Counted from the first letter of the stretch, positions 1 through 64,000 are shown. The stretch is DNA of 64,000 nucleotides from an uncultured Gammaproteobacteria bacterium (GCA_964447765.1 CAYUTO010000002.1:38955-102954); one strand, 5' to 3'. The notes: a model not told the origin generated them from the letters alone. Numbers and translations: made by a program.

Positions 1-77
1 TCTCTCTCAATGGAGCCTCAACTCATGGTATACTAGAAGAGGACGAAGTATTCGGAATTGTGATGAAGCAAGAATAA
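1..77 (+). CDS. 3' end of an upstream CDS (partial; reads ...EEDEVFGIVMKQE then stop TAA at 75-77)
   Basis: Open frame from the window edge to TAA at 75-77. Too short to identify. Confidence 0.2.
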   Translation, partial: SLNGASTHGILEEDEVFGIVMKQE

Positions 78-89
78 TTTTTTTATCTT

Positions 90-2180
90 ATGGCACACGA
101 AAAAAATCCAAAAGATATCGAGGATGTAGAAGAGCTCGAACGTGAATGGAACAATGATACTCCTGGTCATGAAGATGAGGATACTCTTAAGGTTGAGGAG
201 CCTAAACATGGTGAATTTGTAGAACATGATTTGGAAACAGGGGAAAAAATAGAAAAAAAATCCGCCTTGGGTGGAAAGAAAAAAGGAAAGCATGTAGTGA
301 AACATGAAAAAAAGAAAAAACATGCACATGAAAAAGTAGTAGCGTCTGGCGTTGTTGAAGATTCTATTGAGGATGAAGTAATGATAGCCCCAACAGAAGA
401 TGGTGGCGGTCGGGGAAAAGTGATTGCAGATCAGCTTTCTCAGATTTATGAAAATAGTGATGGGTCCATGCCAGACATGAAAACATTTGAGAGTAGAAAA
501 ACGAGTAGATTTGTCCGTGCATTAATGGTTTTTTTGATTTCATGTTTATTTTTTGGAGCATCTGCATGGGTAGGACTTTTTGTACTTCAACCAAAATCAC
601 AGTTTTCTGAAACCGATGTAACACTAGAAATTTCTGGAGAAGATAGTGTGCTTGCAGGGAGTGAAGTGACATACCGAATCCGATATCGAAATGCTCAGAG
701 TGTCTCGCTTCATGATGTGGTGCTCGAAGCGCGTTTTCCTGGAGGATTTAGAATCACTACGACGACGAGACCAGGGGATGATGAGTCAAATGGGAAATGG
801 ACTTTAGGTACTCTTGATCCAGGGAGCGGAGGATATATTGACGTAACCGGAAGATTTTTTGGTGATAGTGGCGGAACACAATCAATTCGAAGCTTTTTAT
901 CTTATAAGCCAGATAATTTTACCTCTACTTTTCAGGCAGTAACCACGAAAACGATTCAAGCAAAAGCAGATGCAGTGACACTGGAAATTGGTGTAGCAGA
1001 GAGTGTCCCTCGCGGTGGAAAAACTCCACTCACTATTACGATTACGCCTACTCCGGATGTAGTGCTTGAACATGTAGAGCTCAGTTGTGATTCACTCGAT
1101 TTTACTCCAGATATCAAGAGTACTCCTGCTTCAAAAGAAGGTTCTCCTTGCTCATGGACTTTTGATGTGATACGCGAAAAAACAGTGATTGAGCTCACTG
1201 GTATGTTTGCTAGTCCAACATCTTCAAGTGATTTTGCAATCGAGCTGCGGGGATGGGAGAATGCAGATCGTATAGGGGAAGGGTTTATACTCGGTAGTGC
1301 GCAAAAGAATGTCGTATTGACTGAGTCAACTACGAATGTAAGTCTGGTCATTAACGGTGGAGCAGGAGATACGACTATTTCTCCCGGAGAAACAATGTCT
1401 GCGAGTATTGTTGTTCAAAACAAAGGAGAAACACCGTTGACTGATGTAGTAATTGAAGCGGTGATTGACGGACCATCATATAGTAATCGCAGTATTTTAG
1501 GGTGGCAAGATTTGGTGCTTACCGGAGATGCTAATGTAGGTGGGGAACAACTAACCCCAGACACCAGACGTGGAAAAATAACCTGGAACAAACAATATGT
1601 TCCTGAACTCGGATCAATTGCTCCTGGCAAGGAGGTTCGGGTGGATGTTTCAATTCCAATTCGCTCGGGGGAGCAGATTACTCTCGGTAACTTTACTACG
1701 AATAATATTGTATTTGCATCGAGCTTTACACATGGAAAAACAGATGAACGCAAAACAATTTCTTCAAATCAAATTAATCTAACGCTCGTGTCTGATTTTG
1801 CACTTAAAACAGAGTACGATCTTACTTCTACGAGTGGATTAGCTGGAACCTACGATATTTCATGGAGACTTACCAATTCATTCCATGGTTTGAAGAATAT
1901 TAAACTAGAAATGGATCTGTATGGCGATGTGGAAGTTGATTCAAGCAAATTTACGGTCGCTGCAGGTGAGATGAAATATGATGAGACAAACAAGCGTATT
2001 ACGTGGACTATACCTGAAATGCCAACAAGCGTTGATATTCTTTCAGCTGAATTCCCAGTAATTCTAAAAGCCGATAATCCTACACAAAAAGATCTTGCAT
2101 CAAAGGTGCGTATGAGTGCTGATGATCAGACGACGAATGTAGTGATAAAAAAAGTAGGGGATGGGATTACGTTGAGATAA
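90..2180 (+). CDS. Membrane-anchored surface protein with DUF11-like (conserved repeat domain) repeats. Has a K/E/H-rich ~150-aa N-terminal tail and a single TM.
   Basis: ORF track 696 aa. Charged N-terminus (HVVKHEKKKKHAHEK). TM at FVRALMVFLISCLFFGASAWVGLFVL. Repeated beta-rich segments resembling DUF11 (TYRIRYRNAQSVSLHDVVLEARFPGGF...). Confidence 0.6.
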   Translation: MAHEKNPKDIEDVEELEREWNNDTPGHEDEDTLKVEEPKHGEFVEHDLETGEKIEKKSALGGKKKGKHVVKHEKKKKHAHEKVVASGVVEDSIEDEVMIAPTEDGGGRGKVIADQLSQIYENSDGSMPDMKTFESRKTSRFVRALMVFLISCLFFGASAWVGLFVLQPKSQFSETDVTLEISGEDSVLAGSEVTYRIRYRNAQSVSLHDVVLEARFPGGFRITTTTRPGDDESNGKWTLGTLDPGSGGYIDVTGRFFGDSGGTQSIRSFLSYKPDNFTSTFQAVTTKTIQAKADAVTLEIGVAESVPRGGKTPLTITITPTPDVVLEHVELSCDSLDFTPDIKSTPASKEGSPCSWTFDVIREKTVIELTGMFASPTSSSDFAIELRGWENADRIGEGFILGSAQKNVVLTESTTNVSLVINGGAGDTTISPGETMSASIVVQNKGETPLTDVVIEAVIDGPSYSNRSILGWQDLVLTGDANVGGEQLTPDTRRGKITWNKQYVPELGSIAPGKEVRVDVSIPIRSGEQITLGNFTTNNIVFASSFTHGKTDERKTISSNQINLTLVSDFALKTEYDLTSTSGLAGTYDISWRLTNSFHGLKNIKLEMDLYGDVEVDSSKFTVAAGEMKYDETNKRITWTIPEMPTSVDILSAEFPVILKADNPTQKDLASKVRMSADDQTTNVVIKKVGDGITLR

Positions 2181-2192
2181 AGATTAAAAAAT

Positions 2193-2242
2193 AAAGATTG
2201 AAGATTAGGAGAACGTATATACGAAAATCTTCAATCTTCTAT
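2193..2242 (+). repeat. Hairpin made of perfect 13-bp inverted repeat AAGATTGAAGATT / AATCTTCAATCTT. Member of a dispersed hairpin-repeat family; terminator-like.
   Basis: Read directly: aaagattgaagatt (2193-2206), loop with gtatatac, aatcttcaatctt (2226-2238). Same motif recurs at 5158-5185 and 5569-5593. Confidence 0.6.
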
Positions 2243-2248
2243 TATTCT

Positions 2249-2467
2249 ATGATTAAACTTGGAAAATATAGGCACTACAAAGGTCATATATGCAATGTGA
2301 TTGGTATTGCAAAGCATAGTGAAAATCCTGAAGAGGAATTGGTTGTATATTCTCATCCTGATGAGAATGGTGTCGATCAGCTCTGGGCACGACCAAAAAG
2401 TATGTTTGTGAGTGACGTAGAAGTTGGGGGAAAAACAATGAAAAGATTTGAGTATGTAGGAGAGTAG
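2249..2467 (+). CDS. DUF1653 family protein
   Basis: MIKLGKYRHYKGHICNVIGIAKHSENPEEELVVY...QLWARP matches the DUF1653 signature (YRHYKG...). Start moved to the internal Met because the annotated N-terminus overlaps the upstream hairpin. Confidence 0.6.
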   Translation: MIKLGKYRHYKGHICNVIGIAKHSENPEEELVVYSHPDENGVDQLWARPKSMFVSDVEVGGKTMKRFEYVGE

Positions 2468-2488
2468 TTGTTACAAAATTTAAAAAAA

Positions 2489-2518
2489 CAGTCTTGAGTG
2501 TATCAAGACTGTTTTTTT
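2489..2518 (+). terminator. Rho-independent terminator (bidirectional; A-run upstream, T7 downstream)
   Basis: cagtcttga-gtgta-tcaagactg followed by ttttttt. Confidence 0.7.
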
Positions 2519-2521
2519 ATA

Positions 2522-2596
2522 TGGTGCCTCCAGAGGGAATCGAACCCCCATCAACGGTTCCGAAGACCGTAGTTTTATCCATTAAACTATAGAGGC
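2522..2596 (-). tRNA. tRNA-Arg (anticodon TCG)
   Basis: Reverse complement folds as a cloverleaf: acceptor GCCTCTA/TGGAGGC, anticodon stem ACGGT/ACCGT, loop CTTCGGA, T-arm GGTTCGATTCC. CCA is encoded. Confidence 0.8.
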
Positions 2597-2648
2597 ATGG
2601 TAAGTTAAAAGGCATAAGTAATAAAATTACTTATACGTTTGTAACTAG

Positions 2649-2721
2649 TGGGTTGCCTGGGGATCGAACCCAGGACCTTGGGCTTAAGAGGCCCCTGCTC
2701 TACCAACTGAGCTAGCAACCC
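2649..2721 (-). tRNA. tRNA-Lys (anticodon CTT)
   Basis: Reverse complement: acceptor GGGTTGC/GCAACCC, D-arm GCTCAGTTGGTAGAGC, anticodon loop CTCTTAA, T-arm GGTTCGATCC. No encoded CCA. Confidence 0.8.
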
Positions 2722-2806
2722 GTGATGGAATAATGGCTCACGAATAAACGTGAGCGTGAGTATATATCAAGTTGTATGTAAAATCAAGAGGTTAACTGTC
2801 AGGATC

Positions 2807-3568
2807 TTACCCAATAGGATCATCATTTTTTCGAGGTGTGACCTGAATTTTTGGCCCTTTCCATGCTTTTACCTTCAAAGCTTCTTCAGCGGCAGCAGTT
2901 TGAGCTTCTTGTTTACTGGTTCCAAATCCTTCGGCAATTTTTTCTTTATTAAGAAAGATTCCAACGACAAAGTTTTTTGCATGATCAGGTCCATCCTCAC
3001 TCATTACTTTGTATGTTGGGGTAATGCCCGTAATTTCTTGCGCTGCTTCTTGGAAGCGTGATTTTGCATCCATCCACAGTCCTTGTTCAAGAACTTCAGG
3101 AAGTTTGGTAATAATAAAACGAGTGACAAATTGTTCAGCCATTTCCCAGCCACGATCAAGGTATATTGAGCCAATCACTGCTTCAAGCGCATTCGCAAGA
3201 ATATAGTCACGTGCTTTTACATTTGAATCCTTTGATTCACCATGACTCAAAAACAAAAACTGCTCAAGATTAAGTTCTCGTGCAACTCGGGCACACATGG
3301 TGCCGTTCACGAGTGCTGCTCGCCAGTTGGTGAGCTCTCCTTCAGGATTGAGATAGTTTTCAAATAAGAATTCAGTGACTGCGAGTTCGAGAATTGCGTC
3401 ACCGAGAAATTCCAATCGTTCATTATGTCCGAGAGGGAAATCACGATTTTCATTGAGGTATGATCGATGAACAAATGCTTGTACCAATAGTTTTTTGTCC
3501 TCAAAGACAACTCCAATGGTATCTTCAATTTTGTGAAATTCTTTTTCTTCGTATACAGCGAGAGACAT
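2807..3568 (-). CDS. rnc: Ribonuclease III
   Basis: RNase III signature ERLEFLGDAILELAVTEFLF, plus a C-terminal dsRBD-like region. 253 aa. Confidence 0.9.
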   Translation of the reverse strand: MSLAVYEEKEFHKIEDTIGVVFEDKKLLVQAFVHRSYLNENRDFPLGHNERLEFLGDAILELAVTEFLFENYLNPEGELTNWRAALVNGTMCARVARELNLEQFLFLSHGESKDSNVKARDYILANALEAVIGSIYLDRGWEMAEQFVTRFIITKLPEVLEQGLWMDAKSRFQEAAQEITGITPTYKVMSEDGPDHAKNFVVGIFLNKEKIAEGFGTSKQEAQTAAAEEALKVKAWKGPKIQVTPRKNDDPIG

Positions 3569-3598
3569 AAATGGGAAAAGCGGAAATGTCTAATTGTT

Positions 3599-3660
3599 CT
3601 AATTATTCTAAATAAAGTCTAAACAAAAAGTGCGTTGAAATTATTTTTTAGAATAATTAG
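3599..3660 (-). promoter_or_regulatory. Long stem-loop in the rnc 5' leader (perfect 14-bp stem, ~34-nt loop). Candidate RNase III autoregulatory target.
   Basis: ctaattattctaaa (3599-3612) and tttagaataattag (3647-3660) are exact reverse complements, located between the rnc start and the nusB stop. Confidence 0.45.
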
Positions 3661-3700
3661 GTCAATTAGTATAATTTAAGATTTATTTAGTTAACCGATA

Positions 3701-4177
3701 TTACGTTTTTTCTTTTGGTTCCTCAGAATCATGTGCGACTTCCTTCACGACTCCTTTTTTTACCAAATCTTTGTAGAGTGCACCAAGTATTCCATTGACG
3801 AATTTTCCGCTGGTTGGTCCGCCGTAATTTTTTGCAAGTTCGATTGCTTCATTAATTGCAACTTTAGGAGGAACATCTGCGGCATTATAGAGGATTTCAT
3901 AAATACCGATACGCAAAATATTTCGGTCTACTAGAGTCATCTGTTCGACCGACCAATGTGTTGCGTATCCGGCAATATGCTCGTCGATCTCTTTCTGATG
4001 TGCGATAACACCATCAATCAGAGACTCGACAAAAGGCTCATGTTCTTCAAGTCCAACACCGAATTCGTGCATCGTCTCCTTGATAATCGCAGGAATTGCA
4101 GCGGAAGGATTACCACGAAAATCCCATTGATAGAGTGTCTGCATGGCGATTGATCGGGCAAGGTGGCGTTTGGACAT
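3701..4177 (-). CDS. nusB: Transcription antitermination factor NusB
   Basis: [20 protein letters not shown]... NusB fold signature. 158 aa. Confidence 0.85.
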
Positions 4178-4187
4178 ACTGCAAGTA

Positions 4188-4403
4188 TTATTTAGCAGCT
4201 TTGTGTGCTCGAGCGAATCGTGCTTTTCGTTTGGTAGTATTTACGACGGTTTTACCTTTGTATTTACCAGTTGCTTTGTTTGCTCGATGAGGAAGCTGAG
4301 GATTGCCGGCTTCATCGTAGGTAACATGAACTTTAGTTAATCCATGATGTGCGCGGCGTTCTCTTTGTGAACGCTTGGTGCGCTGTTTTGAGGGGACTCC
4401 CAT
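4188..4403 (-). CDS. rpmF: 50S ribosomal protein bL32 (form lacking the Zn-binding cysteines), with a C-terminal basic extension
   Basis: [20 protein letters not shown]...[15 protein letters not shown] aligns with the bL32 consensus (RRSHxALT ... LRHH..GYYKGR). Confidence 0.7.
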
Positions 4404-4543
4404 ATACAGGTTGCTACATTAAAAAATAAGGGCCATCGAGTAATTCGATGAAATATAGCTTGAGTATAGCTAATTCCAGAAAAAAAATCAAGCCCTTTCT
4501 ATATATTGCATCTACCCTCTAACTACGCTATGCTTACAGTACT

Positions 4544-5167
4544 ATGTTACACACCGTATCTATTACCGACTCAGAAGCTCTTGATCGAGCTCTAGGAGCA
4601 CTAAATAGTGGTTCTACCCTTATATATCCTACTGAAACATGCTATGGACTTGGCTGTGATGCGAGGAATAGTGCAGCGGTTGACCGTATTTTTAAGATTA
4701 AGGTGCGGGAACCTGATAAGTCAGTATTGGTAATAGTGCATGATATTTCAATCATAATGAAGTACGTTGAGTGGAATGAAACAATTGACGAATTGGCGCG
4801 TACCTACTGGCCAGGACCACTTACCATCGTCGCTCCGCTCAACACGTCGTATGTGGATGAATTGGCGCCAGGCGTGGTGGGTGAGGGGGGTACCCTCGCA
4901 TTTCGGGTCACCAATCATCCGTTTGCTGCATCTCTTGCTCGAAGCTTGGGTGCTCCTATTGTCTCAACGTCTGCAAATATCAGTTCATATTCAAATCCGT
5001 ACGATATTGACTATGTCATAGGGATGTTTGATGGACGTGAATATATGCCTGACTTGATTGTTGACGCAGGTAATCTACCACATCACAGCCCCTCTACTAT
5101 TGTAAAAGTGGAGGCTGATGGGGCAAAGACAATTTTGAGGCAAGGTGAAATAATTATAGAAGATTAA
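4544..5167 (+). CDS. tsaC: L-threonylcarbamoyladenylate synthase, YrdC/TsaC type (single domain)
   Basis: TLIYPTETCYGLGCDARNSAAVDRIFKIKVR...VLVIV is a YrdC/Sua5 domain. 207 aa, with no Sua5 C-terminal domain. Confidence 0.8.
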   Translation: MLHTVSITDSEALDRALGALNSGSTLIYPTETCYGLGCDARNSAAVDRIFKIKVREPDKSVLVIVHDISIIMKYVEWNETIDELARTYWPGPLTIVAPLNTSYVDELAPGVVGEGGTLAFRVTNHPFAASLARSLGAPIVSTSANISSYSNPYDIDYVIGMFDGREYMPDLIVDAGNLPHHSPSTIVKVEADGAKTILRQGEIIIED

Positions 5168-5185
5168 AGACTAAAGATTATTGAA
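5158..5185 (+). repeat. Left arm of a ~25-bp inverted repeat bracketing the four-helix-bundle gene
   Basis: gaagattaaagactaaagattattgaat versus the reverse complement of 5569-5593 (aataatcttcaatctttaatcttc) gives about 22/25 matches. Confidence 0.55.
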
Positions 5186-5191
5186 TCCATA

Positions 5192-5566
5192 TTGGGGGGT
5201 ATGGAATACAAAGATTTTTATCAACTTCAAATTTGGAGGGATGGTTATGATCTCTTGATGAACGTGTATACCTGTACAAATGAATTTCCGGTACACGAAC
5301 AATACGCACTTATCGCGCAAGTATGCCGGTCAGCAAATTCAATTATTGCAAATATAGCCGAATCACATGGTCGGTACTCATATGCTGATAAAATCAGGGT
5401 ACTATACATTGCGCGAGGAGAAATCTTTGAAACTCGTAGTCATATATCTGTTGCGTATGGACGTAGATATGTCTCACTTGAAATGTTTACTCAATTAAAT
5501 GCAGGTTACAAGAAATTAATAAAAGACATAAATTCATATATCAAAAGCCTTCAGAGCAAAAAATAA
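5192..5566 (+). CDS. Four-helix bundle protein (23S rRNA intervening-sequence protein family, TIGR02436-like)
   Basis: MEYKDFYQLQIWRDGYDLLMNVYTCTNEFPVHEQYALIAQVCRSANSIIANIAESHGR is the typical family signature. TTG start per the ORF track. Confidence 0.75.
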   Translation: MGGMEYKDFYQLQIWRDGYDLLMNVYTCTNEFPVHEQYALIAQVCRSANSIIANIAESHGRYSYADKIRVLYIARGEIFETRSHISVAYGRRYVSLEMFTQLNAGYKKLIKDINSYIKSLQSKK

Positions 5567-5568
5567 TC

Positions 5569-5593
5569 TTCAATCTTTAATCTTCTATAGTAT
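5569..5593 (+). repeat. Right arm of the inverted repeat bracketing the four-helix-bundle gene. Contains AATCTTCAATCTT.
   Basis: See the left arm at 5158-5185. Same 13-mer as the hairpin at 2193-2242. Confidence 0.55.
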
Positions 5594-5597
5594 ATTT

Positions 5598-6422
5598 ATG
5601 AGTCTGTTGACCCCAACCCAAATCAAACGTTTGTGCGAAGAGTATTCCTTGTCCCCAAGTAAAAAATACGGGCAGAATTATTTGATTTCAGAGTTACCGG
5701 TACAAAAGATGGTTGAGGCGGCGGGTATTAAACCAGGAGATGTGGTATATGAAATAGGTCCGGGCTTTGGTATTTTAACCTTTGAATTATTGAAAGCTGG
5801 CGCAGTGGTGAGAGCATTTGAAATCGAACAAAAATTAAAACCATATTGGGAAAAATATCAAGCAGAGTATCCAAATTTAGAAATTGTGTGGGGAAATGTA
5901 TTATGGCAATGGGATGAGTATGTAAAAAATGAAAAGCGTCCATATAAAGTAATTGCAAATTTGCCTTATCAAATTACGTCTGAAGTACTAGAAACCATAC
6001 TTGAATCTTCCAATCAGCCAGAGCAAGTGATCTGTATGGTGCAAAAAGAAGTGGCTGAGCGTATTGTTGCTCGTCCGGGGGATATGTCTATTCTTGCTAC
6101 CTCAATCCAGTATTTTGGAATTCCAAAGATTGTGGCAAAAGTATCTCGAGGATCATTTTGGCCGAGTCCCAAGGTGGATTCAGCGGTGATTTCAATTACA
6201 CAGATTCAACCTCGAGCTGACAGTACGATTTTTTTTAAACTTGTTAAAGCAGGTTTTCATCATAAAAGAAAAAAATTGCTCAATAATATTGTCGAAGCGT
6301 ACCATATACCAAAAACAGAGGTTGAAACGGTATTTGAAAGTCTCAATCTCAATTATAATATTCGGGCAGAGGAGTTATCGATTGAAGAGTGGGAAAAATT
6401 TTCAAAGTTACTCACAAGATAG
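5598..6422 (+). CDS. rsmA: 16S rRNA (adenine1518/1519-N6)-dimethyltransferase
   Basis: KYGQNYLISELPVQKMVEAAGIKPGDVVYEIGPGFGILT is a KsgA SAM-binding motif. 274 aa. Confidence 0.9.
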   Translation: MSLLTPTQIKRLCEEYSLSPSKKYGQNYLISELPVQKMVEAAGIKPGDVVYEIGPGFGILTFELLKAGAVVRAFEIEQKLKPYWEKYQAEYPNLEIVWGNVLWQWDEYVKNEKRPYKVIANLPYQITSEVLETILESSNQPEQVICMVQKEVAERIVARPGDMSILATSIQYFGIPKIVAKVSRGSFWPSPKVDSAVISITQIQPRADSTIFFKLVKAGFHHKRKKLLNNIVEAYHIPKTEVETVFESLNLNYNIRAEELSIEEWEKFSKLLTR

Positions 6423-6483
6423 TTTTGTGGGGTGTCTGAATTTTTGCTATACTTACGCTTGAATATATTTAAGCTCTGATTTC

Positions 6484-7152
6484 ATGAATTCGTCGGAGCC
6501 TCGACAATTAGACTCTGCACAAAAGGCTGGATTTATTTCTTTGCTTGTTTTTGCTTTAGTGACCTTTTCATTTAGTTTTCTACATTTGAGAAACACGGTC
6601 TATGGTCGTTTTACGACAGCACAACAAACGTCTTCTGAATTACAACTCGGGGAATATAGTGAAACAGTTCGTCTGCAGAGTATTGATACAGACAAAGACA
6701 CCTTGAGCGATTACGATGAGTTGTATATGTATAGCACCAGTCCCTATCTGCCTGATAGTGATAGTGATGGCAGAACTGACGCGACAGAAATTACTGAAGG
6801 CACTGATCCACTCTGTCCTGAGGGTGAGTCGTGTGGTGAAGGAGAATTTGGATCGGGTACGCCTGAGGAAATTTCACCCGAGTCACCGCTTCTAGAAGAT
6901 AGCGCGACGCCAAGCGATATTGTGCTCCAGAGCCAGCTCGGCACTGCAAGTGGAGGAGCAATTGATCCAGAAGCCGTTGCTGCAATCCTCCAGGACCCCG
7001 TACAAATCAGACAATTGATCCTAAATACGGGAAAAATATCAAAAGAAGATCTGGACCGAATCGATGATGCAACCTTGAAACAACTCGCAGAAGAAATGAT
7101 CAAAGAATATAGTGCTTCAGAAAATAATTCCTCAACCTCGACTGCTCAATAA
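6484..7152 (+). CDS. Membrane-anchored acidic protein with thrombospondin-type-3-like Asp-rich (Ca-binding-like) repeats
   Basis: N-terminal TM (FISLLVFALVTFSFSFL). DTDKDTLSDYDEL and DSDSDGRTDATE DxDxDG-like motifs. Stop lies 2 nt before the giant ORF start. Confidence 0.55.
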   Translation: MNSSEPRQLDSAQKAGFISLLVFALVTFSFSFLHLRNTVYGRFTTAQQTSSELQLGEYSETVRLQSIDTDKDTLSDYDELYMYSTSPYLPDSDSDGRTDATEITEGTDPLCPEGESCGEGEFGSGTPEEISPESPLLEDSATPSDIVLQSQLGTASGGAIDPEAVAAILQDPVQIRQLILNTGKISKEDLDRIDDATLKQLAEEMIKEYSASENNSSTSTAQ

Positions 7153-7154
7153 GT

Positions 7155-10100
7155 ATGTTTTTTCTCTCCAAAAGAACAAAGAAGCATTCAGTCATCGCTA
7201 TTATTGCGGTGGTTGTAGTAGTGAATGTGCTTGGTTTTAATTTACTCCGTCCAACTCCGGTACGTGCGTTTGTCGACGTAAATCAGGGACTCAGAAACGT
7301 CACTGATAATATTGGTGATTCGCTGTTGGCTGCTGGACTGGGAGCTCTCGTTAATGGAGCATCGTATTTCATGCGAAAAATAGCGTATGATACGGCAAAA
7401 TATATTGCTTCAGGTGGAAAAGGGCAGGGAGCGCTTGCATTCCAGGATGGCTTTGGTAGTTATCTGGGAAATGTTGCAGCAGATAGTGCGTTTGATGCGA
7501 TTGATGAATTAGGAAAACCATTCGGTTTGAATATTTGTCAACCTCCCGATATACGATTACAAATTGGGCTTCAGGTCAGTATTTCAAATATTTTTGCTCA
7601 GGATGGTCCGCAGCCAAGTTGTACATACAATCAGTTTAAGGAAAAATGGGACAATGCACGTGATAGTTTGGTGGGTGATCAAAACTTACTTGAAAACTTC
7701 AATGTATCACTCAAAACTTCTCAAGGAAGTTTAGGAACAGCACTTTCAATTTTGGGAAAAGTAGACAGTATCGTTGCTAAGAGTGAGTTGGGGGCACAGT
7801 TGGAGCGACTTGAGGGTGGAGGATTTAAATCGATTACAGGACTTATTTCAGGTGAAATCAAAACTCCTGCGCAAATAACTCGTGAAGAAGCAACTGGACA
7901 ATTGACCGCAACAGCTCAAACCAAATCGAGTGCCGAACAAATTGCTGGACTCTACGGAGCAGATGCTCTTTCCATTTTCCCCATGGCTTTGTCAGTATTT
8001 GCAAATACTCTCGCAAGTACACTACTTCAAAATGTGCTTGAGAAAGGATTATTACCAACCAAAGGTGATCCTTCATCAGTTGCTGATTTTTATGCTTCCA
8101 CAGTGAACAGAAATCGTCAGATTGCAGAAACTGCATTCTCATACCTTATTGCAGGAATTCCACAAAGACCTTTGACTGCATATGACGTGGTCACTGAGTA
8201 TAGTACCTGTGGTAGTAATCCTGGGCTTAATAATTGCGTCATGGATTCAGGTCTTGCTCAGGCTCTTGATCGTGCTCGACTGGGAACACCGCTTACGATT
8301 GGAGAAGCGATGTCATCGCAAAATAATTTACTTCATGATGATTGGTTGCTGATAGCAGATCATCTCGAGGGTATTGACCCAAGTGTAAGTAAAACAAATC
8401 TTACTAATACTAATTTAGAGTATTGTCACAGTTCTGCATACTGTATTTCTAATGTTGAAAAATTGAGAAAAGCTCGTATTTTACCTTTGGGATTTGAAAT
8501 CGCCGTAATGAAATCTCCTCCAGATAATCCATGGAAATTAGGTGATGTGGTGAGAGGATTTAATACTTGTGATCCGAGTGGTAAGCCGAGCGATGCGTAT
8601 CCATACTGCAAATTGATTGATCCTAATTGGATACTCAAAGCTCCTGAAGCTCGCTGTGAAGCTCGGGTGTCTGGTCCTGAACTGTTGACCGAATCTACTC
8701 CAACGAGACGCGAGGAATGTGTAGATTTTTCAACATGCCTTGAAACAGATGAGAATGGTCAGTGTAAAGGTTTTGGGTATTGCACCAAAGAAGAAAATAT
8801 TTGGAACATGCCTGGTCAAGCCTGTGCCCCACAGTTTAATACGTGTAAAACATATGTTTCTGCTAGTGATGGGAAAATTGCCTCGTATCTTTCGCGTACT
8901 CTCGATGTAGAGTCATGTAGTGCTGATTCAATCGGATGTCGTGCCTATAGTCTGGATAAGGACGGAGATGCGTGGGTAACGTCAGCCGAAGCTGATCCTG
9001 CTACTGCATTTTCGGGACGCACACAAGCAATTCATTTCACGAATATTGCTCAGTGCCCATCGTCATCAGAAGGATGTTCGCTCTTCATGGATCCAACAAT
9101 TAGTGACGCCTCAAGTGATGAAGCCCGTGTATTCCTAAAAAAAGCCCCTGATTATTTACAATGCTATGACAGTGATCTTACAACTTCAGATGTAGTTGAA
9201 TGGCCACAAACTCAGGCTGAAATCGTGAAGCTTGATACACAAAAAGCTGCAGCATGTTCGGCATTTGCTGGAGCGTGTACAGGAGAAGAAGTAGGATGTG
9301 AAGTGTATGCTCCTAAAAATGGGGGAGCATCAGTTACTGGTATTATTGGGGGGAATAGCTGTCCTACTCAATGTGTAGGATACGAAACATTCAAACAAGA
9401 AGCTACTACATTTGAATCTGAGAAATTCCCCTTACATTTTATCGCGTCAAATGCCAGAACTTGTACTAGTTTGCAGGTAGGGTGTGATGAGTTTACTAAT
9501 ATTGGTGTGGCGAGTGAGGGTGGAGAAGCGCTCGAATATTATACTGCACTCAAGCGTTGTGAGCGTCCAAGTGGTGATAATAGTGGAGTATTTTATTCAT
9601 GGGAAGGGTCGGAAAGTCAGGGATACCAATTGAGACGAAACATTTTACTACCAATTACATCATCTGACCGCGACTACATTAGTAGTCATGGATTGAATTA
9701 CAAGTCGGGTGATTCACTTGAATCAGTATTCCCTGTGGGATCACCTGCATACGTAGAAGATCTCAAATCAGCCATGCAATCAAATTATGATCAATGTAAT
9801 CAGGAATCATATAATTTGTTATTGAATAATGTGTTGAATGATTCAAGAGTTGCTGATAATGATTGTCGAGCGCTCTATAATTCAAATGGACAAATTTTTT
9901 ACCGAGTATTCAGAAATACCGTAACCGTATCAAATTCTTGCACACCTCTTCGAAAGACCAATTCAGAATTGATGGTAGACGAAAATATTACTGCGGGAAA
10001 TGGGGGACAAACTCTTTGCGAAGCAAAAGGTGGAGTATGGGGTGCGGGAGAATGTAAACGTTGTGCGGCCGGTGGAACATACGAAGTAAATACTGAAGGA

Positions 10101-13100
10101 ATTGGTTCGTGTATCTATCAATCAATTAAAGCAGAAGCAACGAGTTGTCCTGCTGTCGCAAATGGATGTCGATCATATATTGGAAACACCGGTAATAATT
10201 TACAAATCATTACTACCTTTGGATTTGAGCCATCAGGAACCGGAGCAGCTGCACTTGATACAGCGAATGACGGATGGAGTGAGAATACGGTGGTCCAGGC
10301 AGAAGCACTACAGGTAGGGTTGCATTCTCTCAGGGTAAATGGACAAAGTACCAATTATACGTTTGAATCAGGGACATTACAGACAGGTGCGTGGTATGAG
10401 ATCCGTTTCTCTGCACGTGGTAATGCAGCATTTGGATTATCAATTGGATTTAGTCAGGGCGGGCAAAATATCGGGAATGCCTTTACTTACGACCCGTCGC
10501 TTAATCAGAATGCACCAGCTTCTATTGGTTCACAATGGCAGGAATATCGTGTAGGCCCCGTACAATTCACTGGTAATAGTAATGATCCTGTACAATTATA
10601 CTTTGAGGGATCTGGTGGTTCTCAGTTTTATTTCCTTGATACTATTGAATTTGCAAAAATTGGTGATTCAACAGATGATCATATTTTCCGTATAAAAAAT
10701 TCATGGAGAACTTCTGAAGGATACGAAGTTCCTCTTGCATGTGATTCGCAGCCTAATAATGGGCTTCCTGGTGAATATCTAGGATGTCGTGAGTATACAA
10801 ATAATGGAGTATCGTTCCCATTGACTGGCTTTGATCGACTCTGTCGTGATGAGGCAGTAGGTTGTCGTGCGCTTGTTGACACACAGAATACCGTTGAGGG
10901 AGTTCGTCCAGCAGAAAAACAGGCGTATGGAGTGGTGTGTCGAAAAGCTATTGGAGTAACATCGCCGACTCCATGTTCGGTTACACTGACTGAATCATCT
11001 ACCGTGTCTGCAACATATGGCTGTACCGTATCTCGTGGAGAACGCGAATGTCGGTTACCAAACCCTGTAGTAATTCCTGCACAAGCAGACGATGCGCCAG
11101 TGGTATTCGCGAATCTTCAGCAGGTCGCAGGCACTTGTATTTCGCTCAATGGATCATGTGCAATCAATAATAATGATAAATTAGTTATTGATGAATCTAC
11201 GGTTGTGGTGAAAGAAGATTCTGGTTTGATTTACCTTGCGGCACAAGATCAATTTGTATGTCAGGAAGACAACCTCGCATGTACCCGTGTAGGATTGGAA
11301 ACAAAAAATGTGAATGCAAATACGACGAGTGCATACAGTTATCAAGATGCATTTATCAAAAATGACCCACGTATTTATGCGGATATTTTGTGCTCGGGTG
11401 ACGAAGTAGGTTGTGCAGCATTCAAGAATGATAATTCTCTGGTGTATTTCAAGGATCCAGAAGTAAGTGGAGATACACAGTGTGTATATAAAGATAAGGT
11501 TACCCTGGGTGAAGGATTGGCAGCCCGAACGTACAGTGGATGGTTCAAAGATACAGGGAAATGCGCCGTGAGTAATCAGGAATGCCGGGCTGATGCGGAT
11601 TGTGGAGGGAATGATCGATGTATTGATATTGGTGTAGTACCATGTTACGAAAACTATCTGGATTCAGGTAATGAATACAGTATCTGGTCACAGGGAAGCC
11701 TGCAGTACGAAGGTAATGTGGGTATGTGCGATACTAATAACAATGGCTGTACCGAGCTTATTGATCGTGCGGCAATCACCTCTTCGACACCAAATGGAAA
11801 ATCCTACTATGCACTAATGAATGATCGACTCAAAGAAAATATTGCTCAGTGTGAAGGTAGAGTAAGTCAGAAAGAAGGATGTGTGTTATTCGATGTGACT
11901 GAGAATCCAGATAAAATCTTTGATACTTCAGCATCATATGATGCAAGTCGAGCAGCAACGCCGATTGATAGCCTGGTAAATCCAGTCCGCTCACAAAATA
12001 CAAATGATGCTAATTTTATTCTTAAGGTTGAGAGAGACCGTCAGTGTAGCGAGTGGCTTGCGTGTGGAAGCTCTATTACCGTGACTGATGAAAATGGTAA
12101 TGAACAAGTCTTATGTCAGCAATATATCGCATGTAGTAAATTCAATTCGACTGGAGAGTGTATTCAGCCAGTGAATACCTCGCAGGATAACTCGCAGATG
12201 ACTGAGGAAAAATATATTGCTCGAAGTACTGGCTGGACTGCACCAGAATATTCAGGGTACTCATTCTTTGGTCTGTATAATGCAAGTAATTTTGTTTACT
12301 TATTATTTGAAGGAAAAACAGAGGCATACATGGGGTATGAAATGAGTCATTCGTTTTTCCGTAACGAAGATGTGGGTGCAGGATGTCGTGCTACAGCTAA
12401 CATAGGAGGTGATACTAATTATGTAAAAGCTGATGGAGCCGTGTGTGGATTTGATGCGGGTGGACGATGTTATCGTCAGAGATGTATTTATCCAATCGAA
12501 GGAACGTTTGATTTTACTCCAGCTCCTGGAAATGATGTGGCTACGTCACAGGCAAATGTAGAAAAAATGTTGGTAGAGATGCAGCCAGGAATTTGTAAAT
12601 CATACCCAGAATCAACCAGTCCATTCTCTGTTGAGGTTGCAGTGAAAAATACTAATGAAGAAGTGGATATAAAAAGGAATGATGAATTTACCCGATATGA
12701 TTTTACTGAGAAAAAAGAATTATATGAGCGTGCAAATGTATGTCAGCCTGGTAGTGATTCCACTGATTGTTCGTGTGAATATTTGAAGGTTGAATACAAA
12801 AACGGAACCGTGGATTATTGGGCAACAAAAGATACTGAATTAGTAGCTCCTGGAATTTGTGTGGGGGGAGATAATGATGGAAACCCATGTGCTGCTGCAA
12901 GTGAATGTGGAGTTGGGGGAATGTGCAGTACGGTGAAGCAGAAAGGAACGTTTATCGGACAGCGTGGACTCTGTATCGAATATGATCTTAGTCGACCATT
13001 GGGAACTTCAAAATCTACTGCTCGATTGCACGAATCATTTGCCTGCCTCACCTGGCTTCCAATTCAGGTTTCAGCTTCATCAATTGATTTGAATAATCTC

Positions 13101-16100
13101 AATCCAGCCGCTGGGTACTATCCAGTGTCAAATTACGATTCTCCTCTTGGTGGGGGGCATGCATATTGTACGGAGAGCACGAATCGTGGTGCGGGATATT
13201 ATTTTACTGGTCTTGATGTTGAGGCAAACATAGGACCTTTCGGTACTCCTGGTTTGACTGGCGGTGAGAACATACGATTATGGGGTACGAATGTAGATGA
13301 CTTTACGTATTATGAGGATGTACCAGGTGTTCCAGGTGTCTTTAGTTCGAGTGAAACTATTAATTATGACACAATTGGTACGGTGGGAGGAAAATATAGA
13401 AGTCTGATGGAGTCTGCATCAGAAACAGCGGCACATAGATTGAAGATATATCGCGCAATACAGACGTGGGCGTGGAAACATATTGGAAATTCTGCTCGTA
13501 TTCTTCGGGTGGATGTGGCTGGAGGAGATACACCAAGGTATTATTATCCGAATAATGGTAAAATAAGTGATATAGATAGTAATATTGATATGCTTGGGTT
13601 TGCCCCAGATATTAATAACTCTGATATTACTCATGAAGATACGGGTACGGTAATGCACCCTCCAAGGTTGTTCAGTGCTGCTGGGATTGGGTTGGGCGAA
13701 TACTTAATGAACCCGGGAGATGGTGATTTTGGAATCATCGGAAGTGCTGCATTTTCTCCCGAGGTAAACAATAGTGCGGTACTCGATAAATATGTTGCGA
13801 TCGATAGAGAAGTTGAGAAAAAATTGAATGAAGAAGATATTCAGAGCATGCATTTTGTCCCTATAGCATATCCAGGCGGAGCAGAGGGTGATAATCCTGC
13901 AATGTTGACCAAAGAGTTGGCTATCGATTTCGCTAGTCTACGTTCTCTGCCCCGTGGACAGAATCGGGCATATCAAACTACTGTGCCCGCATACCGTGAT
14001 AATGATAATAATGAAGATCAGATTCGGTATAATACCTACGATGCAGATGAACAAATGGTACAGGTGGCATATCTGCTTGAACGAGGTACCAATGGGGTGA
14101 CTGGAGATGGGCTATTGTCGTACGGCGAGTATAAAGATGCGTCAGGTAGTTATTGGAGTGACTATCTTGGTAAGACAGATAAACATGAACGAACAAAAAT
14201 CCATCGTCGGTATGTATCATTGGTATTTAGTAAAAATGAGACAACATTCACAAGCTTGAATGTGAGTCCAACGCAGATTCCTTCAGGCATGTCTGACCCA
14301 TTTGCTACTAATGGTTGTGAAACTCCATCAAACAATATCTCAAAGAATTGGTTTGCAATTGGTATGGATTTCAATAAAGATGGTGAGTTCCTGGGGTACA
14401 TTTCTCGATGGTGTATGAATACACGAAATGAGGGAGACGAAGCAAATGGTATACGTTTTGCGACGATTGCACATATGCAAGATAGATGTCTCGAGTACAA
14501 TGCTGTTGTTGATAATCAGGTTGCTCTCAGTGGAGATAATAATAAAGCATGGACTGACCGTGTGTGGATTAATAGTACCTATCAGTCCGGATCAAGTTTA
14601 CTTGCAATTCTTAAAGCAGGGGCAACTGGGTTGGCACCATATGGATCACTCCCACAAAGTGTGGCGAGCGCTGAAATTCTCCGAGCAAATCCTACAAAAC
14701 CTGTTCCATCCTACGGTTTCCCGGATTATAATTTTGGTGTGCAATATCAGTGTAGTGGTGGTGATGGTTTTTCGAATGACCCGCGTTCTCTATTTGGTTC
14801 AAAAAATTGTGCACGTCCTATTGGAGAGTCAGAAAGTATTACCAACATCACTTTCGAGATTAGTAGGGATCCAAAAGAAGGGCGAGACAAACTTCGTGAG
14901 TTGTTCATGAAATATTATGAAATGAAGAATTTTGAAGCCATTGGTATTGCTCCAAAAGATATTAATACTTTTAACCCTGAAGTTATTGCAGATTTAGGCG
15001 GTGATGTAGGTGCAATTGGTAATGCAACAAGACCTCCGCAGATCTTCTCGATCAATCCATATACCTGTAGTCAAAGAGGAGGAAATTGTACTGCAGCAGA
15101 AGTAGATGCGTTTACTATAAATTTCAGAAACTTCACCTCTACTGATTATAATAATGATGGTAGTCCTGATGAAGATTCAAATCTGCAGGATGGAATCGAT
15201 CCGATTGTTGCCGAGGGAACGTATTATGCAATTGCAAACTTCTTTGCCTATGCCGATGACAATCGAATGCCTATCAAGAGTGTGAAAGTAGAGTGGGGTG
15301 ATAATTCATTCCAAAATGATAGTCCAGATGGATTGTATAAGAATCGAAAACCATACTGTGGTGCAACTGATAATTTTACGTATAACTATAATGCTAATAC
15401 AAATAGTGGACTAGGGCGCTGTGTAGGTACGCAGATTACCTGTAATAGCAGTGAAGATTGTCGGTATGCAGGAGTGAATGGCGCTGCAGTAGCGTGCGAG
15501 AGTCCAGGCATTCCAACTCCATCTCGTGTAGGTGTGTGTAGGTATACCCCAACAGGCCCTGCAACCGTTCCTGGTGTAGCATGCCAATCGGTCGATGAAT
15601 GTCAGCCGTATGATCCTGCCAACTATGTGACAGAGTGTGTACTACCAAATCAGGGTAGTGATCATAGTGGGGGGCAGTGTCTTTCGACTAGACGTCAAAA
15701 TACAGTATTTACCAATAATGTAGACTGTCAGCAGAGCAGTGTGTGTCCGCTTATAAGTGGTGCTGTTGCTGCATGTGATCTTCCCCCGCTTGCTACTCCT
15801 CCTGCAGGACAACGACATTTCGGAGACGCACCACGCGCATGTAGGAGTCAATACTTCGAATACGCACATACTTATCAGTGTACGAGTGCTGATACAAATG
15901 CGAAGGTCGGAGAGTTACAAAATTCTACAGACGATGGAGATCAAGAGGCGTACAGAAGATTGATCGGTCGGGCAGGAGTGACTCCTGAAACAGATATTTG
16001 TGTATTCATACCAAAGGTCCAGGTAATCGATAACTGGGGATGGTGTAATGCTTCACAAATAGCTGCATTAGAAGAAAATGGGGACTTTACACTTTGTCCA

Positions 16101-16214
16101 AATGATAATACAGGCAAAGGGTGTTACGAAGGTAATAATCAATTATGTAGCAGGTCGGTTAACGCTTATACTCAATATAAAGGTAAGATTATTCTACTAC
16201 CAATAAGTGAATAA
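7155..16214 (+). CDS. Giant (3019 aa) N-terminally membrane-anchored, cysteine-rich surface protein with an internal CBM/lectin-like beta-sandwich domain
   Basis: Single uninterrupted ORF. TM near the N-terminus (IAIIAVVVVVNVLGF). More than 12 copies of a G-C-x-x-[YFL] motif (GCRAYSL, GCEVYAP, GCDEFTN, GCRSYIG, GCREYTN, GCRALVD, GCAAFKN, GCTELID...). The region ...FEPSGTG...AWYEIRFSARGNAAFG...QWQEYRVG...FYFLDTIEF resembles CBM4_9 / galactose-binding-like domains. Confidence 0.7.
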   Translation: MFFLSKRTKKHSVIAIIAVVVVVNVLGFNLLRPTPVRAFVDVNQGLRNVTDNIGDSLLAAGLGALVNGASYFMRKIAYDTAKYIASGGKGQGALAFQDGFGSYLGNVAADSAFDAIDELGKPFGLNICQPPDIRLQIGLQVSISNIFAQDGPQPSCTYNQFKEKWDNARDSLVGDQNLLENFNVSLKTSQGSLGTALSILGKVDSIVAKSELGAQLERLEGGGFKSITGLISGEIKTPAQITREEATGQLTATAQTKSSAEQIAGLYGADALSIFPMALSVFANTLASTLLQNVLEKGLLPTKGDPSSVADFYASTVNRNRQIAETAFSYLIAGIPQRPLTAYDVVTEYSTCGSNPGLNNCVMDSGLAQALDRARLGTPLTIGEAMSSQNNLLHDDWLLIADHLEGIDPSVSKTNLTNTNLEYCHSSAYCISNVEKLRKARILPLGFEIAVMKSPPDNPWKLGDVVRGFNTCDPSGKPSDAYPYCKLIDPNWILKAPEARCEARVSGPELLTESTPTRREECVDFSTCLETDENGQCKGFGYCTKEENIWNMPGQACAPQFNTCKTYVSASDGKIASYLSRTLDVESCSADSIGCRAYSLDKDGDAWVTSAEADPATAFSGRTQAIHFTNIAQCPSSSEGCSLFMDPTISDASSDEARVFLKKAPDYLQCYDSDLTTSDVVEWPQTQAEIVKLDTQKAAACSAFAGACTGEEVGCEVYAPKNGGASVTGIIGGNSCPTQCVGYETFKQEATTFESEKFPLHFIASNARTCTSLQVGCDEFTNIGVASEGGEALEYYTALKRCERPSGDNSGVFYSWEGSESQGYQLRRNILLPITSSDRDYISSHGLNYKSGDSLESVFPVGSPAYVEDLKSAMQSNYDQCNQESYNLLLNNVLNDSRVADNDCRALYNSNGQIFYRVFRNTVTVSNSCTPLRKTNSELMVDENITAGNGGQTLCEAKGGVWGAGECKRCAAGGTYEVNTEGIGSCIYQSIKAEATSCPAVANGCRSYIGNTGNNLQIITTFGFEPSGTGAAALDTANDGWSENTVVQAEALQVGLHSLRVNGQSTNYTFESGTLQTGAWYEIRFSARGNAAFGLSIGFSQGGQNIGNAFTYDPSLNQNAPASIGSQWQEYRVGPVQFTGNSNDPVQLYFEGSGGSQFYFLDTIEFAKIGDSTDDHIFRIKNSWRTSEGYEVPLACDSQPNNGLPGEYLGCREYTNNGVSFPLTGFDRLCRDEAVGCRALVDTQNTVEGVRPAEKQAYGVVCRKAIGVTSPTPCSVTLTESSTVSATYGCTVSRGERECRLPNPVVIPAQADDAPVVFANLQQVAGTCISLNGSCAINNNDKLVIDESTVVVKEDSGLIYLAAQDQFVCQEDNLACTRVGLETKNVNANTTSAYSYQDAFIKNDPRIYADILCSGDEVGCAAFKNDNSLVYFKDPEVSGDTQCVYKDKVTLGEGLAARTYSGWFKDTGKCAVSNQECRADADCGGNDRCIDIGVVPCYENYLDSGNEYSIWSQGSLQYEGNVGMCDTNNNGCTELIDRAAITSSTPNGKSYYALMNDRLKENIAQCEGRVSQKEGCVLFDVTENPDKIFDTSASYDASRAATPIDSLVNPVRSQNTNDANFILKVERDRQCSEWLACGSSITVTDENGNEQVLCQQYIACSKFNSTGECIQPVNTSQDNSQMTEEKYIARSTGWTAPEYSGYSFFGLYNASNFVYLLFEGKTEAYMGYEMSHSFFRNEDVGAGCRATANIGGDTNYVKADGAVCGFDAGGRCYRQRCIYPIEGTFDFTPAPGNDVATSQANVEKMLVEMQPGICKSYPESTSPFSVEVAVKNTNEEVDIKRNDEFTRYDFTEKKELYERANVCQPGSDSTDCSCEYLKVEYKNGTVDYWATKDTELVAPGICVGGDNDGNPCAAASECGVGGMCSTVKQKGTFIGQRGLCIEYDLSRPLGTSKSTARLHESFACLTWLPIQVSASSIDLNNLNPAAGYYPVSNYDSPLGGGHAYCTESTNRGAGYYFTGLDVEANIGPFGTPGLTGGENIRLWGTNVDDFTYYEDVPGVPGVFSSSETINYDTIGTVGGKYRSLMESASETAAHRLKIYRAIQTWAWKHIGNSARILRVDVAGGDTPRYYYPNNGKISDIDSNIDMLGFAPDINNSDITHEDTGTVMHPPRLFSAAGIGLGEYLMNPGDGDFGIIGSAAFSPEVNNSAVLDKYVAIDREVEKKLNEEDIQSMHFVPIAYPGGAEGDNPAMLTKELAIDFASLRSLPRGQNRAYQTTVPAYRDNDNNEDQIRYNTYDADEQMVQVAYLLERGTNGVTGDGLLSYGEYKDASGSYWSDYLGKTDKHERTKIHRRYVSLVFSKNETTFTSLNVSPTQIPSGMSDPFATNGCETPSNNISKNWFAIGMDFNKDGEFLGYISRWCMNTRNEGDEANGIRFATIAHMQDRCLEYNAVVDNQVALSGDNNKAWTDRVWINSTYQSGSSLLAILKAGATGLAPYGSLPQSVASAEILRANPTKPVPSYGFPDYNFGVQYQCSGGDGFSNDPRSLFGSKNCARPIGESESITNITFEISRDPKEGRDKLRELFMKYYEMKNFEAIGIAPKDINTFNPEVIADLGGDVGAIGNATRPPQIFSINPYTCSQRGGNCTAAEVDAFTINFRNFTSTDYNNDGSPDEDSNLQDGIDPIVAEGTYYAIANFFAYADDNRMPIKSVKVEWGDNSFQNDSPDGLYKNRKPYCGATDNFTYNYNANTNSGLGRCVGTQITCNSSEDCRYAGVNGAAVACESPGIPTPSRVGVCRYTPTGPATVPGVACQSVDECQPYDPANYVTECVLPNQGSDHSGGQCLSTRRQNTVFTNNVDCQQSSVCPLISGAVAACDLPPLATPPAGQRHFGDAPRACRSQYFEYAHTYQCTSADTNAKVGELQNSTDDGDQEAYRRLIGRAGVTPETDICVFIPKVQVIDNWGWCNASQIAALEENGDFTLCPNDNTGKGCYEGNNQLCSRSVNAYTQYKGKIILLPISE

Positions 16215-16231
16215 TTAGTTCACAATAAAAT

Positions 16232-16268
16232 AAAGCACTCTCTAAAATTTTAGAGAGTGCTTTATTAA
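16232..16268 (+). terminator. Rho-independent terminator downstream of the giant ORF
   Basis: aaagcactctctaaaa-ttttagagagtgcttt is a perfect 14-bp stem, followed by a T-rich tail. Confidence 0.7.
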
Positions 16269-16309
16269 TATAAAAAAATACTCAAGTAGAGTATATGATT
16301 GGGTCAGGG

Positions 16310-16341
16310 CTGGAGACTCGGGTGTGAAACCGAGTCTCCAG
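16310..16341 (-). terminator. Stable hairpin downstream of the lipoprotein gene (12-bp stem, no U-tract)
   Basis: ctggagactcgg-gtgtgaaa-ccgagtctccag. Confidence 0.4.
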
Positions 16342-16370
16342 TTCAGAAGTGTGCTGTCGACGAGCATCTG

Positions 16371-16889
16371 TCACCGGTAGAACGTGGTGAGCAGCGAAGA
16401 GCCTGGCAGGTCAGCTCGGACATCCTTTCGAATGAGGGCCTCTCCTTCGATGAAGAGATAGCTTGTATATTCGTGGATGCCTGAAGCCCATTGACTCGAC
16501 AGCGGTAGCGTCTTGCCGAAGAAGCGTTGTGTGCCGCAGCCGTCGCAGGCGAAGATGAGTTCGCACTGGTCGCCAGCAGCAGAGACCTGGACCGTGATCT
16601 CGAGTCGATCACCGTCGATCAGGTTGTTGTCGCTCTCGCACCACCAGATTCCCCGTAGGTCGAAGAGATCTTCGCAGAGGTCCTCGGCAGTGAGTGGTGG
16701 TGTGAACGTGTCATTTGTGGCGGTATCTGGGACCGCCGTGTAGGTGTCGGGCTGGTGGGGATCATCTCCCTTACCAGTGTCCGACGTATCGGTGGTAGTG
16801 ATTGGACCAGGTTCGACACCTGGATCCGAAGAGTCGCAAGCCGCCATCGCGAGGGCGGCAGCGATGACGGCAATCATCCTGCAGAGCAT
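16371..16889 (-). CDS. Lipoprotein (GC-rich island A); signal peptide with lipobox ALAMAAC
   Basis: MLCRMIAVIAAALAMAACDSS..., T/D/P-rich linker, 4 Cys. GAGGAG SD sits 8 nt upstream of the ATG. Local GC is far above the flanks. Confidence 0.6.
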   Translation of the reverse strand: MLCRMIAVIAAALAMAACDSSDPGVEPGPITTTDTSDTGKGDDPHQPDTYTAVPDTATNDTFTPPLTAEDLCEDLFDLRGIWWCESDNNLIDGDRLEITVQVSAAGDQCELIFACDGCGTQRFFGKTLPLSSQWASGIHEYTSYLFIEGEALIRKDVRADLPGSSLLTTFYR

Positions 16890-17158
16890 ATGCTCATCTC
16901 CTCAACAGTGGAAGCTTTCACTTAGCCGGAACCTACCGACAGAGTAATCACTCCAACATATCAAACCAATAAGATCGAGCTTATAAGGGCCTAATATGTT
17001 GGAGCGACGATACGATTTACGAAGGTACATTCTATGGCGATTAGACCATTTTTTTTGGGTTTTGTCAAGTTTTTATGGAATTCCTCCATAGGGCTTGAAA
17101 AAGAGTAGTATAATTGGTACACTCAACCTATCTTTTCTATAGATAAAATACATACAAT

Positions 17159-18925
17159 ATGTACCGAACGCATACATGTGGAGAGCTCTCAAAAGAAGCT
17201 GTGGGATCAGTAGTAACGCTCGCTGGATGGGTGAATAAACGACGTAAATTTGGAAATTTGGTATTTGTGGATTTGCGTGATCGATATGGTATTACCCAGG
17301 TAGTTTTTAACCCTGAAAAAACAAAAGAATTTGAGCTTGCTGAAAAATTGAAGTATGAGTATGTAATCTCAGTCACCGGGACTGTGGTTGCGCGTGATGA
17401 GAAGAACATTAACACGGAAATTCCGACCGGAACGATTGAACTCTTAGCAAGTGAAATCAAAATTCTCAGCGAAGCAGAGACCTTACCATTTGAAATTTTT
17501 GATTCAGGAAAAGGTGAAGAAGATGAAGAGCTTCGTTTGAAATATCGCTTTCTCGAACTTCGTCGTGAACGCCTCAAAGAAAATATTTTGTTTCGTGCAC
17601 GCATGATTGGGCACATCAGAAATTTCATGGAGTCACGAAATTTTGTAGATATTGCAACTCCGATTTTAACCGTGAGTTCTCCTGAAGGTGCTCGTGATTT
17701 TCTTGTTCCGTCACGTCTACACAAAGGAAAATTCTACGCACTTCCACAAGCTCCACAGCAATACAAACAACTTCTCATGGTTGCAGGATTCGATCGTTAT
17801 TACCAGGTAGCCCCTTGTATGCGTGATGAAGATCCTCGTGCAGATCGCTCACCCGGAGAATTTTATCAGCTGGATTGTGAAACGAGTTTCATGACGCAGG
17901 ATGAATTTTTTGCGCTCATGGAACCACTCTTTGTCGAGCTCACCGAAAAAGTCGCAGGAAAAAAAGTAAAATCAAAACCTTTTCCCCGAATTCCATTTCG
18001 AGAAGTAATGGAAACATACGGCAGTGATCGCCCTGATTTGCGGTATGATTTAAAAATGGTAGAAGTAACTGAATGGGCAAAGAAAAGCTCATTTGAAGTA
18101 TTTACCAAAGCCGATCATGTGCGGTTGCTCGTAATTCCAGGTGGAGACAAATTCACTCGAGCAGAAATCGACAATGAGTATACTGATGCGGCAAAGCGTG
18201 CACATGGCAAAGGGCTAGCGTGGATGAAATATGATGGTAGTGCATTCGATGGTGGTATCACCAAATTCTTTACAGAAGTTCAATTACAAGAATTAGTGCA
18301 GACTCAAAAACTAGAGGCTGGAAGTATTCTATTCTTTGCAGCAGACACATGGGAAGTGTCTTGCAAGGCACTTGGTGCAGTGAGAGATCTTGCGGGAAAA
18401 AAATTACAGCTCGCAGACGATAGTGAAATTGCATGGGCGTGGGTAGTTGATTTCCCATTTTACGAATGGAATGAGGATCAGAAAAAAATTGATTTTGCTC
18501 ACAATCCATTTTCCATGCCACAGGGTGGAATGGATGCACTTCTCAATCAAGATCCGCTTACGATCAAGGCATTTCAATACGATATTATTGCAAATGGTCT
18601 CGAGCTTTCAAGTGGGGCTGTACGAAATAAAGACGCAAGTCTCATGTATAAAGCATTTGAGATCGCAGGGTATGGACCAGAAGTCGTAGATAAGAAATTC
18701 GGCCACATGATTAAGGCCTTTAGCTATGGAGCTCCGCCTCACTGCGGATTTGCGCCAGGAATTGAGCGCCTCGTTATGCTTCTTCGAGGTGAAGATAATA
18801 TCAGGGCCGTTGTTCCATTCCCAAAGAACCAAAAAGCCGAAGAACCAATGGTTGGAAGTCCTGCAGAAGTAGAGGACGTGCAATTGAAAGAATTGGGAAT
18901 AAAAGTTGATATTACAAAAAAATAA
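17159..18925 (+). CDS. aspS: Aspartate--tRNA ligase
   Basis: MYRTHTCGELSKEAVGSVVTLAGWVNKRRKFGNLVFVDLRDRYG is an OB-fold anticodon-binding N-terminus. Class II motifs present (FRNE-like, GGAPPHCGFAPGIER). 588 aa. Confidence 0.9.
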   Translation: MYRTHTCGELSKEAVGSVVTLAGWVNKRRKFGNLVFVDLRDRYGITQVVFNPEKTKEFELAEKLKYEYVISVTGTVVARDEKNINTEIPTGTIELLASEIKILSEAETLPFEIFDSGKGEEDEELRLKYRFLELRRERLKENILFRARMIGHIRNFMESRNFVDIATPILTVSSPEGARDFLVPSRLHKGKFYALPQAPQQYKQLLMVAGFDRYYQVAPCMRDEDPRADRSPGEFYQLDCETSFMTQDEFFALMEPLFVELTEKVAGKKVKSKPFPRIPFREVMETYGSDRPDLRYDLKMVEVTEWAKKSSFEVFTKADHVRLLVIPGGDKFTRAEIDNEYTDAAKRAHGKGLAWMKYDGSAFDGGITKFFTEVQLQELVQTQKLEAGSILFFAADTWEVSCKALGAVRDLAGKKLQLADDSEIAWAWVVDFPFYEWNEDQKKIDFAHNPFSMPQGGMDALLNQDPLTIKAFQYDIIANGLELSSGAVRNKDASLMYKAFEIAGYGPEVVDKKFGHMIKAFSYGAPPHCGFAPGIERLVMLLRGEDNIRAVVPFPKNQKAEEPMVGSPAEVEDVQLKELGIKVDITKK

Positions 18926-18926
18926 G

Positions 18927-20579
18927 ATGAGTGTAATCATCGGTGCCATGTTTAAGAAATTTGTAAGTTCTTACATTTTTTTGATTATTTCAGGCGCCAT
19001 TGGTGCAGTATTTTTTTTGTTACTCTACAGCGAGCTACTCGATACGTCTTACATTGAGTGGACCTTGTGGATCGGGGGAGATCCATTCCAGCACTACATT
19101 GGCTGGGAATTATTCAGGGATTCTCCGTGGTCATTTCCGCTGGGGAATATTAGTCATTTAGTATATCCAAACGGCGTACCACTTACCTTCACTGACTCCA
19201 TTCCTCTGCTTTCATTTATTTTGAAATTATTTTCGACTTGGCTTCCATTTCCATTCCAGTTTGATGGCATCTGGATACTGAGTTGTTTTATTCTGCAAGG
19301 AATGTTTGGGTATCTACTTACCTATCACTATCTGCAGAAGAAAGCTTTGTCTGTAATTGGAAGTATATTTTTTATTTTGTCTCCGATTATGCTCTTCCGT
19401 CTCGGCGGACACTCAGCACTCGGAGCTCACTGGCTGATACTGTGGTCGTTGTGGTTGTTACTAAAAAATGGGAAAACCAGAATCTGGCAGTGGACTACAA
19501 TTTTAATATTGACGGTATTGATTCATCCGTACCTGCTATTTATTTGCGGAGCGTTATTTGTAGCAGATTTAGTGAGACGAATAATGCTGCTCAAAGTATT
19601 ATCAGCACAGAAAGGAAGTTTATTTTTTGGGATCGATGTCGCACTCGTGCTTCTACTTTCATGGGTAGTCGGGGTATTCTCGACTGGAAGCGGAGCAGCG
19701 CCCGGGTATGGAGTCTTCTCTCTTGATCTGAATAGTCTTATCAATCCCTATGGCTGGTCTACGATTATTAAAAACATGAATGTTCGTGAACCCAATGAAG
19801 GGTTTGCTTATCTGGGTCTTGGTGTCCTTATACTTCTAGGACTCTCTCTCTATCAGTTTGTACAGGATAAAAAATATACGAGCATTAAGGAAAAACTCCG
19901 CGAATGGTGGCCACTGATTTCTATTTCAGGAATCCTCATTATTCTTGCTATCTCAAATGTAGTTTCAGTATGGGGTAAAGAAATAGTACTTTTTCCATTA
20001 CCTGACAGTATTCGTGAAGGAATGATGGGTATTGTTCGGTCATCGGGCAGATTATTCTGGCCCGTGTATTACCTAATTGTACTTGCATCTTTTTTTGTCA
20101 TAAAAAAATCTCGTACGTATATTGCGTATGGTCTTATGATTTTTGCGGTTGCGGTACAGGTGTATGATTTCAAGGATAAGCTTTTGGAATTGGATAATTT
20201 TTATGAAGCAGTTGTGTGGCAAAATCCACTAGTTGATCCGTTTTGGAATCGCGCTGCCGAAGAAATAAAACATATTTCATTTGTACCTTCGTATGTACCA
20301 GGAACCTATGAAGCAATTGCATTTTTTGCTGCAGAACATAATATGACATTGAATACAGGGTATGTAGTACGAGCAGCAGGACTTCTCAATAAAGATTTTA
20401 TGGATGCAGAAGTTCGTTCTCTCGAAGAGGGTATCGTTGCGGACAACACACTTTATATGTTTCTTAATGAAAAAACAGCACATGAAATGACTGAGAAAGT
20501 TGATGAATCACTCTACGCGGTAAAAATAATTGATGGGTATGCAATTCTTGCACCAGTCGATTTGTTAATCGAGAAATAA
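18927..20579 (+). CDS. Polytopic integral membrane protein, putative GT-C-type glycosyltransferase
   Basis: More than 10 predicted TM helices with large loops. Directly upstream of a GT2 gene. Start moved to the Met just after the aspS stop. Confidence 0.4.
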   Translation: MSVIIGAMFKKFVSSYIFLIISGAIGAVFFLLLYSELLDTSYIEWTLWIGGDPFQHYIGWELFRDSPWSFPLGNISHLVYPNGVPLTFTDSIPLLSFILKLFSTWLPFPFQFDGIWILSCFILQGMFGYLLTYHYLQKKALSVIGSIFFILSPIMLFRLGGHSALGAHWLILWSLWLLLKNGKTRIWQWTTILILTVLIHPYLLFICGALFVADLVRRIMLLKVLSAQKGSLFFGIDVALVLLLSWVVGVFSTGSGAAPGYGVFSLDLNSLINPYGWSTIIKNMNVREPNEGFAYLGLGVLILLGLSLYQFVQDKKYTSIKEKLREWWPLISISGILIILAISNVVSVWGKEIVLFPLPDSIREGMMGIVRSSGRLFWPVYYLIVLASFFVIKKSRTYIAYGLMIFAVAVQVYDFKDKLLELDNFYEAVVWQNPLVDPFWNRAAEEIKHISFVPSYVPGTYEAIAFFAAEHNMTLNTGYVVRAAGLLNKDFMDAEVRSLEEGIVADNTLYMFLNEKTAHEMTEKVDESLYAVKIIDGYAILAPVDLLIEK

Positions 20580-20584
20580 AGCAT

Positions 20585-21322
20585 ATGGAAAAATCGCGAG
20601 CGATAATTATTCCCGTGTATAATGGGGCACCATACTTATCTGAAACATTTCGAGAATTGGGTCAGTTGGTAAACAATCATCAGATTATTTTTGTTGACGA
20701 TGGAAGTATCGATGATACAGGGGTGCTTTTGGAAAAATTCTATACAGAAAATGCGTCTTCGGTTGCGATTGTGACTTATACAAAAAACATGGGTAAAGGG
20801 TATGCGATACGCGAAGGATTAAAGAAGGTGGGTGAAGGGTGTAAGGTGGTAGCATTCACTGATGTAGAAATTCCTTATGGCGTTGAAGCTCTTCACTCTG
20901 GATTTCGTGTTCTTGAGGAGAGAGATGAATTATCATTTGTATATGGAACGAGAACTGCTGCAGAAAAGACTCAAAGTCAGTATTCAACATATCGAAAAAT
21001 TGGTACACGTTTGTTCAGGTTGTTATTGTCTCGAAAACTGAGAAATATTTCAGATACTCAGAGTGGTTTAAAAGTATTCAAGAAAAAAGCTGCAGAAAAA
21101 ATTTTTCCATTGATCAAAACAAATCGGTGGGTGTTTGATCTCGAGATTTTTCTGATTGCGGAAGAGTATAAAATGAACTATCAAGAATTGCCCGTACAAT
21201 TGAAACCGGCGTGCGTGACACGTAGGGGAGGGGTACACTTTGTGAAACACGGGTGGAAAATTGTAGCTGATATTATTCGTATTCGCTCCTATGCATCTCG
21301 CGGACTATATAAAAAAACCTAG
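20585..21322 (+). CDS. Family 2 glycosyltransferase (polyprenyl-phosphate sugar transferase-like)
   Basis: IIIPVYNGAPYLSETF...IIFVDDGSIDDTG... is a GT2 DxD region. 245 aa. Confidence 0.75.
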   Translation: MEKSRAIIIPVYNGAPYLSETFRELGQLVNNHQIIFVDDGSIDDTGVLLEKFYTENASSVAIVTYTKNMGKGYAIREGLKKVGEGCKVVAFTDVEIPYGVEALHSGFRVLEERDELSFVYGTRTAAEKTQSQYSTYRKIGTRLFRLLLSRKLRNISDTQSGLKVFKKKAAEKIFPLIKTNRWVFDLEIFLIAEEYKMNYQELPVQLKPACVTRRGGVHFVKHGWKIVADIIRIRSYASRGLYKKT

Positions 21323-22946
21323 AATACAAAATGGTCTAGTTGGTGTCGCGCTATTGATACTAGGGTTTTTATTGTATTACCAGACGCTTACCGTTGGATT
21401 TTTGAGTGATGATTGGCATGCAGTGTCAGTCGTCAAAGATACAAAAAATATTTTTCAATTTTTCGTTACGAATATTGTAGGAACTACCACTGGAAGTAGT
21501 TACGGGCCTTTTTGGAATCTTGCATTATTTTTTCAGTATCAATTATTTCATCTGCAGTCAGTTGGCTACCATGTGATAAGTATACTGACGATGGTTGCTA
21601 CCGCTCTCGCATTATACGGATTTACTCGCCGACTAACTAGGTCTTTCATAATCGCGTGTGGTGCTGCATTGCTATTTTTATTTGTACCAAGCCATGTTGA
21701 ATCGGTTGCTTGGATTTCGGGTCAACCACATCTGATAGCGACTGCACTCTATGTAGCTGCACTATATTGCTATAGTGTGTTCTCGTCACAAAAAAAGGTG
21801 ATGTATTATGTCAGTGCATGCGCTTTAGCTCTTGGTTCGTTATTAACAAAAGAAATTGGTATCAGTGTTATTGCAATATTTTTCCTTATTGATGTATGGT
21901 TTGGTACTATTTCATCCAAAAAAACAGAACTAAAAAAAACGTTAGTACATGTGCTGAAATATTATCTCCCTCTGCTGGTGATTTTTGTGTTGTACATGGT
22001 GATGCGTAGATACACAACGGGAGTAGTACTAGGTTATTACGGAAGTCAGTCGTTGATTTTTTCAGTAACAGAAATGATTGAAATGGCGATTCGAATGACT
22101 ATTGGATTATTTGCGTCCTATCCTTTGAGAGAGGATGTGGTTATGTGGATCATGGGTCATATTAGAATAGTCTCGGCGTGTATTGTTGTTGTATATGCAG
22201 GTATTCTGTGGGTGTGTAGAAAGCAGGTGTATAGCGTAATACTGATTACACTCTGCTATGTAGCTTCACTCATGCCGTACCTCACGCTTCAGTATAATGC
22301 TCTAAGTAACGAGGGTGAGCGTTATACCTATTTACCCTCCTTATTTGTATCGTTGGGTATGGCTTATTGCTTGTATGTTATCCTAAACCGATTTCGTGGG
22401 GGTAAAATAATCTATGGGGCAGTTATAGTGGTTATTATGTGGGTATGTATTTTTCCTATTCAGAAAAAAAATGCTGAATGGGTGCGAGCAGGGCGTATGG
22501 TACAAGAAACATTGCCAACAATAGAAAAAATAGACCTTGATCTGGGTAAGCCAATTATACTAGTGGGACTACCCGATCGAATCGAAGGAGCTCAGCTATT
22601 CAGAAATGGAACACTGCTTGCACTAGAATTATTAGGGTATGGTAAGTTTACAGGGGATCGCGTGTTGATGTCGCCCTTATTAGCAGACAGTTATTCAGAA
22701 GAAACTGCGGTTATTGATATGCGTACGTGCGAGGATGATGTGGAAGCACTATGTGTATTCTCAGGAGAGGGTAAAGATCATCAGTTCACTGGATTACCAT
22801 TAGTAGAAATGTTCGATGTAAAGTTTACCTTGGAAGATTTTAGAAAAACTGATCATACGGGAGAATATATACGGATTGAAGGCGCGATTGAAAACACTAA
22901 CATAGTGTATTTCAATCATAATACGTTTCAATTATTTGCCAAATAA
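21291..22946 (+). CDS. Polytopic membrane protein, GT-C-like (PMT/ArnT-like) putative glycosyltransferase
   Basis: First extracytoplasmic loop carries LSDDWH (a DD motif typical of GT-C). About 12 TM helices. C-terminal soluble domain. Confidence 0.4.
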   Translation: MHLADYIKKPRIQNGLVGVALLILGFLLYYQTLTVGFLSDDWHAVSVVKDTKNIFQFFVTNIVGTTTGSSYGPFWNLALFFQYQLFHLQSVGYHVISILTMVATALALYGFTRRLTRSFIIACGAALLFLFVPSHVESVAWISGQPHLIATALYVAALYCYSVFSSQKKVMYYVSACALALGSLLTKEIGISVIAIFFLIDVWFGTISSKKTELKKTLVHVLKYYLPLLVIFVLYMVMRRYTTGVVLGYYGSQSLIFSVTEMIEMAIRMTIGLFASYPLREDVVMWIMGHIRIVSACIVVVYAGILWVCRKQVYSVILITLCYVASLMPYLTLQYNALSNEGERYTYLPSLFVSLGMAYCLYVILNRFRGGKIIYGAVIVVIMWVCIFPIQKKNAEWVRAGRMVQETLPTIEKIDLDLGKPIILVGLPDRIEGAQLFRNGTLLALELLGYGKFTGDRVLMSPLLADSYSEETAVIDMRTCEDDVEALCVFSGEGKDHQFTGLPLVEMFDVKFTLEDFRKTDHTGEYIRIEGAIENTNIVYFNHNTFQLFAK

Positions 22947-22989
22947 CCCTTGCGAGCGAGGGTTATTTTTGCTAGACTAGACCGTACGT

Positions 22990-23676
22990 ATGGATATAAA
23001 AGTAGGACAATTTAGCGGTCCGCTTGATCTGTTGCTCGGGCTTATTCAGGAAGAGAAATTGGAAATCAGCGAGGTTTCCATGTCCAAGGTAACAGAGCAG
23101 TTTCTTCTGTATCTGGAAAAGCTCGAAGAAACAGATGCAGTTGAACTTGCAGATTTTCTGGTAGTCGCTGCAAAATTGTTGTTTGCAAAATCAAAACATT
23201 TGTTATCTTCGATTGAGCCAGATGAAGAGGAAGGACCTCCGTTGGAAGAACAATTGAGGCTATATAGACTATTTGTTGAAACGAGTAAGAAAATAGACGC
23301 GCTATGGCTAGGGCCATTTCATAGTTATGTGAGAATTGAGGAGCCACGACTTCCAACGTCTATTCCAGTTCCTGAAAATCTTACACTGAATAATTGGAGT
23401 CTTTCAATTGCAAATCTCCTCAAACGTTTGTCACCTCCGAAAGCATTGCCTGAAACACGAATTGATCGTACCGTTTCACTGAAAGAAACTATATCACGCT
23501 TGAAAAAATTATTAGAAGTAGAAGGGGCTACGAAGTTTTCAGATATTTTAGGAAGCAGTGCGACAAAAACAGAAATTATTGTGAGTTTTTTGGCACTTCT
23601 CGAATTAGTAAAACAGCGTGAGGCCGAAGTAAATCAAACAACTGCATTTTCAGACATTCACATTGCTAAAGCCTAA
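22990..23676 (+). CDS. scpA: Segregation and condensation protein A
   Basis: MDIKVGQFSGPLDLLLGLIQEEKLEISEVSMSKVTEQFL is the ScpA N-terminal signature. Confidence 0.85.
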   Translation: MDIKVGQFSGPLDLLLGLIQEEKLEISEVSMSKVTEQFLLYLEKLEETDAVELADFLVVAAKLLFAKSKHLLSSIEPDEEEGPPLEEQLRLYRLFVETSKKIDALWLGPFHSYVRIEEPRLPTSIPVPENLTLNNWSLSIANLLKRLSPPKALPETRIDRTVSLKETISRLKKLLEVEGATKFSDILGSSATKTEIIVSFLALLELVKQREAEVNQTTAFSDIHIAKA

Positions 23677-23685
23677 CATTCTCGT

Positions 23686-24237
23686 ATGAAAGACATCATC
23701 AGTATTCTCGAATCAATTCTATTTGTCGCCTCAAAGCCACTCACCGTGAAAGCGCTTGCGCGAGCACTCGAAGTGAATGAAGGGGATATTGAAGGTGGTT
23801 TAGTACCTATAAGTGAAAAATATACGGGGGTATGTGGGATACACTATCTCCGAGTAGATGATACCGTACAATTGGTCACGAATCCTGCAAATACGGTAGA
23901 AGTTGAAAAATTTGTAGCACGGGACATCTTAGGTGAACTTACCAAAGCACAATTGGAAACACTGACAGTTATTGGCTATCGAGGTCCGATTACCAGGCCT
24001 GAGATTGAAGAAATCAGAGGAGTGAATTGTGCGGTCATACTTCGTACATTGCTCATTCGTGACTTGGTGGAAGAACATGAGTCAAGTGACAGTGTTCTTC
24101 CAACATATACCGTGTCTCTCACTGCATTACGACAATTGGGTGTAGGGAAAGTGGAAGAATTGCCAGACTACGCAGAAATTCATAATCATGCCTATTTTTC
24201 TCGACCGGGAGAAAGTTCACCTGCAGAAACAAATTAA
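23686..24237 (+). CDS. scpB: Segregation and condensation protein B
   Basis: ILESILFVASKPLTVKALARALEV is a ScpB winged-helix signature. Confidence 0.85.
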   Translation: MKDIISILESILFVASKPLTVKALARALEVNEGDIEGGLVPISEKYTGVCGIHYLRVDDTVQLVTNPANTVEVEKFVARDILGELTKAQLETLTVIGYRGPITRPEIEEIRGVNCAVILRTLLIRDLVEEHESSDSVLPTYTVSLTALRQLGVGKVEELPDYAEIHNHAYFSRPGESSPAETN

Positions 24238-24256
24238 TTGTCCAAAGATTTTGTAT

Positions 24257-25309
24257 ATGGAAGAACCAAAAATAATTGATACGATGAACAGAATTTCCCC
24301 AAACGCATGGAGGAATAGTATCTGTGTAGTAGTCTTGAGCGCGATTGCGACTGGTTGGGGACTGTATGTATTTCATGGTCGTCTCTACAAACCGCTTGAG
24401 CTCACTGAGTCTGAGCAGACTATGCTCGTGGTGAATAAACCAATCACCGAAGTAAAGGGAATAAAAGAATATCGTCCCTATATCATTGGGGGAGATGTCG
24501 CTCATACGGTGATCATGCCAAAAAAACGGGACATGTTTATCCCGTTTGATATGAGGGGAATTTCTGCTGAGACCGTGTTGATAAAAGATATGGAAACCGG
24601 GGAAGTGTTATTTGGTAATAATGAATACACTTCTCGTTCGCTTGCGAGTATTACTAAATTGATGAGTGCACTAGTTCTCGAAGAACGTGTCTCTGATTGG
24701 AATGCGGTTGTTGCAAGTCCTGCTGATACGATCTTTGATTCCCACATATATGCCTATGACTCAACGTCCCTTGAAGAATGGTTTAGGGTTGCATTGATTG
24801 GATCATCTAATCGCGCAATGCTTACCTTGGTTGATGGTAGTGGGTATACACGCGAGGAGTTTGTTAATCGCATGAATGAAAAAGCTTTTGAATTGGGGAT
24901 GACTGATACTCATTTTACAGAGCCTACCGGAATTGATTCCGGGAATGTTTCTACTGCGTCAGATGTCGCTCTTCTTCTTCGTGAAGCATTGCGTCACGAG
25001 CATATTGTAGCCTCACTCGGAATACACTCAATTGATCATCGGTCTTCGGTAACAGAAAAAACAACCACTATTCGGAATACAAATCGATTACTAACTCAAT
25101 GGGTTGTGAATGAATTTGCTGAATCAGTGATAGGAAAAACAGGCTATATCGTCGAGTCTAAATATAATTTTGCAGGTAAATTTTCAAAAAGTTCTGAACG
25201 TCAGTTGTTGGTCGTAGTGCTTGGGTCAGAGAATGAAACAACGCGTTTTACGGATGCATCAACTCTTGCTGGTTGGGCATTTACGAACTATGAATGGGTT
25301 ATTAACTAA
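24257..25309 (+). CDS. D-alanyl-D-alanine carboxypeptidase (serine-type, peptidase S11 / PBP5-like), membrane-anchored
   Basis: SxxK motif (SITK) in RSLASITKLMSALVVLEE. SGN-like and KTG (GKTGY) motifs present. N-terminal TM. Confidence 0.75.
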   Translation: MEEPKIIDTMNRISPNAWRNSICVVVLSAIATGWGLYVFHGRLYKPLELTESEQTMLVVNKPITEVKGIKEYRPYIIGGDVAHTVIMPKKRDMFIPFDMRGISAETVLIKDMETGEVLFGNNEYTSRSLASITKLMSALVLEERVSDWNAVVASPADTIFDSHIYAYDSTSLEEWFRVALIGSSNRAMLTLVDGSGYTREEFVNRMNEKAFELGMTDTHFTEPTGIDSGNVSTASDVALLLREALRHEHIVASLGIHSIDHRSSVTEKTTTIRNTNRLLTQWVVNEFAESVIGKTGYIVESKYNFAGKFSKSSERQLLVVVLGSENETTRFTDASTLAGWAFTNYEWVIN

Positions 25310-25321
25310 GACATGAAACAA

Positions 25322-26281
25322 TTAACTTTTGTTCGTTGTTTCATGTTCGTTGCTAATAGTAAGAAGTACAATTTCCGGCATGCAGAATAATCGTGCACGC
25401 GGCTCTGATTCTCCCAGTCCTCGTGAAACAAATAAATACTCTCCTTTTCGTTCAGGTTCGTGAAGTCCTTGATATAAGTTTTTGGGGAGGAGGTTGTCTG
25501 CTTTTGCGAGTGGTCCGATATAGGGGAGTCGGAGCTGTCCTCCGTGAGTATGTCCAGAAATCGTCAAGTCAATTCCTTCGGGGTGAGGGTGGTAGAGATA
25601 AGCTGGATTATGGACAAGGGCAATAATAGGAAGTTGGGTGTCTCTCGTATTAACAGATGAATAATTGAGCGTATTTTTCCACACTTCATCTCCGCCAAAT
25701 AAATAGAGTTCCTGGTTTTTGATTTTCAATTTGAGAATTTGGTTTTGAAGGTATTTTATTCCATATGAGTGGAGTATTTTTTTTGTGTGCTCACTCACAT
25801 CGGCATATCGTTTCTGTATAGGGTTAGTACCGATATGATCACTCAGTCCATATTCGTGATTTCCATGAACGGCGTAGACTGGATATTTTTCAGTTAATTT
25901 TTTGAGTGGAGATAAGTAATTCACTTCATCTTGGTGGGGTACACAATTAAAGGTATGATCACCAACCAATACCACTATATCCGGATTAAGCTTAATGGTT
26001 TCTGCGACCACGCGTTCAAAAAAACTAGTCTTTTTATATGGACCTGCATGTAGGTCAGTAAGTACAGCTATGGTAAATTCATGGCGTACCTTGGAAAGTT
26101 TAATTGGTACGTGTTTTATTTCAATTATTTTTGGTTCAATAAAACTTCCCCAGATTAATACAATCGCTGCAATCAGGGAAAAAACTGAGAGCAGAGGAAT
26201 AAATAATAAAAATGCTAGCCACATGAGGAGGCCAAGTAGGATTCCACTACCAATGATTGAATCGTAATATACAGGTTTCAT
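25322..26281 (-). CDS. Membrane-anchored metallophosphoesterase (calcineurin-like, YkuE-type)
   Basis: VLTDLHAGPY, GDHTF, GNHEY, GHTHGGQ phosphoesterase motifs. Two N-terminal TM helices. Confidence 0.8.
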   Translation of the reverse strand: MKPVYYDSIIGSGILLGLLMWLAFLLFIPLLSVFSLIAAIVLIWGSFIEPKIIEIKHVPIKLSKVRHEFTIAVLTDLHAGPYKKTSFFERVVAETIKLNPDIVVLVGDHTFNCVPHQDEVNYLSPLKKLTEKYPVYAVHGNHEYGLSDHIGTNPIQKRYADVSEHTKKILHSYGIKYLQNQILKLKIKNQELYLFGGDEVWKNTLNYSSVNTRDTQLPIIALVHNPAYLYHPHPEGIDLTISGHTHGGQLRLPYIGPLAKADNLLPKNLYQGLHEPERKGEYLFVSRGLGESEPRARLFCMPEIVLLTISNEHETTNKS

Positions 26282-26377
26282 ATGTTAGTCTAATTATTCT
26301 TGAAGAAGAATAGTATTCAAAGATGAGGTGGAGTCTAGCATAGCATGTTCTTTTTGTACACATTAGGTATTCAAAAA

Positions 26378-26455
26378 CCGCATACAAATGCGGCTGCGTG
26401 TGTTGGTAGGGAAAGGTCGAGCAGCGCGTTGTGTTGCGCTGTACTCGACCTTTCC
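26378..26455 (-). terminator. Tandem hairpins: an 18-bp GC-rich stem, then a ccgcat/atgcgg stem with a U-run. Terminator of island-B gene 1.
   Basis: ggaaaggtcgagcagcgc...gcgctgtactcgacctttcc (26409-26455), and ccgcatacaaatgcgg preceded on the plus strand by aaaaa. Confidence 0.65.
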
Positions 26456-26462
26456 TCGGTGT

Positions 26463-27068
26463 TCATCCTGCCTTCCGCGCATCTTGCGCAGGACTGAAGA
26501 TGAACTTTTCTTTTCCCCCGCGACCATGATAGGTGATCGAACCACTGGTGGTCTTCGCATTCTTACCTGTGCGATGCCAGGTGATGGTGGTACCAGGAGA
26601 CATTACGAGAAGAACTTCGTAGATTACTCCGAGGTAGGCGAGTCGGAGAGAATCTTTTCGCCACTTCTCTCCCGACGCAATAGTGATCACCTTGTTGTTC
26701 GTATCGAGCCAGGCTTTGCCTTGGTCGCCAGACTCAATATGGAGGAGGACGAGAACTTTGTCCTCGATCATCGACTTCAGCCACGGTTTGACGATGAGAG
26801 GTTTTCCATTCCCTCCAATCACCACCTCGGCTTCGGCGAGATAGCGGCGCTCGCCCCTCTGTTCCATGCCGTCTTGGTTGGCACGTGTGAAGGGTTCGCG
26901 GATTACCAGCTGTCGTTCAGTACTTAAACTGAGATGAACAAATGTGCCATGTCTTCGAGGTCCTACACCAATGGGGATTGCGAGTCCATCACTGTGTGTG
27001 AAGAGTTGGATCTTTGGAGTATGTTTGTTCGCTCCATCTCGTTGGACTTTGATATCACTGAAATACAT
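26463..27068 (-). CDS. Hypothetical protein (GC-rich island B, gene 1)
   Basis: ORF track 26463..27101. Internal ATG at 27068 has SD GGAGGgaacaATG. No recognisable motif. TTGACT-17-TATCCT promoter candidate upstream. Confidence 0.5.
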   Translation of the reverse strand: MYFSDIKVQRDGANKHTPKIQLFTHSDGLAIPIGVGPRRHGTFVHLSLSTERQLVIREPFTRANQDGMEQRGERRYLAEAEVVIGGNGKPLIVKPWLKSMIEDKVLVLLHIESGDQGKAWLDTNNKVITIASGEKWRKDSLRLAYLGVIYEVLLVMSPGTTITWHRTGKNAKTTSGSITYHGRGGKEKFIFSPAQDARKAG

Positions 27069-27164
27069 TGTTCCCTCCAAGGAAAATGGGTTTGGCTGCA
27101 CATAGGATACTATAAATAAGCTAAAAAGTCAAGGTTAAAGGGACGAAAAGTCTTGTGTATAAAC

Positions 27165-27250
27165 AAAAAACATCCCAGATTAATTAGGATGTTTTATTGA
27201 AGACCGGCACTACTTTATCTAAATTTTATTTAGACAAAGTAGTTGTGGCC
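27165..27250 (-). terminator. Two tandem hairpins. The first is followed by a U-run. Terminator of island-B gene 2.
   Basis: aaaacatcc...ggatgtttt stem plus tract; then ccggcactactttatctaaat / atttagacaaagtagttgtggccgg imperfect ~22-bp stem. Confidence 0.55.
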
Positions 27251-27313
27251 GGCCTCATATGAATGAACGAGATCTCCACGGTTGCTCCTACCCCACGAAT
27301 GGGAGAAAGTAGT

Positions 27314-27814
27314 TTACGACCGGAGGAGGGTGAGGATGTTAGCGAGTCGGCTGCTGAAGCTTGTCGGCGGAGGGGCCAAGCGCTTCATGATGATCTCGAG
27401 AGCGAGAGTGAGCTTCGCCTTTGCTACTCGACCTTCGCCTTCGAAGTCGCCGAGGTAGAAGTGCAGGATGTCTGCTTGGTAAGGTCCGGTTATTTCATCG
27501 GCACTCCCTTCGTCTACTCGAGTGATCTTGATATAGAACACCCAGAGTCCATCGACTGAGGAGTCGTCGGAGGCATCGCCGGCTATGTTTGCCAGAGGAC
27601 CCCAGACAAATTTTTCTTCACGCTCCGTGAAGTTGCCCATTCCATTCGCGTTGCGCAGGTAGACCTGCACTTCACCACCTTCGCAGGTAGCGAGTCCGTT
27701 CAGAGGCTTCAATGCCTCGTGGAGTGAGCCGAGCCACTTTGCCAGAGCTGAGTCAGGACCATCCTGGCTTTCCAGAATGCCGGATTCTGGAAGAGGCACC
27801 GTGATACTTTTCAT
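27314..27814 (-). CDS. Hypothetical protein (GC-rich island B, gene 2)
   Basis: The ORF track extends it to 28084, but that N-terminus overlaps tRNA-Leu. First ATG beyond the tRNA is at 27814. TTGACA-17-TAATTT promoter candidate at ~27860-27890. Confidence 0.45.
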   Translation of the reverse strand: MKSITVPLPESGILESQDGPDSALAKWLGSLHEALKPLNGLATCEGGEVQVYLRNANGMGNFTEREEKFVWGPLANIAGDASDDSSVDGLWVFYIKITRVDEGSADEITGPYQADILHFYLGDFEGEGRVAKAKLTLALEIIMKRLAPPPTSFSSRLANILTLLRS

Positions 27815-27902
27815 TGTCTGTCCATTGTAGAAAGTGCATACCGAGATTCGGCATGGTCGAGAACGACCTATGAAATTATCAGCTTCTCTTCTTTTTGTCA
27901 AG

Positions 27903-27931
27903 AATAGGGGATAAAAAAGAAGTCTTATTAC
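27903..27931 (-). terminator. Terminator of tRNA-Leu
   Basis: agaagtctt-attac-aagacttct, with an A-run on the plus strand (U-run on minus). Confidence 0.65.
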
Positions 27932-27936
27932 AAGAC

Positions 27937-28020
27937 TTCTCATTAGTGCCCAGAGAGAGAATCGAACTCTCACGATATTGCTATCACGGGATTTTGAGTC
28001 CCGCGTGTCTACCAATTCCA
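27937..28020 (-). tRNA. tRNA-Leu (anticodon CAA), type II with a long variable arm
   Basis: Reverse complement GCCCAGATGGTGGAATTGGTAGACACGCGGGACTCAAAATCCCGTGATAGCAATATCGTGAGAGTTCGATTCTCTCTCTGGGCA; anticodon loop CTCAAAA. Confidence 0.8.
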
Positions 28021-28116
28021 CCATCTGGGCATTTTTCACACCATTGGTGAAGATGAGTATAGCCTTTACTCGTACACTTGTCAACGATATGCTATACTGT
28101 ATGAAGCAAAATACCT

Positions 28117-28881
28117 ATGGCAAAAGTAATCTCAGTGGTGAATCAAAAAGGTGGGGTGGGGAAAACTACGACAACAGTCAATGTAGCTGCTTTTTTGGCT
28201 GAATTGGGAAAAATGGTATTGATTATTGATATGGACCCACAGGGGAATGCCTCAAGTGGCCTTGGAGTTAATCGAAGCGAGGTTGAGCATGGAATTTACG
28301 AAGCACTCGCAAAACAAAAACATATTTCAGATACGATATTGGAAACAAGTCATGTGGGTCTTCGTATTGCACCAGCTACTCAAAATCTTGCGGGAGCATC
28401 GGTCGAATTAGTCTCAGTTGAAAATCGAGAATTCCAACTACGTGAATTATTGAGTGAAATTCGACATGGGTATGATTATATTTTAATTGATTGCCCTCCG
28501 TCACTCGGACTTCTTACCGTCAACAGTCTCGTTGCTGCAGATCAGATCCTCATTCCGGTGCAGGCAGAATATTATGCGCTCGAAGGATTGGGGCAATTAT
28601 TAGAAACCGTAAAATTAGTACAAACACATATTCATCCAGACTTACAGGTATTAGGTGCAGTGTTGACGATGTTTGATAAACGCACCAAACTTTCAACTGA
28701 AGTCATGAATGAATTATATAAATATTTCCCAAATAATATTTTTCGATCAGTGATTCCTCGCACGATTCGCCTAGCTGAAGCACCAAGTTTTGGTCAATCA
28801 ATTTTGCAATACGAACCAAACGGTAAAGGCTCAAAAGCATACGAAAAGTTGGCGAGAGAAATTATCGAACGTCACCAATAA
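28117..28881 (+). CDS. parA: Chromosome partitioning ATPase ParA/Soj
   Basis: MAKVISVVNQKGGVGKTTTTVN is a deviant Walker A. 254 aa. Confidence 0.9.
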   Translation: MAKVISVVNQKGGVGKTTTTVNVAAFLAELGKMVLIIDMDPQGNASSGLGVNRSEVEHGIYEALAKQKHISDTILETSHVGLRIAPATQNLAGASVELVSVENREFQLRELLSEIRHGYDYILIDCPPSLGLLTVNSLVAADQILIPVQAEYYALEGLGQLLETVKLVQTHIHPDLQVLGAVLTMFDKRTKLSTEVMNELYKYFPNNIFRSVIPRTIRLAEAPSFGQSILQYEPNGKGSKAYEKLAREIIERHQ

Positions 28882-28891
28882 TTTTTTCTAT

Positions 28892-29755
28892 ATGGCACTT
28901 GGCAAGGGCTTAAGCTCTCTCATTCCTCAACAAACAAAAGTACGTGATATTATCCGCAAAGAAACTGGATTAGTCCCACAAAAAAGAGACGCTATACTTC
29001 AGATTTCACAATCTGAAATTACTCCGAATTCAGAGCAACCTCGTAAAGAATTCAATCATCAGGATCTAGAAGATTTGGTTGCGTCAATAAAAAAACATGG
29101 CATTCTGCAACCACTTGTGGTAACCGAAAAATCAGAAGGTGGATATGAATTAATTGCAGGAGAACGACGTCTTAGAGCTTCTCAAATTGCAGGGCTTGCA
29201 ACCGTTCCAGTCATTGTGCGCACGGCTACACAGCAAGAAAAACTTGAGTTAGCACTTATTGAAAATATTCAGCGCCAGGCATTGAATGCGATTGAAGAAG
29301 CGTATGCATATTCACGGCTCATGGAAGAATTCAATTTGACTCAGGTGCAAGTGGCAGAGCAGGTGGGAAAAAGTCGTCCTGCAGTCGCAAACACGATTCG
29401 ATTACTTGATCTTCCTTCAGTCATTCAAAAAGCATTAATTAGTGGAGAGATTAATGCAGGAAAAGCTCGTGCACTACTTAGTCTGAAAGATGAAGCGGAA
29501 CAGCTCGAAGTATTTCACAGTATGGCAGGTCGAGAGATGAGTGTCCGTTCGCTCGAAGCAGAAGTATTTGGCAAAGGTGCTGCATCTCGCAAAGGATCAG
29601 TAAGACGCGACCCAAATCTGTCCGCACAAGAGCGTATGCTCGAAGATCGTCTTCATGCAAAAGTGCGAATTACGAGAAAAGGGGATCGAGGTACCATTGT
29701 GATTGAATATCATACAAGAGAAGAATTGAAACGAATTTTAGAAGAAATTCTCTAA
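28892..29755 (+). CDS. parB: Chromosome partitioning protein ParB/Spo0J
   Basis: MALGKGLSSLIP... GERRLRAS ParB box. HTH (LTQVQVAEQVGKSRPAVANTIRLLDL). Confidence 0.9.
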   Translation: MALGKGLSSLIPQQTKVRDIIRKETGLVPQKRDAILQISQSEITPNSEQPRKEFNHQDLEDLVASIKKHGILQPLVVTEKSEGGYELIAGERRLRASQIAGLATVPVIVRTATQQEKLELALIENIQRQALNAIEEAYAYSRLMEEFNLTQVQVAEQVGKSRPAVANTIRLLDLPSVIQKALISGEINAGKARALLSLKDEAEQLEVFHSMAGREMSVRSLEAEVFGKGAASRKGSVRRDPNLSAQERMLEDRLHAKVRITRKGDRGTIVIEYHTREELKRILEEIL

Positions 29756-29767
29756 ATAAAACAAAAA

Positions 29768-29800
29768 ACCAGACACAATATGCGTCTGGTTTTTAGTGTA
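29768..29800 (+). terminator. Rho-independent terminator after parB
   Basis: ccagac-acaatatgc-gtctgg followed by ttttt. Confidence 0.65.
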
Positions 29801-30094
29801 GCAAGGAAGATGACCTCAATGCCGAGGGTAATAATAAGGCTCTTCGCTTGCTACGCATGTCAGTATATCGTATACCAAATATAGTCTGCAAGTATGTAAA
29901 ATAGGGGGGTACAATCAGTATAAATAAGAAAACCCCGATCAATTAAGACTGGGGTTTCCTCTAAGCGTTGAGATCAACGCCTTATTATTACTTAGACGCA
30001 CTATGCCATATTTTAATGGTTTTGTCAAGATTAAAGGCTTATATTAAGCACTAAATTAGTGTAAATCTTGCCAAAAAAGTAAGCTGGTGATACA

Positions 30095-31603
30095 TTGAAT
30101 AATATGCCGAAAAGAAATAGAAATGAGACAATTGATGGGTTGATCGAGCTCGTCCGTGGGTATAATCCCAAGGCTGATTTTGATATGATCCGCCTGGCGT
30201 ATGATTTTGCAGAAGAAGCTCACCGCGGGCAGACCAGAAAATCAGGAGAGCCTTATATTACACATCCGCTATCAGCAGCATATATTTTGGCAGATATCCG
30301 TATTGATCCGGTTATTGTGATTGCAACCCTACTTCATGATGTGCCAGAAGATACGTCGCGCACACTTGAAGATGTTGAGAAGAATTTCGGATCAGAAGTT
30401 TCGTCAATGGTTCGAGGTATTACGAAGCTCGGAAAATTGAAATACCGTGGTGTCGAGCGTTATATTGAAAATCTTCGCAAAATGTTTGTTGCGATGGCTG
30501 AGGATATTCGAGTGATGATTATCAAATTCGCTGACCGTATTCATAATCTGGAAACACTGGATGCACTTCCTCCTCAAAAAAGATATCGAATCGCGCTTGA
30601 GAGTCTCGAGATTTATGCTCCGATTGCCAATAGACTAGGAATGGATGATATCAAGGGTCAACTGGAGGATTTATCTTTTAAACATGTCTATCCAAAAGAA
30701 TATGAGCGAGTGAAGAAGATTCGTGATGAGCGTCTTCAGGGAAAAGAAAAATATGTTGCAACTATTATCAAGAGAGCTAATGAAGAATTGATCAAAGCGG
30801 GGATTACACCTATTTCAACCGAGGGTAGAAATAAACGTCTCTATAGTTTGTATCGCAAACTTATTCGTAAAAATAACGATATCAATAAAGTGTATGATCT
30901 TGTTGCGATTAGAATTGTCGTAAAAACCGTAGGCGAATGTTATGCAACATTGGGAATTTTGCACAACGTGTGGACTCCGATGAAAGGAAGAATCAAAGAC
31001 TATATCTCTCAACCAAAACCCAATGATTATCAGTCACTCCATACAAGTGTGTTTGGGGACGAAGGAGAGGTAGTGGAATTTCAAATTCGAACCGAGGAAA
31101 TGGATGAAAATGCTGAGTTTGGTATTGCTGCACACTGGCATTATACCGAGAGTGGTAGTCGTATGCCGTCACGAGAAATAAAATGGGTAAAGGAACTGGC
31201 AGAAATTCAGAAAGATATTTTGAACAAATTATCAGACCTTGAAGAAATCAAAGTTGATTTTCTCCAAAGCCGTATCTTTGTCTTTACTCCAAAAGGAGAT
31301 GTGATTGATCTGCCCGAAGGAGCAACTTCGATTGATTTTGCGTACCATATTCACTCTGAAATTGGAAACAAATGTACTGCAGCTATTGTGAACGATAAAA
31401 TGGTTTCCCTTGATACCGAACTGAATAATGGAGATGTGGTCGAAATTGTGACTGATAAGAATCGCAAACTCCCGAGCCAAGATTGGTTGAAAATTGTAAA
31501 GACACATAGTGCGAGAGAGCATATTCGAAACGCGTTGAAGCAAGACGGAAAAATGACGATTAGAAAACTTTTGAAGTCAGTCATGCCGGGAAAAAAAGGA
31601 TAA
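30095..31603 (+). CDS. rel: Small bifunctional (p)ppGpp synthetase/hydrolase of the RelA/SpoT family (HD + synthetase + TGS; no ACT domain)
   Basis: HD motif LLHDVPEDT. Synthetase region (YISQPKPNDYQSLHTSV, RTEEMDENAEFGIAAHW). TGS (IFVFTPKGDVIDLPEGATSIDFAYHIH). 502 aa. Confidence 0.85.
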   Translation: MNNMPKRNRNETIDGLIELVRGYNPKADFDMIRLAYDFAEEAHRGQTRKSGEPYITHPLSAAYILADIRIDPVIVIATLLHDVPEDTSRTLEDVEKNFGSEVSSMVRGITKLGKLKYRGVERYIENLRKMFVAMAEDIRVMIIKFADRIHNLETLDALPPQKRYRIALESLEIYAPIANRLGMDDIKGQLEDLSFKHVYPKEYERVKKIRDERLQGKEKYVATIIKRANEELIKAGITPISTEGRNKRLYSLYRKLIRKNNDINKVYDLVAIRIVVKTVGECYATLGILHNVWTPMKGRIKDYISQPKPNDYQSLHTSVFGDEGEVVEFQIRTEEMDENAEFGIAAHWHYTESGSRMPSREIKWVKELAEIQKDILNKLSDLEEIKVDFLQSRIFVFTPKGDVIDLPEGATSIDFAYHIHSEIGNKCTAAIVNDKMVSLDTELNNGDVVEIVTDKNRKLPSQDWLKIVKTHSAREHIRNALKQDGKMTIRKLLKSVMPGKKG

Positions 31604-31646
31604 GTATATTTATATAAAATGCAGTGTGCGCTATAAAAATAGCGAA

Positions 31647-31679
31647 GCCCTGTCACGATGAATCGTGCAGGGCTTTTTA
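31647..31679 (+). terminator. Bidirectional rho-independent terminator (rel on plus; small-membrane-protein operon on minus)
   Basis: gccctgtcacga-tga-atcgtgcagggc, then ttttt. Confidence 0.7.
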
Positions 31680-31696
31680 CTTCAGCCATCTCCTCC

Positions 31697-31972
31697 TCAG
31701 TGATGGCTGGTATGTGTGTGTTTCTTTTTTTCGTCCTTCTTCTTGTCCTCCAGTTCAGAAATCTTCTCGAAGGGGTACATGATCGCTTCCCCTATACTCG
31801 GTGTGAAACCGACTGTGACTAGGAAGAACATTCCTAGAACGAAGTTTACATCAAAGAAACAATATGTGATGTACAGCGCCACGATTCCGAACCATGGGAA
31901 CTTGGCCCCTTCTTTCTTCTTCTTTTTCTTCTTCTTGGCTTTGGAGCCGTGACCGTGTGCGTCGTGAGACAA
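31697..31972 (-). CDS. Small 2-TM membrane protein with His-rich termini and a K8 tract (island C, gene 3)
   Basis: MSHDAHGHGSKAKKKKKKKKEG...HTHTSHH. TTG start preceded by GGAGGtgtcta. GC is elevated relative to the flanks. Confidence 0.5.
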   Translation of the reverse strand: MSHDAHGHGSKAKKKKKKKKEGAKFPWFGIVALYITYCFFDVNFVLGMFFLVTVGFTPSIGEAIMYPFEKISELEDKKKDEKKKHTHTSHH

Positions 31973-31982
31973 TAGACACCTC

Positions 31983-32228
31983 CTATGGAGTGGGTGTGTT
32001 CCTTGATTGGTACTCTCTCCAGAGCCAGACGCAGAGCCAGCCGAGGAGAGTGAATACTAGGATACACAGATTGATGAATGCCTGGATCATCCACGCCACG
32101 ATGGCGAAGGTGATGAATACACAGAATCCGATTGGTCCAGAGTTCAACGCGAGGTTGAGCAATATGACGAACATCCCTATCTTGATCCATGGAATATCCA
32201 TCTGTATACGTTCTTTTTTACGGAACAC
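31983..32228 (-). CDS. Small 2-TM membrane protein (island C, gene 2)
   Basis: Hydrophobic helices FVILLNLALNSGPIGFCVFITFAIVAWMI and LCILVFTLLGWLCVWLW. GTG start with AAGGAG 5 nt upstream. The ORF track starts 2 codons earlier. Confidence 0.45.
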   Translation of the reverse strand: MFRKKERIQMDIPWIKIGMFVILLNLALNSGPIGFCVFITFAIVAWMIQAFINLCILVFTLLGWLCVWLWREYQSRNTPTP

Positions 32229-32239
32229 AGACACTCCTT

Positions 32240-32464
32240 CTATTTTGATTTGAGAGTCTTCTCACGTTTGGATATTACTGCACCTAAGAGGACTATGAGC
32301 GGGGAGATGAGGAACTTGGCGATGCCTCGTAGTGTCGGCGGATGATTGTGAAACATTCCGGCGGACAGAGAGTTGGCGAAGTCCATCATGCCTAGCATCA
32401 CAGAACAGATGATGCATGTAATCAGGTAACCTATGATCAAAAGGACAATGACACCCGTCATCAT
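32240..32464 (-). CDS. Small 2-TM membrane protein (island C, gene 1)
   Basis: MMTGVIVLLIIGYLITCIICSVMLGMM...LISPLIVLLGAVIS. AAGGAGAcggat-ATG SD. Confidence 0.5.
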   Translation of the reverse strand: MMTGVIVLLIIGYLITCIICSVMLGMMDFANSLSAGMFHNHPPTLRGIAKFLISPLIVLLGAVISKREKTLKSK

Positions 32465-32530
32465 ATCCGTCTCCTTGGTTGTTTGGGTGACCCCACAGTA
32501 TAGCATATTTGAGTGATTTTGTCAATACAA

Positions 32531-32551
32531 AAGAGCCATATTTTGGCTCTG
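32531..32551 (-). terminator. Rho-independent terminator downstream of topA
   Basis: On the minus strand: agagcc-aaaatat-ggctct then ttttgtatt. Confidence 0.6.
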
Positions 32552-32608
32552 TTGAGATAAAAAATAAATCCCTGAACGGATCAGAGATTTATGATATGAA
32601 GTATATAT

Positions 32609-34900
32609 TTAGGTAACGGCTTTCTTGACTCTTTTTTTGAACCCTCCACGTCTCGGTCTACTTGGCGCTTCAGTTAATAGTTTCTGGCAATCTTCGAGTG
32701 TAAGATTCTGAGGCTCGGTATCTTTGGGAATTTTGGCATTTGTTTTTGTTGCAGTATCGGTGATGTATGGCCCATAGCGTCCATTCAATACTTGCACCGT
32801 TGATCCTTCAAATAGTTTAATGGTCTTTTCATCATCTGCTTTTTTCTTTGCTGCGATCACTTCATTCGCTTCTTCGAGCGTGATCGTATACGGGTCTTTA
32901 TCTTTGATTGAAATAAATTTTGAACCATGTTTTACATACGGACCAAAACGTCCAACATTTGCAATAATATCATTTCCTTCGGCATCCACGCCGAGTGTGC
33001 GGGGGAGATCAAACAGTTTTACCGCGTCTTCAATCGTAATTTCCTGAAGAGTTTGTCCTGGCCTTAGAGATGCAAACGCTGGTTTTTCTTCACTTTCGGC
33101 TTCACCTTTTTGTACAAAGGCTCCAAATCTTCCAATGCGACCATAAATTGGTTTACCACTTTTGGGGTCTGTACCAATGAGATGCAATTTCACGGTATCT
33201 TCTTTTGAAAGGTCTTCAGTTTTTTTGGTAATCAAATCATGAAATGGGTGATAGAAGGTCGCGATAATTGGTTGCCAATCTTTGGTACCTTCTGCGATTT
33301 CATCTAGATTTTCTTCCATCTGTGCCGTAAATTTGTAATCAACAATGTCTGGAAAATGTTCTACCAATAGATCACTTACCAAAAATGCAATATCATTTGG
33401 TTTCAATCGTTTACTGTCGTCTCGCTCTACGTACCCACGAGCTTCAATTGTTCCAATGGTTGGGGCATACGTTGAAGGTCGACCAATACCGTATTCTTCG
33501 AGTGCTTTGACGAGTGTCGCGTCAGAATACCTCGCTGGTGGCTCGGTAAAATGTTGTTCAGGGAGAACACTTTCGAGTTTCAGCGGATCATTTTCTTTGA
33601 GTTCAGGTAAAATCTCTTCTTTGATTTCCTGAGGATAGAGAGCCAGCCAGCCTGGGAAAATCATGGTTTGTCCGCTTGCTCTGAACGTATGATGGGTGCC
33701 TGAAATATCAATCGTCGTTTTATTAAGACGCGCTTCTGCCATCTGTGTCGCGACTGCGCGATTGTATATTAGCTGATAGAGCTTGTGTTGTTGTGGGCTC
33801 AAATAAGCTCTGATGCTATCAGGAGTGCGATTAGGGTCAGTAGGGCGGATTGCTTCGTGTGCTTCCTGGGCTCCTTTTGAAGTATTTTTAAATTTGCGTG
33901 GAGCATCGAGCGTATATTCTGTACCAAAATTTTTAGCTACCATTTCTTTGGTTTCAGCCAAAAATTTATCAGAAAGATTGAGAGAATCAGTACGCATATA
34001 GGTAATAAGACCTACTTCACCCTCATCTCCAACTTTCATACCTTCGTACAATTGTTGTGCCAATCGCATGGTTTGTTTTGCAGAATACCCGAGTTTATGA
34101 CTCGCTTGCTGCTGCATTGTTGAGGTAGTAAATGGAGCTGGGGGAGTACGCTTGGTTTCTTTTTTGGTAATTGATGAAATGGTGTATGATTCTTTTTGTA
34201 TTGCCTCAACAATTCCCTCAGCTTGTGCCTGATTTGCAATATCAAATTTGTCTAATTTTTTATCATCAATTGCACAGAGTTCAGAAGTGATGGCGACTCC
34301 TTTGTCTGCAAACATTCCTTTGATACTCCAATACTCCTGCGTTTTGAACGCCGTTCGTTCACGTTCACGTTCTACGACGAGTCGTACGGCGACAGATTGT
34401 ACACGCCCTGCAGACAATCCTCGAGCTACTTTTTTCCACAAAAAAGGAGAAAGCTCATACCCAACTAGTCGATCGAGAATACGTCGTGCTTGCTGCGCAT
34501 CGACGAGTTTCAAGTCAATCGTACGAGGATTTTTGATGGCCTCTTCAATCGCGTGTTTGGTAATTTCATGAAACACGATACGTTCTGCTTTTGCAGGGTC
34601 GATATCGAATAGTTCTGCCAAATGCCAGGAGATGGCTTCTCCTTCCCGGTCTTCGTCAGTTGCAAATATGATTCGCTTGTTTGCTTTTGCAAGTTTTTTG
34701 AGCTTATCTGCCTGGGGTTTGCGATCCTTGGAGACCGTATAGGTAGGTAGAAAAGTGCCCCCATCAATATCAATCCCCATTTTACTTTTTGGAAGATCAC
34801 GAACATGGCCGAATGATGATTCGACAATATATCCTTTTCCCAAAAAACGAGAAATTGTTTTGGCTTTGGTAGGTGACTCGACGATTACTAATATTCCCAT
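32609..34900 (-). CDS. topA: DNA topoisomerase I
   Basis: MGILVIVESPTKAKTISRFLGKGY is a TOPRIM domain. Active-site Tyr region present. C-terminal repeats without Zn ribbons. 763 aa. Confidence 0.9.
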   Translation of the reverse strand: MGILVIVESPTKAKTISRFLGKGYIVESSFGHVRDLPKSKMGIDIDGGTFLPTYTVSKDRKPQADKLKKLAKANKRIIFATDEDREGEAISWHLAELFDIDPAKAERIVFHEITKHAIEEAIKNPRTIDLKLVDAQQARRILDRLVGYELSPFLWKKVARGLSAGRVQSVAVRLVVERERERTAFKTQEYWSIKGMFADKGVAITSELCAIDDKKLDKFDIANQAQAEGIVEAIQKESYTISSITKKETKRTPPAPFTTSTMQQQASHKLGYSAKQTMRLAQQLYEGMKVGDEGEVGLITYMRTDSLNLSDKFLAETKEMVAKNFGTEYTLDAPRKFKNTSKGAQEAHEAIRPTDPNRTPDSIRAYLSPQQHKLYQLIYNRAVATQMAEARLNKTTIDISGTHHTFRASGQTMIFPGWLALYPQEIKEEILPELKENDPLKLESVLPEQHFTEPPARYSDATLVKALEEYGIGRPSTYAPTIGTIEARGYVERDDSKRLKPNDIAFLVSDLLVEHFPDIVDYKFTAQMEENLDEIAEGTKDWQPIIATFYHPFHDLITKKTEDLSKEDTVKLHLIGTDPKSGKPIYGRIGRFGAFVQKGEAESEEKPAFASLRPGQTLQEITIEDAVKLFDLPRTLGVDAEGNDIIANVGRFGPYVKHGSKFISIKDKDPYTITLEEANEVIAAKKKADDEKTIKLFEGSTVQVLNGRYGPYITDTATKTNAKIPKDTEPQNLTLEDCQKLLTEAPSRPRRGGFKKRVKKAVT

Positions 34901-34958
34901 AGGATGTGTGATTGGAATTGATTTTGAGCCGTGAGCATACGTGAACGGACTCTAATTG

Positions 34959-36284
34959 TCAACCAAGGAGACGTCCTCGTAATTCTCCTGACATAAAAAT
35001 AGAACCCGTCGCAAGAATACAATCATGTGGTTTCGCGATCCTCTTAGTATACTCGTATGCGTCTTTTGGATCAAGAAAAATTTCTACTTTGCATTTCGGT
35101 AATGTGCGTCGTATATGCGTTCGGATCAAATCCATCGCGGCAACTTTGCGAAACGGGTTAACACTGTTTCGTGTAATCGAAATGCTCGTGGGTTTTAAAC
35201 TAAGTAATTGTTTGAGCATTCCCAAAACATCTTTATCACCTGAAAAGCTAATAATAAGATGGAGATTTTTGATTCCAAAAAGTGGAAGTAATGTCGCTGT
35301 AGTTTCGGTAGTAGAGCGTATCTTGTCTCTATTGTGCGCGCCATCAAGTATCGTGAGAGGTTTTGGCAAAACTACCTCCATTCGAAGTGGTTGTGTAGTG
35401 TCTCGAAGACCTTGTGCAATATGCTTACTATTGATGTGTAATTTTTTTGCAGATTCAATACAGAGAACTGCGTTGTGAATTTGGTGAGTACCGTATGCTC
35501 TAAGTTTGAAAGTGGTATTATCGTACACAAATGAGGTGCCCATTTTTGAAATCGACACATCGGTAACTTGGGGTTTGTTGATGCGAGTATAAGGAACTCG
35601 ATGTTTATACGCTTCTGCCTCAATAATATGTGCAAAACGAGTATTTTTTTCAGACGTTATCGCATGTTTGGTTTTCTTGGTAATAATTCCTGCTTTTTCA
35701 TAGGCAATCTCTGATTTATTATTTCCAATAATTCCCACATGGTCGAGTCCAATATTGGTAATAATGGCAATATCTTTGTGAGGAATAATATTGCTTGAAT
35801 CATATCTTCCGCCACATGCAACTTCCATTACCACATGTGTCACACGGTGACGTGCAAAAAATATGAAGCCGATTGCTTCGGTGAGTTCAAAAAAAGAAAT
35901 CATGTCATATTTCGTAGTTCGGATATATTCATCAAGTTTTGGCTTGAGATATTCCACAATTGAGATAAATTCCTTTTCGCTCATATACGCGTCTCCGATT
36001 TTCCATCTTTCAGTAATACTGCTCGGGTGCGGAGAATAGGTGGAGCCAACTTTGTATCCCGCTGCATGGAGAATGCCATGCATAAATGCGGTAGTCGAGC
36101 CTTTACCACTCGTACCAGTTACGTGTATGTAGTGTTTTATTTTTTTTTCTGGGTTTCCGAGGACATCAAGAAATGCTTGGAGCCGATCTAGATACCATCC
36201 GCATGCTCGTGGATCAGTCATGTATTCTTTTCGTGGAATATTTGATAACGATAGAATCCAACTGTAAGCTTCATTGAATGTCAT
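34959..36284 (-). CDS. Mur-ligase-family enzyme, folylpolyglutamate synthase/dihydrofolate synthase-like
   Basis: HVTGTSGKGSTTAFMHGIL is a P-loop of Mur ligase/FolC type. 441 aa. Confidence 0.6.
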   Translation of the reverse strand: MTFNEAYSWILSLSNIPRKEYMTDPRACGWYLDRLQAFLDVLGNPEKKIKHYIHVTGTSGKGSTTAFMHGILHAAGYKVGSTYSPHPSSITERWKIGDAYMSEKEFISIVEYLKPKLDEYIRTTKYDMISFFELTEAIGFIFFARHRVTHVVMEVACGGRYDSSNIIPHKDIAIITNIGLDHVGIIGNNKSEIAYEKAGIITKKTKHAITSEKNTRFAHIIEAEAYKHRVPYTRINKPQVTDVSISKMGTSFVYDNTTFKLRAYGTHQIHNAVLCIESAKKLHINSKHIAQGLRDTTQPLRMEVVLPKPLTILDGAHNRDKIRSTTETTATLLPLFGIKNLHLIISFSGDKDVLGMLKQLLSLKPTSISITRNSVNPFRKVAAMDLIRTHIRRTLPKCKVEIFLDPKDAYEYTKRIAKPHDCILATGSIFMSGELRGRLLG

Positions 36285-36295
36285 ATTTTTTCTTT

Positions 36296-37390
36296 TTACT
36301 TTTTAATTACGTACATCATATTCCCGATATTTTGCACCCTACCTTTCATTTCAAGTACGGTGAGCATTGCAATTACTGTAGGTGGGGTAAAGGTTGATTT
36401 TCGTGTAATTTCATCAATGTGTAGTGGTTCGAGACTGAGAAGTGCTATGAGTTGCGCTTCATCACTGGTATCGGGGATAGTTTCTTGTACTTTGATGTGT
36501 CCTTCAAATGCGATGAGGTTTAGATTTTCAAGTATGTCCTCGGCATTTCGCACGAGATACGCTCCGTCACGGATTAGTTTGTGAGGGCCAGCTCCGGTAG
36601 GCGAGGTGAGTGCATGAGGTACAGCGTATACATCACGCCCATATTCGAGAGAGCATGTTGCGGTAATGAGGGCGCCTGATTTTTCAGGAGCTTCAATAAC
36701 CAATGTTGCAAGAGAGATCCCAGCTACAATTCGGTTTCGTTTGGGGAAACTATAGGTGGTTGGGAGTGCTCCTGGTGGGTATTCTCCAATAAGAGCACCA
36801 TTTTTGTCAATGATAGCTTCTGCAAGCTGATAATGCGCCCGAGGGTACACTGATTTTCGATCTATGCCCGAGCCAAGTACTCCGATCGTGGTACCTCCTC
36901 CACTAATAGAAGCTTTGTGGGCTACGCCATCAATGCCTAGTGCCAACCCACTGACCACTTCAACTCCATGCTTTACAAGCTCGCCTGCGATTTCTTCAGT
37001 CATTTGTTTTCCATATACAGTCATTTTCCGAGTGCCCACAATTGCCACTCGAGGACGAGAATTATCGAGAATTCCTCGAACAAAGAGTGCGACCGGTGGA
37101 TCAAAGATTTCTTTCAATAGTGGAGGATAAGCAGCGTCTTCGATTGAAATAACCCTCATTGCATCATCCGCAAGAATGCGTTCGTATTCTTCTTTCCTAA
37201 ACGCATCTCTCCACTCAAGAAATTCATGTGCGTCGACACTATCAAATCCTGCTTTGGTGAGTTCTCCGAATTCCGCAGACCAAGCATATTCAAAATCACC
37301 AAACACACGTTTCAATATGCGGTATTTTGAGAGAGTAAATTTTGGATAAAAAACAAACTTCTGTAACCCCTCCATAGGTTGATAGAACAC
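36296..37390 (-). CDS. dprA: DNA processing protein DprA (Smf)
   Basis: RVAIVGTRKMTVYGKQMTEEIAGELVKHGVEVVSGLALGIDGVAHK is a DprA Rossmann signature. Confidence 0.85.
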   Translation of the reverse strand: MFYQPMEGLQKFVFYPKFTLSKYRILKRVFGDFEYAWSAEFGELTKAGFDSVDAHEFLEWRDAFRKEEYERILADDAMRVISIEDAAYPPLLKEIFDPPVALFVRGILDNSRPRVAIVGTRKMTVYGKQMTEEIAGELVKHGVEVVSGLALGIDGVAHKASISGGGTTIGVLGSGIDRKSVYPRAHYQLAEAIIDKNGALIGEYPPGALPTTYSFPKRNRIVAGISLATLVIEAPEKSGALITATCSLEYGRDVYAVPHALTSPTGAGPHKLIRDGAYLVRNAEDILENLNLIAFEGHIKVQETIPDTSDEAQLIALLSLEPLHIDEITRKSTFTPPTVIAMLTVLEMKGRVQNIGNMMYVIKK

Positions 37391-37452
37391 AGATTTCCAT
37401 GATTCCCAAGATAAACCCAGATGTTATTTTGGGTAAATCCAGGTGATCCTGG

Positions 37453-37998
37453 TTATCTGCGTTCTATGAACGAGAGTAATTTCTGCGTGCTCTCATTAAG
37501 CATCACGTCTAATTTTTTCTTTTCAAACAATCCAAACTTTTTTAACACAAATTCTCCCGTGTCTTTCATTTTTTTTGGATCTGCGATTCCTAATCGTACG
37601 CGAGTAAATTCTTTGGTGGTAGTATGTTCAATAATTGATTTCACTCCATTGTGACCTGCATGTCCACGATCTTCTTGCACTTTAATTTCCCCAAGTAGAA
37701 TATCTTTCTCATCATGTACGACAATCAAATCCCTGGCTGGTATTTTATAAAAATGCATAATCATGGCGACTGATTCGCCAGACTGATTCATGTAGGTAGT
37801 CGGTTTTGCAAGAATGATTTTGTTTCCATTAATCGTCGTGCCTGAGATGTGCGCATTGAATTTGGTGCTCAATTCCCAATCATTAATTCCGCTGCTTTTT
37901 AGTGTGCGATGGAGTCGGTCGAGCGCCATAAATCCTGCATTATGGCGAGTACGTTCATATTTTTTCCCGGGGTTACCAAGGCCGACAATGAGTTTCAT
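37453..37998 (-). CDS. pth: Peptidyl-tRNA hydrolase
   Basis: MKLIVGLGNPGKKYERTRHNAGFMALDRL. Confidence 0.9.
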   Translation of the reverse strand: MKLIVGLGNPGKKYERTRHNAGFMALDRLHRTLKSSGINDWELSTKFNAHISGTTINGNKIILAKPTTYMNQSGESVAMIMHFYKIPARDLIVVHDEKDILLGEIKVQEDRGHAGHNGVKSIIEHTTTKEFTRVRLGIADPKKMKDTGEFVLKKFGLFEKKKLDVMLNESTQKLLSFIERR

Positions 37999-37999
37999 A

Positions 38000-39394
38000 C
38001 TAGATACGCTTCATTTTGGTCATTTTGATTACAATAGGAGTTCCTTCGAAATTAAACTGTTCACGAAGTTGTCTCTCGAGATATTGTAGATATGAGCGAT
38101 GCAATGAAGTGCGATATTTGATAAACGCTTCAAATATTGGTGGATCAGTATTAATCTGTCTGAAGCGCATAATCGAAGGTTGTCTCGTACCTTTTCCTCG
38201 TGCAGGTTTGTGTAGGAAGGTGACTCGTTTGATGAAGATATCAAGCTGTGCCTGAGGAACCTCTGTTTTTCTGGCTTCGGCAATGCTTGCAAGTAAGGGG
38301 AATACTTGTTGTACACGATATCCAGATTTTCCACTGACAAAAAGAATAGCAGCAAAATCTAGGTGGGGGAAGTGAGCATAAACCATTTCCTTTACCGCAT
38401 TGCGGTTTGCATCACTATTGTCTTCAGCAAGATCCCATTTGTTCACGAGAATGACGACACTCTTGCTGCGTTTTTCAATAAGTCCTGCAAGTTGCATATC
38501 TTGCACAGAAATCGGCTCACTTCCGTCAATCACCATGAGAATAATATCTGAATGCTCGATCATTTTGATACTTTTGCTGATACCTTGTCGTTCGAGTTGT
38601 CCTGATACTTTTGCTTTGCGTCTAATACCTGCAGTATCAATAAAAGTAATTAAATATTTTTTACCATCCATATCATAATCAACGGTGGTATCAAAAGGTT
38701 CGCGGGTAGTATGCGCGATGGGGGATACGATTACTTTTTCTTCATCAATCAATTTATTAAACAAACTTGATTTTCCTGCATTTGGTTTGCCAATAAGTGC
38801 TACATGGATAGTTTCTACTTGTTCCAAACTTTTTAGTTTTGGTTTTTTTGATGCAAGATCAAGTGATTGGTATATGAGGTCGAGTAAATCTCCAACACCT
38901 CGTCCAGTTGCGGCTGAAATCATGTGTGGTTCTCCCATAGCAAGAGACGCCCAGTCTGAAATGAGAAATCCCTGCTCAATTTTTTTACTATCAGCTTTAT
39001 TTGCAACGAGAAATAAGTCAGCATTTTTTTTGTATGTGCGCACAATCATTCGAGCGAGCTCCTTATCCTGAGGAAGAACTCCTTCTTGTGAATCAATCAC
39101 AAATAGTATGATATCCGCCTCTTTGAGAGCTTTGCCCGACTGCTCGAGAATTTCACTAGCAAACAATTCATTTTCTTTTGAATCGATTCCACCAGTATCA
39201 ATCAGACGCACATATTGTCCGCGCCAGAGGATATTACCTTCGTTATTGGTGCGAGTGGTACCTGCGATATCAGAAACCAGAGCTTTGTTTTCTTCAATAA
39301 GCGCGTTAAACAACGTCGATTTACCTGCATTTGCTCGGCCGACGATAACCACGACTGGTAATTGTTCTTTGAGTGCGACTCCAGGTATTGCCAT
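38000..39394 (-). CDS. der: Ribosome-biogenesis GTPase Der (EngA)
   Basis: Two GTPase domains (GRANAGKSTLFNAL; GKPNAGKSSLFNKL) plus a KH-like C-terminus. 464 aa. Confidence 0.9.
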   Translation of the reverse strand: MAIPGVALKEQLPVVVIVGRANAGKSTLFNALIEENKALVSDIAGTTRTNNEGNILWRGQYVRLIDTGGIDSKENELFASEILEQSGKALKEADIILFVIDSQEGVLPQDKELARMIVRTYKKNADLFLVANKADSKKIEQGFLISDWASLAMGEPHMISAATGRGVGDLLDLIYQSLDLASKKPKLKSLEQVETIHVALIGKPNAGKSSLFNKLIDEEKVIVSPIAHTTREPFDTTVDYDMDGKKYLITFIDTAGIRRKAKVSGQLERQGISKSIKMIEHSDIILMVIDGSEPISVQDMQLAGLIEKRSKSVVILVNKWDLAEDNSDANRNAVKEMVYAHFPHLDFAAILFVSGKSGYRVQQVFPLLASIAEARKTEVPQAQLDIFIKRVTFLHKPARGKGTRQPSIMRFRQINTDPPIFEAFIKYRTSLHRSYLQYLERQLREQFNFEGTPIVIKMTKMKRI

Positions 39395-39421
39395 AGTAGT
39401 TGTAGTATATAGGATGATGAG

Positions 39422-40861
39422 TTATTCAACAAAGTCGTCGCCCAGTAATACCACAATATTGGTACTTGTGGCAAGGGGGGAGGCATGGGGCGGAAGTGTG
39501 GTCTTGATTGGAATATCTAATTCTTCAGAGATTTGCTTGGCTATAGACTCCACGTTAGGGTTGAGTACGTAGATAGCGCTCGAGGCGACGGGCTTGTATT
39601 CAGGGTCAATATTTCCAATAGTATCTGAGTAGATCTGTTTTTCTTTGAGCTGTGCCTCTACACGTGCAGCTAATCCGGCGCTCCAGGTGCCATTTTGGAT
39701 CTCAATTGCAGGTTCTACTATTACGACCTCTGGTGCGGTTTGTACGGGCGGTGTGGAGGTGAGGGGGGTGCTGGTCGAAGTGAAAATATTCTCTATTGCG
39801 GAAGATATGTCATCAAAAGAGTTCTTTTTTGGACTAAGAATGAATGCTCCTCCAGGAGTCGAAGCATTTACCAGGTATCCAGTAGGACTATCGTCAAGAA
39901 CGAGCGTTTGCATATTTGTGGTATCAAGTTCACGCCCCAAACTCACGAGCTCGATAATTTCATCAAACTGCATATTGGTGGACATATTCTTTTCCAGTGC
40001 ATCCATGATTTTTTTGATTCGGAGCGGATTGGTAAGTGTTGCAAAAGATAATACTTTTTCTTTGAGGGCTAAAAGTATTTGTTGTTGTCGTCGTGCTCGT
40101 GCAAAGTCTGAGCCTTCTCCATTGTTGCCATGACGGGAGCGTGCATATTTGAGTGCGGTTTCTCCATCCATAGTTTGAGGTCCGGCTTTGAAACTTACGG
40201 TCTGGTAACTATCTTTCGGACCGGGGTATTGGTAATCGGTAAATGTTTTTGCAACTTCGATTCGCACGCCACCGACTTCATCAATAATTTCTTTGAAAGC
40301 AGTAAAATCAAGTCGAATATAGTAGGGAATATCCACTCCAAACGTTTCGGATATTACTTCGGTTGCGTACGCTCCTCCCCAGCCTGGTTTATCAGTCTCA
40401 CCATACGCATTTGCACTGTTGATTCGATATACTCCACGATCTTTCAGGGGTACTCCTAAATCACGAGGAATAGAAATGAGAGCTACTTGATTGGTAGAAG
40501 GCTGGATACTAGCAATAATAATAGTGTCCGTGAGATAGGGCCCATCGTGTCCAGGACCACCCATACCAAGAAGTAATATATTGATACGATCCATCTTTTC
40601 TCCCTCGAGGTTGATGTCTTTTTTGAATACCAAATAGCTTAATTTTTTGAAAAATCCCTCAGGCTGTTTTGGTTCAAGGGTATTTGGATCATACGCAAGT
40701 GTGTCGCTCCTGTGACTAATAATAGCAAGTGCGCTACATCCGCCTACTATCAGGACAATAATTGCAATCAACAAAAAAAGCCACCTCGATTTTTTTCGAG
40801 GGACTGGTTGTTCGAAATTAGCATGCTTTTTAAGCAGGTTGATATGTTGTTCGTCTAACAT
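39422..40861 (-). CDS. LytR-CpsA-Psr (LCP) family cell-envelope phosphotransferase, membrane-anchored
   Basis: INILLLGMGGPGHDGPYLTDTIIIASIQP...ISIPRDL is an LCP signature. N-terminal TM. Start chosen at the internal Met (the ORF track extends to 41011). Confidence 0.75.
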   Translation of the reverse strand: MLDEQHINLLKKHANFEQPVPRKKSRWLFLLIAIIVLIVGGCSALAIISHRSDTLAYDPNTLEPKQPEGFFKKLSYLVFKKDINLEGEKMDRINILLLGMGGPGHDGPYLTDTIIIASIQPSTNQVALISIPRDLGVPLKDRGVYRINSANAYGETDKPGWGGAYATEVISETFGVDIPYYIRLDFTAFKEIIDEVGGVRIEVAKTFTDYQYPGPKDSYQTVSFKAGPQTMDGETALKYARSRHGNNGEGSDFARARRQQQILLALKEKVLSFATLTNPLRIKKIMDALEKNMSTNMQFDEIIELVSLGRELDTTNMQTLVLDDSPTGYLVNASTPGGAFILSPKKNSFDDISSAIENIFTSTSTPLTSTPPVQTAPEVVIVEPAIEIQNGTWSAGLAARVEAQLKEKQIYSDTIGNIDPEYKPVASSAIYVLNPNVESIAKQISEELDIPIKTTLPPHASPLATSTNIVVLLGDDFVE

Positions 40862-40970
40862 AGATAACGGAAAGTATAGAATAATTTTTCGTTTTTTGCA
40901 ATTTATCGGAGCTCTAGCAGTCGCAAGTAAATTTGTGCTATACTTACCCACAGTAATTTTAGAGATATCT

Positions 40971-41474
40971 ATGCCAAAAGTAGTTGATGATTCAACAATT
41001 GTAGGGAACACACTTCTTGAGTGGAGTGTTGCAGAATATGAACGTCATATGCGTCCAGTAGCGTGGTACGTAATTATGACCATTGTGGGGTGTTTTCTCG
41101 TAGGGTATGCAATATTTACTGATAATTTCATGTTTGCGATTATCGTAGTGTTGTTTTCGATTATTCTATTTTTACAATCACATCAGAGCCCAATTGTGGT
41201 TCCTTTTAGAATTACTGAGCTTGGTATTATTATCAACAATCGTTTGTACATCTATTCTGAACTTAAAGATTTTTTTATTATCTACAAACCACCAGAGATC
41301 AAAATGCTTTTTATCGAAACTAATTCCACGATTCGTCCGCGACTGCGTGTACCTCTGATGGATGTGAACCCAAACGATGTGCGTGAATTATTACTTGAAT
41401 TTCTTGAGGAGAATTTGCAAAAAGAAGAGGAACCTTTCAGTGATATGGTGGCAAGGCAGTGGAGGATTCATTAG
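40971..41474 (+). CDS. Hypothetical 2-TM membrane protein
   Basis: MPKVVDD...WYVIMTIVGCFLVGYAIFTDNFMFAIIVVLFSIILFL. Divergent from the LCP gene. The ORF track begins at 40839. Confidence 0.45.
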   Translation: MPKVVDDSTIVGNTLLEWSVAEYERHMRPVAWYVIMTIVGCFLVGYAIFTDNFMFAIIVVLFSIILFLQSHQSPIVVPFRITELGIIINNRLYIYSELKDFFIIYKPPEIKMLFIETNSTIRPRLRVPLMDVNPNDVRELLLEFLEENLQKEEEPFSDMVARQWRIH

Positions 41475-41483
41475 TCGAAAGTA

Positions 41484-41555
41484 AAAAGTCATAAAGTCAA
41501 AAAGTCACGCTCTCTCAGTGTGTTCGGTTTTCGACTTTAAGGACTTTATGACTAG
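41484..41555 (+). repeat. Iteron-like array: AAAGTCA x3 direct, then an inverted copy (gactttaaggactttatgact) forming a ~25-bp imperfect hairpin
   Basis: gtaaaaagtcataaagtcaaaaagtcacg ... cgactttaaggactttatgactag. Confidence 0.5.
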
Positions 41556-41569
41556 TCCTCGTATTATTC

Positions 41570-41599
41570 TTGACTTTTAACTATTTTTTGGGGTATACT
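41570..41599 (+). promoter_or_regulatory. Sigma70-like promoter TTGACT-18-TATACT upstream of tRNA-Arg
   Basis: ttgacttttaactattttttggggtatact. Confidence 0.5.
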
Positions 41600-41623
41600 T
41601 CGCCTCGTTGTTTTTATATTTAC

Positions 41624-41695
41624 GCACTCGTCGTTTAATGGATAGGACACTAGCTTGCGGAGCTGGTAATCGTGGTTCGATTCCACGCGAGTGCA
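41624..41695 (+). tRNA. tRNA-Arg, anticodon read as GCG (unusual; bacteria normally encode ACG)
   Basis: GCACTCGTCGTTTAATGGATAGGACACTAGCTTGCGGAGCTGGTAATCGTGGTTCGATTCCACGCGAGTGCA. Anticodon stem CTAGC/GCTGG, loop TTGCGGA. D-arm GTTTAATGGATA is shared with the other two Arg tRNAs in the window. Confidence 0.65.
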
Positions 41696-41699
41696 CACT

Positions 41700-41728
41700 T
41701 ACAAAAGAACCTTAAAAGGTTCTTTTGT
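41700..41728 (+). terminator. Perfect 10-bp hairpin after tRNA-Arg(GCG)
   Basis: caaaagaacc-ttaaaa-ggttcttttg. Confidence 0.55.
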
Positions 41729-41754
41729 ATTGGCAATTGTATAGAATATTATTT

Positions 41755-41773
41755 TGTGATATTACTTATCACA
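41755..41773 (+). promoter_or_regulatory. Palindromic operator-like site TGTGATATTACTTATCACA upstream of ORF 41803
   Basis: TGTGA-N9-TCACA perfect dyad, 30 nt upstream of the SD AGGAGGGG. Confidence 0.4.
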
Positions 41774-41802
41774 CACGACTGCATCCCTGAATAGGAGGGG
41801 AT

Positions 41803-42270
41803 ATGGAATCTGAAAAGTCTAAAATACCTCAATGGGCAAAGGGGTTTATTCTAAAAAAAGGAGGTACAGGGATTGTAGAGTATCGGAACAAGCAATACGA
41901 GTATGTGGTCCTGAAAAGGGGGATGATACCAGGTCTTTTGAATTTCGTCGGATTTGTCGAGAGCAGCAATTTTCTGTATATCTCTGAAGATGTTCCAGTC
42001 AAATACCGAAAATATGTGCTCAGGCACGAGCTTCGAAAGTGTCTAGGATACGGCGGAAGTGGTAAAGAAAAGTGCCGTAGGTCGCTTGAAGCAGAGTTGA
42101 AAGAAGTTCCTGACGCACTCAAAAGAAGGTATATCTGGTGGCGATTCAGATCTTTCAATAATCTGTTTTGGTATTACAGTGAAGGACCAGGAAGAGTGGC
42201 GTATAACGAGAAATGTCTATATGAAATTCTCGGGAGCCTGCTTTTTCTTGAAAGTGCTCTAAATGCATAG
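41803..42270 (+). CDS. Hypothetical protein encoded between two tRNA-Arg genes
   Basis: 155 aa. Strong SD (aggaggggatATG). No recognisable catalytic motif (HELRK has no second His). Followed by a GC-rich hairpin terminator gcgcgtatgg...ccatgcgcgc. Confidence 0.5.
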   Translation: MESEKSKIPQWAKGFILKKGGTGIVEYRNKQYEYVVLKRGMIPGLLNFVGFVESSNFLYISEDVPVKYRKYVLRHELRKCLGYGGSGKEKCRRSLEAELKEVPDALKRRYIWWRFRSFNNLFWYYSEGPGRVAYNEKCLYEILGSLLFLESALNA

Positions 42271-42334
42271 TGGGCGCGTATGGGGTGGAGAACCATGCGC
42301 GCTTCGTCTGTTTATGGTAGTATTAGGCGATTAG

Positions 42335-42406
42335 GTCCTCGTAGGTTAATGGATAGACCTCTGGCCTCCGAAGCCGGAAATTCAGGTTCGACTCCTGACG
42401 GGGACA
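42335..42406 (+). tRNA. tRNA-Arg (anticodon CCG)
   Basis: GTCCTCGTAGGTTAATGGATAGACCTCTGGCCTCCGAAGCCGGAAATTCAGGTTCGACTCCTGACGGGGACA; anticodon loop CTCCGAA. Confidence 0.8.
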
Positions 42407-42445
42407 CAACGTAAAAATCCTTGCGGATTCACGTTGTGATACGCA

Positions 42446-43054
42446 TTGACCAATGGTGATGGAACAAGCTATGATTTACACAGTATGGAACAAAAAAAAA
42501 TTCTAAAACTTATTCTTCAGGGATTATCATTGATTATTGTTATTGCGGTTGCGTTTTATTTTGCGGATCTCGCTCGAGGAAATGAAAATATACAAAAAAT
42601 AATTGCCGGATACGGGTATATTGGAATTTTTATCGTGTCATTGATTAGTGGGTTTAATTTTGTCGTACCAATACCTGCGATTTCATTTTTACCACTGTTT
42701 CTCGAATCAGGACTTAGTTTTCCAATAACCATTGCGATTATTAGTCTTGGAATGACAACTGCGGATACTATTGCATATCTTCTGGGAAACCTGGGAAAAA
42801 AAATGGTTTCTGGTTCGTATATGGAAAAAATACAGTTGAAAATAAAGATTATTCATGAAAAATATAATTGGGCACCATTAGTAATATTATTTCTGTTTGC
42901 GTCAGTGGCTCCGCTTCCCAATGAAGTGTTGTTGGTTCCATTTGCATTCCTCAATTACCGGCTACTTCATATTCTGCCAATAATATTTACGGGAAATGTA
43001 GTTTTCAATTTGCTTTATTCAAAAGGGATAGTGAATATTTTTAATTTATTGTAA
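42446..43054 (+). CDS. DedA/SNARE-associated (TVP38/TMEM64) family membrane protein
   Basis: GYIGIFIVSLISGFNFVVPIPAISFLP...VAPLPNEVLLVPFAFLNY. Confidence 0.65.
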   Translation: MTNGDGTSYDLHSMEQKKILKLILQGLSLIIVIAVAFYFADLARGNENIQKIIAGYGYIGIFIVSLISGFNFVVPIPAISFLPLFLESGLSFPITIAIISLGMTTADTIAYLLGNLGKKMVSGSYMEKIQLKIKIIHEKYNWAPLVILFLFASVAPLPNEVLLVPFAFLNYRLLHILPIIFTGNVVFNLLYSKGIVNIFNLL

Positions 43055-43079
43055 TTTGTAAAGAAAAGTGTGGAGTTTT

Positions 43080-43105
43080 GACACACGCTACGGGTGTGTT
43101 TTTTT
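43080..43105 (+). terminator. Rho-independent terminator after the dedA-like gene
   Basis: acacac-gctacgg-gtgtgt followed by ttttttt. Confidence 0.6.
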
Positions 43106-43111
43106 GTTTTG

Positions 43112-43666
43112 ATGAGCGGGGTATTACATGCTACTATAGTATGTACTATGGTAGATTTACTTCTCACAATAGCTTGTGTCTTCCTCATGACGCTTTTGTT
43201 CACCTATGTCTATGGGGGACTAAAAGCAGCCCCATGGGTTCCTATGCGTTCTCGTGATCTCTCGAGGCTTGATCGATTGATTCCGGTTAGGTCAACCGAT
43301 CGGGTGTACGATCTCGGCTGTGGTGACGCACGCACGCTCGCTCATGCGCTAGAAAAAGGAGCTCATTCGGCAACGGGGTATGAAGTCTCCTTGATTCCAT
43401 TTATTTTGGCACAGAGATACAAGAGGGTATATGGTAAAAAACTAAGACTATTGTTCCGAGATTTCTGGAAAGAAGATTTATCCGACGCAACGGTTATTTT
43501 TATATTTTTAAGTTACAAGGCTCATGCTCGACTCGGCAAAAAGTTTATGAATGAATTGAAACCAGGTACACGAATCGCAACATACGTCTGGCCAATTGAA
43601 GGTTGGACTCCGATAGTCGTGGATAAACCAATAGATGATTTATCGATCTATGTGTATGAAAGGTAA
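43112..43666 (+). CDS. Class I SAM-dependent methyltransferase with an N-terminal TM helix
   Basis: RVYDLGCGDARTLAHALEKGAHSATGYE is methyltransferase motif I. Start placed after the upstream terminator (the ORF track starts at 43094). Confidence 0.6.
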   Translation: MSGVLHATIVCTMVDLLLTIACVFLMTLLFTYVYGGLKAAPWVPMRSRDLSRLDRLIPVRSTDRVYDLGCGDARTLAHALEKGAHSATGYEVSLIPFILAQRYKRVYGKKLRLLFRDFWKEDLSDATVIFIFLSYKAHARLGKKFMNELKPGTRIATYVWPIEGWTPIVVDKPIDDLSIYVYER

Positions 43667-45778
43667 TTGTGTATGAGTACACTTCGTCTTACAACTCCGG
43701 TTGCCGAGCTCCATCGCGTGGGAAAAAATCTAGAAAATAAACTAGCCAATCTTCGGATACAAAAAGTACAGGATGTATTGTTTCATTTTCCTTTTCGATA
43801 TGAAGATTATCGTTCAGTTGTTGCAATCGCGAATGTAATGCCAGGAGTTGACCTTACGATTAAAGGTACCATTGAACTTATTGCTAATAAGCGCAGCCCT
43901 CGTAAACGCACGATGATTACTGAAGCAGTGGTTCGAGATGAGACTGATGTGATTCGAGTAATTTGGTTTGGTCAGCCATTTATCGGGAAAATATTGAAAG
44001 TGGGTGATGAAGTGTTTTTATCTGGTTCGATAAAAGAAGATATGTTTGGAGTGCACATGGCAAGTCCAGCGTATGAACGTGTGCGTGAAGACAAGCAGGC
44101 AACGCATACCGCACGCATTGTTCCTATGTATCCACTTACTGCAGGTGTGACACAAAAACAAATGCGATTTCTTGTGGAGCAAGTACTCCCGCTCGCTGAG
44201 CAAATCAAAGAATGGATTCCTGAAAGCATTCTTAAAAATAACGAGCTCATTCCATTGTCTCGTGCAATACAAAAAATTCATTTTCCAGAAAATCATGAAG
44301 AACGAACCCTCGCGGAACAAAGGCTAAAATTTGGAGAATTATTTGTCTTACAACTGCGAGCAGAGTTGATTCGCCAGGCAAATGCGAGACAAATTGCACC
44401 AAATATTGGGTTTAAAGAAAAAGAAATCCGTGAGTTTGTACAGGAACTTCCTTTTGAATTGACGGTGGATCAGAAAAAGTCTGCCTGGGAGATTTTTCAA
44501 GATATTGACCGTGGGACCCCCATGAACCGTCTTCTTCAGGGAGACGTGGGATCGGGAAAAACAATTGTTGCTGGTTTATGTGCGTATTTGAGTTTCCTTA
44601 ATGGGTATCAGACCGTTATTATGGCCCCGACAGAAATTTTGGCAACTCAGCATTTCGAAACATTTGGTAAAGTGTTTGGTGACAAGCTGAATTTTTGTCT
44701 ACTGACTGGTTCAGAAATAAGGAATTGGAAAGATGGTATTGAAGGGGAATCGAAAGCAGCACGGAAGTTGTACTTAAAAAAAGAAATTTTTGAAGGTAGG
44801 GTGAATGTTATTATTGGAACGCATGCACTTCTGACGGAAGATACACAGTTTCATAAATTAGGCCTCGTGGTAATCGACGAGCAACATCGATTTGGGGTAG
44901 AGCAGCGAAAAACAATTCGTGATAAATCGGGAATGGAAGGAATGTATCCACATTTTTTATCCATGACTGCAACGCCAATTCCACGCTCGTACGCACTGAC
45001 CTTGTATGGGGATCTTGATGTGTCGTATATCAAAACAAAACCAGCAGGGAGAAAAGATATTATTACGAGACTAGTCGAGCCAAGTAAAAGGGATCGCGCA
45101 TATGGATTTATCAGAGAACAGGTACACAAAGGGCGACAAGTGTTTGTCGTGTGTCCTTTGATTCAGGAAAAAACCAAAGAAGGTGAAAGTATGGGGGTAG
45201 TATCAGAAAAGAAAACCGTGTTGTCTGAATACGAAAAGTTATCAACAAAAATTTTTCCTGATTTGCGAGTCGACTATCTTCATGGAAAAATGAAATCAAA
45301 AGAAAAAGAAGGAATCATGAAAAAGTTCGCAGAGGGCGTTACTGATATTCTAGTTTCAACTTCTGTAATTGAAGTTGGGGTAAATATTCCAAACGCGTCG
45401 ATCATGATGATTGAAGGTGCTGAGCGATTTGGGTTGGCGCAGCTGCACCAATTCCGTGGAAGGGTGGGGCGAGCCGAACATCAGTCGTATTGTATTTTGT
45501 TTACCGAGATTGAGAGTGTAACATCAAAAGGGCGATTAGAGTACTTCGCTAAAACACTTGATGGATTTGCGCTTGCTGAATACGACCTTGAAACAAGAGG
45601 TCCAGGAGAAGTATATGGTACTGCGCAGAGCGGAATGGAAGAACTCCGTCTTGCGACTATGCGTGATCAAAGTATCATTAAAGCTGCGAGAGAATCAGCG
45701 CGAGGTATGGATTTTGAAAAGTTCCCCGAGCTGAAAGATCGGGTGCAAGAGTGGGAAGCACGGGTGCATATGGAATGA
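43667..45778 (+). CDS. recG: ATP-dependent DNA helicase RecG
   Basis: Wedge/OB N-terminus. Helicase motifs GDVGSGKT and DEQHRFGV. 703 aa. Confidence 0.9.
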   Translation: MCMSTLRLTTPVAELHRVGKNLENKLANLRIQKVQDVLFHFPFRYEDYRSVVAIANVMPGVDLTIKGTIELIANKRSPRKRTMITEAVVRDETDVIRVIWFGQPFIGKILKVGDEVFLSGSIKEDMFGVHMASPAYERVREDKQATHTARIVPMYPLTAGVTQKQMRFLVEQVLPLAEQIKEWIPESILKNNELIPLSRAIQKIHFPENHEERTLAEQRLKFGELFVLQLRAELIRQANARQIAPNIGFKEKEIREFVQELPFELTVDQKKSAWEIFQDIDRGTPMNRLLQGDVGSGKTIVAGLCAYLSFLNGYQTVIMAPTEILATQHFETFGKVFGDKLNFCLLTGSEIRNWKDGIEGESKAARKLYLKKEIFEGRVNVIIGTHALLTEDTQFHKLGLVVIDEQHRFGVEQRKTIRDKSGMEGMYPHFLSMTATPIPRSYALTLYGDLDVSYIKTKPAGRKDIITRLVEPSKRDRAYGFIREQVHKGRQVFVVCPLIQEKTKEGESMGVVSEKKTVLSEYEKLSTKIFPDLRVDYLHGKMKSKEKEGIMKKFAEGVTDILVSTSVIEVGVNIPNASIMMIEGAERFGLAQLHQFRGRVGRAEHQSYCILFTEIESVTSKGRLEYFAKTLDGFALAEYDLETRGPGEVYGTAQSGMEELRLATMRDQSIIKAARESARGMDFEKFPELKDRVQEWEARVHME

Positions 45779-45815
45779 TGGTGTGTAGATACGTCAAAAG
45801 AGTGGAAAATCGTCC

Positions 45816-45854
45816 CCAGTTTGCATTGACAAACTGGGTTTTTTTGTGTATACT
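45816..45854 (+). promoter_or_regulatory. recG rho-independent terminator whose loop contains the -35 box of a consensus promoter TTGACA-17-TATACT driving the island-D gene
   Basis: ccagtttg-cattga-caaactgg then gttttttt. TTGACA at ~45826 and TATACT at ~45849. Confidence 0.65.
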
Positions 45855-45919
45855 CCGCCAGTCTGTTCCACAGGGGCAGGCACCGTCACGCACGAAAGTG
45901 CATTATCAGGAGTCTCACT

Positions 45920-46405
45920 TTGAAAGAATCGGTTCTCAATCGGATCAACAAGATGTCCTATGAGGAGGGTGCCAACCTCCTCACGAACCTCCGCCTGAAC
46001 GCGATCCCTCCGTACCGTCTCCACACCCACCCCGTCGAGTTCACGATCCACACCTTCGGCGTCGACTGCGAGGCCAGGGTCAAGTCGGACACGATGGATA
46101 CGCGTCGTGCCATGAGTGATCTCGGCATGCCGCGGGTCCAGGAGATCGCCAACACGATCTACTTGCACCCGACGCTCGGGGAGGATGCTCTGAACGCGAT
46201 GCTCGACGGCAAACGTGTCGTGATCAACGTCCAGCGTCACCCGAAGACGGAGACGAAGCCCGCGATGCAGGCGGTTCCGATGGCGCCGGTCGAGGTCATC
46301 GCCTCGGTGCTCGACGACGTGCCGGAGGACAAGAGCAAGAAGAAGGTCGAGAACAAGTCTCGGCGCAAGCAGCAGCCCGCGGTCTCCGCGGAATTGCTCC
46401 ACTAG
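45920..46405 (+). CDS. Hypothetical protein (GC-rich island D, ~65% GC). TTG start with AGGAG SD.
   Basis: ORF track 161 aa. AGGAG sits 7 nt upstream of TTG. Opposite-strand ORF 45794..46492 is Arg-rich, typical of an antisense artefact in GC-rich DNA. Confidence 0.55.
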   Translation: MKESVLNRINKMSYEEGANLLTNLRLNAIPPYRLHTHPVEFTIHTFGVDCEARVKSDTMDTRRAMSDLGMPRVQEIANTIYLHPTLGEDALNAMLDGKRVVINVQRHPKTETKPAMQAVPMAPVEVIASVLDDVPEDKSKKKVENKSRRKQQPAVSAELLH

Positions 46406-46558
46406 GTCAAATGATCTAGTAAGAGAAGCAGGCGGTCGCCCATGGCGACTGTCCTGCGTCTCGAATACAAAATCCACACTCGAATCACGCAATAAGTCTC
46501 ATCTATATGGGAACTATCGCGGGAGGGCGAGTGTGGATTTTTGTTTTGCAGTGTATTA

Positions 46559-46591
46559 TTCCTCTCCTAAGAGGAGAGGTTAGGTGAGGTC
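46559..46591 (+). repeat. Left terminal inverted repeat: palindromic core cctctcctaagaggagagg plus aggtgaggtc
   Basis: Pairs with 47049-47080 (gacctcacct plus the same palindromic core). Confidence 0.6.
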
Positions 46592-46628
46592 ATTCGAAGG
46601 GTATAATTATGAGTGACTATCTTATTGC

Positions 46629-47000
46629 TTAAGTAGTTAACTGAGAAGAAATATTGCAGGCATTTTTTATTTTCTCTATTACACTTTCTCTTTCAAATAA
46701 TACTTTATCATTTTTAAATCGTATTATTTTGAATCCTTTATTTTTTAGAAAATTTTCTCGTCGGCGATCATATTCTTTCTGTTCGTCATGAACCGGTCCA
46801 TCGAGTTCGATTACCAATCTAAATTCATGACAATAAAAATCAACAATAAATGATCCAATACTGTATTGTCTTCTAAATCTTATTCCTATTTTTCCACCAT
46901 ACAATTCTCGCCAGAGTATTTGCTCAGCCTTGGTCGGATTTTTTCGAAGTAATTTTCTCTTATTAATTAAAGAACGTTTGTTTGAATAAACATACGGCAT
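46629..47000 (-). CDS. DUF559 endonuclease-domain protein (Vsr/MutH-like restriction endonuclease fold)
   Basis: LWRELYGGKIGIRFRRQYSIGSFIVDFYCHEFRLVIELDGPVHDEQ...ENFLKNKGFKIIRFKNDKVL matches DUF559. AAGGAGGG SD. Confidence 0.7.
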   Translation of the reverse strand: MPYVYSNKRSLINKRKLLRKNPTKAEQILWRELYGGKIGIRFRRQYSIGSFIVDFYCHEFRLVIELDGPVHDEQKEYDRRRENFLKNKGFKIIRFKNDKVLFERESVIEKIKNACNISSQLTT

Positions 47001-47048
47001 AATCCCTCCTTGTTAAGTTTTAGTATAGAGTAAAGTCGAAGCTTCGGT

Positions 47049-47080
47049 AGACCTCACCTGTCCTCTCCTAAGAGGAGAGG
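47049..47080 (+). repeat. Right terminal inverted repeat of the DUF559 cassette
   Basis: gacctcacctg + tcctctcctaagaggagagga. Confidence 0.6.
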
Positions 47081-47091
47081 AACGTTTTAAG

Positions 47092-48432
47092 TTAAGTCTT
47101 CTTTATCAACTCTTCAATATTTTTAACTTCAATCATATTCACTCCAGGTTGTTCGGTAATTTTTTTTCCGGCAGGAACAATGATACGTTTCATGCCAAGA
47201 TCAACTGATTCTTTGATTCGTTTTTCATTATGTCGCACTGAGCGTACTTCTCCGCCGAGTCCTACTTCACCAAACACTACCGTGTCACGACCGAGAGATT
47301 TATCTTTGTACGAGCTTGCAATTGCGAGGCATACTGCCAGATCAGCTGCTGGTTCTTGAATCTTTATTCCACCCACAATATTCAGGTGAATATCGTATTG
47401 TGCAAGAGTGAGTCCTGCGCGTTTTTCAAGCACCGCAGTGAGCAGATGTAAACGGTTCAGATCAAATCCACTTGCTTTCCGAACGGGGTATCCAAACGTA
47501 GTCTTATGAACTAATGCTTGTACTTCTACGAGAAGTGGGCGAGTACCTTCCATCACACAAGTCACCACATTCCCGGGCATATCCTCTCCGCGTTCGCGAA
47601 GTAGTGATGCCGAAGGATTTGCAACCGAGATAAGACCTACTCCTTCCATTTCAAAAATTCCTACTTCATCAGTCGCACCAAATCTATTTTTTACTGCACG
47701 TAAAATTCGATACGTATGATACTGGTCTCCCTCGAGGTAGAGCACGGTATCGACGAGATGTTCAAGAGTTTTTGGTCCCGCGACACTACCTTCTTTTGTC
47801 ACGTGCCCGATAATCACAATCGGTGTTCCAGATTGCTTTGCTACATCGAGAAGTAGCGTTGCGCATGCGCGTACCTGAGACACTGATCCAGCTTCGCCCT
47901 GTACCTGTTCACTTGAGATTGTCTGGATCGAATCAATAATCGCAAGTTTGGGTTTGTGTGCAGAAATAGTTGCTATAATCGTTTCAACCGAGGTTTCATT
48001 CGAAAGGGAAAGAGTGGGGGAGGTAATATTCAGTCTATCAGCGCGCATCTTTACCTGGCTTACTGATTCTTCTGCAGAAATGTAGAGAGAAGAGGGAATT
48101 GCAGCTGCCAGCTGTAATGCGAGAGTTGATTTACCAATACCAGGTTCTCCACCAAGTAACATAAAACTACCAGGGACAATTCCGCCACCAAGTACACGAT
48201 CAAGTTCTGAAATCGTAGTTTGTGTTCTTTCGGTCGAATGGGAATCAACGCTTGCGAGTGTGTGAATTGAAGCGGGTTGGGAAGTAGACGTGGTGGTATT
48301 GTTTTCTGGAATTTTCTCAGCTGTTTCTATGACCGTACCCCACGAGCCGCATTCGAGGCATCTCCCAATCCATTTTTGGTATTGAGCATCACACTTGGAG
48401 CAGGCGAAAATTGTTTTTGTTTTTGAGGACAT
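47092..48432 (-). CDS. radA: DNA repair protein RadA (Sms)
   Basis: N-terminal C4 zinc finger (CSKCDAQYQKWIGRCLECGSW). RecA-like Walker A (GEPGIGKST). Lon-like C-terminus. Confidence 0.9.
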   Translation of the reverse strand: MSSKTKTIFACSKCDAQYQKWIGRCLECGSWGTVIETAEKIPENNTTTSTSQPASIHTLASVDSHSTERTQTTISELDRVLGGGIVPGSFMLLGGEPGIGKSTLALQLAAAIPSSLYISAEESVSQVKMRADRLNITSPTLSLSNETSVETIIATISAHKPKLAIIDSIQTISSEQVQGEAGSVSQVRACATLLLDVAKQSGTPIVIIGHVTKEGSVAGPKTLEHLVDTVLYLEGDQYHTYRILRAVKNRFGATDEVGIFEMEGVGLISVANPSASLLRERGEDMPGNVVTCVMEGTRPLLVEVQALVHKTTFGYPVRKASGFDLNRLHLLTAVLEKRAGLTLAQYDIHLNIVGGIKIQEPAADLAVCLAIASSYKDKSLGRDTVVFGEVGLGGEVRSVRHNEKRIKESVDLGMKRIIVPAGKKITEQPGVNMIEVKNIEELIKKT

Positions 48433-48599
48433 AAATCTAATAGGTTTACCACTGAAGTAGTATACATATAGGTAGAAGAGAATTACAAGTTATACTAAGA
48501 AAATATAGGTTGAGCCGTCTAATCTATTTTCGGCATTACTTATTGAGTTTTGAATAAGTAAATGTTTATTTTTCTATATTGTTTAAACACTAGATATAA

Positions 48600-50708
48600 T
48601 CATTGCTTACAGGTACAAAGAGGGGTAGGAACTCCTCTATTAGAATCTCCCACAGCTGTTGTGGTGCAAGTATTGGTTCTGCATCCTGATGAAGTATTGT
48701 AATCAAAATGCCACACCTCTCCAGTAAATCGTTTCCATCCAACGACTGAGTAGAACAGTTCGGCAAGTATTTTGTTACCTATTTTCCATTTACCATCTCC
48801 AGTGCTGGTGCACACTTTACTACTACCTGATCCTGTACATGTTTTTGAATTTTCTTGAAGTATGACAGCAGTATCAAAATCAGGGTTTGTAATTGGTTCA
48901 TTATTTTTGTCAAAAAGAATGGTGTCAACTGCGCCCCCGCCCGCATAGTTATGGGCATTAGCGCCAGGAAAAGATAGTTTGGTTCCTAGATCTCCTGTAT
49001 TATTAGGGAATTTAGTGCAGACACGTGTTATAGCGTCTTCCAAAGATCTCCATGAACTATTAATTTGTATGGTAAAAGGTCCAGCTGGATGAGCTTGTGC
49101 TTTTAATCCGACAGCCTTTAAAGGTTCTACAAGCATTATAGGGATGCGTTTGCTCGTTCGAATTCCAGGAGCCCTAAGACCAACTTGTGTTTCGGATATT
49201 GGCATAGATCCTATCACACTTTGTTCTGGCCATGTCTCAGGTGGGTGTTGAGCACACCATTGGCGACAGCCCTCTATGCTGTCACACACATAACCTCTGG
49301 GACCAGTATATGGTCTTGGTAACGTGCTACCACCTGGGGTAGTTGGGGGAGGAGTGGTACCTGGGGTAGTTTGAGCTGATTGATCAGATTGATACGATAC
49401 ATGTGTACCATTATCTGAGTTAACTGTTTCACTAGCTTCAATCTCAGGTTCCTCAAGAAGTTTTTGGGGTATTACTAATATCTTCAAATTCTTCAAATTC
49501 ACCAAATCAGGATTCACGGTATAGAGAATCGTGTATGATCCTGCAGTAATTACAATTGCAATTACTGAGGACACAATTCGATGTTTCGCGCTACTGATAG
49601 TCTCGCTATTTCCAGCTGAAGTAATAATCTGCACTCCAGAGATAATGAGTACCATGACTGCAATAAGTGAGATCAGTCCTACACTATATTTATAAATCGC
49701 AGAAATAAATTCTCCGAGAAATGGAATATTGAGCCAGCTTGCACCAAATTCATCAGTAGTGATGTGAGTCTCTTTGGTAATATTGGTAAAAAATACTCCA
49801 GGTATCCCAATTTTTGTTTCAGGTGTGACGAGCTCTGGGGCCTCCATCGAAATATCAAAGCCGAGGAAAGTGGTCTGAACTAGATTATCTGGAGAGCTAG
49901 GAGAAGTGGGTCCTGCCCATGTACGCATCGTCTGAAGGGAAGTCGGCATCCAGTTGTTTTTTGCAGTATTCTGACACACATGAAGATTGGCTAAATCACC
50001 TGTTCCGTCTGCCTTAACCCAGGTGCCATCTCCATATTGCTCGGTGCAAACTTCCTGTATGGTGTTCGCAGGAGCTACATTGACAATAGTACCTAAATTA
50101 CAGATTTTAAGTTCTTTATCCTGAGCAAACCATGGATCATTTTCAACAGTGCTTGCGATAGTAGTGGAGTCACACACATGGTATCCTCCTCGTTGAGATA
50201 AACATGCATCATGGTCATCGCATGCATAGCCCATAAGAATTTTTTTTTCAACAGGATACTTAACATCATTTGTCGAATTTTTTGGAAGACTACTAAGATA
50301 GTCCGCTTTTTTACAAAAATTCCATTCAGCTCGGGACGAATCAGGATCTTGATCTGAGTCCATACACTTCCAGCCAGAAGCAGTGCCCCCATATCCGCCG
50401 TATAAGGTGTTTTCGCAATGGTCACTTTTTTGCTTATCCTGGTCATCGCATACACAAAAACTATTCTGGCATAGGCCTGTAGTACACTGATCATCATCAC
50501 TACAAGCTTGTCCAATTTTTTTCCCAATACAGATTGAGGATTGGCACAATCCACTATCACAATCACTGTTGACGCTACATGCACCACCTGCGTCTGTTGC
50601 TGTATGTACAGAGATTGCCTGTGTGATTCCAAGTATAATAAAAAACAAACTTGCTAGGATACGTAATGTAATTGCGTGTATTTTCATAACCCAAGTATAC
50701 GCTCCCAA
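48600..50708 (-). CDS. Secreted/membrane Cys-rich protein: signal peptide, EGF/Dickkopf-like CxxC modules, two central TM helices, Pro/Thr linker, C-terminal peptidase M15 (VanY / L-Ala-D-Glu endopeptidase-like) domain
   Basis: CSVNSDCDSGLCQSSICIGKK...CSDDDQCTTGLCQNSFCVCDD. TMs ISAIYKYSVGLISLIAVMVLIISGV and IVSSVIAIVITAGSYTILY. C-terminal SFPGANAHNYAGGGAVD and EVWHFDY resemble the M15 SxHxxGxAxD and EWWHF motifs. Confidence 0.55.
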   Translation of the reverse strand: MGAYTWVMKIHAITLRILASLFFIILGITQAISVHTATDAGGACSVNSDCDSGLCQSSICIGKKIGQACSDDDQCTTGLCQNSFCVCDDQDKQKSDHCENTLYGGYGGTASGWKCMDSDQDPDSSRAEWNFCKKADYLSSLPKNSTNDVKYPVEKKILMGYACDDHDACLSQRGGYHVCDSTTIASTVENDPWFAQDKELKICNLGTIVNVAPANTIQEVCTEQYGDGTWVKADGTGDLANLHVCQNTAKNNWMPTSLQTMRTWAGPTSPSSPDNLVQTTFLGFDISMEAPELVTPETKIGIPGVFFTNITKETHITTDEFGASWLNIPFLGEFISAIYKYSVGLISLIAVMVLIISGVQIITSAGNSETISSAKHRIVSSVIAIVITAGSYTILYTVNPDLVNLKNLKILVIPQKLLEEPEIEASETVNSDNGTHVSYQSDQSAQTTPGTTPPPTTPGGSTLPRPYTGPRGYVCDSIEGCRQWCAQHPPETWPEQSVIGSMPISETQVGLRAPGIRTSKRIPIMLVEPLKAVGLKAQAHPAGPFTIQINSSWRSLEDAITRVCTKFPNNTGDLGTKLSFPGANAHNYAGGGAVDTILFDKNNEPITNPDFDTAVILQENSKTCTGSGSSKVCTSTGDGKWKIGNKILAELFYSVVGWKRFTGEVWHFDYNTSSGCRTNTCTTTAVGDSNRGVPTPLCTCKQ

Positions 50709-51349
50709 TCACTCAATAACTTTGGAGTCTCTATTTGTACATTATTTATAAATAATGTGGGAACAGACTGAAGATTGAGTGTGTTCGCAATATTTTTATT
50801 AAGTTCAATAATCCGATCTGGACGATCTGATTCAAGACATGTATTTAATTTTTCGATATCAAGTTTGATTTCTTGGCTAATTTTGGTAAGCGTGCCTTCT
50901 GAGAGATTGTCGCTGTTGGAGAATGCATAGGCTGCAAACTGATCGAATTGTTTTTGTTCATGAGCGCATACCCCATATCGAAGTGCGGTCAGTGAAGGGT
51001 GGGGAAAATTATTCACCGGGAGACCTTTCCAAACCATCTTTACTTTATCCGGGTGTTTTTGTTGTACCTGGAGAAAGAGATCGTGTTGTGTTCTGCATGC
51101 ACTACAGGAAAAGTCTTCAAATGCGATTACGGTTATGGGTGATTTTTTGCTTCCAATGATGGGGTCTGTCGGGAGGGTAGGAATTTTGAATTCAGAAGCT
51201 ACATTTTCTTCTACTGCTGCAATTTTTGGATTGAGTGGTTGGTAGCGAACAATTTGGATAAAAAGCGCAAGAGCCCCTAGGAGAATAGCTGGTAAAAAGA
51301 CGGCGTAGATTTTTTTGTGTGTGAGTTCGTGGGACATAGTTTTTTGCAA
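50684..51349 (-). CDS. DsbA-like thiol:disulfide oxidoreductase, membrane-anchored
   Basis: Thioredoxin-fold CxxC (FEDFSCSACRTQHDLF). N-terminal TM. Confidence 0.7.
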   Translation of the reverse strand: MQKTMSHELTHKKIYAVFLPAILLGALALFIQIVRYQPLNPKIAAVEENVASEFKIPTLPTDPIIGSKKSPITVIAFEDFSCSACRTQHDLFLQVQQKHPDKVKMVWKGLPVNNFPHPSLTALRYGVCAHEQKQFDQFAAYAFSNSDNLSEGTLTKISQEIKLDIEKLNTCLESDRPDRIIELNKNIANTLNLQSVPTLFINNVQIETPKLLSDWERILGL

Positions 51350-51354
51350 CTCCC

Positions 51355-52605
51355 TTATTTAAGTGGAATGCTAAACAATCCACTTTGATTTTTGTCAGTG
51401 AAGTAGAGTGTACTTCCATCTCCACTGACAAACATAGAGTCTACTACATGCGAGTCGTCAGTCTGGAGTGCTGTTCTAATTCCTGTGACGGTATCAATTC
51501 GATAAAAAGTATCTGCCGTAAAATTGGCAACTTCGGGGGCAAATCCTGCGCCACTTTCAAGGGTCGTTGGTACCCCGCAGTAGACGGTGCGTTCATCTGC
51601 CATCGTACATTTGGATGCCCAAGTGTTTACGCCCAATGGTTTTCGGTTTGCGCCAGCATTTTCTGGGCTTGCGTCCACAATCCATAATTCAGGCTTATAA
51701 TCAGTTCGTGAGCTGTGCACACTGTGTAGTAGTTTATTGCCTTCAGGAGACCATTGAGTTTGCAGTCCGCGTCCTTCGACTTCGATTGATCTAAAATTTT
51801 CATTGTTTTGTCCGACGAGGAGTAATTCTTGTCGCTGTCCACCAATTTCGTCTCCAGTCAAAGAAAGTGCTACTACTTGTCGGTTGGGTGACCAATCAAC
51901 GATTACTTTTGATGCATTATTACCAAGTGCCTCGACAAGGGATACATTATTTCCTGTAGGGTCACTCGTGATAAGCCAACGATTGTCGGGGGATAACCCC
52001 ATGCTTTTTGCAGTGATTTGTGAGCCTTCTTCGGAGAAAGAAAATGATTCCCAGTGTTTGGGGAGTGTTACCTGAGTATTCGAATCAAAATCATAATAAA
52101 TATTTGATCCATCAGGGTATTCAATAATTGTTTCATTGGTCTCGGGTGACCATGTAGCCTGAGTGACATTATAAAACACCGTATCACTCAGTACTCGTAC
52201 ACCCCCATTTCGATCAAGGGTATAAAATTTTCCGTCATTCTCATTGTAAAATCGTGCATTTCCGCTCGGTCCCGGACTAGGACTCCCTATGCTCACGTCT
52301 ACTACACGGGTAATTAATGGTTGGGAATTTGGTCGGTTGATCGTATTCGGCTGGATAATCCCTCCGGTTGTTTGTCCGCCACCCGTCTGACCGCTGCCAG
52401 TCGGTAAGGTACCTCCTCCTGAGGTGATAGGGGGAATATCCCGTTCTCCCGTCTCGGGGAATAGACTGCCGTCAGTTTGTGTTCCGGTCCCAGGAGGAAC
52501 AGTGCTTACAGGAGCTTGTCGAAAAAATACCCAATAAATGGCAAATCCCAAGAGTACACAAATGCCGAGAAAACCGACGGTAAGTAATATTTGCTTTTTT
52601 TCCAT
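51355..52605 (-). CDS. TolB-like beta-propeller (PD40/WD40-like) protein, N-terminally membrane-anchored
   Basis: TM, then G/T/P-rich linker, then repeated WSPETN / WSPNRQ / WSPEGN blades. Confidence 0.6.
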   Translation of the reverse strand: MEKKQILLTVGFLGICVLLGFAIYWVFFRQAPVSTVPPGTGTQTDGSLFPETGERDIPPITSGGGTLPTGSGQTGGGQTTGGIIQPNTINRPNSQPLITRVVDVSIGSPSPGPSGNARFYNENDGKFYTLDRNGGVRVLSDTVFYNVTQATWSPETNETIIEYPDGSNIYYDFDSNTQVTLPKHWESFSFSEEGSQITAKSMGLSPDNRWLITSDPTGNNVSLVEALGNNASKVIVDWSPNRQVVALSLTGDEIGGQRQELLLVGQNNENFRSIEVEGRGLQTQWSPEGNKLLHSVHSSRTDYKPELWIVDASPENAGANRKPLGVNTWASKCTMADERTVYCGVPTTLESGAGFAPEVANFTADTFYRIDTVTGIRTALQTDDSHVVDSMFVSGDGSTLYFTDKNQSGLFSIPLK

Positions 52606-52649
52606 ACCACGTAGGGAATCAGAGAGAAAATAATTTCTAATTATTTATC

Positions 52650-53786
52650 TTAAGTTGCTTGCGGGACATCAAACTTCGGGGTAGGTGCACGAGGTCCACT
52701 TCTTTTTTGTCGCTGGATAGATTGTATCACATTTACAGCTTTTTCTCGATCTTTTTTGGCTTTATCGATTTTTTCATCGATTGTTTTGATTTGCTTTTCG
52801 AGTAGATCTATCAATTCGCTTATTCCGTATTGTATGAATTTCAATAACCAATCTAAACCTTTGAGTATTAACCCGATAATAGCGAGGATGATAGTGAAAT
52901 ATAATATTGCTATCACAATGGCAAGGAGTCCTCGGGCAATCAAAATAAATAGTTTTGAAACTTGTAGAGTGCGCAGTGCGACTTGTAGAGGTAATTTTTT
53001 TAACCGTAAATTTTTGATTTTTTGATCCAGTTTTTGCTTGATACGCATGACACGATTCATCTTTTGTGACGCCTGTTGATCCTGCTTCATGGACATTTCC
53101 TGTCCTTGAGTCTGTTGCAAAACTCTCATTCCCAAATTTCGTTTTTGTTGCACTTCCTGTTTTTTCTTCCCACGCTCTTGTTCAAGTTGTTGCTCTCGGA
53201 CTTGTTCTTCTTGGAGTGCTTGATCTAGGAATGCACTCTGATCTTCTTCGCTTTGATCTTCATTTTCTTCGTCGCCCTCTTTGGTACCTTCTTTGGAAGA
53301 AGGATTTGATTCGGCATCAGCGAGGGGAAATGGATTTTCTTCTGTACCCTCCCCTTGGTCAGGGGTATCGGGGACGGTATCAGGAGTAGAGGGGTCGGTC
53401 TGTTGAGTTTGGTTTTGAGTAGATGAGTTTCGTTGTGTTCGGCGTGCGGAAGGTGATAATTGTGTCTGTGCAGAAGATGGTACATCAAATTTGAGTTTTA
53501 ACTTTACACCAGCTGAACCATCCGATGTTGTTTCAAGACTAGAACTATCATTACCCCCTGATTCGAGGCTTGCTTGGATATGATCAATTTCAAGACCAGT
53601 AGCCTCATCTTCGTTATTAATTGCTAGTTTTGCATCATTTCGTGCGCTATTCTGACTGCGATATATCTGAGATGCTTGGTTCTGCTCCGTAGGTGTGGCG
53701 GACGCAGGTTTACCGGAACCGATGGCAGCAGCAAGAGCGGCTCCGCGAGCAAAACGTCCGACGAAGTTGCCTTTTTTTGATGCCAT
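52650..53786 (-). CDS. Q/E/S-rich intrinsically disordered protein with coiled-coil segments and a C-proximal TM helix
   Basis: QEEQVREQQLEQERGKKKQEVQQKRN... TM LFILIARGLLAIVIAILYFTIILAIIGLIL. Start overlaps the stop of the upstream Clp gene. Confidence 0.5.
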   Translation of the reverse strand: MASKKGNFVGRFARGAALAAAIGSGKPASATPTEQNQASQIYRSQNSARNDAKLAINNEDEATGLEIDHIQASLESGGNDSSSLETTSDGSAGVKLKLKFDVPSSAQTQLSPSARRTQRNSSTQNQTQQTDPSTPDTVPDTPDQGEGTEENPFPLADAESNPSSKEGTKEGDEENEDQSEEDQSAFLDQALQEEQVREQQLEQERGKKKQEVQQKRNLGMRVLQQTQGQEMSMKQDQQASQKMNRVMRIKQKLDQKIKNLRLKKLPLQVALRTLQVSKLFILIARGLLAIVIAILYFTIILAIIGLILKGLDWLLKFIQYGISELIDLLEKQIKTIDEKIDKAKKDREKAVNVIQSIQRQKRSGPRAPTPKFDVPQAT

Positions 53787-53787
53787 A

Positions 53788-56373
53788 CTAACTTAAGAGA
53801 TACTCATCTTTTTTACGAGTGAGTGTATACGCTTTCTTTTTCTTTTTTGAGAGTATGTCGATTACTAGTTGTTCAATAATTCGCTCGAGCTTTCGTTCGA
53901 TGTTTCGTGCACCCAAATCTTTGTCCCGAGTTTCCCGAGCCAGAGCCTCAAGAGCATCAGTATCGGTGGCAATCGTAATCTGCTGACTCTCATTGAGAGA
54001 ATTACTTAGTTTTGCAATATGCTTCAAGATAATATTGCGCACATCTGCTTCGGTGAGCTGATTGAATACACATACGGCATTGATTCTGCTCATGAGTGCT
54101 GAAGAGAAGCCTTCTTTGAGTTTTCCCATGATTGCTTTTTCGAGCGTGTGCCTCGTTTCAACGGTACTCTTGTGCGTATCTCCAAATCCGATTCCCTGAG
54201 ATTTGTATAACTCAGCTCCGATGTTTGAGGTAAGAATGATAATTGAGTGTGTGAGTTTTACTTTTTTTCCATTGGTATCACTGATTTCTCCTTCATCAAG
54301 AATCTGGAGTAATAATTTCATGACATCAGGATGCGCTTTGTCGATTTCATCAAACAACAATACTGAATATGGTCGTAATTTTAATTTTTCGAGGAATGGG
54401 TTACGGTCTTTGTACCCAATATATCCAGCAGGGGAGCCAAGTAGCTTTGCCGTACTATTTCCTTCTGAAAATTCACCCATGTCGAGACGAATAAAAGCTT
54501 TGGCATCATGGTACAGTGCTTCGGCTAGTTGCTTTGCAAGCTCAGTTTTGCCCACTCCAGATGGCCCGGTGAAGAGAAATGAGGCGTAGGGCTTTTTGGT
54601 ATCTCTAATACCCAGTTCGGCCATTTTGAGGGTTTCTACTACTTCTTCCAATACCTCATCTTGTCCCATGATATGAGTTTTCAGTTTTTCTTTGAGTGTT
54701 TTCAACTGTTCCCATTCATTCTGATTGAGCATGGTCCGGTCAATATGCATTTTTTTACTAAGCACATCGCGCACGTGTTCGACCGTAACAGAAGGGAGAG
54801 TGAGTACCTTCTTTTTTGAAGTTTTTTCGAGAGCATTTTTTGCTCGAGCTAATTTTTTTTCAAGTGCTGTTATTGCATCTTTGATTTTTGCCGCATCTTT
54901 CAATCGTTCTTCGGCAATCGCTTGGTTCTTTTTTTCAATATATTCTTCGAGTTTTTTTTCAAGCGTCTCAAATTTTGCAACAGACACGGGTGTTTTTTGT
55001 TTGGTTTTGACCGAGCTTGCTGCTTCATCAATCAGGTCGAGTGCTTTATCAGGCTGGAAATTATCATGGATATAACGGTTGCTGAGGCGCACTGCTTCCT
55101 CAATTGCATCGTCAAGAATTTGTACCTGGTGGTACCCTTCGTAGTGTTTCTTGACACCAGTAAGAATCGTAAGTACTTCATCACGATTTGGTTCATCCAC
55201 ATCAATTTTCTGGAAACGTCGTTCAAGCGCGGGGTCAGAAGAAATATATTTTTTGTATTCATCATACGTGGTTGCACCAATACAGCGGAGAAGACCTCTG
55301 GCAAGGGCGGGTTTCAGAATATTTGCCGCATCCATCGTACCTTGATTGGATCCCGCACCAATAATATTATGGAGCTCGTCGATAAACAGGATGTAATTTG
55401 GGTTTTTCGCGCATTCATCAATAATTGATTTGAGTCGTGCTTCGAATTCTCCGCGATAAATAGTCCCTGCAACGAGGAGGGTAAGGTCGAGAGAGAGAAT
55501 TTTTTTTCGTTTCAAAATATCTGGAATATCTCCTTCGGCAATTCGTTTTGCAAGACCTTCAACAATCGCTGTTTTTCCAACGCCAGGTTCCCCGACGAGA
55601 ATCGGGTTGTTTTTGTTTCTTCGTGAAAGGATGTTGATCATTCGCTCGATCTCATCTTCGCGACCAATCACTGGGTCAATTTTTTCAGTATGCTGGCGAT
55701 GAGTAAGGTTGGTGGTAAATAGGGCGACTGCCGACGTTTGTTTTCGATCACGAGAGAGTGATGCGGGCATGGTATCTGGTTTTGAGTTTTCTGACGGTTG
55801 TTCTTCGTGTTCGTCTTCTTCGGTTTCTTCCTCATGGGCAGATTCGAGTGGAGTACCTTGAATTTCCTCAAATATTTCCATCACTTCTCCCATCTGGGTA
55901 AATTTTTCCGCGTTATGGAATGAAATATCGAGTTGCGCTTTGAGTTCGCCCACATTTACCGAAAGAGTCCCGAATAATTCTTGTATTTCTTTATTTTTGA
56001 GAGATAGTATTCCAAAAAGTAAATGCTCGGTACCAATATATGAATGTCCTTCCTCGTGTGCGCGAAGGAGTGCTTTTTCGAGTGCGCTTCGGGAAGTGGT
56101 ACTGAGATTAGGGACTGGAGTAGAAACTTTGTCTGAGGTGACGGTATGAGCTTCCTCGAAATGTTCCGTCAAATGATCACTAATAAGCTCGGGTGTAATT
56201 GAGAATTTTTTTAAAAGCTCACTACCAATACTTCCGGTTTCTTCGGTAAGTGCATGCAAAAGGTGAGGCAATTCTACCTGTGATTTCTTCAAGCGTGCAG
56301 CAAGAGAAATCGATCGGGCGATCGTATTTTTTAAATGTGTAGAGAAATTATCAAGAAGTTTTTGTGCGTCCAT
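53788..56373 (-). CDS. clpC: Clp/Hsp100 AAA+ chaperone, ClpC/ClpB-type (two AAA+ modules, Clp_N repeats, short middle coiled-coil)
   Basis: Walker A GEPGVGKTAIVEGLA and GPSGVGKTELAK. Clp_N at the N-terminus. ~60-aa M-domain. 861 aa. Confidence 0.8.
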   Translation of the reverse strand: MDAQKLLDNFSTHLKNTIARSISLAARLKKSQVELPHLLHALTEETGSIGSELLKKFSITPELISDHLTEHFEEAHTVTSDKVSTPVPNLSTTSRSALEKALLRAHEEGHSYIGTEHLLFGILSLKNKEIQELFGTLSVNVGELKAQLDISFHNAEKFTQMGEVMEIFEEIQGTPLESAHEEETEEDEHEEQPSENSKPDTMPASLSRDRKQTSAVALFTTNLTHRQHTEKIDPVIGREDEIERMINILSRRNKNNPILVGEPGVGKTAIVEGLAKRIAEGDIPDILKRKKILSLDLTLLVAGTIYRGEFEARLKSIIDECAKNPNYILFIDELHNIIGAGSNQGTMDAANILKPALARGLLRCIGATTYDEYKKYISSDPALERRFQKIDVDEPNRDEVLTILTGVKKHYEGYHQVQILDDAIEEAVRLSNRYIHDNFQPDKALDLIDEAASSVKTKQKTPVSVAKFETLEKKLEEYIEKKNQAIAEERLKDAAKIKDAITALEKKLARAKNALEKTSKKKVLTLPSVTVEHVRDVLSKKMHIDRTMLNQNEWEQLKTLKEKLKTHIMGQDEVLEEVVETLKMAELGIRDTKKPYASFLFTGPSGVGKTELAKQLAEALYHDAKAFIRLDMGEFSEGNSTAKLLGSPAGYIGYKDRNPFLEKLKLRPYSVLLFDEIDKAHPDVMKLLLQILDEGEISDTNGKKVKLTHSIIILTSNIGAELYKSQGIGFGDTHKSTVETRHTLEKAIMGKLKEGFSSALMSRINAVCVFNQLTEADVRNIILKHIAKLSNSLNESQQITIATDTDALEALARETRDKDLGARNIERKLERIIEQLVIDILSKKKKKAYTLTRKKDEYLLS

Positions 56374-56530
56374 AGGGCATTAGTCAGAAAGTCGAAAGTA
56401 AAATACGCAACTTATTGCGTCTAGTATGGTAGGTAGTATATACTGTTTTTACATCAAAATCAATCAGGATAAAGCCTAAAAGGCTAATGCAACTTAAAAA
56501 GCTCTAAATTAACCAGACAACCAGAAAAAT

Positions 56531-57892
56531 ATGCATCCCAAACACATATTCAAAGCCTACGATATTCGTGGACTCGCTGAATCAGAACTTTCAGAAGAAC
56601 TCGCATGGTCAGTAGGTCATGCATTTGCACATATACTTGAAAAAAACGGAGTAGCATTGTCGGACCGGTCTATCGTAGTTGGTTATGACATGAGACCGAC
56701 GAGCATTCCATTTGCCAAAAAAGTAATTGAAGGAATCCAGGCGCACGGAGTGTCGGTCGTAGATATTGGGCTTACCTCGACTCCAGTATTTAATTTTGCG
56801 TGTGCGCATTACCCGGCTCATGCGGGGGGAATTATGGTGACTGCAAGTCACAATCCTGCAGAATACAATGGGTTCAAACTTACGTATGAAAATGGACTAG
56901 CATTGGGTACCGGAAGCGGGATGGAAGAGCTCCGTGATTTGATTATTTCCAATTATCGAGAAGAAAAACCAGAAAAAGGAGGGTATACAACATATGCGGT
57001 AGTTGATGAATATATTGAATATATTTTGAGCTTAGTGGATACCTCAAAAATTAGACCCATGAAAATCGTGGTCGATGCGGGAAATGGAATGGCAAGTGTC
57101 TCAATTCCAAAATTACTCGAAAAACTTCCAGTCACTGTTGAGTATCTATTTCTCGAACCAGATGGGACATTCCCCAATCATGAAGCAAATCCGCTGAAAG
57201 AGGAAACACTGAGAGATCTGCAAAAGAAAGTAATAGAAAATAACGCAGATTTTGGATTTGCACTCGATGGTGACGCTGATCGTATTGGATTGGTGGATGA
57301 ATTGGGCCAAGTCGTTCCTGCGTCATTTGTTGGTGGGTTGGTAGGGCTTGAAATTTTAAAACTACATCCAGGAGCGCACATGTTCTACGATCTTCGTATG
57401 AGTAGGAGTGTCAAAGAATCATGGGAATCCCATGGGGCAACTACTGAAATATGCAAAGTAGGACATGCGAACATTAAGAAGATGATGAAAGATAAGAAGG
57501 CAGTATTTGCTGCTGAGTTGTCACTTCATTTGTTCTATCAAGATACGCATGATGTAGAATCAACTGATTTTTCATTACTACTCACCCTCCTTATGCTTTC
57601 GACATCGGAGACACCTTTGAGTGCGCTCTGGAAAACACTGGAGAAATATGCACATTCAGGTGAGATTAATTTTCATGTAGAACATACGGATGAGGTGATA
57701 CAAAAAATCACCGAACGTTTTTCAGACGCACAAATCAGTGAACTAGACGGAGTATTATTTGAATATCCGGAGTATTGGATTAGTGTGCGCAAAAGTAATA
57801 CTGAGCCAGTGCTCAGATTGAATGTCGAAGCGCATAATAAACAGAAGATGAATGAAATTGTTGAGGAGATTAGAGGGCTGATTGTACTTTGA
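56531..57892 (+). CDS. Phosphoglucomutase/phosphomannomutase (alpha-D-phosphohexomutase)
   Basis: Active-site TASHNPAEYNGFK. Mg-binding DGDADR. 453 aa. Confidence 0.85.
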   Translation: MHPKHIFKAYDIRGLAESELSEELAWSVGHAFAHILEKNGVALSDRSIVVGYDMRPTSIPFAKKVIEGIQAHGVSVVDIGLTSTPVFNFACAHYPAHAGGIMVTASHNPAEYNGFKLTYENGLALGTGSGMEELRDLIISNYREEKPEKGGYTTYAVVDEYIEYILSLVDTSKIRPMKIVVDAGNGMASVSIPKLLEKLPVTVEYLFLEPDGTFPNHEANPLKEETLRDLQKKVIENNADFGFALDGDADRIGLVDELGQVVPASFVGGLVGLEILKLHPGAHMFYDLRMSRSVKESWESHGATTEICKVGHANIKKMMKDKKAVFAAELSLHLFYQDTHDVESTDFSLLLTLLMLSTSETPLSALWKTLEKYAHSGEINFHVEHTDEVIQKITERFSDAQISELDGVLFEYPEYWISVRKSNTEPVLRLNVEAHNKQKMNEIVEEIRGLIVL

Positions 57893-57934
57893 GATGTGGA
57901 AAATTAAATAAGATTATTTATTGTCATAAAAAAT

Positions 57935-58666
57935 ATGTCTGAAAGAGGTGAGGGGTTTGATAGAAATAATTCTGAAAATGTACACGAAGAATCTGTGAAT
58001 GATATTTTTAACGAGTCGTCTGATAAAGAACCGAGACGTGCTTTGGTTGAAAAATTCCAGGGGTTGTATAGTAAGATTGATCAGCTAAAGTTTAAGGAGG
58101 AAAAAGAAATCGCAATTCAAAATTTTTATACTGCATTAGATACGTGGGCTCGTGAAAATGGAGTAGTATTTTCACCATTTGAAGGCGCAGAAAGCCCCCT
58201 CCTGAATAAAGGTGATATAGTGAGGCGTGATAATCCTGAGAGAGTGCTAGCACTACTTACAGGGCAGGAACCGATTCATATACAGCCACTGAACGAAGGA
58301 GACGCTAATGTGGCAACAGATGCGTATGAAGGTCTTAATCTTGCACTTACTGAAGGGTTCCATGGAAAAAATGTTGTCTCCATATACGGATTTCATCCAA
58401 ATAAAGATGCAAAGGTTGTTCAGGTGAAAAAACCCTCAGAAGATATGCGAGATCCAAAACGATTTCACTATATACGTTCATTTTCTGGAGAGGTGAATCC
58501 AGAAGATATTAGATTTGTGTTATTTCGGTTTCCGAGTGTTGGAGTTCCAGAAAGTGCATTGACTGAGTCAGAAGAAGAAAAACTAGAAGATGATATACCT
58601 TTGCGATATATATATCGGTCAATTTCCTTTCCAAAAGGAATTAACGGTCAACAAAAAACTCAATAA
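57935..58666 (+). CDS. Hypothetical acidic protein
   Basis: ORF track 243 aa. No recognisable motif. Confidence 0.45.
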   Translation: MSERGEGFDRNNSENVHEESVNDIFNESSDKEPRRALVEKFQGLYSKIDQLKFKEEKEIAIQNFYTALDTWARENGVVFSPFEGAESPLLNKGDIVRRDNPERVLALLTGQEPIHIQPLNEGDANVATDAYEGLNLALTEGFHGKNVVSIYGFHPNKDAKVVQVKKPSEDMRDPKRFHYIRSFSGEVNPEDIRFVLFRFPSVGVPESALTESEEEKLEDDIPLRYIYRSISFPKGINGQQKTQ

Positions 58667-58671
58667 AAACA

Positions 58672-58702
58672 GAAAGGCGTTTCCCCGAAAGGAAACGCCG
58701 TG
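58672..58702 (-). terminator. Terminator of the island-E operon (perfect 9-bp stem; U-run on the minus strand)
   Basis: ggcgtttcc-ccgaaa-ggaaacgcc, preceded on the plus strand by aaaaacagaaa. Confidence 0.65.
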
Positions 58703-58706
58703 TGGT

Positions 58707-58964
58707 CTACGGAGCAGATCGGACTAAGCCGACAAACTCTATAAACGGCAAGTGGTCGCAAGTGATCAAGTCCTGTTCGGACTCGGTCAGCTCGACAAAC
58801 CGCTTTGCAAGTACAGTGTCTAAGGTCATCTGAATTCGCTGATGCATTCGCACCCAGATCGCTCGGAGTGCTATTACGTCAGTCGAATCCGGCAAGAAAA
58901 TCGTCTCGGCCAATGCCTCGGAGATGATTGTCTGCCAAACGCTTTCTTCGCTAGAGTTACTCAT
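58707..58964 (-). CDS. Hypothetical small protein co-transcribed with the TraR/DksA-like gene (island E)
   Basis: MSNSSEESVWQTIISEALAETIFLPDS... AGGAGagagcatc-ATG SD. The ORF track extends it to 59078 in another frame, overlapping the zinc-finger gene. Confidence 0.4.
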   Translation of the reverse strand: MSNSSEESVWQTIISEALAETIFLPDSTDVIALRAIWVRMHQRIQMTLDTVLAKRFVELTESEQDLITCDHLPFIEFVGLVRSAP

Positions 58965-59269
58965 GATGCTCTCTCCTGGTCGGACTTTTCCAAATCGGAA
59001 AGGCATGAGACACAGAAACGAGTCTCCGGACGGTGCATCAATCTCTTGAATGAGATCGCTTCGTCGCACCGCTCGCAAACGCCGATGGTCCCGAATTCGA
59101 GCCGCTTCAAGGCGGCCTCCACTTCCGGGATCTCAATCGTCGTCTTGTGGGTACGGAGCTGCTCCAGCATGCTGGTGTCTCTTAAGGAGACCCAAACAGC
59201 CATAAGCTTGTCGCTTAGGCGGTTCTTGAGCTTCTGGAGCTCGACTTCGGTCATGATGTGCGTGGACAA
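58961..59269 (-). CDS. TraR/DksA family C4-type zinc-finger protein
   Basis: CERC-x17-CVSC spacing (CERCDEAISFKRLMHRPETRFCVSCL). AGAGGTGA SD. 102 aa. About 52% GC versus ~40% in the flanks. Confidence 0.65.
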   Translation of the reverse strand: MSTHIMTEVELQKLKNRLSDKLMAVWVSLRDTSMLEQLRTHKTTIEIPEVEAALKRLEFGTIGVCERCDEAISFKRLMHRPETRFCVSCLSDLEKSDQERAS

Positions 59270-59313
59270 AATTCACCTCTTTCGTGTAAAGGAACAAGTT
59301 AAGACAACAAAAG

Positions 59314-59349
59314 AATATATCATAAAATGACTATATTGTCAATAGTCAT
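59314..59349 (-). promoter_or_regulatory. Consensus promoter TTGACA-17-TATATT whose -35 lies in the centre of a 23-bp palindrome (atgactatattgtcaatagtcat). Promoter plus operator of the TraR/DksA-like gene.
   Basis: Read directly: palindrome 59327-59349; on the minus strand TTGACA at 59342-59337 and TATATT at 59319-59314. Confidence 0.6.
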
Positions 59350-59390
59350 TCTAAGAGAGGGGGAGGTTGGTTGAGGAAATGAGGGGGAGG

Positions 59391-60266
59391 TTATGCTATA
59401 TTCTCTCTTAATCGCTTAACCCGCTCTTCAATCGGCGGATGAGTGGAGAATGCCGACGCAAACATTTTGCCTTTAAATGGGTTTGAAATAAACAAATGCG
59501 CAGTTGCGGAGTTTGCAGTTTTCAAGGGTACATTTGATTGCTGAATTTTTTCAAGGGCTTTTGCTAGTCCTTCGGGGTATCTGGTCATGAGAGCCCCAGA
59601 CGCATCAGCGAGATATTCGCGTTTGCGTGATACTGCAAGCTTGATGAGCTCAGCAATAATCGGGGAGAGGATGAGTAATACAATTCCAACGATTGCAAGA
59701 ACTCCACCGGCTTTGCTATCAGAATCACGTTTGCCAAAAAGTCCAAATCGGAAAAACATATCAGCAAGAAGTGATACTGCTCCGACCAGTACAATGACGA
59801 TGGTCATGACACGAATATCATAATTTTTTACGTGTGATAATTCATGTGCCAGTACTCCTTCGAGCTCTTCGTTTTCAAGAGCCTCGATCAATCCGGTGGT
59901 GACTGCAATTGAAGCGTGTTCAGGATCTCGTCCAGTCGCAAAGGCATTTAAGGCAGGAGAATCAATAATGTGTACACGTGGCGTAGGCATACCATTTGCA
60001 ATCGCGAGGTTTTCTATCATGCGATACACATAGGGATTATCTTCTTTTTTAATTTCCTTGGCACCTGTCGATCGGAGTGCTATTGCATCGCCTTTGTAAT
60101 ACGACACCAGGGTCATGACGATCGAGATGATGAGTGCGAGAAAAACTGATTCATATCCGAGACCAAGATAACTTGCGCCAAGCCAGCCAAGACCAATGAT
60201 GAACGCACAAAAAATTGCGATAAGCATTCTCGTTTTTCGTTTGTTGGAATCAATCTGACTATACAT
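59391..60266 (-). CDS. htpX: Zinc metalloprotease HtpX (peptidase M48)
   Basis: HELSHVKNYD HExxH motif. Four TM helices. 291 aa. Confidence 0.9.
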   Translation of the reverse strand: MYSQIDSNKRKTRMLIAIFCAFIIGLGWLGASYLGLGYESVFLALIISIVMTLVSYYKGDAIALRSTGAKEIKKEDNPYVYRMIENLAIANGMPTPRVHIIDSPALNAFATGRDPEHASIAVTTGLIEALENEELEGVLAHELSHVKNYDIRVMTIVIVLVGAVSLLADMFFRFGLFGKRDSDSKAGGVLAIVGIVLLILSPIIAELIKLAVSRKREYLADASGALMTRYPEGLAKALEKIQQSNVPLKTANSATAHLFISNPFKGKMFASAFSTHPPIEERVKRLRENIA

Positions 60267-60273
60267 AGTTTCT

Positions 60274-60837
60274 TTAGAACGCTACTTTAACATTTTCACG
60301 CTCAGCAGCATCTTCGATTTCGAAGTATTCAAACTTAGTGAATTTCAATTGTCCTGCAATCATGTTGTTTGGGAATGATTCAATTTTGGTATTGAAATCA
60401 CGTACCATGGTGTTGTAGAAGCGTCGTGATGCCTGGATTTTGTTTTCAGTGTCTGACAATTCGTCCATCAATTGTGCAACATTCGTGTTTGCCTTGAGAT
60501 CTGGATATGCTTCGAAAGCGACTTGTAATTTGCCGAGACTACTTCCGAGCATGCTTTCAGCTGAGGCAAGAGCCTGAGTATCACCACTACTTTGTGCAGA
60601 CATTGCTGCTGTTCGATACTTCGTTACATTTTCGAGGATTTCACGCTCATGAGTCATGAATCCTTTGACACTGGCGATTAAGTTTGGGATCAGATCATGG
60701 CGGCGTTTGAGCTGGACATCAATATCGCTCCATCCTTCTTGGGTACGATTGCGGAGGCGGATAAGGGCATTGTAGAGAAACACGACCCAGAGCACAATTA
60801 CTCCTACTACTATTAATACAATGAAAAGTGGTGACAT
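60274..60837 (-). CDS. lemA: LemA family protein
   Basis: N-terminal TM then LemA domain (YNALIRLRNRTQEGWSDIDVQLKRRHDLIPNL). Confidence 0.85.
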   Translation of the reverse strand: MSPLFIVLIVVGVIVLWVVFLYNALIRLRNRTQEGWSDIDVQLKRRHDLIPNLIASVKGFMTHEREILENVTKYRTAAMSAQSSGDTQALASAESMLGSSLGKLQVAFEAYPDLKANTNVAQLMDELSDTENKIQASRRFYNTMVRDFNTKIESFPNNMIAGQLKFTKFEYFEIEDAAERENVKVAF

Positions 60838-60969
60838 AGACTTGAGACTAAGATTAAATAATTTAAATAAAACTGTCTATTGAAAAAAACTATTATCTAT
60901 GGAATACTTGAGGCTATTACAATTAGATTGTAGAGAAAATATAACTTTTGGTCAATACTAAGCGAAATT

Positions 60970-62139
60970 ATGGTTACTATCCTTTTGTTTATTGTCATCC
61001 TCGGTATTTTGGTAGTTGTACATGAATGGGGTCATTATTACACGGCAAAAAAATTCGGTATTAAAGTCCATGAGTTTGGATTTGGCTATCCACCACGCGC
61101 GTTCGGGTGGTATCGGGATCCGAAGACGAAAAAGCTCGTGTGGATCTGGGGAAAGGGAAAGAGTAGTCTCAAAGAGACCGTATCTGGTAACGAACAAAAT
61201 GCTGAATTTCCTGGAATGCTCTGGAGTATTAATTGGCTTCCGCTTGGTGGATTTGTACGAATCAAAGGTGAGAATGGTGAACGTGCTAAGGAAGCAGACA
61301 GTTTTGGGTACCATAAAGCATGGAAACGAATTACGGTTCTTGCTGCTGGGGTTATCATGAATTTTATCCTTGCTGCAGTCGTCCTTTCCTTTGGTTTTAT
61401 GATCGGACTTCCAACTGATTTATCCCAAGGGATAGATAAACATGCTGAAATCGTTGAAGCTCCAAGTGTCATTGTAGAGTCAGTGGAAGAAGGCTTGCCC
61501 GCTGATCTAGCAGGTATGGTATTTGGAGATAAGATTACCTCAGTTGATGGTGTTCTTGTGGCTGGAGCAAACGACCTAATTGAATATATCAAGACACATG
61601 GGGACAATGAAGTCACGGTACATATCGTCCGGGGACAAGAAGAACTTGATATAAAACTTAAGCCTACTGTAACAGACGGCAGTACGGCGCCTCGGCTTGG
61701 AATTGCAATTGCTGAAGCCGGAATTATTAGGTACCCATGGTATATTGCACTCTATAAAGGATTTGTTGCAGCAGGAATTGGTCTGGTAACTATATTTGTC
61801 TCATTTTATTATCTCATTGGAAGTCTAGTTACTGGACAGGGTCTCATGTTTGATATCGCAGGTCCTGTCGGAATCGCACAGATTGTAGGACAGAGTGCAA
61901 AACTTGGTTTCCATTATGTATTAAATGTAGTCGCCATGCTCTCGCTTAGTCTCGCGGCAATTAATATTCTGCCCATTCCAGCGCTTGATGGGGGGCGTAT
62001 CTTGTTTATCCTCATTGAAAAAATCATTGGTCGACCAGTATCTATGAAATACGAGCAAATTGCTCATACGATTGGGTTTGTATTGCTTATGGCGCTCGTC
62101 GTGGTCGTTACTTGGAGAGATATCGCGAAATTATTCTAA
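60970..62139 (+). CDS. rseP: RIP site-2 zinc metalloprotease RseP
   Basis: HEWGHYYTAKKFG HExxH in TM1. PDZ domain. C-terminal LDGG motif. 389 aa. Confidence 0.85.
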   Translation: MVTILLFIVILGILVVVHEWGHYYTAKKFGIKVHEFGFGYPPRAFGWYRDPKTKKLVWIWGKGKSSLKETVSGNEQNAEFPGMLWSINWLPLGGFVRIKGENGERAKEADSFGYHKAWKRITVLAAGVIMNFILAAVVLSFGFMIGLPTDLSQGIDKHAEIVEAPSVIVESVEEGLPADLAGMVFGDKITSVDGVLVAGANDLIEYIKTHGDNEVTVHIVRGQEELDIKLKPTVTDGSTAPRLGIAIAEAGIIRYPWYIALYKGFVAAGIGLVTIFVSFYYLIGSLVTGQGLMFDIAGPVGIAQIVGQSAKLGFHYVLNVVAMLSLSLAAINILPIPALDGGRILFILIEKIIGRPVSMKYEQIAHTIGFVLLMALVVVVTWRDIAKLF

Positions 62140-62145
62140 TCAGGT

Positions 62146-63177
62146 ATGATTGAAAAATTAGAGAACTTAAAAAAAGAAGCAATTAGTGCAGTCAAAAAAG
62201 TAACTTCACTTATTGAGCTCGAAGCAGTGCGCGAACGTTTTTTTTCTAGAAAAACAGGTACGTTCACTTTGCTTACAAAAAACATGAAAGGGTTAACAGA
62301 TGCTGAGCGTAAAGAAGTGGGGCAAAAAATAAATGAAGTGAAGGTTGCGATTGAATCTGAATTTGAAAACAAAAAAGGAGAGTTTGAAAGTCAAGTATGG
62401 GATTCAATTGGAATAACTGAAGCGCTTGATGTAACACAGCCACAAGTGCAAGGGGTTAGTCGGGGTCACGTCCATCCAATGTCTACTGTCCATACTGAAC
62501 TCGAAGATTTGTTTACCTCAATGGGGTTCATGCTCCTCGATGGTCCTGAACTTGAGAGTGAACATTATAATTTTGACGCATTGAATATCCCAGAAAACCA
62601 TCCAGCAAGAGATTCACAAGATACTTTTTTTATCAAAGATCATGACGAATGGGTAATGCGCACACACACCAGTCCGGTACAAATTCGCGCAATGCAAAAA
62701 TATGGAGCACCCTTGCGTGCTGTAGTTTCTGGTCGCTGTTTTAGAAATGAATCAACTGATGCGAGTCATGAGCATACGTTCTATCAAATGGAAGGTATTG
62801 TGATTGATAAAGATATATCAATTGCAAACTTGATTGGGGTTATGAAAGAATTGTTACAAGGCGTGCTTCGAAAAGATGTTGAAGTACGATTGCGCCCTGG
62901 ATATTTTCCTTTTGTCGAACCTGGATTTGAACTTGATATGAAATGTTTGGTATGTGCGGGAGTAGGATGCGGTGCATGCAAACATAGTGGCTGGATCGAA
63001 ACTCTGCCGTGTGGATTGGTACATCCAAAAGTGATTGAAGCGGGAGGACTTGATCCGAAAGTATGGAGCGGTTTTGCATTTGGTCTTGGATCCATGCGTC
63101 TCTGTATGCAAAAATACGGAATTGAAGATATTCGCCAATTGCACGGAGGAAATGTAAGTTTTCTTGAACAATTCTAA
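62146..63177 (+). CDS. pheS: Phenylalanine--tRNA ligase alpha subunit
   Basis: FRNESTDASHEHTFYQMEG class II motif 2. GFAFGLGSMRL motif 3. 343 aa. Confidence 0.9.
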   Translation: MIEKLENLKKEAISAVKKVTSLIELEAVRERFFSRKTGTFTLLTKNMKGLTDAERKEVGQKINEVKVAIESEFENKKGEFESQVWDSIGITEALDVTQPQVQGVSRGHVHPMSTVHTELEDLFTSMGFMLLDGPELESEHYNFDALNIPENHPARDSQDTFFIKDHDEWVMRTHTSPVQIRAMQKYGAPLRAVVSGRCFRNESTDASHEHTFYQMEGIVIDKDISIANLIGVMKELLQGVLRKDVEVRLRPGYFPFVEPGFELDMKCLVCAGVGCGACKHSGWIETLPCGLVHPKVIEAGGLDPKVWSGFAFGLGSMRLCMQKYGIEDIRQLHGGNVSFLEQF

Positions 63178-63179
63178 TT

Positions 63180-64000
63180 ATGCTTATTTCATACAAGTGG
63201 CTTAAACAATATGTAGATCTCCCAGACTCTCTATCGCCCGCAGAGCTAGGACTTGCTTTGACTATGTCGACGGTTGAAGTCGAAGGAGTGGAATATCAGG
63301 CAAAGCAGTTTGAAAATCTCGTGGTTGGTGTCATACAAAAAGTAAGAAAACATGAAAATGCTGACTCGCTCAAAGTATGTGATGTAGATGCAGGGACTGA
63401 AATCGTACAAATTGTGTGCGGTGGATCAAATGTGCGCGAAGGAATGAAAGTAATTTTGGGAAAAATTGGTGCGCGTGTAAAATGGCATGGAGAAGGTGAA
63501 CTGGTTGAGCTTGCGCCAACCAAAATTCGCGGAGTTGAATCATTCGGCATGATTTGTGGTGCTGATGAAGTGGGACTGCTTGAAATGTTTGGAAAATTAG
63601 AAGAAAAAGAAATTGCAGATTTATCAAAACTCAAAGCAAAAGCAGGGACTCCACTTGCAGAAGCGCTACAGCTTAACGACGTAGTGATTGAAGTAGATAA
63701 TAAATCAATCAATCATCGTCCAGACCTGTGGGGACACTATGGAATCGCTCGCGAAGTTGCGGCAAAATACCGAAAGAAATTGGCGCCGTACACGATTCCT
63801 GAAATCAAAGAAGGTGATGAGAAAAAAATTAAAGTCACGATTGAGGACGGAAATGATTCAATGAAATATACAGCAGTTGCACTTGATGGAATAACTATTA
63901 GTCCATCACCTGAGAAACTACAAGCCCGTCTACGAGCTGTTGGAATTCGTCCAATCAATAATATTGTCGACATTACCAATTACGTCATGTGTGATTTGGG
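63180..64000 (+). CDS. pheT: Phenylalanine--tRNA ligase beta subunit (5' partial; runs off the window)
   Basis: MLISYKWLKQYVDLPDSLSPAELGLALTMSTVEVEGVEY is the PheT N-terminus. No stop before 64000. Confidence 0.8.
   Translation, partial: MLISYKWLKQYVDLPDSLSPAELGLALTMSTVEVEGVEYQAKQFENLVVGVIQKVRKHENADSLKVCDVDAGTEIVQIVCGGSNVREGMKVILGKIGARVKWHGEGELVELAPTKIRGVESFGMICGADEVGLLEMFGKLEEKEIADLSKLKAKAGTPLAEALQLNDVVIEVDNKSINHRPDLWGHYGIAREVAAKYRKKLAPYTIPEIKEGDEKKIKVTIEDGNDSMKYTAVALDGITISPSPEKLQARLRAVGIRPINNIVDITNYVMCDL

Follow-up and report, generated by a model that had tools for sequence, protein, structure and literature searches.

Genes and features of the locus

Within the window, by which we mean the whole 64,000-nucleotide stretch of DNA that was analysed, we studied a single-copy gene encoding a cysteine-rich protein (hereafter the target) together with the DsbA gene next to it; both open reading frames were recovered on the minus strand from the ORF list, in agreement with the preliminary description of the locus. 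The longest form of the target ORF (48600..50708, minus strand) opens at a TTG codon, which gives seven amino acids more than the ATG at 50687. To judge from the sequence, this ATG is likely to be the real start; the database protein P0001, which is 695 aa long and 100% identical to the target, begins with the same MKIHAIT, and the homologue P0003 begins at the matching position. Residue numbers for the parts of the target follow the 702-aa frame that opens at the TTG. From its N-terminus, the protein comprises a signal peptide, an N-domain containing tandem cysteine modules, a two-helix hairpin, a Pro/Thr linker and a C-terminal domain, with approximately 300 aa ahead of the hairpin and 290 aa behind it (Table 1).

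Table 1. Coordinates of the target gene, its parts and the neighbouring genes, counted from the first letter of the window
Feature	Coordinates	Strand	Basis
Target gene, 695 aa and stop, from ATG	48600..50687	-	ORF list; MKIHAIT start
Sec-type signal peptide, MKIHAITLRILASLFFIILGITQA	50616..50687	-	Hydrophobic segment aa 6-37 and translation
N-terminal exported domain, 18 Cys, lineage-specific	49728..50615	-	14 invariant Cys columns, n=12 homologues
Cys module 1, CSVNSDCDSGLCQSSIC, aa 44-60, copy-number-variable	50529..50579	-	Translation
Cys module 2, CSDDDQCTTGLCQNSFCVC, aa 69-87, invariant in family	50448..50504	-	Translation, homologue alignment
VirB2/TrbC-like (PF18895) two-helix hairpin, aa 328-410	49479..49727	-	PF18895 and NCBIfam scores
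Linker, acidic then Pro/Thr-rich, aa 411-471, contains SAQTTPGTTPPPTTPGGSTLPRPYTGPR	49296..49478	-	Translation
M15B-like (VanY/LdcB-type, LAS fold) zinc peptidase domain, aa 472-702, 10 Cys	48603..49295	-	Profile, AF2, Foldseek
R554 of S-x-W-R motif	49047..49049	-	Invariant 41/41; aligned to SGYRS of YodJ
H586...D595 (HNYAGGGAVD), first two zinc ligands	48924..48953	-	Invariant 41/41; aligned to SEHQTGLAMD of YodJ
E664-V-W-H667, catalytic Glu and third zinc ligand	48708..48719	-	Invariant 41/41; EPWH of YodJ
Membrane-anchored DsbA/BdbD-type thiol-disulfide oxidoreductase	50684..51349	-	Thioredoxin_4, 88 bits vs 23.2
416-aa membrane-anchored putative beta-propeller protein	51355..52605	-	Orthologues at 34-83% identity
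378-aa acidic/coiled-coil membrane protein, cassette gene X	52650..53786	-	Hydrophobic segment aa 273-318

The DsbA protein, whose start is likely the ATG at 51337, carries an N-terminal TM segment (aa 12-36), a CSAC motif at aa 82-85 (51095..51106) and the cis-Pro sequence SVPT at aa 195-198 (50756..50767). Its relatives in the PDB include Wolbachia DsbA1 (4e-9), onto whose CYHC and VP the CSAC and VP align, and BdbD (1e-7). It resembles the extracytoplasmic BdbD/DsbA enzymes of monoderms in its Thioredoxin_4 fold, its membrane anchor, its cis-Pro loop and its CxxC motif, here CSAC. It differs from them in that translational coupling links it to a single Cys-rich client, its TGA stop overlapping the ATG of the target as ATGA. 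A dsbA gene adjoins a target-type gene in 6 of the 9 informative loci. The upstream DsbA with its CSAC motif holds as first described. Calling it a dedicated oxidase is nevertheless too strong, because three related loci lack an adjacent DsbA and because the window also encodes an exported protein of 3019 aa with 108 Cys, which would need the same oxidase. The window ORFs that were scanned included no DsbB, BdbC or VKOR partner.

Domain architecture and predicted topology

The target contains three hydrophobic segments, at aa 6-37 (the signal peptide, with a putative cleavage site after TQA), 334-367 and 377-398, and an N-terminal hydrophobic segment is likewise found in most members of the family. 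Its 28 cysteines are divided between the N-domain (18) and the C-domain (10), both even numbers, with none in the membrane region. Cysteine makes up 4.0% of the protein, against 1.19% for the rest of the window's ORFs (binomial P = 4e-8). Since the hairpin would span the membrane twice after an exported N-terminus, both Cys-rich domains would lie outside, and on the basis of hydrophobicity, charge and cysteine distribution we consider it very probable that the two are extracytoplasmic. This predicted topology, with both Cys-rich domains extracellular, is at odds with an entirely cytoplasmic protein, the outcome that the preliminary description had named as counting against its proposal.

The N-domain, for which the searches gave relatives in Candidatus Magasanikbacteria entries only, ends in a conserved pre-hairpin segment, K-I-G-IPGVFF...ITTD. 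Both previously quoted cysteine modules are present in the translation; module 1 is missing from 7 of the 12 homologues, while P0007 and P0010 possess an extra module N-terminal to it. Their designation as EGF/Dickkopf-like was not borne out, as the modules gave neither an EGF nor a Dickkopf match: an EB module scored 17.6-20.8 bits, short of its 24.3-bit cut-off (weakly on module 2, E 4e-4), and similarity to small disulfide peptides stayed at chance level, with E 0.67 for LEAP2 by sequence and E-values of 3-4 by Foldseek with the low-confidence model. The AF2 model of this domain is poor (pLDDT 63), and the Foldseek search that used it returned no fold match.

The hairpin consists of TM1 (approximately aa 334-367), the short loop SETISSAKH, TM2 (aa 377-398) and a conserved tail, NPDLVNLKNLKI. 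The target itself scores below threshold against PF18895 (22.4 bits, cut-off 26.6, E 1.3e-4) and below the cut-off against the NCBIfam Mbov_0395 pilin-like model (E 7e-6). Among 102 relatives, 70 give a PF18895 match at E <= 1e-3, and P0016 reaches 40.9 bits. The resemblance of the central TM pair to a pilin/TrbC-like hairpin, noted earlier, is supported. With the patescibacterial VirB2-like pilins (PF18895) and TrbC/VirB2 (PF04956) the segment shares a leader, two helices, a short basic loop and the same phylum (PMC12102498). Canonical VirB2-like pilins, in contrast, are approximately 100-150 aa long and often arrayed near virB4, whereas the target has 695 aa with large domains at both ends, is single-copy in the window and has its place in the clpB-radA interval, no T4SS gene having been found among the ORFs scanned within 64 kb. 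In the literature searched, we found no published description of enzyme-fused VirB2-like pilins.

Among the Magasanikbacteria orthologues, hairpin amino acid identity is 77-99%, while that of the N-domain drops to approximately 40%, and the hairpin has accumulated 27-38 synonymous codon changes, which therefore indicates purifying selection rather than recent transfer. Conserved motifs flank the hairpin on both sides, K-I-x-IPG-V-x-F...ITTD before it and NP-D/E-LVNL-K/R-x-L after it. Because no other part of the protein is under tighter constraint, the hairpin is probably not just a passive anchor; docking into a conserved membrane assembly appears its most likely use, and a specific docking role is fairly probable; the window contributes no contextual support for docking, as T4SS genes were not found near the gene. 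The Pro/Thr linker of the preliminary description follows the hairpin.

No direct Pfam or PDB match was obtained for the C-domain of the window protein, the VanY and Peptidase_M15 models being absent even at E <= 10. When each of the 102 relatives was scored alone, however, 89 matched Pfam VanY at E <= 1e-3 (P0016 with 36.4 bits, cut-off 25), and a profile of 41 C-domain sequences matched YodJ/LdcB (4ox3, 3.8e-12), VanY-like proteins (4mph/4jid, 1e-7) and VanX (1r44, 1e-7) in the PDB, as well as VanXY, LdcB and Ply500. The target is therefore placed in M15 by transitive homology, through the relatives and the family profile, together with its predicted fold. The AF2 model of the domain is confident (pLDDT 88, pTM 0.86), with mean pLDDT of approximately 87-97 in the 10-residue blocks that cover the motifs, and its top Foldseek matches are all LAS-fold proteins (VanX, LysECD7, Hedgehog, VanXYc, T5 endolysin, MepA and LdcB); VanX is the best (prob 1.00), and the TM-scores are modest (0.44-0.49). 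The model thus has the Hedgehog/DD-peptidase (LAS) fold.

The motifs quoted in the preliminary description, AHNYAGGGAVD (H586...D595) and GEVWHFDY (E664, H667), are present, and R554, H586, D595, E664, W666 and H667 are invariant in all 41 C-domain relatives. Every catalytic residue of the M15 (VanY/LdcB/VanX) superfamily is retained, including the His-Asp-His zinc ligands, which bears out the M15 assignment. The catalytic roles of E664 and R554 we take to be those of their counterparts in LdcB and VanX, R554 being the putative transition-state arginine equivalent to that in SGYR of M15B. Sequence and model together leave us highly confident that the C-domain is an M15 enzyme. The clade of the window protein has H-x8-D, a 2-residue insertion, against H-x6-D in the other relatives, Ala in place of the Gln that normally follows the Arg motif in this family, Trp for the usual Tyr before the Arg, and a 30-residue insertion containing Cys. 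Activity or specificity may therefore differ in this clade, given the inserted residues between His and Asp and the missing Gln.

A conserved cassette and exchange of the C-terminal head

The combination of hairpin and VanY-type domain occurs in at least 260 protein clusters, nearly all within a conserved cassette, so the target belongs to a large family and is no isolated case. The cassette has the order htpX-clpB-X-propeller-[dsbA]-target gene-radA and is kept among loci whose C-domains share only 25-35% identity. Its most conserved partner is the 416-aa propeller protein (TM at aa 3-33), with orthologues directly upstream in 6 other loci and PD40 matches in 2 of 7 orthologues, while the 378-aa protein, the first after clpB, is fast-evolving and shows 22-46% identity to the same-position genes of three loci. 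The gene radA comes directly after the target gene, irrespective of head type, both here and in seven related loci. No T4SS component turned up when the scanned ORFs of the 64-kb window and the 12-14 kb surrounding eight related loci were examined, and no secretion-system genes were found within 64 kb. The window shows no plasmid or phage signature, and plasmid and phage collections gave no match. The genome makes peptidoglycan and encodes an S11 DD-carboxypeptidase, the usual upstream partner enzyme. The cassette is absent from a Saccharibacteria genome that has Tn-seq data.

In Magasanikbacteria orthologues the head is replaced at the same chromosomal site by another M15 type, an Amidase_2 or an SLT-like domain. 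Pfam assigned the heads to VanY-like, Peptidase_M15, Amidase_2, weak SLT and, in P0015, M64; the identifiable heads are all wall hydrolases except this M64 peptidase. The exchange junction lies at the start of the linker, where homologous sequences part company just past NLKILV. The two proteins nearest to the target in the N-domain (78% and 69% identity) bear unrelated heads, and same-type heads stand on N-domains that are just 40% identical. Across the wider family, the VanY-type head is stable (89/102). Further hairpin proteins of approximately 490 aa from the same phylum (P0017-P0022) end in unrelated C-terminal domains.

Exchange of this kind resembles polymorphic toxin displacement, in which alternative C-terminal heads are joined to a constant N-terminal part at a sharp junction (PMC12419801). 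The target shares with such toxins the variable head on a constant N-terminal part; it lacks the downstream immunity gene, radA occupying that position, and no immunity-like gene lies beside any head type in the window or the related loci. It also differs in having no orphan cassettes and a fixed core-genome location, and in that its identifiable heads, the M64 peptidase apart, are not toxins but wall hydrolases. A comparable patescibacterial operon encodes two peptidases that are unrelated to each other but have a membrane-anchored N-terminal region in common (Burroughs and Aravind 2025; PMC12419801).

Proposed function and alternative readings

We lean towards the explanation that the target is an exported, membrane-tethered peptidoglycan peptidase acting on the producer's own wall. 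The Sec signal peptide would direct the N-terminus out of the cell, the VirB2-like hairpin would cross the membrane in two passes and leave its short basic loop on the cytoplasmic side, and the coupled membrane-anchored DsbA would probably make approximately 14 disulfides. The M15B head, on a flexible linker of approximately 60 residues and with the R / H...D / E-x-x-H set intact by homology, is predicted to cut a D-amino-acid-containing bond in stem peptides, either the terminal D-Ala or L-Ala-D-Glu. The hairpin probably docks the enzyme, with the propeller protein and patescibacterial T4SS/pilus machinery as candidate partners, and the wall would be edited or opened locally under control, as by LdcB or by wall hydrolases dedicated to envelope-spanning machines. 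If the substrate were the cell's own wall, the exact bond would matter little, so that a different M15 type, an amidase or a transglycosylase-like domain could take the place of the head.

That the producer's own wall is the target, which we regard as somewhat probable, is backed by the single copy in the window, the conserved chromosomal cassette, the peptidoglycan synthesis of the genome with its S11 partner enzyme and the lack of a T4SS, plasmid or phage signature in the window, and by the absence of immunity genes although the heads are tethered directly beneath the wall of the producer. It is also in line with the report that most Patescibacteria with VirB2-like pilins have no recognisable VirB1 wall hydrolase (PMC12102498). 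Against it, head replacement and a fast-evolving Cys-rich N-domain are the pattern expected of partner- or host-facing proteins.

The nearest known enzymes, the peptidoglycan carboxypeptidases LdcB/YodJ/DacB and VanY of monoderms (MEROPS M15B) and the related L-Ala-D-Glu peptidases CwlK and Ply500, share S-x-Y/W-R, H...D and E-x-W-H and the predicted LAS fold with the target; LdcB/YodJ/DacB and VanY further share an extracytoplasmic, membrane-tethered placement (predicted here) and a co-occurring S11 DD-carboxypeptidase. Unlike LdcB and VanY, which are anchored by an N-terminal helix or a lipid, the target is anchored by a mid-protein VirB2-like double-pass hairpin; its head carries an additional C-x5-C-x3-C element at the N-terminal end besides 7-10 conserved Cys, is preceded by a Cys-rich domain of approximately 300 aa and does not reach the Pfam threshold.

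The pattern of head exchange could point to a host-directed weapon, a reading that we hold to be rather unlikely, in which the Cys-rich N-domain binds a host and the head digests host peptidoglycan at the contact site. Its purpose would be attachment or feeding, with heads exchanged to suit the wall chemistry of the hosts. The preliminary description had proposed a host-cell-wall-degrading effector of this kind. In this reading the protein would sit on the symbiont surface or be carried on a T4SS-type pilus via the hairpin. Such a role would fit the mosaic evolution, in which close N-domains carry unrelated heads, and the variable copy number of Cys module 1 within a fast-evolving N-domain. 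There are parallels elsewhere: the epibiotic growth of Saccharibacteria requires VirB2-like pilins (PMC12857230; PMC10633639), other CPR bacteria have secreted wall hydrolases proposed as host-attack factors (PMC8080830), and polymorphic toxin systems employ VanY-like domains as toxin heads (PMC12419801). Yet no immunity gene adjoins any head type, the enzyme is tethered below the producer's own wall, the gene belongs to a syntenic core (clpB-radA) outside accessory or T4SS regions, the VanY-type head is kept stably in the wider family, and the plasmid and phage collections are without matches.

TrbC and VirB2 propilins are processed at both their N- and C-termini. By analogy, the hairpin flanks could be processing sites, so that the N-domain and head are released in soluble form and nothing but the hairpin is left in the membrane or pilus. 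The strongly conserved motifs that bracket the hairpin, the swap junction that comes only after the second of them, and the hairpin proteins with unrelated C-terminal domains (P0017-P0022) are consistent with such a carrier. The flanking motifs could, however, just belong to the pilin fold, and the cleavage sites are putative; no protease or cyclase gene was found in the cassette, and flexible Pro/Thr linkers typically go with enzymes that are tethered, not released, making this propilin-style carrier highly improbable. Least credible of all is an inactive head that binds stem peptides and holds a membrane complex to the wall, since the altered H...D spacing, the Trp and Ala substitutions, the Cys-containing insertion and the lack of a direct Pfam match are set against five catalytic or metal-binding residues kept in the window protein and all 41 relatives, and against an AF2 model that is confident at the motifs.

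The own-wall reading brings the protein close to the VirB1-type wall hydrolases that serve conjugation in Gram-positive bacteria (PrgK, TraG of pIP501 and CwlT), which are likewise membrane-anchored and modular, with interchangeable lytic domains, and are thought to open the wall of the producer locally (PMC12102498). These, in turn, combine SLT/lysozyme with CHAP/NlpC-P60 domains on a single N-terminal anchor inside T4SS clusters, whereas the target has an M15B domain, a pilin-like anchor and a non-T4SS locus. Modular type IV pilins such as PilB and PilC of Streptococcus sanguinis share the concept of a functional module grafted onto a pilin module (PMC8179133), but they belong to a type 4 filament and carry adhesive grafts, while the graft of the target is enzymatic and its pilin module belongs to the unrelated T4SS VirB2-like superfamily.

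What the locus and its relatives present is head exchange on a predicted disulfide-rich wall peptidase with a pilin-like anchor, at one chromosomal site, in bacteria of the candidate phyla radiation; the literature searched gave no description of such a design. A bolder possibility, which we regard as unlikely, is an 'enzyme-armed' pilus, in which the hairpin delivers exchangeable heads and a host-binding N-domain into a T4SS-type pilus or its base. If true, it would mean drilling through walls at the interface between symbiont and host, with the head type tracking host wall chemistry, and this class of proteins would be the 'missing VirB1' of Patescibacteria.

Gene model and the pilin-like hairpin

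The ORF list resolves the region into two adjoining genes on the minus strand, the target gene and a dsbA-like ORF immediately upstream of it. The ORF as listed opens at a TTG, but an internal ATG is the likelier start, as the database protein P0001 (695 aa) is identical to this product at 100% and the homologue starts agree with it. With this start codon, the gene shares the four nucleotides ATGA with the end of the upstream ORF (stop codon TGA), and this overlap suggests that the two genes are translationally coupled. Residues are numbered in the 702-aa frame that opens at the TTG; translation confirmed all coordinates. Every detail of the architecture in the preliminary description (Cys modules, a pair of TM helices, a Pro/Thr linker and M15-like motifs) was recovered from the ORF list and translation. 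The protein has 28 Cys residues, of which 18 precede the membrane region, none lie within it and 10 follow it; Cys makes up 4.0% of its residues versus 1.19% in the remaining window ORFs (P = 4e-8).

Features of the target gene, its product and other ORFs mentioned in the text (window positions or residues)
Feature	Position	Strand	Details
Two adjoining ORFs	48600..51349	-	ORF list
Target ORF from TTG	48600..50708	-	ORF list; ATG 7 codons in, at 50687 (MKIHAIT...)
Signal-peptide-like segment	N-terminus of window protein		MKIHAITLRILASLFFIILGITQA
Cys modules of the Cys-rich N-terminal region	aa 44-60 and aa 69-87		translation
Two hydrophobic helices (hairpin)	aa 334-367 and 377-398		joined by SETISSAKH; hydrophobicity, translation
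Linker	aa 411-471		acidic, then Pro/Thr-rich; translation
C-terminal domain (head), 231 aa			contains AHNYAGGGAVD and GEVWHFDY; translation
Putative beta-propeller protein, 416 aa	51355..52605	-	membrane-anchored; PD40 in 2/7 orthologues, best E 6e-7
Acidic, coiled-coil-like membrane protein, 378 aa	52650..53786	-	directly after clpB; hydrophobic segment aa 273-318
S11 DD-carboxypeptidase	24188..25309	+	Peptidase_S11, PBP5-type
Overlapping antisense ORFs	45794..46492	- and +	232 aa (-) and 161 aa (+)
Giant Cys-rich ORF, 3019 aa	7155..16214	+	TM anchor aa 8-34
Cys-rich ORF, 172 aa	16371..16889	-	adjoins the giant ORF

The central helix pair had been likened to a pilin/TrbC-type hairpin, and the profile comparisons agree. 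Against Pfam T4SS_pilin (PF18895) it reaches an E value of 1.3e-4 and 22.4 bits in the window protein, below the cut-off of 26.6, and against an NCBIfam pilin-like conjugal transfer family an E value of 7e-6, likewise below the family cut-off. Among 102 relatives, PF18895 was found in 70 at E <= 1e-3 and TrbC in 2, with 40.9 bits against PF18895 for the relative P0016, and nearly all inspected members share one layout: an N-terminal hydrophobic segment, a variable N-domain, two TM helices and the head. On profile and layout we provisionally assign the hairpin to the PF18895/VirB2 group, although the window protein is neither small nor T4SS-linked. If the topology is that of VirB2, in which the leader is cleaved and the short loop is basic, both large domains would lie outside the cell, in keeping with their richness in Cys and with the adjoining DsbA.

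Across 12 full-length homologues, the 83-aa hairpin is 77-99% identical, while identity at third positions of its DNA is 0.45-0.67 and 27-38 identical residues are encoded by differing codons. Given this low third-position identity and the many synonymous codon differences, hairpin conservation reflects purifying selection, not recent transfer. Since a passive anchor would lack such constraint, the hairpin probably has a conserved partner or self-assembles. A hairpin HMM run against every six-frame ORF of the window matched the target gene alone. Outside the window, six proteins of related Magasanikbacteria (P0017-P0022; about 480-520 aa, one named 'pilin' at source) show hairpin identity of up to 63%, short N-terminal parts and C-terminal domains of about 300 aa without a Pfam match; the hairpin thus seems to carry many differing cargo domains in this lineage.

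The Cys-rich N-domain is common to the 12 homologues, with 14 invariant Cys columns. Its second Cys module is invariant across them, the first is missing in 7, and the homologues P0007 and P0010 possess one further module N-terminal to the first. All N-domain relatives with names are labelled Candidatus Magasanikbacteria, and a homologue search with the N-domain alone returned one partial Magasanikbacteria protein. These modules had been called EGF/Dickkopf-like, a label that we rejected after sequence and fold searches yielded no EGF or Dickkopf match. Matches to the EB module were sub-threshold only, the AF2 model of the domain was poor (pLDDT 63), and sequence and fold searches, the latter with this low-confidence model, gave only chance-level similarity to small disulfide peptides.

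The C-terminal head and its exchange

Neither the window protein nor its C-terminal 246 aa matched an M15 entry in direct searches of Pfam, NCBIfam and PDB sequences, and a 4-sequence profile fared no better; a homologue search seeded with alignment A1 returned no match. Only the profile of 41 C-domains (alignment A2, headed by the window sequence) reached M15 structures. Run exhaustively over 1.84 billion cluster representatives, a profile search had identified 260 relatives at E <= 1e-3, including 100 at E <= 1e-10. Against PDB sequences, the A2 profile matched YodJ/LdcB (4ox3, 3.8e-12), two VanY-family carboxypeptidases (about 1e-7) and VanX (1r44, 1.1e-7), together with VanXY enzymes, pneumococcal LdcB/DacB and the L-Ala-D-Glu peptidases Ply500 and LysB4. 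The family motifs SGYRpL, PGgsnHgsGkAvD and kEiWHFe align on SGYRSY, PGESEHQTGLAMD and YEPWHLRY of YodJ, respectively. Residues R554, H586, D595, R660, E664, W666 and H667 are invariant in 41/41 A2 sequences and, by analogy with LdcB and VanX, should include a His, an Asp and a second His as zinc ligands, a catalytic Glu and, in R554, the transition-state Arg. When family members were scanned singly, Pfam VanY was detected in 89/102 and Peptidase_M15 in 65/102; P0016, whose head is of the same type as that of the window protein, scored 36.4 bits for VanY against a threshold of 25. With A2 as input, AlphaFold2 gave a confident model of the window domain (pLDDT 88, pTM 0.86), for which VanX was the best Foldseek PDB match (probability 1.00, modest TM of 0.44-0.49); LysECD7, Hedgehog, VanXYc, T5 endolysin, MepA and LdcB followed, all of LAS fold and with modest scores.

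The window protein itself falls below the Pfam threshold for M15 models. Its clade is the most divergent in A2, with a 2-residue insertion between His and Asp, Trp for Tyr before Arg, Ala in place of a conserved Gln, and an insertion of about 30 residues bearing two extra Cys; the missing direct matches can be attributed to this divergence. By transitive homology, the motifs, profile and predicted fold place the head in the M15 superfamily and point to an M15B-type (VanY/LdcB-like) zinc peptidase, which may act in the manner of LdcB, VanY or CwlK. The earlier reading of an M15-like C-terminal domain is therefore upheld, the profile aligning with VanY-family enzymes and Ply500 and the His-Asp-His ligands and catalytic Glu being retained. 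Conserved cysteines of the head family (C475, C481, C485, C564, C676, C681 and C698), which canonical M15B enzymes lack, suggest a disulfide-stapled M15B variant. A BFVD viral fold search gave nothing significant, and hence no evidence of a close phage-endolysin relative.

To compare the parts of the protein separately, the 12 full-length homologues were cut at the hairpin boundaries and each part was aligned with the window protein. P0002, with 78% identity in the N-domain, has a head of a second, VanX-like M15 subfamily, 22% identical to the window head in a forced global alignment and a weak remote match to the window-type profile (about 1e-9 in a search of 170 sequences only). P0003 (N-domain 69%) has an Amidase_2 head; forced into a global alignment, this head shows 24% identity, and it has no profile match. 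P0004 and P0005, each with 40% N-domain identity, bear window-type heads that are 59% and 45% identical, respectively. In two more homologues the head is unclassified and gives a weak SLT signal, and in a hairpin protein that is more distantly related it is an M64 peptidase. The swap junction falls immediately after the conserved tail NPDLVNLKNLKILV. These alignments indicate that heads are exchanged among close relatives while the hairpin stays constant.

A conserved chromosomal cassette with DsbA

The target locus is ordinary core genome, a conserved chromosomal cassette and not an island. Core genes in the window comprise topA, a Mur ligase gene, dprA, pth, der, an LCP protein gene, clpB, glmM and htpX, along with rseP, aspS, relA/spoT, parB, the S11 DD-carboxypeptidase gene and pheS; no T4SS genes were found among the window ORFs scanned. 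A mobile-element or defence-system origin was rejected, as tblastn of plasmid and phage records gave no match to hairpin plus head and PADLOC gave no defence-system match. The promoter/terminator scan stayed at background level, and Rfam and tRNA scans of the window returned five tRNAs only, none relevant. Between recG and a DUF559 gene, the putative overlapping antisense ORFs lie at the border of a somewhat GC-richer stretch at 46-48 kb (GC 0.455) and have no Pfam or Rfam match.

Along the minus strand, the spacing from clpB through the genes of the 378-aa protein, the 416-aa protein and dsbA to the target gene is 1, 44, 5 and -4 nt, and radA follows the target gene after 167 nt. The full cassette with DsbA recurs at the loci of the relatives P0004 (window-type head), P0012 (Amidase_2 head), P0006 (second M15 type), P0016 (short N-domain) and P0060. 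Among the other family members, the P0027 locus has the cassette without DsbA, P0024 has a 420-aa protein immediately upstream and no DsbA, P0031 is followed by radA and recG with its upstream side beyond the sequence end, and the context of P0043 differs. In total, DsbA adjoins the target-type gene in 6/9 informative loci and is orthologous in five (23-73% identity, BLASTP). The putative propeller protein, orthologous in 6/6 other loci holding one (34-83% identity, BLASTP) and thereby better conserved than the hydrolase, lies directly upstream of the hairpin-hydrolase gene, or of dsbA and that gene, in six other loci; PDB profile searches with it gave no match. The 378-aa protein, encoded by the first cassette gene, is fast-evolving (22-46% identity) and ranges from 164 to 420 aa elsewhere. 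A scan of genome contigs confirmed only 2 loci. Two contigs with clear orthologues of this Patescibacteria-type gene, L007 and L008, are titled 'uncultured Gammaproteobacteria bacterium', probably a case of mislabelled MAG taxonomy.

The upstream neighbour, previously read as a DsbA with a CSAC active site, scores 88 bits against Thioredoxin_4 and has Wolbachia DsbA1, BdbD and other DsbA-like proteins as its closest solved relatives. In the alignment, CSAC takes the place of the active-site CxxC and VP falls in the cis-Pro loop, and a TM segment lies at the N-terminus; we assign it to the DsbA/BdbD-type oxidoreductase family as an ordinary member. The 3019-aa ORF contains 108 Cys (3.6%) and has no Pfam match at E <= 1e-4. 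Giant Cys-rich surface proteins of this kind are reported for CPR bacteria, and this one is likely a further client of DsbA. The neighbouring 172-aa ORF has 4.1% Cys and no Pfam match.

In Southlakia epibionticum, a genetically tractable Saccharibacterium, the Clp ATPase-radA interval holds only a zincin-like hypothetical protein and the VanY domain is not listed for the proteome. As a cassette-type hydrolase was not found there, Tn-seq from this species is not applicable to the target gene.

Probable target and biological meaning

By homology or direct sequence, the target gene encodes a predicted exported protein with a VirB2-like double-pass hairpin and a head of M15B type that keeps the full set of catalytic residues; the coupled DsbA, the conserved cassette and head swapping rest on the same footing. 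In the mechanism we propose, both Cys-rich domains would face outward and be oxidised by DsbA, the head would cleave peptidoglycan stem peptides, and the hairpin would dock the enzyme onto a conserved assembly.

We lean slightly towards the producer's own wall as the target, because every head type is tethered right beneath that wall and never accompanied by an immunity gene, the gene belongs to the syntenic core, and the VanY-type head is stable in the wider family. The genome also encodes an S11 DD-carboxypeptidase, which normally makes the tetrapeptide on which LdcB-type M15B enzymes act. Furthermore, local wall opening, as performed by VirB1-type enzymes, would tolerate head exchange, the exact bond being of minor importance. 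Recognisable VirB1 is missing from most Patescibacteria with VirB2-like pilins (PMC12102498), a gap that a pilin-fused hydrolase would fill, but the neighbourhood of the target gene, in which no T4SS genes lie, does not support this role. Attack on a host by the head, which the mosaic evolution of the protein and its fast-evolving, copy-variable N-domain would suit, is possible, yet it is the less probable reading for a core gene whose heads all sit beneath the producer's wall. Propilin-style processing that would free the domains appears improbable, and that a head with this catalytic set should be non-catalytic and serve for binding only is very improbable indeed.

The enzyme itself is ordinary, and the surprise lies in its carrier, a pilin hairpin under strong constraint, in the conserved cassette and in the exchange of heads in place. 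Among published systems, the one that comes closest is another patescibacterial operon, where one membrane-anchored N-terminal region is common to two peptidases unrelated to each other (PMC12419801). The combination of PF18895 and VanY is already visible in precomputed database annotations, and a literature search outside subscription journals found no description of this combination, the cassette or head swapping. Patescibacteria abound in VirB2-like pilins, which are essential for epibiotic growth in the sole genetically tested system (PMC12102498, PMC12857230, PMC10633639). Our analysis defines a protein class of at least 260 clusters at 50% identity, in which the pilin hairpin would also serve, by homology, as a strongly constrained carrier of wall-cutting enzymes within a conserved chromosomal cassette. 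The putative disulfide-stapled M15B scaffold and the DsbA-client pair lend themselves to expression and assay with no need to culture the organism. The carrier, cassette and head exchange bear on the role of the abundant VirB2-like proteins of Patescibacteria, and offer the hypothesis that pilin-like proteins may be tied to cell-wall processing in this uncultured phylum.
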